DNA of 32,000 nt. Source: Opitutales bacterium (lineage in GTDB: Bacteria > Verrucomicrobiota > Verrucomicrobiia > Opitutales > PNEW01). The position numbers and the translations under genes are program-made. Under the pieces are notes generated by a model. That model worked only from the letters and a program-made list of their open reading frames with translations. It was not told the DNA's origin and searched no databases. The stretch lies in contig CBDCNV010000002.1 in the NCBI GenBank assembly GCA_965219535.1, positions 2,100,001 to 2,132,000 on the forward strand. Direction: 5' to 3'. Below, one piece after another: positions 1 through 32,000 of the stretch (positions within the stretch are counted from its first letter, which is position 1; each line of letters opens with the position of its first letter).

Positions 1-915
1 GCGGATATTGCCATTCGTCAGATAGAAGAGCGTCCTAAAGATCAGTCTTTCTTTCAAGTCTGCAGTTTCATCGGGCCCCATCCACCATTTAAAATCCCTG
101 AACCTTACTTCAGCTTATACGATCCTGAATCTATTCCCGAACCTCCAAATTTTAAACCATCGTCATTAGAACCAGCATGTAAGGATTATAGCTTTTACCG
201 CCATATTAGGCAGGACTACAGTGAAGACTGGAGTGAATGGAAAAAGTCTGTTGCCGTCTACTGGGGGTTTGTGAAAATGATGGATGATCAGGTTGGTCGT
301 CTAATCGATTGCCTGGAGCGAGATCAGTTGCTGGATGAGACGTTGATCATATTTTGCAGTGACCATGGGGAGATGCTTGGACAGCATGGATTATGGCAGA
401 AAATGCAACCCTACGAAGAGTCATTGCGCGTGCCGCTTGTCATGGCTGTGCCCGGGATGAAAGAGGGGGAGGGGATTCGCAGTCAAGCCGGAGCGTCGCT
501 CATCGATATAGCTCCTACCATCCTTTCTGTAGCCGGTGTTAAAGCACCGGAAAATTACGAGGGAATAGATCTATCACCATCATTTACTGATGGGACGACA
601 TTAAAAGAGGACCGTATGCTGTTTAGTGAACAGAAACCACTCGGGCATTTTCACGGAGAAGTAGATTGGCGCTTAGCTACCGATAATCGCTATAAATATG
701 TCTGGAACCGCACGGATCGAGATGAATTTTATGATCTATCAGCAGATCCCTGGGAAACTAAGAATTTAATAAATAATTCAGATCTGAAATCAGTGATTTC
801 AACTTACCAGGATGCTTTATTCAAGTGGTTGAAAGATACCGCTGACCCGCTTTTATCCGACTATGAATATGAATTGTCTTTGAATGATCAATTGAGGGAT
901 ATTCTGCCTAAATAA
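1..915 (+). CDS. Sulfatase (arylsulfatase family), 5'-truncated at window edge
   Basis: Frame 1 is open from base 1 (ADIAIRQIEERPKDQSFFQVCSFIGPHPPF...), so the listed GTG at 271 is internal. The C-terminal sulfatase motif CSDHGEMLGQHGLWQK is present, along with a PLVM...DIAPTIL segment typical of the family. Confidence 0.85.
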   Translation, partial: ADIAIRQIEERPKDQSFFQVCSFIGPHPPFKIPEPYFSLYDPESIPEPPNFKPSSLEPACKDYSFYRHIRQDYSEDWSEWKKSVAVYWGFVKMMDDQVGRLIDCLERDQLLDETLIIFCSDHGEMLGQHGLWQKMQPYEESLRVPLVMAVPGMKEGEGIRSQAGASLIDIAPTILSVAGVKAPENYEGIDLSPSFTDGTTLKEDRMLFSEQKPLGHFHGEVDWRLATDNRYKYVWNRTDRDEFYDLSADPWETKNLINNSDLKSVISTYQDALFKWLKDTADPLLSDYEYELSLNDQLRDILPK

Positions 916-1011
916 ATTGATATTAATTACACCAGGATTCACCGTTCGATCGCATTCCGCATCCACGCATATTCTCATTCTCGCATAAACGCATAGCCGC
1001 TTTAGCACTTA

Positions 1012-2313
1012 TTATTCGATCGCATAGATTTCTTTTTCACCTTCGGTCTTTCCGATAATAACCGCTCCACAGGTATCACTGTAGACATTAACCGCGGTGC
1101 GACACATATCGAGAATACGGTCTGTTACCCAGACGAGGCCCACTGCTTCAACGGGCAGGCCAACTACCCCAAGAATTACGGTAATCGCAACAAGGCTGGC
1201 CGCCGGTATTCCAGCAACTCCGACCGAAGTTAATAATGCCAGTAGAACGACAGAAAACTGGGTCGCAAAACCGATTTCGAATCCCTGCAAAACACCATAA
1301 ATCTGGGCGATAAAAATGATGACAACACACTCATAGAGAGCGGTGCCATCCATGTTAACTGTCGCCCCCAGGGGGAGGGTAAAGCTGGCGGTCCGATTGG
1401 AAACAACCGCATTCTTTTCTACTGTTTCGAGGGTGACAGGTAGGGTTGAAGCTGAGGATGCGGTGGAAAAAGCAGTAAGTAAAACCGGGGCCATCGACTT
1501 GAGATGTAGGATGGGATTAACTTTTGCTACAAATTTTAATAATAATCCTAAACTGAGTAAAAAATGAATACCCAAAGCGAGAACAACAGTAATGAAAAAC
1601 AAGAGCAATGGCTTAAATAATCCGAATCCTGTTCTCAGGATGATCGGCGTAACAAGTCCAAATACTCCTAGCGGTGCAAATTTAATCACTAAATTAGTGA
1701 TTCGCATCATTACCCCTTGGATACTTTCCCATAAAGTGGACTGAAATTCTAACTGTCGTTGTGGCAGCTTACTGATAAAATAACCAAAGAGCAGACTGAA
1801 CATGATTAGCCCTAATAGTTGTCCATTATCAGTAGCCGCTTTTATGATATTGGGTGGAACCATACGAATAAAGATATTGATCATTTCACCACTTCCACGG
1901 CCTTCAACTTTGTGCATAAATGCCTCTGCACTCTGGGCCTGCCCTACAATTTGAGTGGCAAGTTCAGAGGAAACAGACCCCGGTCTGATAATGTTTACAA
2001 CCAACAATCCGATAATTATGGCGAGCAATCCTGAAACGGTGTAATAGATAAGAATTTTTATTCCCATCCGCTTAAAATTGCGTTCAGTACCCAGACCCAT
2101 AATGCCGCAGATAATGGAAGAAACGATGAGCGGGACTACGATCATCTTCAGGGCATTCATGAATATTGTGCCGATAAATTCGCAGGTACTTACGAGTCCA
2201 ACGGCAAATCCGCTATGCGTGAGATTTGCCGTTTTAATGACAACACCTATCACAACTGCCAGGAGAATAGCACTCAAGATTTGCCAATGCAGTTTCCACT
2301 TAAATGGATTCAT
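1012..2313 (-). CDS. Dicarboxylate/amino acid:cation symporter (DAACS, GltP/DctA-like)
   Basis: 433-aa polytopic membrane protein. It carries the family signature NMDGTALYE and a serine-rich reentrant-loop segment (AFSTASSASTLP). Confidence 0.9.
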   Translation of the reverse strand: MNPFKWKLHWQILSAILLAVVIGVVIKTANLTHSGFAVGLVSTCEFIGTIFMNALKMIVVPLIVSSIICGIMGLGTERNFKRMGIKILIYYTVSGLLAIIIGLLVVNIIRPGSVSSELATQIVGQAQSAEAFMHKVEGRGSGEMINIFIRMVPPNIIKAATDNGQLLGLIMFSLLFGYFISKLPQRQLEFQSTLWESIQGVMMRITNLVIKFAPLGVFGLVTPIILRTGFGLFKPLLLFFITVVLALGIHFLLSLGLLLKFVAKVNPILHLKSMAPVLLTAFSTASSASTLPVTLETVEKNAVVSNRTASFTLPLGATVNMDGTALYECVVIIFIAQIYGVLQGFEIGFATQFSVVLLALLTSVGVAGIPAASLVAITVILGVVGLPVEAVGLVWVTDRILDMCRTAVNVYSDTCGAVIIGKTEGEKEIYAIE

Positions 2314-2708
2314 GGTAGGGAGAGTAGGAGGGTATTAATCCTTTTAGTCAATCCGTTGAAGCATTGTCGCTTTTGAAATAATAATTTAACGAGGAGAGAT
2401 TACGTAATAAGTTTATAATTAATCACTTATTAGTGAAATGGTAAGTGGCGGGGCCAATTGAAGTTATCCATGTAAATGAATATATTTATCAATAGGCCTA
2501 TTAGCTTTAAACCTCATATTTGAAGTGAACTAGCAGAAAAGAATATATTGCTGTATATTGAATTAAAATTTATACCGTGATCCAACCTTTCAAAGACGAG
2601 GTAGATTTCAACCAATTGTCGCTTTCCGCAATATTTCGAACAAGTATTTTTTCCTTTGAATTTATCCCGGGTTTTCCTAACCTCAATTTTTTCGATTAAA
2701 AGATTACT

Positions 2709-3896
2709 ATGATCATTAAACCACGCATTCGCGGTTTCGTATGCGTAACAGCTCACCCAGTCGGTTGTGCTGAACACGTTCAGGAGCAAATCGATTATGT
2801 GAAAGCTCAATCTTTCACGGAGGGAGGCCCGAAAAAAGTTCTCATCATTGGAGCATCGACAGGATATGGACTCTCCTCACGTATTGTCAGCGCTTTTGGA
2901 TCCAAAGCGGGGACTATCGGGGTGTTTTTTGAAAGGCCGGCGAATAATGGAAAAACCGCATCTGCAGGTTGGTACAATTCGATTGCTTTCGAAAACGAAG
3001 CTCATGCGGATGGTTTATATGCAAAGAGTATTAATGGTGACGCCTTTTCTGATGAGATTAAGGATCAAACCATCGATTTGATAAAAAAAGACATGGGGAA
3101 GGTAGACCTCATTATTTATAGTCTGGCATCTCCCCGCCGAACTGATCCGAAAACAGGCGATGTTTATAAAATGGCTCTAAAACCCATAGGCCATTCATTG
3201 CATGATAAGATGCTCGATACGGATAAAAAAATGGTCATGGAAGACAGCATCGAATCGGCAACGGAAAAAGAAATCTCTGATACGATAAATATCATGGGGG
3301 GTGAAGATTGGGATTTATGGCTTGATGCTCTCAATAGCGCGGAGGTTCTTGAAGAAGGGGTGACTACCGTTGCTTATTCCTATATCGGTCCCGAGGTAAC
3401 CTGGCCCATTTATAAGAATGGTACGATTGGTCTGGCGAAGGAAGATCTTGAAAAAACCGCCGCTAAAATTGATGCAAAATTGAAAAAGTATGGCGGTCGC
3501 GCATTTGTCTCAATTAACAAGGGAGTAGTCACTCAATCAAGCTCGGCTATTCCGGTTGTCCCTCTTTATTTTGCGCTCCTTTTCAAAGTGATGAAAGAAA
3601 AAGGAATTCATGAAGGATGCATCGAGCAGATACAGCGACTATTTACAACGAAACTTTACAATGGTGCTGGCCCTGACTTAGATGAAGCGGGTAGAATACG
3701 TATTGATGACTTGGAGATGCGACCCGATGTGCAAGATGCGGTCGCTAAACTATGGCTTCGTGTTACGACGGAGAATCTTGATGAAATATCTGACTTTTCC
3801 GGTCATCAGCAGGAATTCTTAAAACTGTTTGGATTTGGTTTGCCCGGGACGGATTATGAATCGGACGTCAACCCGGAAATAGTTTTTGATTCCTGA
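2709..3896 (+). CDS. fabV: Enoyl-[acyl-carrier-protein] reductase FabV / trans-2-enoyl-CoA reductase
   Basis: N-terminus MIIKPRIRGFVCVTAHPVGC, then GASTGYGLSSRI, YSLASPRR and VVTQSSSAIPVVPLY. It appears collinear with Vibrio FabV over its full 395 aa. Confidence 0.95.
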   Translation: MIIKPRIRGFVCVTAHPVGCAEHVQEQIDYVKAQSFTEGGPKKVLIIGASTGYGLSSRIVSAFGSKAGTIGVFFERPANNGKTASAGWYNSIAFENEAHADGLYAKSINGDAFSDEIKDQTIDLIKKDMGKVDLIIYSLASPRRTDPKTGDVYKMALKPIGHSLHDKMLDTDKKMVMEDSIESATEKEISDTINIMGGEDWDLWLDALNSAEVLEEGVTTVAYSYIGPEVTWPIYKNGTIGLAKEDLEKTAAKIDAKLKKYGGRAFVSINKGVVTQSSSAIPVVPLYFALLFKVMKEKGIHEGCIEQIQRLFTTKLYNGAGPDLDEAGRIRIDDLEMRPDVQDAVAKLWLRVTTENLDEISDFSGHQQEFLKLFGFGLPGTDYESDVNPEIVFDS

Positions 3897-3910
3897 TCGC
3901 AAAGCAAAAT

Positions 3911-4309
3911 TCAACGCGATTGCAGACGAATTTTTTCAAGGCCCGCTTTACGGCAGGTGTCCATAATAAAAGTGACATGTTTGAGATAGGCATCCTCATC
4001 AGCTAAGATCAGGACAGGGAGTTCCTCATCAATATCGGCCGCGATATTGATGGCCACTGTTAATTCACTGCGGTTCATTAAAGTGCCATTGTAGTAAAAT
4101 TCACCTTTTGGACTGATCCCTACTTCCAAGCGTTCCATCTGCTTGTTTTTACCCGCCGTCTCAATTTTAGGAGGAATTATATTGAGAATGCTGATATTGC
4201 GAAACTGCATAGACACGAGAAAGAAGAAAATGAGTACAATGAGAACGTCGACGAGCGGGATAATATTAATCTCCGCCTTACGCCTCCGTTTCTTAATCAT
4301 AAAACTCAT
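3911..4309 (-). CDS. exbD: Biopolymer transport protein ExbD/TolR
   Basis: 132 aa with an N-terminal EINIIPLVDVLIVLIFFFL anchor typical of ExbD/TolR. It lies 8 bp downstream of the ExbB-like gene. Confidence 0.85.
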   Translation of the reverse strand: MSFMIKKRRRKAEINIIPLVDVLIVLIFFFLVSMQFRNISILNIIPPKIETAGKNKQMERLEVGISPKGEFYYNGTLMNRSELTVAINIAADIDEELPVLILADEDAYLKHVTFIMDTCRKAGLEKIRLQSR

Positions 4310-4317
4310 CGCGTTAT

Positions 4318-4908
4318 CTATTCCTCCTCACTTTTTGAGCCCAGCGAATGCTGATTGATCAGGTCAATAAGGCGTTCGACGCCAACGCTGATTTGGGCTT
4401 CGAGAAAATCAATTCTACGATTCAGGTAGCTGTTGCCGACGAGTGCCGGAATGGCGATCGACAACCCCAGCATCGTGGTTGTGAGCGCCAATGCTATCCC
4501 GCGGACAAAAATATCAGGATCGGGCATTCCGGTATCGGGTGAAACATTCGCGAAAACTTGGATTAATCCCGTAACTGTTCCCAAAAGACCAATTAATGGT
4601 GCTGCGGTGACAACAATATCGAGAAGGAATAATCCGCGTTCCATTCGCGATACTTCTAATCTGGCATATGCCTTTAATTGTTCTGTATCGGGAGAGTTGT
4701 CTCGGTAGAAATTAAGTATTTTTGCGCTTACGGATCCGTCAGAAATCTGCGGTATTTCTCCCTTAATAAAACTATCAGACATTCCCTTTGGAATAATCCG
4801 ACTCTGACGTAGTGCAATAAGTCGTTCGATTATGATAAAGACTGCGATAAAAGAGCATGTCAGCAGGGGCCAAAAAAATATGCCGGTTCCTTCGATAATA
4901 TTAATCAT
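4318..4908 (-). CDS. exbB: MotA/TolQ/ExbB proton-channel protein
   Basis: 196 aa with three TM segments. The conserved C-terminal region PLIGLLGTVTGLIQVF...GIALALTTTMLGLSIAIPA is present. Confidence 0.85.
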   Translation of the reverse strand: MINIIEGTGIFFWPLLTCSFIAVFIIIERLIALRQSRIIPKGMSDSFIKGEIPQISDGSVSAKILNFYRDNSPDTEQLKAYARLEVSRMERGLFLLDIVVTAAPLIGLLGTVTGLIQVFANVSPDTGMPDPDIFVRGIALALTTTMLGLSIAIPALVGNSYLNRRIDFLEAQISVGVERLIDLINQHSLGSKSEEE

Positions 4909-4926
4909 TTGATATTCCTGGGGTAA

Positions 4927-6093
4927 TTAAATTTTTGCGGCTTTCAAAGCTTCTTCGATATCGGCGACAAGGTCACTTGAGTCTTCGATCCTAGCTGATA
5001 TGCGGACGATTCCGGGAGATAATCCCGCTGCTATTCGAGCGGGTTCATCCATCGCCGCATGACTCATTGACCACGGCTGTTCAATAAGTGATTCAACTCC
5101 ACCCAAGCTTACACAGAGATGGAAATAGTTTAAATGCTTAAAAAAGAGTGCGATATCTACTTTATCCAGGTCCAATTCAAATGACAGAATTCCTCCAAAG
5201 CCTTTCTGTTGCTTTTTAGCTAATTCATGTTGCGGATGGCTCTTCAAGCCGGGATAGAAGACTTTTTTAATGTGCTCAGACCCAAGGAGAAATTCTGTAA
5301 TCGCGGTGGCATTACGCAAGTGGCATTCCATGCGTGGGCCGAGTGTTTTGATTCCCCTTAATGCAAGCCACGCATCAAAGGGTGGGGCGCCAGTACCCAA
5401 TGCGTTGACGAGAAAAAAGATTTTTTCACTCATTTCCTCTTCGCGTGTTACGATTGCTCCCCCCAGCATATCCGAATGTCCATTCATGTACTTTGTTGTC
5501 GAATGAATGACGAGATCGACTCCAAAATCTATAGGGCGCTGAAGGAGGGGAGTCATAAAAGTGTTATCGAGAATGGTAAGCAAATGATGCTTCTTCGCGA
5601 TTTCGACTACCGTTTCAATATTTACGATGTTGAGGAGTGGGTTAGTCGGTGTTTCGAAATAGATTAGGCGTGTGTCGGGGCGTACCGCGGCACTGATATT
5701 TTCGCTCCTCGTCATATCAATCAAACTGAAATCCAATTTGAATTTGGATAGCACTTGCGTAAAGAGGCGAAAAGTCCCGCCGTAAAGTTCATATCCGCAA
5801 ATGATGTGGTCGCCTTCCTTCAAGAGCATAAGCGCGGTAAGAATAGCGGACATTCCGGTATTGGTGGTGAATGCTGCATGGCCGCCTTCTAATTGAGCGA
5901 TGCTTTCATTTAGAGCCTGACGCGTTGGGTTTCCGGTGCGCGTATAGTCATAAGGTGGAGGCTCATCCACCGAATTGAAATAATAAGTAGAGCTGGTATA
6001 AATAGGGGTAGTAACCGAATTATACTGATCGTCTTTATATACCCCGGTATGAACCGCATGGGTCTGCGGGTGGACATCTTTTGATCGAGCCAT
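4927..6093 (-). CDS. Cys/Met-metabolism PLP-dependent enzyme (cystathionine gamma-synthase/beta-lyase family)
   Basis: 388 aa. It has the PLP-lysine motif HSTTKYMNGHSDMLGG and the N-terminal TPIYTSSTY and YTRTGNPTR motifs. MetB, MetC and MetZ cannot be told apart by eye. Confidence 0.9.
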   Translation of the reverse strand: MARSKDVHPQTHAVHTGVYKDDQYNSVTTPIYTSSTYYFNSVDEPPPYDYTRTGNPTRQALNESIAQLEGGHAAFTTNTGMSAILTALMLLKEGDHIICGYELYGGTFRLFTQVLSKFKLDFSLIDMTRSENISAAVRPDTRLIYFETPTNPLLNIVNIETVVEIAKKHHLLTILDNTFMTPLLQRPIDFGVDLVIHSTTKYMNGHSDMLGGAIVTREEEMSEKIFFLVNALGTGAPPFDAWLALRGIKTLGPRMECHLRNATAITEFLLGSEHIKKVFYPGLKSHPQHELAKKQQKGFGGILSFELDLDKVDIALFFKHLNYFHLCVSLGGVESLIEQPWSMSHAAMDEPARIAAGLSPGIVRISARIEDSSDLVADIEEALKAAKI

Positions 6094-6114
6094 CTTTAAG
6101 TAGGAAAGGGGAAA

Positions 6115-6720
6115 TTATTGATTGTCTATATTGGGCAATGACGCCGCCATACGATCAACATCCTCTACCCCTTCCAGTAGTTCGCCAATCGGATCCCAGG
6201 TTCCCGCAATAAGACTTTCCCTCGCACCTTCCTTGATCGTGCAGTCAAATTGTTCATCTCCAATGCTTATTTTGAGATTTTCCATATCGATGTTGATGAT
6301 TGTTTCGGGATCGTTCTTCACGGCAGCGCTCAGCTTTTGAATAACCTCAGTATTCACCGTTAGACAGGGCATTCCCAATTGGGTGGAATTGCCAAAAAAT
6401 ATCTCAGCAAATCCTTCCGTGATGACTGCACGAAAACCAGCTCGGTATAAGGCTTGTGGTGCATGTTCGCGCGAGCTGCCACACCCGAAATTTTTCCCGC
6501 TAATGAGGATACTCGCCTCGCTATAAATGGGGTCATTCAATACATGATCTTTCTTCGTACCATTCTCTTTATGACGTAGATCGTAAAATAAATAGTCACC
6601 GAGCCCGTCAAAAGTTATACACTTCATATAACGAGCGGGTATTATGCGATCGGTGTCGATATCATCACCCGCGAGATAAACACCTTTGCCAATAACTTTT
6701 GTGATTTTTTCCAATGCCAT
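6115..6720 (-). CDS. leuD: 3-isopropylmalate dehydratase small subunit
   Basis: 201 aa with the GKNFGCGSSREHAP motif. It lies directly downstream of leuC. Confidence 0.9.
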   Translation of the reverse strand: MALEKITKVIGKGVYLAGDDIDTDRIIPARYMKCITFDGLGDYLFYDLRHKENGTKKDHVLNDPIYSEASILISGKNFGCGSSREHAPQALYRAGFRAVITEGFAEIFFGNSTQLGMPCLTVNTEVIQKLSAAVKNDPETIINIDMENLKISIGDEQFDCTIKEGARESLIAGTWDPIGELLEGVEDVDRMAASLPNIDNQ

Positions 6721-6743
6721 ATCAATACATAGAAAAGGTTAAA

Positions 6744-8168
6744 CTAGACTCCTGAAGGTTCCAGTACGCCAAAGACCTCTCGAGCATCACTGATCTCACC
6801 GGTTACGGCTGCTGCCGCAACCATCAGCGGGCTCATTAAAATAGTTCTGCCCGTGGGACTCCCCTGGCGGCCTTTGAAATTACGGTTGCTGGAACTCGCG
6901 CATAATTGGTCGCCAACCAGTTTGTCAGGGTTCATTGCCAGACACATGGAACATCCGGCTCCCCGCCATTCGAATCCTGCTTTCGTAAAAATTTCGTCCA
7001 GCCCCATTTCTTCCGCGAGCTTAGCGACAATTTGCGATCCCGGGACGACAAGCGCCTTAACTTTGGGAGCGACATGATGCCCTTCAATATATTTGGCCGC
7101 CTCTTTCAAATCAATGATCCGTGCATTGGTGCACGAACCGATAAAAGCGACATCGATTTTTGTGCCTTTAATCGGCGAGTCAGGTGCGAACTTCATGTGT
7201 TCGAGTGCTTCTAAAACACTGTCTCTCTCATCGGATGGCACTTGATCGGGATCGGGTATATTTTCATCAATAAAAATTGCCTGGCCCGGATTTATGCCCC
7301 AGGTAACGGTGGGTGCTATTTCTTTCGCGCGGATTGTGACCACATCATCATAATCACAGTCCTCATCAGAGGCGAATGACTTCCAGTTTTCAACTGCATC
7401 GTCCCAAGCCGAACCTTTCGGTGCGTAAGGTCGTCCCTTGAGGTATTCGTAAGTCGTTGCATCCGGGATAACATAGCCCGCACGCGCACCACCCTCAATC
7501 GACATATTACAGACCGTCATACGTTCTTCCATCGAGAAGCGATCCAAGACTTCACCGCCGTATTCATAGGCAAAACCGGTTCCGCCATTTACTCCCAGAA
7601 CGCGGATAATGTGTAAGATAACATCTTTAGCATAAACCCCGGGGGCGAGCTCGCCATCTATATTAATACGGCGCACCTTGAGTTTGTTCAGGGCCATCGT
7701 CTGGGTGGCGAGAATGTCGCGAATTTGCGAAGTGCCGATGCCAAAGGCTATAGTACCAAAAGCTCCATGGGTTGATGTGTGAGAGTCCCCACAGGCAATC
7801 GTAGTTCCCGGTTGGGTTATACCCTGTTCCGGTCCGACAATATGCAAGATTCCCTGTTTTCCTGAATGGGTATCAAAAAAAGTAATGCCGGTATCTTTAC
7901 AGTTTTTACGCATCGCGTTGATCATCGCGTCAGCAAATTCATCAGAATAAGGCTCTTTATTCTCATCCGTGGGCACAATATGATCGACCGTGGCAAAAGT
8001 GCGTTCGGGATAACGGACTTTTAAGCCCAATTCATTCAGCATGCCGAATGCTTGCGGGCTTGTTACCTCGTGGACGAGATGGGTGCCAATAAACAGTTGT
8101 GTCTGCCCGTTCGACAGTTCGCGAACGGTGTGGGCCTCCCATACTTTTTCGAATAAATTCTTTCCCAT
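6744..8168 (-). CDS. leuC: 3-isopropylmalate dehydratase large subunit
   Basis: 474 aa. Aconitase-family Fe-S ligand motifs are present: [16 protein letters not shown] and [10 protein letters not shown]. Confidence 0.95.
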
Positions 8169-8293
8169 AATGCTTACTCAATCGTAAAATTGAATCAGTT
8201 AACTTAATAGGTTACACCCACCGCGCAACTACAAAGGCTTAGTTTAGGATATCATACACCTATTTCATTACATTTATGAACTGATTTCTTCAC

Positions 8294-9613
8294 TTAAGTT
8301 TCCGTTTCAGCTAAGAATTTTTTGATGCGGCACAAAACATTCTCTTTACCTAATACTTGCAGCATGGCGTAAAAGCCTGGTCCGACATTAGTTCCCGACA
8401 CTGCCAACCGGGTAGGGTGGATGTATTCTCCGCTACTTACTTTATGCGTCACAGTCAGACTTTCTACCATTTTTTCCAGGATTTCCTCTGAAAATTTATC
8501 TAAGGTTTCAATACTAGATAAAATCTCATTTAAGCGAGCAAGGGGATCTCCTTTCTTGAAGATTTTTTGTTTCGCTTTCTCGTTTATCGAATATTTATCG
8601 GTGAAAAAGTATGCACAGTATCCGGGTAATTCTTCAATTGAACGCACTTTCTCTCGACAGATCCTCAAAACGTCCTGAAGGAAATCTTCATCCACGTTTT
8701 CAGGGATGATCTTAGATTCATTCAAAACCGGGCGGCATAACCAGCTAAAGGTTTCGAGGGGAAGAGCACGTAGATAATCTGTATTAATGAATGAAAGTTT
8801 CTTCTCATCGAAACGCGCGTTGTTTTTATTTATCCCGGTGAGGTCGAAAAGTTGAATGATTTCATCGATCGGTAGAATCTCGCGGTCGTCTTTAGGCGAC
8901 CACCCGAGTAGACAGAGATAATTGCGCACCGCATCAGCGAGGAAATAACGCCGTTCGTATTCTTCAATAAGGGATCCTTGATCGCGTTTGCTCATTTTTC
9001 CCGGCCCCTGCTGTTTAAGCAAAAGCGGTATGTGAGCATACTGTGGCAACTCGGCCTTAAATGCTTTTATCAGCTCGGTGTGTTTGCTCGTATTCGACAG
9101 GTGATCTTCACCTCGAATCACATGAGTAATACCCATCGTGATATCATCCACCACATTGACAAAGTGAAATACAGGTGAGCCATTGGAACGGAAAATAACA
9201 AAATCCTTTTCTTCAGTTCTTTCAACACGACCACGCACCGCGTCTTCGATTACTTGGGGTTCCCCGGTAATCTTAAAGTAAATAGCGCCATCCTTTTCAT
9301 AGGCGCGATCAATCTTTTTAAGCTGCTCAAGATGGCTGCGATAAATTTCTGTGCGTTCACTCTGGTAATAGGGACCGTAGTCTCCACCGACTTCCGGTCC
9401 TTCATCCCAGTTGAGACCTAACCATTTCATGCCCTGAAAAAGGATTTGCTTTGCCTCTTCCGTATTGCGCTCCTTGTCCGTATCTTCGATCCGTAAGATA
9501 AATACACCTTCGGCATGACGTGCGTATAACCAGTTGAACAAAGCGGTACGTGCACTTCCAATATGGAAAAACCCAGTCGGACTGGGAGCAAACCTGACTC
9601 TCACTTGTGACAT
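8294..9613 (-). CDS. gltX: Glutamate--tRNA ligase
   Basis: Class I signatures are present: HIGS ([22 protein letters not shown]) and KMSKR. I place the start at the internal ATG (MSQVRVRF..., CAT at 9611-9613). The 21 codons upstream in the track ORF look non-native. Confidence 0.93.
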
Positions 9614-9723
9614 GATGTATATATCACTAAGTAATAATAAGTATGATAAGCAATAATCTTCGTCCTCGCCTACCACGATGTAGTCACGCCACTACGGCTA
9701 CGACGGAGCGTGTATATAAATTT

Positions 9724-10299
9724 GGAACTCAGGAACTCAGGAAAAGAATGTTGGCCACAGAAGGCACAAGAGACACTCCCAAAGAATAGCGAGATATTCC
9801 AAAAAAATTACAAGAAGGATTTTTACAGGAAGAGCGGGAAGAACGGGGAGACTGAACCGCAGAGGCGCCAGAGGTCACAGAGAAAAAGAAGAGTTGGCCA
9901 CAAAAAGCACAAAAAAGATTTAGAAAAGAAAAATTACGAAATACTATCAGGTGAAACACGTTGCTTAATCGCAATGGCATCCCACCCGCGTATGCGAGTG
10001 AGACTGATACGGATAAACCCTACCGCTTTTTTTAAATTTTGATTTAAAAAAACGCGTAGGGAATAGCCGTCGCTCAGCTATTGCTGAGCTATTGCGATTA
10101 AGCAACGTGTTTCACCTGCTCTATATAATGTTATTTTCGTAAGTAATTATTTTTATCCTCTATTTATTCGTGTGCATTCGTGTTTATTCGTGGTTAATTT
10201 ACTTTAATATCCAATTTTATCTCTTGTGCTTTTTGTGCCTTTTGTGGCTATATTTTCTCCGTGTCTCTGCGGTGAATCATTCCTGAGTTCTTGAGTTCC
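9724..10299. repeat. Large imperfect palindromic element of about 576 bp, with word-like terminal inverted repeats
   Basis: The ends are GGAACTCAGGAACTCAGGAA (9724-9743) and TTCCTGAGTTCTTGAGTTCC (10280-10299), which match at 19/20 as an inverted repeat. An inner perfect 28-bp inverted repeat, CAGGTGAAACACGTTGCTTAATCGCAAT (9948-9975) and its complement (10091-10118), is separated by 115 nt. Both arms also carry GCCACAAAAGGCACAAG-type words. Confidence 0.7.
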
Positions 10300-11074
10300 A
10301 TATTTTCTCAATTGAAACTTCCATTTTCTTCTCACAGAAGTCGGCCAGGTCTTGAGGAAATGGTGCTTCGAATTTAAGCTCAATCTCGGGATCCTCAATG
10401 ATCACTTGAGCGGCGTGAAGTGCCTGGCGATAATGGGGGAGATTTTGCTCCAACCGTTCTGTCCATCCCTTTTCAATAAATTCGAGATAGAGCGTGTCAT
10501 CAGGACCATAAATCTTATCACCAACGATGGTGTGGTTCATCCACTGAGCGTGAACGCGGATCTGGTGCTTGCGGCCCGTTGTCGGAATTATTTTAGCCAG
10601 GGTATAGCCACCTTCAGTGACAAGGGGGATAAATGTCGTCACTGCTTTTTGCGAAGTGCGTGAACGACGCACCGTCTGTTTGACATAAACTTTACTCGCA
10701 CCGTCGCGTGCCAGCTGCTTATTGACCGTTTGAGCTTCTGTCATTTCACCGTCGAGAATGGCGTAATATGTTTTTATAACTCTTCGTTGCTCGAAAGCCA
10801 TCTGGCATCGGCGAGCCCAGGCTTTATTTTTTGCGAGGATGATCACACCGCTGGTTTCACGATCCAGACGGCTCACTAAATGTAATGTTTCAAGTCCAGT
10901 ATATTCACGGCATGCGCCGACTAAACTGGATAAAGGGCCCTGTTTCGAGGGGTGACAGACAATCCAACCCGGTTTGTCGATTACAAGAAGATTTTCATCT
11001 TCACTTATGATCCATTTTTTTAAATCTGATAAATTGATTAAAGGAGGATCGGCAGAGAAATATTCCAAAGACAT
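10277..11074 (-). CDS. RluA-family pseudouridine synthase
   Basis: 265 aa with the catalytic motif HLVSRLDRETSGVIILAK (HRLD..TSG) and the KHQIRVH motif. The last 7 codons (WNSRTQE*) lie inside the terminal repeat of the palindromic element. Confidence 0.85.
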   Translation of the reverse strand: MSLEYFSADPPLINLSDLKKWIISEDENLLVIDKPGWIVCHPSKQGPLSSLVGACREYTGLETLHLVSRLDRETSGVIILAKNKAWARRCQMAFEQRRVIKTYYAILDGEMTEAQTVNKQLARDGASKVYVKQTVRRSRTSQKAVTTFIPLVTEGGYTLAKIIPTTGRKHQIRVHAQWMNHTIVGDKIYGPDDTLYLEFIEKGWTERLEQNLPHYRQALHAAQVIIEDPEIELKFEAPFPQDLADFCEKKMEVSIEKIWNSRTQE

Positions 11075-11106
11075 GGAGAGATAGTCAGGGTTAATAAGGG
11101 TGGGTC

Positions 11107-11937
11107 CTACTTATCTTTTTTGAATTGTTCCAGACGCGCTAGACGCAAGCCAATCGCTGCTATTTTTGTCACTATTAACTTCGGCAATTTTGATGAAAAG
11201 AATACAAGCAGTCGATTGTGCCAACCTGAAACAGTCAGCGATTTACCTTTAGCTAAAGCACAGAGTGCAGTCTCGACGACTTCTTCAGATGTTTGCCCCG
11301 GATAAGTGCTCATCGGTGATTCCGTGAAGCCGGCCCGCGTAAAAAAATTGGTTTCAGTGGGACCCGGGCATAAAACTAAGGTGCTTACGCCAGTCCCTTT
11401 TAAATCTTCATTCAAGGCGAGGCTCCAGTGCATGAGAAATGCTTTTGTTGCCGCATAGGTTGACATGAAAGGTAAGGGTTGAAACGCAGCAGTAGAGGCG
11501 ACATTGAGAATTACCCCACCTCTTTCGGTAAGCAGCGGCAATAGCCGAGCAGTCAAGTATACGGGGGCACAAACGTTGACCGACAGCATGTTCATTTGGG
11601 TTTCGCCATTTGGTTCAGGGAATTGACCGTAAGTGCCAAAGCCACTATTATTAATGAGCAGAATCTCTCCACGGCCTCCGTTTTCCGTGAGAATTTCTAT
11701 TAATTGTGTGCATTGTGAATTTAATTCGTCAGCGTTGCTGAAATCGCAGGGGAAATGGATAATTTCACAATTATCTCCAATTTCTCCGGGTTTCGAACGA
11801 GAAAGATTGCAATATAAGGCGTTGTCATTTAGGCTATTTATAGCTTTGAAGAAAGACTCCCCAATGCCCGAAGACCCCCCGGTTATGACGACTGCAGAAA
11901 ATCGGCTGAGGACAGTTTTTATTGATTTCTTACTCAC
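11107..11937 (-). CDS. Short-chain dehydrogenase/reductase (SDR) family oxidoreductase
   Basis: Cofactor motif VITGGSSGIG, plus NNSG and the catalytic YAATKAF (YxxxK). Confidence 0.85.
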   Translation of the reverse strand: MSKKSIKTVLSRFSAVVITGGSSGIGESFFKAINSLNDNALYCNLSRSKPGEIGDNCEIIHFPCDFSNADELNSQCTQLIEILTENGGRGEILLINNSGFGTYGQFPEPNGETQMNMLSVNVCAPVYLTARLLPLLTERGGVILNVASTAAFQPLPFMSTYAATKAFLMHWSLALNEDLKGTGVSTLVLCPGPTETNFFTRAGFTESPMSTYPGQTSEEVVETALCALAKGKSLTVSGWHNRLLVFFSSKLPKLIVTKIAAIGLRLARLEQFKKDK

Positions 11938-12000
11938 ACTGTTAATGGGCGGTTATAGACTGTATCTCATTAAATCTGAACGCTAAAGAAAGGAATATGC

Positions 12001-12375
12001 ATGAAAAATAACGACCATGAATTGATAATATCAGGTGTTCATTTGGAACTGACTCAAGCACTGAAAGATATCGTGTATGAGAAAATTGAAAAGCTTTTCC
12101 GTCATGAAGAGCGAATTATAAGAATCCGTGTTGAATTGGAATTCAATTCTACGGTAACAAAACAGAATCAGTTTATCGCTAAAGGACATATTGAGATTTA
12201 TGGTAAACCCATGGTCGTTTCTGAGGCTTCGGATGATATTTATAAGTCAATTGATCTAGCAGTGACTAAACTGGATCGCATACTGCGTCGGCGCTCGCGC
12301 TTGAAAAAAGTGAAACGTAAGCATCCGCATGAGATTGATATTCCAGCGGAAATCCCGAAAATCGAGCCAGCTTAA
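12001..12375 (+). CDS. hpf: Ribosome hibernation promoting factor (HPF/RaiA, short form)
   Basis: 124 aa. The sequence I.G.HLELTQALKDIVYEKIEKL...AKGHIEIYGKPMVVSEASDDIYKSIDLAVTKLDRILRR matches the sigma-54 modulation / S30EA family pattern. Confidence 0.85.
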   Translation: MKNNDHELIISGVHLELTQALKDIVYEKIEKLFRHEERIIRIRVELEFNSTVTKQNQFIAKGHIEIYGKPMVVSEASDDIYKSIDLAVTKLDRILRRRSRLKKVKRKHPHEIDIPAEIPKIEPA

Positions 12376-12398
12376 TCTTTGAATGAATTAATCAAAAA

Positions 12399-12433
12399 AG
12401 CCCAGGAGTTTATCCTCCCGGGCTTTTTGTTTG
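12399..12433 (+). terminator. Rho-independent terminator after hpf
   Basis: AGCCCAGGAG-TTTATC-CTCCCGGGCT forms a 10-bp stem with one mismatch. It is followed by TTTTGTTTG and sits 24 nt after the hpf stop. Confidence 0.6.
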
Positions 12434-12545
12434 TGAGAGTTGTCAAATGAAAATTAAATAGATTATGAAGAATGTGCTTTAACTTTTTCATCACGCTTAC
12501 AGAATGGAAAATTCAGTAAAATATTAATTAATAACCCCTTCACTC

Positions 12546-12941
12546 ATGGCTAAAAATTCAATTGTTTTTGGAATAATAATTATCGTTGTTAGTATCTCAT
12601 TTTATATCGGCACATACAGGGCCAGTATGACTGCTTTGATCCCCGGAATTATGGGGGTCGTAATGGTCATTTGCGGTTTGCTCGCACGCAAAGAAAATAT
12701 CCGCAAACACCTGATGCACGTATCAGCAGTCATTGCCTTAATCGGATTTATCGCTACAGCAGAAGGTATATTAAGATTGATCGGGATGCTGGACGGTGCA
12801 GAAGTCGAGCGTTCGATAGCATTTATTGAAATGGCGATCAGTTCTGTTATTTTTCTCATCTATGTTATCCTCTCCTTTCAATCCTTTCGCGAAGCGCGGA
12901 GGGAGAAAGTGGGGGGGAGAGTAGTGGAGAGTGAACAGTGA
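12546..12941 (+). CDS. Small hypothetical membrane protein (about 4 TM)
   Basis: 131 aa with four hydrophobic segments. I recognise no family. Its stop codon lies inside a GTGAACA heptamer array. Confidence 0.55.
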   Translation: MAKNSIVFGIIIIVVSISFYIGTYRASMTALIPGIMGVVMVICGLLARKENIRKHLMHVSAVIALIGFIATAEGILRLIGMLDGAEVERSIAFIEMAISSVIFLIYVILSFQSFREARREKVGGRVVESEQ

Positions 12942-12964
12942 ACAGTGAACAGTAAACAGTGAAC
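12930..12964. repeat. Heptanucleotide tandem repeat (AGTGAAC)x5
   Basis: The array reads AGTGAAC AGTGAAC AGTGAAC AGTAAAC AGTGAAC directly. It places TGA in all three + strand frames. Confidence 0.9.
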
Positions 12965-13012
12965 CGTCACAGGCGTTTCAAAGTGTTGAAAGTATGCTTG
13001 AATGCGTTCGAA

Positions 13013-13108
13013 TCCACTCTTGTCATTGCGAAGGAGGCGCAGCTGACTGTGGCAATCCAGGGGACTGTCAATAGATTACCGACATTCCCCTGGAGTGGAT
13101 GATGTCGC
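13013..13108. repeat. Modular palindromic intergenic repeat, copy A (CATTGCGAAGG / CCAGGGGA-hairpin family)
   Basis: TCCACTCTTGTCATTGCGAAGGAGGCGCAGC is shared almost exactly with copy C at 19303. The hairpin is CCAGGGGA (13057-13064) - 21 nt - TCCCCTGG (13086-13093). Confidence 0.7.
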
Positions 13109-13188
13109 CCCACTAAGGCTGGACATTAGAATATCCATCTTCTACTTGAAATTCGCGGGCACTTTCTACTAAATGGCCACTTTATGGA

Positions 13189-13265
13189 GCGCCGCTAGCT
13201 CAATTGGATAGAGCACCTGATTACGGATCAGGAGGTTGGGGGTTCGAGTCCCTCGCGGCGTGCCA
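13189..13265 (+). tRNA. tRNA-Arg (anticodon ACG)
   Basis: It folds as a cloverleaf by hand. The acceptor stem is GCGCCGC/GCGGCGT. The anticodon stem CCTGA/TCAGG carries the loop TTACGGA. The T arm is GGGGG-TTCGAGT-CCCTC, and CCA is encoded. Length is 77 nt. Confidence 0.9.
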
Positions 13266-13309
13266 TGGGTATCAATTACTTATAAAATTAAAAGTTAAGG
13301 AATAGCGCT

Positions 13310-14194
13310 ATGGCAATTGTAGAAATAACCCAGCTTGAGCCCCTCGTGGACAGGACAGATCTACTCAATCAACCGGAGGAATTGAGACGGATAGGGGAGG
13401 AAAGTGGATGCTTGTTTTTCGCCGGGTTGCTTTCCCCGAACAAGGTCAATAATGTCAGGGCTCAGATCCTTTCAGTTTGTGACAAGCACGGGTGGGTAAA
13501 GGAGGGAACAGATTACACGGAAGGTATAGCCAATCCGGAGGTACTTATCGTTGAAGGTAAAGATCCGAGGTGGATGGCTTTATACAATGATGTGCTGAAG
13601 ATTCGAGATTTTCATGATCTGGCTTTGGACGAAAACTTGAATCATGCGTTTGAGGTCCTCTTTGGTGAGTCGGTTCTACCTCACAGTCGGAATATTTGCC
13701 GCCTTGTTTTTCCAAACTCGGCCTTATACTCGACACCCCCTCATCAGGACAATTTCTATATTGGAGGATCTAAGGATACGTGGACGGCGTGGGTTCCTTG
13801 CGGTGATTGCCCGGAAACACTCGGCAGTCTGGCTGTTGCCAAAGGATCACATCGGCAAGGTTTGTTAGAAGCCCACAAAGCAGACGGTCCTGGAGAACAT
13901 CAGGTGGACGTGGAAAAGGATCAAGTCTGGGTAGGTGGAGACTATGCCTGTGGGGATGTGATCATTTTGCACAGCCTGACGATTCATCAAGGGAGAGATA
14001 ACCTGAGTCAGGATAAATTGCGTCTGTCTTGTGACTTTCGCTATCAACCGAAAAGCCATCCCGTCCGAGAAGATTCGCTGGAACCCCACATGAATTGGAT
14101 CACATGGGATGAGATCTATCAGGATTGGGACCCCACTGATCCAGTGAAGTATTATTGGAAGAATATGGATCTACAGATTGTTGAAAAAAAGTAG
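13310..14194 (+). CDS. Phytanoyl-CoA dioxygenase (PhyH) family Fe(II)/2-oxoglutarate oxygenase
   Basis: 294 aa with an HxD iron motif (PPHQDNFY), a distal His (HSLTIHQGRDN) and an Arg (LRLSCDFRY). There is no signal peptide. Confidence 0.8.
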   Translation: MAIVEITQLEPLVDRTDLLNQPEELRRIGEESGCLFFAGLLSPNKVNNVRAQILSVCDKHGWVKEGTDYTEGIANPEVLIVEGKDPRWMALYNDVLKIRDFHDLALDENLNHAFEVLFGESVLPHSRNICRLVFPNSALYSTPPHQDNFYIGGSKDTWTAWVPCGDCPETLGSLAVAKGSHRQGLLEAHKADGPGEHQVDVEKDQVWVGGDYACGDVIILHSLTIHQGRDNLSQDKLRLSCDFRYQPKSHPVREDSLEPHMNWITWDEIYQDWDPTDPVKYYWKNMDLQIVEKK

Positions 14195-14243
14195 GCGAAG
14201 CAGGTCACCAATCGCTTCCGAGTGCGAAGCCCGCCTGTCGTCC

Positions 14244-14430
14244 ATCTTGTCATTGCGCCTGTCGGCCATAGCCTTGGCGACGGCTGAAGGAGCAACGCGA
14301 CGCGGCTACCGAGCTTAGCGACATCTTCCACTCCAGGGGAATGTTTGTTGTATTATGTAGGTCCCTTGGTATTAGAATTAACTCTCAACCGATCGTCTCC
14401 ACGATTGCGGTATCCTCGCAATGACAAATC
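14244..14430. repeat. Modular palindromic intergenic repeat, copy B
   Basis: The ends are ATCTTGTCATTGCG ... CCTCGCAATGACAAATC (inverted). The internal module GCGGCTACCGAGCTTAGCGACATCTTCCACTCCAGGGGA is shared with copies C and D. Confidence 0.7.
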
Positions 14431-14680
14431 GAAAATTGCATCACTCTAACAATTGCCTAAAATGAAAAGCCCATTAAGTTTCTAGTATGAAGCGTGCGAA
14501 TTTAATAATCATAACCTTGCTCGTCGGCACTGCATTAGGAACTGAGAACGGTCAATTAACAGATTTAAAAGGGCGAGCGGAAAGAAATAGATGAGTAACC
14601 TGGCGAAAAAAAATCGCACGGCTTAATATTGTTACCTGACATAATTTGATAAAATCCGATAGGCACAAGAAACCAGGGCA

Positions 14681-15928
14681 ATGAATAAGTATAAAGCAGA
14701 AAATAAAAAGCGAGAGGCAGGATATAAATGGCTCGCGCGAATTTTATTACTCATTGCTTTTATTTATCACCTATCCTTAATCGGTTTATCTCCCTCATAT
14801 GGAAAAGCTATTTGGGAGGGGGTGGATCGAATCGTCGTGGTAGGGGATATTCATGGTGACTACGACCAGTTTATAAAGCTTCTCCGTTCAGCGAAGTTAA
14901 TAAATCATAAAAATAGGTGGACGGGTGGAGACACCCATCTTGTCCAGTTAGGGGATGTGCCAGACAGAGGACCTGATACGCTGAAAATAATTGAATTTCT
15001 TCAGAAACTGGAAAATCAGGCGAGAAGAACGAAAGGTTATGTTCACCTGCTTATTGGCAATCACGAAGCAATGAACGTTTACGGGGATTTATATTACGTA
15101 CACCCGGGTGAATTTAAGGCGTTCGCCAGACCTCAATCAAAGGATTTAAGGGAATTCTTTTATAAGAATACAATTGAAGCAATAAAAACCACCCTGCCCG
15201 AGGATGAATGGCCAAGCTTTGATGAAGATTTTAAATCGAACTGGGAGAAGGAGCATCCGCTTGGATTCATTGAGCATCGCTGGGGATGGGAGCCGGATGG
15301 CAGCATCGGAGAGTGGGTATGCGAACACGATGCAGTTCTAAAAATTAACGATTCTCTATTTATGCACGGGGGTATCGGACCCAAATTTGCTGACTGGTCT
15401 ATCGAAAAATTAAACGCGCAGATTCAGGCTGAATTAAAAGATAAACAGCTTAAAAAGAAGATACTGGCGGTAGACGAGGACGGCCCCCTCTGGTACCGCG
15501 GTCTTGCGCTTCACGGGGAGAGCGAAGAATCCACTCATCTTGAAAATCTCCTTAATAAGCATGACGTCAAACGCATAGTCATCGCTCATACTACCACCGA
15601 CGGGACCGTGATACCCCGTTTTAACGGCCGTGTCATACTGATTGATGTCGGCCTCTCTAAGGTTTACGGTGGACGGCAAGCCTGTCTCTTAATCGAGGGT
15701 GATGAAATATTCACGCTTCACCGCGGAAAGAAATTACCGCTTCCTACAGATTCCGGGGCCGGACTATTGAATTATTTGCGTCAGGCGGCGGCACTGGATC
15801 CCCATCCTTCACCGCTCTTAAAAAGGATTGCAGAATTGGAATTAAAACTCACAGAGCCGAGTCAGGACTCGGTTTCTCACCTCGACATTTCTCGCGAATC
15901 TGACGCCGCAGCTTATCCGGGTCATTAA
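14681..15928 (+). CDS. Membrane-anchored or secreted PPP-type metallophosphoesterase (Ser/Thr phosphatase-like)
   Basis: It has the motifs GDIHGD, GDVPDRGPD and GNHE in canonical order. The N-terminal hydrophobic segment WLARILLLIAFIYHLSLIGL suggests a signal anchor. The C-terminal tail of about 70 aa is low-complexity. Confidence 0.85.
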   Translation: MNKYKAENKKREAGYKWLARILLLIAFIYHLSLIGLSPSYGKAIWEGVDRIVVVGDIHGDYDQFIKLLRSAKLINHKNRWTGGDTHLVQLGDVPDRGPDTLKIIEFLQKLENQARRTKGYVHLLIGNHEAMNVYGDLYYVHPGEFKAFARPQSKDLREFFYKNTIEAIKTTLPEDEWPSFDEDFKSNWEKEHPLGFIEHRWGWEPDGSIGEWVCEHDAVLKINDSLFMHGGIGPKFADWSIEKLNAQIQAELKDKQLKKKILAVDEDGPLWYRGLALHGESEESTHLENLLNKHDVKRIVIAHTTTDGTVIPRFNGRVILIDVGLSKVYGGRQACLLIEGDEIFTLHRGKKLPLPTDSGAGLLNYLRQAAALDPHPSPLLKRIAELELKLTEPSQDSVSHLDISRESDAAAYPGH

Positions 15929-16985
15929 TGATTTCATAAAAGGACTTCAGGTAGGCGAGTGACTCTTTCCGTGTCAGGGAATTCAGTCCTATGGTATTTT
16001 TCCAGAGATCAAAAATGTCTTTTTTCTGCGCGTTAAAGAATTCAATATTTGCTTCCAGGATTCCGTCACTATGGCAGTACCCCCGGTAACGCCTTTGTTT
16101 AACGCTTCTCATTTTCAGTGATTTAGGCGGGCGGGCATAGGGCGCTGAGACTATGCCCGCATGGTCAAAATCATAGGGTATGGGCAAAAGCAGATTATCG
16201 TTTTCGGGATGGCGGATCAATCTCGCGTTATGACAGCATCGAGATCCTGGCTGGGCCATGAGGAGGGAGAAATCAAGATTGCCGATCATAAACTCATAAA
16301 TTTCTAAAAGATTTAAGGTAGTGGCTTCATACATATCTCTTGAGACTTTATTGATTCTCACCCTTTCACTACGATTTCGGTTTGCCATTTTCTTTTCATC
16401 TTCAATAAAAAAACCGTAACGGGTGATAGCTTTTCGCCGACCAACCGAATCGATATAAGTAATTTTTGCCAGTCTAGCCCTGAAGCTTCGGTCGGTCAGA
16501 AGGTTATAAGTGCGATACGCCAGATATTCCTTTAAAACATATTGTTCAAAAGCAGTTCCCGATTCACTACAATGGGTGACGAGTTTTAATTTATTCTGTC
16601 CCTCAAATACAGTCCCTTTAACATTAGGCTTTTCGAAATTAACCCAAATAGGTGGGAAATCACAAACTTCAATCATTCGTCGGGTATTCCCGCGCGTTTT
16701 CACGCGAATATTCAAAACGACACTTTCTTGACCTTCTCTTTCGTAAGTAAGGGACCCATCTAAATAGGGTATCTCCAGCTTCTCGTAACGGGTGGCACTG
16801 CCCCGTTGATTCAAAAGCGTTTTGAGTGGCGCTTCGACAGTGATATGAAGTAAGTCGTCAGACTCGAAAAGGGGAGCGCCCGCGTCCGCTAATTGTATTA
16901 ATGACGCGAAGAAAAACGCTGATAATAAAATGACACTGTTTATCTTCAGGCGAAAGTGACGATAAATTTTTTTTTGTGATAACAT
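15849..16985 (-). CDS. Secreted CotH-like (atypical kinase fold) family protein
   Basis: A signal peptide is present (VILLSAFFFASLIQLADA). RVKTRGNTRR...KLKLV...VLKEYLAYRTYN...GFFIEDEKK resembles the CotH N-lobe. MIGNLDFS, CCHNARL and IPYDFDHAG resemble the CotH catalytic and metal motifs. The family call is by eye and tentative. Confidence 0.6.
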   Translation of the reverse strand: MLSQKKIYRHFRLKINSVILLSAFFFASLIQLADAGAPLFESDDLLHITVEAPLKTLLNQRGSATRYEKLEIPYLDGSLTYEREGQESVVLNIRVKTRGNTRRMIEVCDFPPIWVNFEKPNVKGTVFEGQNKLKLVTHCSESGTAFEQYVLKEYLAYRTYNLLTDRSFRARLAKITYIDSVGRRKAITRYGFFIEDEKKMANRNRSERVRINKVSRDMYEATTLNLLEIYEFMIGNLDFSLLMAQPGSRCCHNARLIRHPENDNLLLPIPYDFDHAGIVSAPYARPPKSLKMRSVKQRRYRGYCHSDGILEANIEFFNAQKKDIFDLWKNTIGLNSLTRKESLAYLKSFYEIINDPDKLRRQIREKCRGEKPSPDSAL

Positions 16986-17130
16986 TTCCAGGGTTTTAAT
17001 AATTCAAAAATGAAATTCAATAGTCTATGTCTACAGTTATTATCGGATCGTAGTTGGGTCAAGTGACAATCGTCATCCCTCGTGTCAAAAAACCGGTTCC
17101 ATCTTGAAGTGTACTAAAAAGGCATCCCTA

Positions 17131-18462
17131 TTATGCGATAAAGGTCACTCCACCTGATGCTTCACGGCCTACCCAGACGGATCCGGTGGGATAAGTATGT
17201 GCACCGATAAATTCGTTGTGCATTTCAAGGCCCCAACCTGGTGACGTTGGTGCGATATAAGATCCATTCTCTACACGCACCGGGTTCACGAATGCATCCT
17301 CCTGAAGAAAGTTAAGATATTCCACGAACTGAATATCGGATCGGGCAGAAACAGCGATCTGGTCCCACAGGGCGTAGTGTTGGATCATGTTACAAAGGCC
17401 GATGCCACCACCATGAGGACAAATCGGAATGCCAAATTTAGCGGCCATGAGGATAACAGCCAGCACGTCGTTTACCCCGCCCATACGCGTGGCGTCGATT
17501 TGACAAAAAGCAATACTGCCGCTCGCAAGTAATTGCTTGAAGATAACAGGTGAGGGGACCTGCTCCCCCGTGGCTATACCGATCTTGTAGGGAGCTAGTG
17601 CCTCTGCGATTTTAGCGAAACCGAGGACCTCGTCACGCGCGGTAGGTTCCTCGATCCACAGGGGATGATAGGGCGCCAATTCTATCATGTGAGCAATGGC
17701 CTGGTCCACACTCCAGACCTGATTGGCGTCCAGCATTAAGTTAGCGCTGTCACCAATCACCTTGCGAATAAAGGTGAGGCGCTCGCGATCGTGTTGCAGG
17801 TCCCCGCCCACCTTCATTTTAAAGCTGTCAAAACCTACAGCTTTTACTTCGTTGATCGTTTCGATGATCTGGTCATCGGTTAATCCCAACCAACCTGCGG
17901 TGGAGTAAGCTTTAGGACCCCGCTCATTCATGAAATCTTCGCGCGCGGGGCAACTGTCTTTGTTGGCGCGTAGAATGTCGAGCGCTTCATCCGGTGTGAG
18001 AGCGTCTTTAAGATAGCGCCAGTCTATCGATTGGACGATTTTTTCCGGTGGGAGATCGACCAGTAGTTTCCACAACGGTTTATTTTCATGCTTGGCCCAT
18101 AAATCCCACATCGCATTTACAATGCTGCCGACCGCCATGCGGTAACAACCATCTGCGAGCCAACGGAGTTGGTGATGGTCGATGAATTTTTTATGAAATG
18201 CACCCGGATCATCGATAAATTCCTCCAAGGGGGTGTCGACGACTAACTGGGCGAGATCCTTGACACCATAACAGATCCAATCGGTTCCGGCTCCGACTGT
18301 GAAATTAACGGAAACCCCGCTGATATCGGAGTTTGTACGAATAGTCGTGATCGTCGCGGAATAATTCGGTTTCCTGTGAAACGGGTCCGAACCGAGGAGG
18401 GTATCAGAAGTGGGAACGCGAAGGTCGACGACGTCGACGGCAGTGAGATTCGTTGGAGACAT
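17131..18462 (-). CDS. fucD: L-fuconate dehydratase-like enolase-superfamily enzyme (mandelate racemase subgroup)
   Basis: 443 aa. The N-terminus VVDLRVPTSDTLLGSDPFHRKPNYSA resembles FucD. Enolase-superfamily motifs are present in order: KMKVGGD, MLDANQVW, WIEEPT, ATGEQ and CPHGGG. Confidence 0.8.
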   Translation of the reverse strand: MSPTNLTAVDVVDLRVPTSDTLLGSDPFHRKPNYSATITTIRTNSDISGVSVNFTVGAGTDWICYGVKDLAQLVVDTPLEEFIDDPGAFHKKFIDHHQLRWLADGCYRMAVGSIVNAMWDLWAKHENKPLWKLLVDLPPEKIVQSIDWRYLKDALTPDEALDILRANKDSCPAREDFMNERGPKAYSTAGWLGLTDDQIIETINEVKAVGFDSFKMKVGGDLQHDRERLTFIRKVIGDSANLMLDANQVWSVDQAIAHMIELAPYHPLWIEEPTARDEVLGFAKIAEALAPYKIGIATGEQVPSPVIFKQLLASGSIAFCQIDATRMGGVNDVLAVILMAAKFGIPICPHGGGIGLCNMIQHYALWDQIAVSARSDIQFVEYLNFLQEDAFVNPVRVENGSYIAPTSPGWGLEMHNEFIGAHTYPTGSVWVGREASGGVTFIA

Positions 18463-18534
18463 GGAGGAGAATAGTCGAAAGTCTAAGGTCGAAAGTCAAA
18501 AGCGATATGTATTTGTATGCGGGTATGCGTATAT

Positions 18535-19290
18535 GCGGTGATGAAGACTAAGATAAGTATAATTGTCATTAATTCCAAAAGCTTCGTCTTCGTCTGCCTC
18601 CTCGTCTACGTCCTCTTCTGCTTTATCGCTCCGATTTTTTTGTAAACTGGTGAAATATTTATATTAGGTAACAGTTCATTGATTCGAAAATATCCATTCG
18701 GACGAAGACGACGACTAAGACGATGACGAAGATGAAAAACGAATATTATTAATAATCATTTACCCCCAAAGCTTCGTCTTCGTCTGCCTCCTCGTCAGTG
18801 TCCTCTACTGCATTATAGCTATGATTTTCTGTAAACTGGTGAAATATTTATAATAGGTAGCTGTTCATTGATTCGAAATTATCCATTGAGACGAAGACGA
18901 TGACGAAGATGAAAAACGAATATTATAAACAATCATCTACCCCTAAAGCTTCGTCTTTGTCTGCCTCCTCGTCTACGTCCTCTTCTGCTTTATCGCTCCG
19001 ATTTTTTTGTAAACTGGTGAAGTATTTATAATAGGTAACAGTTCATTGATTCGAAAATATCCATTCGGACGAAGACGAAGACCAAGACGATGACGAAGAT
19101 GAAAAACGAATATTATTAATAATCATCTACCCCCAAAGCTTCGTCTTCGTCTGCCTCCTCGTCTACGTCCTCTTCTGCTTTATCGCTCCGATATTCTGTA
19201 AACTGGTTAAATATTTATGATAGGTAACTGTTCATTGATTCGAAATTATCCATTGAGACGAAGACTAAAGCGGTGACGAAAAATCGTTAG
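18535..19290. repeat. Tandem array of four units of about 176-191 bp (plus a degenerate leading partial unit), with A-B-A'-B' higher-order structure
   Basis: GCTTCGTCTT recurs at 18581, 18772, 18948 and 19138, giving spacings of 191, 176 and 190. Units 1 and 3 are near-identical (367 bp apart). Units 2 and 4 share their 3' halves (366 bp apart). Each unit carries complementary CTTCGTCTTCGTC and GACGAAGACGA arms. Confidence 0.9.
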
Positions 19291-19302
19291 GAATATCATG
19301 TA

Positions 19303-19475
19303 TCCACTCTTGTCATTGCGAAGGAGGCGCAGCCGACTGCGGCTACCGAACGTAGCGACATCTTCCATTCCAGGGGGCTGACAATATGTGTCCGACATTC
19401 CCCTGGATCGCCACGGCTGACAAGCCGCCTTCCCCCGTCGCACGAGGCTATGGAGGACAGGCGCGATGACAAAGG
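19303..19475. repeat. Modular palindromic intergenic repeat, copy C (most complete)
   Basis: Terminal inverted repeats are CTTGTCATTGCG ... CGCGATGACAAAG. The hairpin is CCAGGGGG-20 nt-TTCCCCTGG, and the module ATCGCCACGGCTGACAAGCC is shared with copy D. Confidence 0.75.
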
Positions 19476-19497
19476 AAATCAATCCGCAATTACATCA

Positions 19498-20457
19498 TTA
19501 ACCTTTTTGATCAATTTTCACATTAGGGTAGGGATCTTTTTCACCTCTCGTTGAACTTGACCCGAGACCGAGACCCCAATCAGAAGGTTCTGATCCGGCA
19601 CGCGCTTCTGCCCAGGCTTTGAGAGGGACCGAATCCTCATCCTCCGTAAACCAGTAACGCGATACGGGGTGAGCGACCGGATCTGAGCCCAACGGATTTC
19701 CCCCATCGCCCATGGCTCCCAGTAACTGCCGTCGTATTGGAGAGCTGCGCGCGATTAAATCCGGGTCCTGATTCATGTAACCACTGGGGCGCATCCATCG
19801 TGGTGTGTAGCTAATATAGAGAGCTTTGCGGGCGCTCTTGGAAAGATTTGGCGTAACCCCGTGGAGTAGAGTGGGGCGCCATAGCATAGCACTACCGGCC
19901 GGAACGCGCAATTCATAGATGTCTTTGGGTTTTAAGCGGGACTGCCAGTTTATCCGTTGTTCCTGCGTCCACTTGAAGCTACCGGGCACGAAAAGAATCG
20001 TGCTGTGGCCCGGTTCAGAATGGTCAGATACATACCATCCGACTTTGAAATCCAAGAGGGGCATGCGACCATCCAGGGTGGTGCCGGCGAACTGACTCTC
20101 GTAATCGAAATGCCAACCCAAGGATAAAATATTGGGATCGGTATTTCTAGGTTGAGGCATCTTATAGTCAAAAATACTATCACGATTTTGAATGTTCCAA
20201 CCGATAGCATCGACTACTAAGGGTAATATTTTGGGATGGTCGAGTAAGTCCAATATGGCTTCATGATAGGCCACCGAATTACGGAGACTGATACTGTCAT
20301 CGGGACTCAGCCCACGCACTTCACGCATTTGGTCTGCGACCTCGTCCATAGCTTTATCCAGGCGATCAGTTTCAGCGGGGGAGAGTATATTTTCTAATAC
20401 CGTAAATCCATTTTCATTAAGTTCATCCCTCTGTTTGTCAGTCATTGCAAACGTCAT
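19498..20457 (-). CDS. Phytanoyl-CoA dioxygenase (PhyH) family Fe(II)/2-oxoglutarate oxygenase
   Basis: 319 aa. The N-terminus LNENGFTVLENILSPAE is typical of PhyH. It has an HxD motif (GWHFDY) and a distal His (TLLHGVTPN). It starts 11 bp downstream of the FG-GAP gene. Confidence 0.8.
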   Translation of the reverse strand: MTFAMTDKQRDELNENGFTVLENILSPAETDRLDKAMDEVADQMREVRGLSPDDSISLRNSVAYHEAILDLLDHPKILPLVVDAIGWNIQNRDSIFDYKMPQPRNTDPNILSLGWHFDYESQFAGTTLDGRMPLLDFKVGWYVSDHSEPGHSTILFVPGSFKWTQEQRINWQSRLKPKDIYELRVPAGSAMLWRPTLLHGVTPNLSKSARKALYISYTPRWMRPSGYMNQDPDLIARSSPIRRQLLGAMGDGGNPLGSDPVAHPVSRYWFTEDEDSVPLKAWAEARAGSEPSDWGLGLGSSSTRGEKDPYPNVKIDQKG

Positions 20458-20468
20458 CTCTACCCTTT

Positions 20469-23267
20469 CTAAAAATCAATCCTAACTTCTTCCAGCTTTG
20501 GGGAACCACAGCCGTAGGGGGAAACTAATGTAGCTTTATATTGTAACCAACGTGTATTTTTCGGAAGACCGCTAATGGGATCACCGGTCTCTTCATAATA
20601 AGACTTTTCTCCCTCCGGACCTATCCAGACTGCATCTGATAAACCTTCTTCGGTCTCGCTTCCTCTCAGCTGGAACTTAATTTTCAAGAGATCTGTCTCC
20701 TTGCTTTCCCAATGAATCCTTCTCGCCCTGTTTTTGCTAAGCGCGTAAGGGGGTGAAAAATAAGTTTCTTCTGGTTTACGTGTAAAGGCATTGCCGTGAT
20801 TATAGGCATACATACCATGGGGCCCCAACCCGGGAAGTCCTGTCGGCTCAGTTGTGAAAAACCCCTCCGGGCTATTCCAGTAAATATACGAATCCACCTG
20901 GTGTCCAACATCGCTCCTATGCGCGGCCCACACGATATCGATCCAGCCATCTCTATTAAGATCTATTTGCAGTACATCCGCCGAACCATGAGCAGAAAAA
21001 TTAACAGGATTTTCAAAATCGAGTTTATTGCCATCACCCCAGAATAATTGTGCAGCAGAAACGCGTGAAGTAGGCGTGCCATAAGCAGAAACTAATAGAT
21101 CGAGGTTCCCGTCATTATTTAAATCTGCCACCCCGGTATACCTGGCACTGTATCCCGCAAAATACTCCTGAACGTTCTCGCTGTTATACCCCTCTGGACC
21201 GCCAAAGAAAATGCGGATCGTGTCTTTATGACGTTGCCGGTGACCGAGGATACCTGCTATCATATCCAGCCAGCCATCACCGTTTAAATCGGCGAGATTG
21301 AGAGAAACAGAATCTCCAATTCCATGGCAGGGAACTTGCAAGGTACGACTGTCAGAAAAACCATCGGAGGTTCCCAGGTAAATTAAGATGTATTCGCGCT
21401 TATCATGTAAAAGCATATCAATATACCCATCGTTATTTACATCGCCTATAATGCTGCTGTAGCCAAAGTTTTTTAAGCGATCGATGCGCTCCTTTGAATA
21501 CCCGCTGGCTGAGCCATAGTAGATGATCGAAGATTGGGTAGGATCATCGGTCAATTTTCTCACCGGTGAAGTCACGAAAATGTCGAGATACCCATCCCTG
21601 TTGAAATCGGTAATTTCCATATTAAAATGGGTAAACCCGGTGTGAATATCGGTAAATTTATCCGGGTCTGGACCCTCGGGGGTGCTAGTGTAAATACGAA
21701 AACCACCTTCAGGGTCGTTATATTCGAGAGCTTTATCGAAGACTAAATCCGGGTAACCATCCAGATCCAGGTCAGCGACGAGCGATACATTAGAGAGATC
21801 ATTATTAAAGACCAGACGGTTATCCACGCTATACTCAGCATCGGCGTTACCCAAGTAAACGTAGGAGGGCACGGAGGATACATGACCATTCATGAAATTA
21901 TTGAAGATCACTTCCTGTTTTCCATCCCCGTCGAGGTCGCCGACGGTATTACCCACCACCCCGATAGTTGTAACCCAACTCACCCGATCAAGGGAGTACC
22001 CATCGGGTCCATTCCAAAGTATCGGAGACTTAACCTCGTAATCATTGCCATCAAATTGCTTACTGATGATCAGTTCGGGAAGCTTATCACCGTCGAGGTC
22101 AGCAGCGGTTACCCAGCGGGCGTTCTTTACTTCGATGAGCGTTTTAACTGTTTCCAAATTGTCTCCAGAGCGTATTTCCACGCCCTCAGCAGTTGCGATA
22201 ATCAGGTCTGGAATGTCATCCGCATCGACATCGGACACGTCGACACGAACGGCTTCTGTCGTGAATACGGTACTTAAACCCTTAACTTTAAAAATCATTG
22301 GATTTTCAGTTTTAAACGTGCCCTCATTATTCCAGTAAATGCGTACCTGGCCGCCGCCACAGAAAATAATGTCTTTGCTTCCGTCACTGTTCAGATCTTC
22401 CAGCACTACCTGGCGCGCTCCATAGGTGGGCAAAGTAAATGGATCTTCGGCGCTTACACCCTCCTCGGTTCCCCAGTATATTTTCGATTCGGTTTCTAAA
22501 TAGGCGCGGTCACCACTTCGATAACTGCCCAATACTATTTCTAAAAACCCATCATTGTTCAGATCGCCTGTCGCAATACCGATCACCCCTGTAGCAATGA
22601 TGCCATAGCTTTCCCCCTCATCGCTAAAGCTGCGGTCCTCTCCCTGGATATAGACGTGCATGGGACGGGGTTTCGACGGATTGTGGGCATCTACCCAGGC
22701 CGAAGGAAAAATCAAGTCGAGGCGCCCATCACGGTTAATATCCATGGCTACGACATCGTGGGCCCCAATCGTCGGAAGATCCGTTCGACTCGCTTCCATA
22801 CCGTTGGGACCACTCCAATAAATGTATGAATTCAATTCGGAGGTGACGCCGTTATGAGCGTTAACCGTCACCAAGTCGTTGTGACCATCGCCGTCGACAT
22901 CGATCACCCGGCTCATCCACCCACTGTCCGCTGACATCTCATGGCGCTTCCAGTTTTCTCCGGGGCTTTTCTCAACCGTATACGCCCAGGTGGGACCCCG
23001 CTCGACATGATCGTGCGAGTTGGCGAGGATGATATCGACATAGCCATCATGGTTAACATCGAAATGATTGATTATTTCAATCACCCCCTTGGCATTCACG
23101 TAAAGATTGCTCCCGGCATTTTCGAAACGGCCCTGTGAAAAATCTTCAAAACCACCATGCACCCAAGTCTTCCTTGCGATCAGAGAGAGTGGAGTGGCGA
23201 TGACGAAGAGTGCTAATAAAGTTTCAAGTATAGCGCGCAAATATTTTCGTTTTTTATGATTGGCCAT
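20469..23267 (-). CDS. FG-GAP/VCBS repeat protein (predicted double beta-propeller), N-terminally membrane-anchored
   Basis: 932 aa with about 13 Ca-binding-type DxNxDGxxD(I/L)(I/V) motifs. Examples are DVDGDGHNDLV, DINRDGRLDLI, DLNNDGFLEIV, DLNGDGWLDMI and DLNRDGWIDIV. The N-terminal anchor is ILETLLALFVIATPLSLI. Confidence 0.9.
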   Translation of the reverse strand: MANHKKRKYLRAILETLLALFVIATPLSLIARKTWVHGGFEDFSQGRFENAGSNLYVNAKGVIEIINHFDVNHDGYVDIILANSHDHVERGPTWAYTVEKSPGENWKRHEMSADSGWMSRVIDVDGDGHNDLVTVNAHNGVTSELNSYIYWSGPNGMEASRTDLPTIGAHDVVAMDINRDGRLDLIFPSAWVDAHNPSKPRPMHVYIQGEDRSFSDEGESYGIIATGVIGIATGDLNNDGFLEIVLGSYRSGDRAYLETESKIYWGTEEGVSAEDPFTLPTYGARQVVLEDLNSDGSKDIIFCGGGQVRIYWNNEGTFKTENPMIFKVKGLSTVFTTEAVRVDVSDVDADDIPDLIIATAEGVEIRSGDNLETVKTLIEVKNARWVTAADLDGDKLPELIISKQFDGNDYEVKSPILWNGPDGYSLDRVSWVTTIGVVGNTVGDLDGDGKQEVIFNNFMNGHVSSVPSYVYLGNADAEYSVDNRLVFNNDLSNVSLVADLDLDGYPDLVFDKALEYNDPEGGFRIYTSTPEGPDPDKFTDIHTGFTHFNMEITDFNRDGYLDIFVTSPVRKLTDDPTQSSIIYYGSASGYSKERIDRLKNFGYSSIIGDVNNDGYIDMLLHDKREYILIYLGTSDGFSDSRTLQVPCHGIGDSVSLNLADLNGDGWLDMIAGILGHRQRHKDTIRIFFGGPEGYNSENVQEYFAGYSARYTGVADLNNDGNLDLLVSAYGTPTSRVSAAQLFWGDGNKLDFENPVNFSAHGSADVLQIDLNRDGWIDIVWAAHRSDVGHQVDSYIYWNSPEGFFTTEPTGLPGLGPHGMYAYNHGNAFTRKPEETYFSPPYALSKNRARRIHWESKETDLLKIKFQLRGSETEEGLSDAVWIGPEGEKSYYEETGDPISGLPKNTRWLQYKATLVSPYGCGSPKLEEVRIDF

Positions 23268-23336
23268 AATTGATTCTATTGTCGAAATGAGGGATGTCGA
23301 GCTTCGCCCTCGGTACTATTGAAATGCCTAAAAAAG

Positions 23337-23369
23337 ATAGCCACAAAAGGCACAAGATACACAAGAAAG
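23337..23369. repeat. GCCACAAAAGGCACAAG word repeat (same family as in the 9724-10299 element)
   Basis: GATAGCCACAAAAGGCACAAGATACACAAGAAAG here compares with GGCCACAGAAGGCACAAGAGACAC (9753), GGCCACAAAAAGCACAAAAAAG (9896), and the reverse complement of 10220-10250. Confidence 0.55.
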
Positions 23370-23446
23370 AATTTCATGGAAAGGTTTTACCGGGTGATCG
23401 GAAATAAATGAGGGAGAAATCAGGGATGATCACTTTTACCATCCCA

Positions 23447-23582
23447 TTTGTCTTTGCGAAGGAGACGTAGTAGACTGCGGCTACCGAGCACAGCGACATC
23501 TTCCACTCCAGGGGACTGCCGGTCACGTTTGATATTCCCCTGGATCGCCACGGCTGCCAAGCAACCTCGCGATGACAAAGAG
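23447..23582. repeat. Modular palindromic intergenic repeat, copy D
   Basis: The ends are TTTGTCTTTGCGAAGG ... CCTCGCGATGACAAAGA. The internal sequence GCGGCTACCGAGCACAGCGACATCTTCCACTCCAGGGGA-19 nt-TTCCCCTGGATCGCCACGGCTGCCAAGC matches the other copies. Confidence 0.75.
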
Positions 23583-23622
23583 AATCAATCGAAAATCGAC
23601 AATCGGCAACCGAAAATTGAGA

Positions 23623-25830
23623 TCATTCAATCGTTACCTCATCGATCTCGACGGTTATGTCATCCCCGTCCTCGTTGGTAAAGGTGGCGTCAATACTCAG
23701 TGTGGGTTGAGGCGTATTGTCGGATTTGAAATTGTTTTGTGTAATCAGGGTTTCAAACCCGGTAGTTGTCGATCCGCTCTCCGCGACTACGATCGATGCA
23801 CCGTTTGTTTGAGCCAGGTCTCCTCCCGTGATCCGCAAGCCGGGGTTACCTGCGGCTACGGTAAATGAGCCTTCACCAAATAAGAGGAGGGGCACCGCAT
23901 CGCCACTCGCATCGATGTCGCCGACGGTCAATCTCACTGCGATCGGTACGCCGCGAGCGTCCACACCGACCTTCCCGGTACTACCGCTGAAGACAGTGTT
24001 TGATAACTGCATGCCTCCCATTCCCGTGGAGTTAACAACTTCTACGAGGGTCACGTCAGCTTGCGCGTCGTAGACTTGTCCTTCGGGGAAAAGGGCCTGG
24101 TTCACTGCGTTGATTCTCCCCACGGTGAAGATACTGAAGAAGGTATTCGCGTCGGCGCCATCGATAGCGATGCTGGGTCTGCCGGTGACATACTCTACTG
24201 CCTGGTTGTAGCGCGGTGGTGGGGCAGGGGGTAAAAAAGTGACAGGGTCCAAGTTGACGGTAAAGGTCCCATTGCCTGAAAACTCTACTTGCACAATGTC
24301 CTCATCTTCGTCCATGAACGATACCCGGGTGATCTGCCCAGGTCTGGCTTGGAGTCGGATATTATCCCCGGTGAGCAGGATCTGGTCAAAGACATTGCCA
24401 TTTGGGTGTTGAATATTTTCTCCGGCGATATCTCCAGATCCTTCAAGCACAAGGGGCACGGCTGGGGTTGATACGGTAATTACCGCGGTATCACTGTCAG
24501 TACTACTGTTGGCATTGCTTACCCGAACCCAGAAGTTAGTGCTCGCGGTAAGAGCGCCGGTGGTCAGGGTGCTGCCGGTGGCACCGGCGATAGGGGTGTC
24601 GTCGTGACCACTGATGCCGGTATACCACTGGAATGTGAGATCATTACCACTGACAGCGACCGTAAGCGTAACCTGGCTACCGGGTGGCACCTCCTGACTC
24701 ACAGGTTGAGTCGTGATGGTCGGTGGTGGTGTCGGTGGAAATCCGTCATCCGCGCCCGGTGCGCCAATGGGTGTGAAGCCGAAGTCGGAAAGTCTTGTCC
24801 GGCTGAATGCAGGATTCACATCAACTTTATCGCTTAAGGTAATTCTGGCAATGCCGCCGACGGATCCCAATTCATTCGCTACTAGTGTATACAGAAGTGC
24901 TCCGTCTCCGGGCTTAATATCGGTCAATAGATTCCCTATCGTGGTAAGCAAATTATCTTCGGTATCAAATACCTGAATCGTAGCATCACTTTGGCCCTGC
25001 GCTGTTTCTACGATCGTCGAGGCGTAAAATTGGACCCGAGCGGCCGGCGTTTCGAGGGTGATCGTCCCGGTTTCGCCATTTTGTATTAACCAGTCGTTGG
25101 CTCCAAAAAAGTTAGGGGTCGGTGGCGCGAAGCCATTTGAAAAGGTCGCGGAAAAGGGTGATGCTCCAACCATGAAATCATCGAAACCGTCCTCTTTATC
25201 AATGAATTCGTTAAAATCAGAGTAAACGGTGTTGTTTGTCGGGCCATCGATGAGGGTATAACCTACATCATCGATCGACAATTTTCCGGTAACATTTACG
25301 AACTTAATCTCTTTCATACCGTAGACGAAATTGAGATCCGTATCGTCGAAGAAATTGCCACTGAAGGCGACAAACCTTTGTAAGGGAGGATTTACCCCGG
25401 GGCTGATATTGGCCGGCAATCCATTTACAACACCATTAGGATTTGAGAGGAAGAAATCTTCACGAATATCAACAAGTTCCCGACGGTCCTCGTCGACTCT
25501 ACCCCGGATCTCAATTTTACCGCCGCCCGTCGATTCAGCGACATAGAATTCGATTTCAGCAATCCCTTTTTCGGTGAAGATTTTTCCTTCCTCGCCGGGT
25601 CTTAGGGTTAATGCTCTGCTCCCCGAATGCAGTAGACTTGCGTCCTCCAATGTTTCCACCGTAAAGCCAATAAAGCGAATATCATTGGGCGGTTCTCCCA
25701 GTGTGAAATTACCGGAACCGTCAGCAGTTTCAAAATCTAAAAAAACTTCCTGGTCTTGTGCGAGAACTGTAAATTGAATGGAAAGAAGAGTTGGAAATAT
25801 CAAAAGGGAGATGAGGGTTTTTAAATCCAT
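23623..25830 (-). CDS. Secreted hypothetical protein with a central Ig-like domain
   Basis: 735 aa with a signal peptide (LISLLIFPTLLSIQFTVLAQD). A proline linker (PPTPPPT) precedes TTQPVSQEVPPGSQVTLTVAVSGNDLTFQWY...STNFWVRVSN, which is typical of bacterial Ig (I-set-like) domains. I do not recognise the rest. Confidence 0.7.
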   Translation of the reverse strand: MDLKTLISLLIFPTLLSIQFTVLAQDQEVFLDFETADGSGNFTLGEPPNDIRFIGFTVETLEDASLLHSGSRALTLRPGEEGKIFTEKGIAEIEFYVAESTGGGKIEIRGRVDEDRRELVDIREDFFLSNPNGVVNGLPANISPGVNPPLQRFVAFSGNFFDDTDLNFVYGMKEIKFVNVTGKLSIDDVGYTLIDGPTNNTVYSDFNEFIDKEDGFDDFMVGASPFSATFSNGFAPPTPNFFGANDWLIQNGETGTITLETPAARVQFYASTIVETAQGQSDATIQVFDTEDNLLTTIGNLLTDIKPGDGALLYTLVANELGSVGGIARITLSDKVDVNPAFSRTRLSDFGFTPIGAPGADDGFPPTPPPTITTQPVSQEVPPGSQVTLTVAVSGNDLTFQWYTGISGHDDTPIAGATGSTLTTGALTASTNFWVRVSNANSSTDSDTAVITVSTPAVPLVLEGSGDIAGENIQHPNGNVFDQILLTGDNIRLQARPGQITRVSFMDEDEDIVQVEFSGNGTFTVNLDPVTFLPPAPPPRYNQAVEYVTGRPSIAIDGADANTFFSIFTVGRINAVNQALFPEGQVYDAQADVTLVEVVNSTGMGGMQLSNTVFSGSTGKVGVDARGVPIAVRLTVGDIDASGDAVPLLLFGEGSFTVAAGNPGLRITGGDLAQTNGASIVVAESGSTTTGFETLITQNNFKSDNTPQPTLSIDATFTNEDGDDITVEIDEVTIE

Positions 25831-25903
25831 TTTCCGTCCCTGATTTTAGATTATTTGAAAACTAAACAACCAGCGATCTACCCTGAATCACTAGAAGAGG
25901 GGG

Positions 25904-27031
25904 TTATTGTAAACATTGAGAAGCTTGATTATTAAATCGATCGAGGACGTCCGTAATCGAAAAGCTGGGACGATCAATTAAGTAAGAATGGATCGTGTCA
26001 TTAAAATTGCGATACCAGTGTTCAGGGACTCCGCTCTTTCCAACAACTGCTCCGACAATGCTTCCGGCTGTCGCTGCCGTGCAGTCATTATCCAAGCCCA
26101 TCGCGACCGTCTCACCTATGACTCTTGTAATATCAGTTCCACCGATCTTAATTCCCCAGAGGGTTAAACAGGCATTATTGATGGTGTGAACTTTATGCAT
26201 GCCCTCGAACTTTTCATCCACCGCATTTCGCGCTTCCTGATAATTTGTTATCTTTGGAGCAAGTTCAAATGCCCAGTTTATCGCGTTTGCCAATTCGCAA
26301 TCTTTAGGGATTTCACTGAGGCCAATTTTCAAAGCGTCCAAGGGATCATCAACGGTAAAGGCAGCGGAAATTGCTGCCGAGAAAAACATCTCCCCGTAAA
26401 TTCCGTTTTTACGGTGGCTAATGTAAGCGTCGCGGTAAGCCATTTCGGCCGCAAACTCGGGCCAACCGGGTGCCATATAGCCCCAAGGATCTGATCGGAT
26501 ATCTGCACCAATCAATTCATCGTAGGGGTTATCGATCTCTGCCGCTTTCATCGCTGAATGACCGTCCTTTAAATTTTTAAGTGTAATCTCTTCCGCGGTA
26601 CAGGCATAGGGCAGGTAACGAAGCCAGGATTCGCCCACATTATCGGTAGTAAAATTTACACCATGAGATTCTGCAATTAAGAGACCGAGAAGCGTGTAAA
26701 CAATGTCGTCATCAACGGGTACTCCGTTTAGTTTATCGCGCGTATAACTTTCACGCGTGCTGAACTCGTACCTCAATTTCATCGGATCAGGTACTGTGCT
26801 CCAGTAATCGGTGGGAGGAAAGCTGGCCCCATTTTCCTCAGCCAGTGACTCCATCTTTTTTATGGGCCATAATTCCACGGGTGCTCCCAGGGTGCATCCA
26901 GCCAGTCGGCCCAATAGAGAGCCTTCCAGTTTCTCACGGTAGATGGCTTCATCGAACTTTTTCCATAGCCTTCTTGGCCCATCCGATCGAAGCTGCTTTA
27001 TCTCTTGTAATTTGTTTGGTTGTTCTTCCAT
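25904..27031 (-). CDS. ADP-ribosylglycohydrolase (ARH/DraG) family protein
   Basis: 375 aa. The N-terminal G..LGAPVE, central VDDDIVYT and C-terminal GLDNDCTAATAGSIVGAVVG correspond to the E, (T/S)DDT and DxDT metal-site motifs of the family. Confidence 0.85.
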   Translation of the reverse strand: MEEQPNKLQEIKQLRSDGPRRLWKKFDEAIYREKLEGSLLGRLAGCTLGAPVELWPIKKMESLAEENGASFPPTDYWSTVPDPMKLRYEFSTRESYTRDKLNGVPVDDDIVYTLLGLLIAESHGVNFTTDNVGESWLRYLPYACTAEEITLKNLKDGHSAMKAAEIDNPYDELIGADIRSDPWGYMAPGWPEFAAEMAYRDAYISHRKNGIYGEMFFSAAISAAFTVDDPLDALKIGLSEIPKDCELANAINWAFELAPKITNYQEARNAVDEKFEGMHKVHTINNACLTLWGIKIGGTDITRVIGETVAMGLDNDCTAATAGSIVGAVVGKSGVPEHWYRNFNDTIHSYLIDRPSFSITDVLDRFNNQASQCLQ

Positions 27032-27045
27032 AAGATTTTCGTTAA

Positions 27046-28887
27046 TTAGACTTCCACATATTTTAAAATTAGCGTGAGGATAGCAAAGAGAATTGTTAAT
27101 AAAATAGCGGTGAGCAATAAATTGGCTTTCAAGTTGTCACGACGCGGGCCGAAGTAACTGACTATTGTGCTGACCGTAAGGTTTATCACCAAAGCATAAA
27201 GACCAATCCATTGAAAACTGAGGCTGGGTTGACCCGTAATATTATCCCAAAAAGCAACAAGGGTAGCTGCGGCAATACCGTAGGCGGCTCCTATAAGCGC
27301 ACCCTGGGGTGTGGAAAAAGAAACGAAAAGCGCTAAGATGAAGAGACAAAAAATTGGCGCCACGAGAAGGCCGTCTGTTTTTTCCGTCACCGCTAAAAAA
27401 TTTCCTGTAACATGCTCAAGAAATGAACTGAGGTAAACGACGATTAGCCCGATGACAAAAGCTAAATACATGGCGTAGCGAAGATGGGTAGACTCACTTT
27501 TTGACCGTATCCCAAAACGATCGAGAAAGTCTGTCATGACCACCGCAGTGATAGAGTTAACGCCCGAATCGATACTGGACATCGCCGCCGCAAACATCGC
27601 GGCAACGACAAGGCCTGAGAGCCCCATCGGTAAATAGTTCGCGATAAAATAAGGAAATAAATTATCGGCGCTACTCGTAACCGACTCACCCAATGGAAGC
27701 ATTTGAGCGTGCTCGACGAAATACCCTAATAATGCGAGACCCAAAAGTCCCAATACAAGGGTAACACCGATGGAAATATAAGTATTTATTAAGTAAGATT
27801 TGCGTGCGGCTTTTGCGGACCCGGTCGCCATGAATCGTTGAATCACCGTCTGGTCGCCACCGGCGGTGCTCACCCGCCAGAGCAAGATAGAGATAATGGC
27901 GCCAAATAGACTTACCCTGATTCTTGGATCGAGACTAAAGAGCGGCTGATCATCCCAATTAGAGACCCACTGTGTGGGCCACCAGGAAAATAAACTACTG
28001 CTTTGTAAGCTTATGATGGCAATTGTCGTCAAAGCTCCGAGGAGCAGGAGACAGAATTGTGCGCAATCAGTGATGACGACTGCCTGTAAGCCACCCAATG
28101 AGGTATAAGTTATCGCGACGAGACCAATGGCCATGACCATTAAGGGCCGCCATTCTGATCCCAGATCCATGATCACGAGGAGAGCGCTTGTCGCGAGGTA
28201 AATGAGAAGCGACATCCAAATCAAGCGAAGGGCGATAAACATGCATGCGCCCAAAAGCCTGCCGCTGAGGCCCAATCGCGCTTCAAGTAGTTCATAAGCG
28301 CTCGTGACACGCCGCTTCATGATTAATGGAATCAGCCCATAGCCTACAATGAAGTAGGATAAAACGATAGCAACCAAGGCACCTAAAATATAAGTTGGAC
28401 CGTGTTTAATGACTTCACCCGGTTGGGCGAGGTAGGAAATGGTACTTAACAATGTAGCATAAATAGATACTCCGATGAGCCAGGGTGGCATATGCGTGGA
28501 TCCAACAAAATACTCTCCTGTGCTCGACTGTTTTCGCGAGTAGTACCACCCGAGGGTGAGGACCCCGCCAACGTAACAGGCAACTATCACCCAATCCAAC
28601 CAACCCAATCCCTTATGCGCGTGTTGCCCGACAGTTGAAACCTTCTCGGTTATACTATCGTCTTGCGAAATAGCGACATTTGATTCGTTTGAATAAGAGA
28701 AGAGTGGTTGTGATAAAAATAAAAATACAAGAGCAAAGCGTAATGACCTAAAGAAATCAGATTGTGGCCAATTCGCATTATAATAAAAGCGGTTCACGAT
28801 AATCTTTGGCTTCGGATATAAATTATTGACGAAGACGAAGAGGCAGACCTGTCTTCTTCCCACGACTGCGTGACTACGACGTGGCAA
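27046..28887 (-). CDS. Sodium:solute symporter (SSS) family transporter; start uncertain
   Basis: It is a polytopic protein with an SSS-type TM1 (LDWVIVACYVGGVLTLGWYYSRK...EYFVG). The track start is a TTG at 28887 lying inside a repeat. A GTG at 28797 (MNRFYYNANW...) or a TTG just before TM1 is more plausible. Confidence 0.85.
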   Translation of the reverse strand: MPRRSHAVVGRRQVCLFVFVNNLYPKPKIIVNRFYYNANWPQSDFFRSLRFALVFLFLSQPLFSYSNESNVAISQDDSITEKVSTVGQHAHKGLGWLDWVIVACYVGGVLTLGWYYSRKQSSTGEYFVGSTHMPPWLIGVSIYATLLSTISYLAQPGEVIKHGPTYILGALVAIVLSYFIVGYGLIPLIMKRRVTSAYELLEARLGLSGRLLGACMFIALRLIWMSLLIYLATSALLVIMDLGSEWRPLMVMAIGLVAITYTSLGGLQAVVITDCAQFCLLLLGALTTIAIISLQSSSLFSWWPTQWVSNWDDQPLFSLDPRIRVSLFGAIISILLWRVSTAGGDQTVIQRFMATGSAKAARKSYLINTYISIGVTLVLGLLGLALLGYFVEHAQMLPLGESVTSSADNLFPYFIANYLPMGLSGLVVAAMFAAAMSSIDSGVNSITAVVMTDFLDRFGIRSKSESTHLRYAMYLAFVIGLIVVYLSSFLEHVTGNFLAVTEKTDGLLVAPIFCLFILALFVSFSTPQGALIGAAYGIAAATLVAFWDNITGQPSLSFQWIGLYALVINLTVSTIVSYFGPRRDNLKANLLLTAILLTILFAILTLILKYVEV

Positions 28888-28905
28888 GCGAAGACGAAGG
28901 TTTTA

Positions 28906-29757
28906 TCACCGCCTTTTAATGATCTCGGATAGGCGGTCCCATTCATTGACGAAACGTATTAAATGTTCGCGGCCTTCATTGATTTCACTCTCTAAGAGAT
29001 TGCGAACGAGCATCTGTTCTTTCTCATATTGAGCATCAGATAAAAGATCCGCAAAATGAGCGATGCGCGCCCAGAGAAGATGGGTGGTAAACGCGTCGAA
29101 CTCGTTATAATTTATTATTTCCTTTAACTTACCTTCGAGCCAGAGCTTAGCTACCGATTCACCGGAAACATCAATCTTTCCCGGAATCCCACTCAATGAG
29201 GCAATTTCAGTGAGCTTGGGTGTATTTGCCCACTTGCCTAGGATGGGTGCTAAATCGATATTATAATCATTGTGAGCACTGAAATAATCGACGCCTTCCC
29301 AAGGTTTTTCCGGTCTTTGTGCAAATCCAAAACCATGAAGTCCGTGAATGATGGATCGCTCAACGATGATCGGCACATCAGCGTTAAGGGAATTGTATCC
29401 CACTAATTGCGGTTTGCGAGTTCCTACCGCTTTGAGAAAAGTTGAGATGATATGTTTCTCCGTCCATTTATCTTTATCCTCAGGATCTGCGGGTAGGGAG
29501 ATGAGCTTTAAGTTAACATTACTACCCAGGCCTTCGCGAAAAATACCGGCAATCGACACAATCTGACATAAAGTCGTTTTAATATAGGGTTGGGGGGTCT
29601 CACTATCAGCCCCGGCATCCTTCCAAAGAGCCTGGAATGAATCACTGTAGCTTTGCGGGGGATTGTGTTTTATATTGTGGAATATTTCCCCGGCCAAGGG
29701 GTCGGGCACCCACTCGATGTCGAATGATAGAAGGTTGGGTTGTATGGATTTGAACAT
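28906..29757 (-). CDS. Predicted 3'-5' exonuclease related to the PolB exonuclease domain (COG3298-like)
   Basis: 283 aa with Exo I (SFDIEWVPD), Exo II (GYNSLNADVPII) and Exo III (NYNEFDAFTTHLLW) motifs in order. The segment IASLSGIPGKIDVSG is typical of this family. Confidence 0.75.
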   Translation of the reverse strand: MFKSIQPNLLSFDIEWVPDPLAGEIFHNIKHNPPQSYSDSFQALWKDAGADSETPQPYIKTTLCQIVSIAGIFREGLGSNVNLKLISLPADPEDKDKWTEKHIISTFLKAVGTRKPQLVGYNSLNADVPIIVERSIIHGLHGFGFAQRPEKPWEGVDYFSAHNDYNIDLAPILGKWANTPKLTEIASLSGIPGKIDVSGESVAKLWLEGKLKEIINYNEFDAFTTHLLWARIAHFADLLSDAQYEKEQMLVRNLLESEINEGREHLIRFVNEWDRLSEIIKRR

Positions 29758-29954
29758 TCGTTTAGATCGATCCGAGTATCAAAAGGTTTGCTGAAAGAGT
29801 CACAAATATAAAGTTAAATTCCAACTGCGGTTAAATTACAATCTGGAAATCCTGGAGTCATAATACACTGACATGATACGGAAAGGGGTAAGATAAATTA
29901 AATTATTTATTTGCAGGGGGGAGATAAAACTACTTCAACTCAGCGATACAGATT

Positions 29955-30944
29955 ATGTCTTACACCCTGGAGAAAGAAATAGCCGTGCAAGCGGTGCTGA
30001 AAGCCTGTAAATTATGCCAGAGCGTGCGCCGATCGATGATTTCGGACGAGGCGATGCTAAAAGAAGACAAATCACCCGTTACGATTGCAGATTTTGGATC
30101 CCAGGCACTCATCATAGATGAGCTGCATAAACATTTTCCCAAAGATCCGATAATCGCGGAAGAAGACGCTACAGAATTGCTCACATTAGAAAATACACCC
30201 GTTCGGGAAAGTGTGTACCAGCAAGTCCAACAAGTATCTCCCAGCTTAACGGAAGATGAAATAATTGACGCCATTCAACGAGGCAATTATTCCGGACAGG
30301 AAGTGGGGCGGCAGTGGGTGCTTGATCCCATTGACGGGACGAAAGGTTTTTTGCGCAATGGGCAATATGCAGTAGCGCTTGCGCTGATTGAGGATGGAAA
30401 AATAGTGCTGGGAATTCTTGGCTGTCCGAATCTCGCCATTGATTTTAATAATCCAGAAAGTTCGATCGGTTGCTTATACTTCGCGCTACGCGGTGAGGGT
30501 GTGATTTCACGGAGTTTAGAGGTCCCCAATGAATTATCAGTTAGTGTCTCTGAGATCAGCAATCCATCCGAGACTAAAGTCTGTGAATCCAGGGATTCGG
30601 GGCATTCCTCACACGGTAAAGCCGCACAGATTTCCGATCGTTTAGGTATCACAGCCACGCCAATTCGCATTGATAGTCAGTGTAAATATGCAGTCGTGGC
30701 ACGCGGTGATGCTTCAATCTATCTCAGGCTGCCCGCGAGTCGCGGGTATGAGGAAAAGATATGGGATCACGCCGCAGGTGTCATCATTATCGAAGAAGCG
30801 GGGGGGAGAGTTTCTGATGTAGAGGGTAGGCCGCTCGATTTTACAAGAGGCAATACTTTAAAGGGAAATAGAGGGGTCATAGCCACAAGTGCACCTATTT
30901 ATGATGAAGTGATTGCTGTCGTTCGAGAAATTATGGGCGGATAG
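29955..30944 (+). CDS. 3'(2'),5'-bisphosphate nucleotidase (HAL2/CysQ-type, inositol monophosphatase superfamily)
   Basis: 329 aa with KEDKSPVTIADFGSQ, IIAEED, WVLDPIDGTKGF and WDHAAG motifs. Confidence 0.85.
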   Translation: MSYTLEKEIAVQAVLKACKLCQSVRRSMISDEAMLKEDKSPVTIADFGSQALIIDELHKHFPKDPIIAEEDATELLTLENTPVRESVYQQVQQVSPSLTEDEIIDAIQRGNYSGQEVGRQWVLDPIDGTKGFLRNGQYAVALALIEDGKIVLGILGCPNLAIDFNNPESSIGCLYFALRGEGVISRSLEVPNELSVSVSEISNPSETKVCESRDSGHSSHGKAAQISDRLGITATPIRIDSQCKYAVVARGDASIYLRLPASRGYEEKIWDHAAGVIIIEEAGGRVSDVEGRPLDFTRGNTLKGNRGVIATSAPIYDEVIAVVREIMGG

Positions 30945-31024
30945 ACGGAAGGCGGGAAGGCCGGAGGACCGGAAAGCCGGAAGGCTGGAGAGCCGGAGGG
31001 CCGGAAGGGTGGAAGGTTGGAATT
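30945..31024. repeat. Purine-rich tandem repeat: about 5 copies of a 16-nt unit (8-nt sub-period CCGGAAGG)
   Basis: It reads ACGGAAGGCGGGAAGG CCGGAGGACCGGAAAG CCGGAAGGCTGGAGAG CCGGAGGGCCGGAAGG GTGGAAGGTTGGAATT and starts 1 nt after the stop codon of the nucleotidase gene. Confidence 0.85.
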
Positions 31025-31572
31025 ATATGGGATACGGGATGAAAAAACTATTAGCAAATCCCGCATTTCCGCTTATACGCATTTACTCATTACCGCATAA
31101 ACGCATTCGCGTAAAATACTTATTCACAAAACGAGTACACAGGGCTGTGTTTTGTAAAAAAATATGAAAAAGTTCAGTGCCCGTTAAATACAAAAATAAA
31201 ATAACGAATATTCATTATTACTATCTACACGCTAAATGGAATTTAATTTTTGGTTACTCTGTTTTGTTAAGTGCTTAAGCGGCTTCGGTGAAGGTGGCGG
31301 GAGAGGAAAACCTGTCAATCGTGGTAGGAGTTTTTTCTCATTCAGTCTGTTTATCCTTGTCCTCATTTGTGGGGTATTAACGTCAATTTTGAAAAAATTG
31401 TAAAATTCCCATGCAGTGGATTTACCGTCTGGCTTAGCAATAAGAGATTATCAGCGCATCCAATTATTTTTTCATTCAAGATTAGCAAAAGAAACGTAAA
31501 CCATCTCTTCTCTAAAAATCACCCATCGTTAGCCGACACTATCCCTGGTATTATTTCTATTCAAATAATTGG

Positions 31573-32000
31573 ATGCAAAGAGAAGAATCATTGATTGAAC
31601 CCCTGCCAAACCCAATGGATTTAACGATTCCAGACCGAACGCGTGTGGATAATCATCATTGTGTTGATTTATTCGAATTAGCACAAAATGCGATTATTAT
31701 TCACGATCTTGGAAACCGCATATTGTATTGGAACCAAGCAGCTGAACTTCTTTATGGTTATACAGCGAAAGAAGTAACGGGAAAACATGCGCATGAACTT
31801 TTGTCAGAGGATGAATGCACGAAGCTTAACGAGGTAGAGAAAACATTGCTAGAAAATGGGGAGTGGCATGGCGATTTAAAACACCGAACAAAAGATGACC
31901 TGATTGTCGTCGTTGATAGTCAAAAGACCCTGCTTTGTGATGAATGGGGAACACCTCAATCGATATTGTTGATCAATACGGACAAGACGGAAAAGAAGCA
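31573..32000 (+). CDS. PAS-domain sensor protein, 3'-truncated at window edge
   Basis: This ORF is missing from the track because it has no stop in the window. ATG at 31573 gives MQREESLIEPLPNP...FELAQNAIIIHDLGNRILYWNQAAELLYGYTAKEVTGKHAHELL...GEWHGDLKHRTKDD, a canonical PAS fold pattern. An in-frame TAA lies at 31513. Confidence 0.7.
   Translation, partial: MQREESLIEPLPNPMDLTIPDRTRVDNHHCVDLFELAQNAIIIHDLGNRILYWNQAAELLYGYTAKEVTGKHAHELLSEDECTKLNEVEKTLLENGEWHGDLKHRTKDDLIVVVDSQKTLLCDEWGTPQSILLINTDKTEKK

Follow-up and report, generated by a model that had tools for sequence, protein, structure and literature searches.

Intergenic tandem repeats of tens to ~200 bp are known from bacteria as minisatellites or VNTRs, for example the mycobacterial MIRUs and the Wolbachia VNTR-105/141. 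The units of MIRUs carry small ORFs that are coupled to the flanking genes. Genes of small RNAs also occur in tandem arrays, such as NsiR1 in Anabaena and LhrC1-5 in Listeria. REP elements are defined as imperfect palindromes of 20–40 bp with an unpaired GTAG or CGTC tag (PMC3733652), and in the BIMEs of enterobacteria palindromes of 20–40 bp are joined by short linkers to give periods below ~100 bp (PMC3333891, PMC2817692). In Pseudomonas fluorescens SBW25, REPINs form ordered tandem clusters that include their flanks, the largest of which comprises four REPINs and one REP over more than 700 bp (Bertels & Rainey 2011, PMC3116915).

Small repeat elements have hardly been described so far for Opitutales. 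Here we report on a tandem array in the spacer between PhyH and fucD, found in a stretch of 32,000 nt from an Opitutales genome (hereafter the window). With a probability of roughly three in four, we consider this array to be a locally amplified cluster of a MITE/REPIN-like, non-coding, hairpin-forming repeat that is dispersed in intergenic Opitutales DNA. The family to which it belongs, and a second, GC-rich one, have not been described before and are documented here in uncultured Opitutales.

Results

Architecture of the array

Four units of 177–190 bp and a partial unit make up the tandem array (window 18578–19290), as an earlier note on this DNA had described. TRF reported a single array at 18578–19265, with a score of 1071 at a period of 190 (3.7 copies, 85% matches) and a score of 1250 at a period of 367 (1.9 copies, 94% matches). 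The proposed A-B dimer was borne out by the alignment of units 1 and 2 with units 3 and 4, which were 92.6% identical over 339 nt without gaps. All units are annotated on the minus strand. Unit 1 (A type, 190 bp, 18578–18767) and unit 3 (A type, 190 bp, 18945–19134), delimited by TRF and unit alignment, had been called nearly identical and are 97% identical. Unit 1 reads, on the plus strand, as a pyrimidine arm, an AT-rich centre with the core, a purine arm and a 40-nt linker. Unit 2 (B type, 177 bp, 18768–18944) has a purine arm that is 12 nt (6+6 nt) shorter and a T-run shortened by 1 nt, and has diagnostic bases in common with the single-copy allele of locus L095 (see below). According to the alignment including L095, unit 4 (19135–19290) is a mosaic in which a B-like core is joined to an A-like pyrimidine arm, with a degenerate purine arm at the distal end. 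The partial unit u0 (18530–18577, minus strand) is likewise real; it is homologous to the linker plus a degenerate arm, and is also found in L095 and in the array-less loci L087 and L090.

Three of the four positions given earlier for the unit marker GCTTCGTCTT... were reproduced (18581, 18948 and 19138), and the second was corrected from 18772 to 18771. The hexamers (TATATT, TATAAT, TATAAT and TATGAT in units 1 to 4), the T7 runs of units 1 and 3 and the 40-nt AT-rich linker were found as reported. The four-unit block is bounded by direct repeats on the plus strand, with the right copy GCGGTGATGAA at 18535–18545 and the left copy GCGGTGACGAA at 19270–19280. They are 735 bp apart, which is exactly four units, and L090 and L087 have a single hybrid copy at this site. 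Between u0 and fucD, TRF detected a spacer tail (18463–18529, minus strand) of 7–8-nt micro-repeats (AGTCGAA, 4.3 copies; GTATGCGG, three copies), which is common to the alleles of L087, L090, L094 and L095.

Two independent long-read assemblies agree on every base of the 1,035-bp spacer, and a short-read contig of the same spacer breaks within unit 1; the array is therefore not an assembly artefact. As the arrays of the two samples are identical, they gave no evidence of ongoing copy-number change. Such arrays disrupt short-read assemblies and could serve as strain markers.

The array had been thought to fill the whole gap between the two genes. The rest of the gap, from about 19290 to 19480, consists of a different, dispersed element with 58% GC and the inverted ends TTGTCATTGCG and CGCGATGACAA (19302–19472, plus strand). 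Further copies of this element are present in the window at 13012–13110, 14247–14430 and 23448–23580, as well as in L097 and relatives. They represent a repeat family of their own, distinct from the array.

Arms, core and hairpins

Sequence search and arm pairing located the pyrimidine arm CTTCGTCTTCGTCTGCCTCCTCGTCTACGTCC on the plus strand at 18582–18613, with copies at 18772–18803, 18949–18980 and 19139–19170. Its purine partner GGACGAAGACGAAGACCAAGACGATGACGAAG lies at 19067–19098 (plus strand), with copies at 18700–18731 and 18889–18913 and a degenerate one at ~19256–19283. The conserved core GTTCATTGATTCGAAA(A/T)TATCCATT was identified by pattern search and by alignment with L095 at 19041–19065 (plus strand) and again at 18674, 18863 and 19230. 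Zero chance matches to the marker and core patterns are expected from shuffled sequences. Part of the core, GGATATTT(T/G)CGAA on the reverse strand, is common to family members at other loci, and the window and L095 have in common a well-conserved core block of 45 nt.

The pairing of the arms, which had been suggested before, was confirmed for stretches of 32–36 nt with 72–81% complementarity. Paired arms are separated by 40 nt across a unit junction and by 82–86 nt within a unit. The hairpin across the junction is the strongest predicted structure (z −3.6 to −6.2 on the plus strand and −2.5 to −5.8 on the minus strand), and the 76-nt centre of the unit is unstructured (z about +0.6 to +0.9). 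The arms are built of (TCGTCT)n/(AGACGA)n-type hexamers, and indels of 6 and 12 nt keep the hexamer period.

Dispersal of the element

The unit is not specific for this locus. Within the ~60 kb of the source genome that were inspected, and from which any genome-wide copy number is an extrapolation, shorter or rearranged members occur in three other spacers. They share the pyrimidine arm, GGATATTT(T/G)CGAA, TATAAA and the purine arm. Two tandem units of 100 bp (89% identity, one arm each) were found at L099 11201–11400, a compact hairpin member directly after the dciA stop codon at L099 19958–20051, and a member with nested elements between its arms at L097 13271–13739. Furthermore, relatives carry a member at a second locus (L091/L093 7676–8021), where 28-nt arms with 89% complementarity enclose 290 nt. 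All family sites, that is, four in ~60 kb of the source genome and the second locus in L091/L093, are intergenic, and the genes next to the other members are unrelated (APH/xerC-like, dciA/rpsO, and histidine kinase/PATR). The multiple alignment of the members extends past the arms, and an nhmmer profile matched only these family sites in the inspected sequence (E = 1e-5 to 1e-23).

Read in the direction of the flanking genes, the element begins with a pyrimidine-rich arm, (A)TCTTCGTC(A/T)TCGTC..., followed by GGATATTT(T/G)CGAA, an optional AT-rich middle of ~50 nt, TATAAA...AAAAG, and the purine arm GAGGACGA.GA.G.GGCAGACGAAGACGAAGCT. Across the family the two arms are 72–89% complementary. 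Outside the array, they form inverted ends of 28–32 nt that flank variable interiors. The 24-nt core of the long unit form was found at the PhyH-fucD locus only.

Searches in large collections returned no further members. The exact core pattern had no match in 185,579 reference genomes or in viral contigs, where the arm pattern was also absent, and its two matches in JGI metagenomes (21–30 nt) were due to chance, none being real. A blastn search of the 1-kb block against plasmids and phages hit only (GACGAA)n tracts of 36–46 nt in acidic low-complexity coding sequence. The dispersal of the element suggests that it may be mobile. No target-site duplication was shared in the flanks at L091, L094, L095 and L099, where the exact ends of the element are uncertain, and no Y1_Tnp or other transposase is encoded among the genes of the ~60 kb of source-genome sequence. 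In summary, the array probably belongs to a new repeat family of a known, MITE/REPIN-like kind.

The same spacer in related genomes

Nine related Opitutales loci, with 92–98% nucleotide identity in PhyH and fucD and ~9 kb inspected per relative, were compared with the window. The spacer turned out to be hypervariable, ranging from 118 to 1,035 bp: 118 bp in L005 and L091–93, 191 bp in L088/89, 283 and 298 bp in L087 and L090, 312 bp in L094, 321 bp in L095, and 1,035 bp in the window. The copy number of the tandem unit varies at this one locus, from 0.3 in L087/L090 to 4.3 in the window, with 1.3 copies in L095, whose contig is a short-read assembly in which a longer array could have been collapsed. 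The single unit of L095 is 82–86% identical to the window units and shows B-type characters. L087 and L090 retain only the 0.3-unit remnant, and their junction is a fusion of the two array edges of the window. Compared to these sister genomes, the window contains exactly four additional units (735 bp) between the direct repeats GCGGTGA(T/C)GAA. In L094, the arms enclose a different interior. Close relatives have retained both genes, with only 118 bp between them and without the element.

A single spacer provides a clear series of alleles, with 0.3, 1.3 and 4.3 copies as well as nested insertions, that illustrates how tandem clusters grow and shrink. The view that the whole 1,002 bp represents one simple insertion relative to OY829953.1 was abandoned in favour of a composite, stepwise history based on the wider set of alleles. 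L095 displays an ancestral-like allele of one element, followed by the linker and a degenerate extra arm, and hence two direct arm copies ~190 bp apart. The first duplication would have arisen by slippage or unequal homologous recombination between these directly repeated arms. The copies may subsequently have diverged into types A and B, or recombination with an L095-like allele may have brought one of them in; the units combine A and B characters in mosaic fashion. Duplication of the A-B dimer (92.6% identity) would have followed, and deletions between arms could account for the loss of units in other lineages.

Searches for functional signals

Tandem genes for structured RNAs had been put forward as one role of the units. 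Rfam yielded no match at gathering or permissive thresholds, apart from sub-threshold, miRNA-like hairpin noise, and none of the 35 predicted within-unit pairs showed a compensatory change; the differences between units mostly break pairs. A promoter scan detected no promoter-like site in the TATAAT region of the units, and its totals did not exceed those of shuffled sequences. The sole promoter-like site of the spacer lies on the minus strand at 18906–18878, outside this region. Similarly, the array contains no terminator-like site, the only one being located in the coding region of fucD, and the count was not above that of shuffles. With neither an Rfam match, nor covariation, nor a promoter or terminator per unit, the proposal found no support.

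ORFs in the array do not exceed 43 aa, none of the small ones is conserved, and none of the assemblies has a gene call there. Six-frame peptides had no match among 5.8 billion protein clusters. The statement that the array is not a CRISPR was corroborated, as the segments between the arms are 84–97% conserved between units and do not represent unique spacers. An integron attC array was rejected: R''/R' ends (RYYYAAC/GTTRRRY) are missing, no integrase lies beside the array, and the only tyrosine recombinase is xerC/D-like and belongs to another locus. Retrons, DGRs and an alternative genetic code were also discarded, given that the window encodes no reverse transcriptase and the flanking genes are normal in table 11.

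Discussion

The amplified MITE-like element, one of several candidates in the earlier note, accounts for the arms that form inverted ends elsewhere, for the shorter members in other spacers, and for the copy numbers of 0.3, 1.3 and 4.3. The outcome that the same note had set against its own reading, namely scattered MITE-like copies and a local amplification of selfish repeat DNA, is essentially what was found, with the same element in other spacers. Being a local amplification of a scattered hairpin repeat, the array is ordinary repeat DNA and neither a new kind of gene nor a new kind of switch. It reveals no new gene, RNA class or regulatory system.

RNA reading through from PhyH to fucD would hold four hairpins with predicted energies of −30 to −48 kcal/mol, and these, like REP elements, may affect termination or the stability of 3' ends. 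The hairpin units might even be a selected cis-acting RNA module on a PhyH-fucD transcript, with a copy number that tunes fucD expression; we regard this as the strongest of the alternatives, though an improbable one. Such a module could serve as a stabiliser or terminator in the 3'-UTR of PhyH, or as an insulator or 5'-UTR of fucD, and it is compatible with an origin from a repeat element. All three source-genome members that could be oriented point the same way with respect to the gene upstream of them and are located either directly 3' of a stop codon or in between genes, but agreement in three out of three cases has a chance probability of 0.25. GCUUU(U) tails follow the stable hairpins (UUUUUU in L094), whereas the array has no terminator-like site. 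A context-dependent regulatory action in 3'-UTRs is reported for REP elements (bioRxiv 10.64898/2026.03.23.713779). The window and L095 share a conserved core, yet the differences between units break pairs and do not compensate, and close relatives do without the element in a spacer that is 118 bp long and still separates PhyH from fucD. Nothing points to a selected function of the hairpins.

As the 24-nt core occurs at this locus only, the long form could have acquired a locus-specific role. This form, made up of the arms and the 45-nt core, is restricted to the spacer between PhyH and fucD, where three branches of the clade carry it. Speculatively, domestication may have turned it into a copy-number-variable RNA or DNA module that sets the expression of fucD (L-fuconate dehydratase) in symbionts that are probably sponge-associated; or the arms built of hexamers may represent a novel route, independent of transposases, by which hairpin repeats spread in Verrucomicrobiota. 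We would give either idea little weight.

Less plausible still is that each unit represents an independent small structured RNA gene on the plus strand, composed of a TATAAT-type promoter, a single-stranded core, a long hairpin and a U-rich tail. Between the TATAAT-like hexamer and TGTAAA there are invariably 13 nt in all units, and in L095 as well, although 8 of these 13 spacer bases differ; downstream of the across-junction hairpin, whose z score reaches −6, lies UCUUCUGCUUUAU...U7. However, the hexamers, at 13–14 nt, are too closely spaced for sigma-70, and no promoter-like site was detected there. Hexamer and T-run are degraded in nearly identical units (TATATT, TATGAT; T7 to TTTTC or TATTC), and the segment containing these putative signals is absent from the short family members. 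Moreover, the hairpin partner across the junction is degenerate in L095, and a transcript from such a promoter would there include neither a downstream partner arm nor a T-run. The missing Rfam match and covariation also argue against RNA genes.

Small peptides are a still poorer explanation. The units would encode either Ser-rich peptides of the leader type on the gene strand (MIINNIRFSSSSSSWSSSSSEWIFSNQ) or hydrophobic ones resembling type I toxins, such as MKTKISIIVINSKSFVFVCLLVYVLFCFIAPIFL (18541–18645, plus strand). ATG-started ORFs that end at the same TGA in the core are present in unit 3, unit 2 and L095 (27, 23 and 34 aa), preceded by GGGGG in the array; hydrophobic frames occur on both strands, and tandem duplication is typical of type I toxin-antitoxin loci. 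Against this, unit 1 is interrupted by an in-frame TAG, a frame shift affects unit 4, and another frame is read in L094. Start codons are missing from the hydrophobic frames at three of the four junctions, the exception being u0/u1, and homologues do not share the same frames. The indels of 6 and 12 nt reflect the hexamer period and not a coding constraint, and both gene calls and protein matches are absent. The runs of Ser, Asp/Glu and Val/Phe arise automatically from the (TCGTCT)n/(AGACGA)n arms.

Iterons or operators for a regulator of fucD, suggested by the regular spacing of a 25–45-nt block that occurs four times upstream of the gene and also considered in the earlier note, are very improbable, with family members beside unrelated genes, fucD orthologues of the closest genomes that have no such block, and no transcription-factor gene adjacent in the window.

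Comparison with known systems

With tandem sRNA arrays, the locus shares head-to-tail units of 100–200 bp in one spacer and a hairpin in each unit; it differs from them in that no promoter or terminator per unit and no covariation is supported, and members elsewhere do not contain the putative promoter segment. REP/BIME clusters of enterobacteria (PMC3333891, PMC2817692) resemble it in the regularly spaced inverted repeats in spacers at the 3' ends of genes. The period of 177–190 bp, the conserved AT-rich centre and the lack of the REP-defining palindrome distinguish the present array from BIMEs. Variation in copy number at the same locus between related genomes (0.3, 1.3 and 4.3) is a trait of minisatellites and VNTRs, but no conserved ORF is found here and the unit also belongs to a dispersed hairpin family.

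Like bacterial MITEs (PMC3184786), the elements are short (90–400 bp), non-coding and intergenic, with terminal inverted repeats of 28–32 nt; the ends are common to the members, the interiors differ, and other small elements are nested inside. Inverted ends were observed at L091 7676–8021, in the L094 spacer, at L097 13271–13739, in the window units and in L095. Different from MITEs, no target-site duplication could be recognised in flanks where the exact ends of the element are uncertain, tandem amplification of an element together with its flank is not typical of them, and the ~60 kb of source genome and ~9 kb per relative contain no identified autonomous parent with the same ends.

REPINs are distinguished from the present family by their palindromes and their hosts. 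The arms described here are not palindromic and have no unpaired GTAG tag; the arm CTTCGTCTTCGTCTGCCTCCTCGTC cannot fold on itself because it repeats CGTC with no complementary GACG. They are made of (TCGTCT)n-type hexamers, and the host is a Verrucomicrobiota (Opitutales) MAG and not a proteobacterium. In other respects the likeness is close. Both are dispersed extragenic repeats in which two inverted copies give a hairpin of ~100 nt; here, the arms measure 28–36 nt, are 72–89% complementary and fold with z scores of −2.5 to −6.2, and all copies seen are intergenic. Both form ordered tandem clusters of hairpin plus flank, represented here by the 4.3-unit array of the window and the two 100-bp units at the second site of the source genome. 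The cluster of four hairpin units and one partial arm, over ~735 bp, closely resembles those of SBW25 (PMC3116915).

Results

The 1,035-bp spacer between the genes of a PhyH-family dioxygenase (19498-20457, minus strand) and a fucD-like dehydratase of the enolase superfamily (17131-18462, minus strand), flanking genes correctly recognized in the earlier note, contains a single array at 18578-19265. Tandem Repeats Finder reported it at period 190 (score 1071, 3.7 copies, 85% matches) and at period 367 (score 1250, 1.9 copies, 94% matches). Exactly four occurrences were counted for both the 26-nt marker of the pyrimidine arm and the 25-nt core, with none expected in shuffles. In the unit alignment, units 1 and 3 (type A) are 97% identical, unit 2 (type B) is shorter by 6+6 nt in the purine arm and by one T, and unit 4 is an A/B mosaic with a degenerate outer end; the dimers formed by units 1+2 and units 3+4 share 92.6% identity. 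The arms are 32–36 nt long, 72–81% complementary, and separated by 40 nt across a unit junction and by 82–86 nt inside a unit. These data confirmed the four-unit array with its A-B dimer and complementary arms, as described from the sequence. Two independent long-read metagenome assemblies (ENA ERZ25067264 and ERZ25072670) agree on every base of the spacer, and a short-read contig stops within unit 1; the array is real.

Among reference genomes, the MAG OY829953.1 (Opitutales, Verrucomicrobiota) is nearest, with 96% identity in fucD. After it, the best fucD relatives come mostly from Poribacteria (~70%), which suggests a sponge microbiome. The window encodes housekeeping functions and polysaccharide use, and no integrase, transposase, or reverse transcriptase is present in it. 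Between two assemblies of one strain (L097, 13781-17200, and L098, 7092-8843), called gene lengths disagree: the PATR protein has 1136 aa in one and is split into pieces of 301+61+714 aa in the other, and the SSF transporter has 583 aa versus 481 aa. Given coverages of 5x and 9x, these discrepancies are probably long-read indel errors, and ORF boundaries in the window need to be treated with caution.

Eight other variants cluster with the PhyH protein at 90% identity, and their loci were compared. PhyH and fucD share 92–98% nucleotide identity across these loci, and the spacer between them is hypervariable. It measures 118 bp without any element in L005 and L091–93, 191 bp with only an inverted GC-rich element in L088/89, and 283 and 298 bp in L087 and L090, which hold the GC-rich element and a partial unit (u0; 18530-18577 in the window). 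In L095 (321 bp), one full unit, 82–86% identical to those of the window, is accompanied by u0 and the GC-rich element is missing, and in L094 (312 bp) both arms flank a different interior holding another palindrome. The window spacer comprises the GC-rich element and 4.3 units. The stretch ...CCTAACGATTTTTCATCACCGCATATACGC... in L090 and L087 is a fusion of both array edges of the window, where the direct repeat GCGGTGA(T/C)GAA occurs at 18535-18545 and 19270-19280, 735 bp or exactly four units apart. The L095 unit shares some diagnostic bases with type B and others with type A. From this allelic series, the edge fusion, and the mosaic units, we conclude that this is a tandem repeat of variable copy number (0.3, 1.3, 4.3) that gains and loses whole units. 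The distribution of the spacer alleles is at odds with the gene tree, which is consistent with recombination between strains.

Gene content near fucD also varies among close relatives (window ~9700-14650 compared to L005 7790-7880, L091 6410-7353, and L090 6717-7927). In L005, a 460-aa ORF follows the Metallophos gene almost directly and matches the class-I (Glu/Gln) tRNA-synthetase gene of the window (8294-9676) in length and GTG start; if it is the orthologue of that gene, the ~5 kb of window ~9700-14650 would be missing from L005. The 378-aa and Metallophos genes are absent from L091, and in L090 a transposase of the IS3 type (HTH_Tnp_1 + rve) lies downstream of fucD.

In DNA of the clade, a BLAST search with the unit detected a second arm locus in L091/L093 (7676-8021), with two 28-nt arms, 89% complementary, around 290 nt of unrelated sequence. 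In ~60 kb of the source genome, three further sites were found. At site 2, flanked by an APH-like gene and a convergent xerC/D-like gene, a (CTGTTCA)x10 microsatellite precedes two tandem units of 100 bp, which are 89% identical and both end with GAGGACGA(G/A)GACGATGAGCCAGACGAAGACGAAGCTT. Site 3 is a compact hairpin member of ~90 nt, starting ~15 nt past the stop codon of a dciA-like gene. At site 4, between a histidine-kinase gene and the PATR gene, the ~390 nt between the arms include a copy of the GC-rich family as well as remains of the palindrome seen in L094. According to a multiple alignment, the short members are homologous to the array unit beyond the arms, sharing the 5' arm end, GG.GA.A.TT(G/T)CGAA, TATAAA...AAAAG, and the 3' arm, while the array/L095 version has an additional ~50-nt middle segment. 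An nhmmer profile matched exactly these sites in 172 kb of clade DNA (E = 1e-5 to 1e-23), and by our own arithmetic the 13-mer GACGAAGACGAAG has a chance expectation of ~0.002 in 60 kb. Tandem duplication is seen at two of the four source-genome sites. The array unit is thus a member of a dispersed family. Heptamer microsatellites, (CTGTTCA)n or (AGTGAAC)n with up to 10 copies, recur beside family members or in spacers occupied by them in relatives (window 12930-12964; L099, another source-genome stretch, 11083-11154 and 11384-11432; L091 8030-8058).

The remainder of the spacer, 19302-19472, is a copy of a different dispersed intergenic element (58% GC compared to 45% for the window) with inverted ends TTGTCATTGCG / CGCGATGACAA, so that the 1-kb spacer is a composite of two repeat families. 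Other copies lie at ~13012-13110, 14247-14430, and 23448-23580, in L097 (13293-13558), and in relatives. The element adopts a closed multi-hairpin fold on the + strand (z = -3.6) and includes a GTAG-tagged small stem-loop, GGTAGCCGCAGTCGGCTGCG (19328-19346, minus strand), which recalls REPs of the GTAG type. Two of the copies, 19302-19472 and 23448-23580, are positioned immediately 3' of the stop codon of the preceding gene on the minus strand. Another small palindrome, GGTGGAGCGTGCTGTCCCTAGCACGC...GCGCTAGGGACAGCACGTTCCACC, represents a third element, with 34-nt arms of 82% complementarity (L094 5073-5147, L091 7938-7975, L097 13575-13660); at several loci it sits inside the arm hairpins, which therefore look like hot spots where other small elements insert.

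Further repeats were noticed in other spacers. The 600-bp spacer between tRNA-synthetase and pseudouridine-synthase genes (9628-10300) is rich in tandem repeats of 8–11-nt period and includes a 170-nt self-complementary, palindrome-like stretch (9948-10118; 66% over 184 nt); Rfam gave no match there. Downstream of an inositol-monophosphatase gene, the 628-bp spacer includes a CGGAAGGC-type tandem repeat of 8/16/32 nt (30938-31022, TRF score 100). Several spacers contain short heptad repeats of the type A(A/G)TCGAA (18473-18502, 23587-23617; L005 3962-3988); two of them directly precede fucD, in alleles of two different types, and one adjoins the GC-rich element at 23448-23580.

Discussion

Three readings of the array had been offered in the earlier note, and only amplification of a MITE-like element, borne out by the dispersed members and the whole-unit alleles, held up. 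An iteron or operator array specific for fucD is unlikely, as family members flank unrelated genes elsewhere and fucD of the nearest relatives lacks the block. Regarding tandem structured-RNA genes, folding with dinucleotide-shuffle controls yielded the across-junction hairpin as the dominant fold on both strands (-25 to -48 kcal/mol, z -2.5 to -6.2); the 76-nt centre, which holds the '-10 box' and the T-run and in which the 'core' starts, is unstructured (z ~+0.6 to +0.9). The array had no Rfam match at gathering thresholds (only miRNA-like noise below them), and consensus scans revealed neither promoter-like sites at the TATAAT region of the units nor terminator-like sites in the array, counts not exceeding those of shuffles. 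RNAalifold on five homologous units found no compensatory change in 35 predicted pairs and a covariation penalty, unit-to-unit differences mostly breaking predicted pairs. Moreover, the '-10' hexamer varies among near-identical units, and its segment is missing from short family members. The RNA-gene reading thus gained no support from the Rfam, promoter, terminator, or covariation analyses. Small ORFs fared no better: none exceeds 43 aa in the array, stops are frequent in every frame, hydrophobic frames mostly lack start codons, a Ser-rich gene-strand ORF open in units 3, 2, and L095 is stopped in unit 1, frame-shifted in unit 4, and in a different frame in L094, and a six-frame peptide query had no match among 5.8 billion proteins; the Ser-rich and hydrophobic runs arise because the arms are made of (TCGTCT)n/(AGACGA)n.

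The whole-unit allelic series, the edge direct repeats, the mosaic units, and the dispersal of the element are observations, to which we add a putative origin for the amplified element. The single-copy allele has two direct arm copies ~190 bp apart (the 5' arm and a degenerate arm'), which would be a substrate for slippage or unequal recombination duplicating the interval. The copies may then have diverged into types A and B, or one may have been imported from an L095-like allele, before the A-B dimer duplicated; arm-to-arm deletions would give the 0.3-copy alleles. The long imperfect palindromes probably promote repeat instability. PhyH/fucD transcripts would carry four stable hairpins with GCUUU after each one; any effect on these transcripts is conceivable but unsupported, and we consider a domesticated copy-number-variable fucD regulator, or a new mode of repeat spread, quite improbable.

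One feature that defines REPs is that the repeat forms a palindrome by itself and bears a GTAG or CGTC tag (PMC3733652). The arm of the present element does not, so the element is not filed as a REP sensu stricto, although it works like a REPIN or MITE. We class it as a new family within a known kind, as a dispersed hairpin repeat that forms tandem clusters and hence a bacterial minisatellite. Its nearest parallel is found in P. fluorescens SBW25, in the ordered tandem REPIN cluster of that strain.
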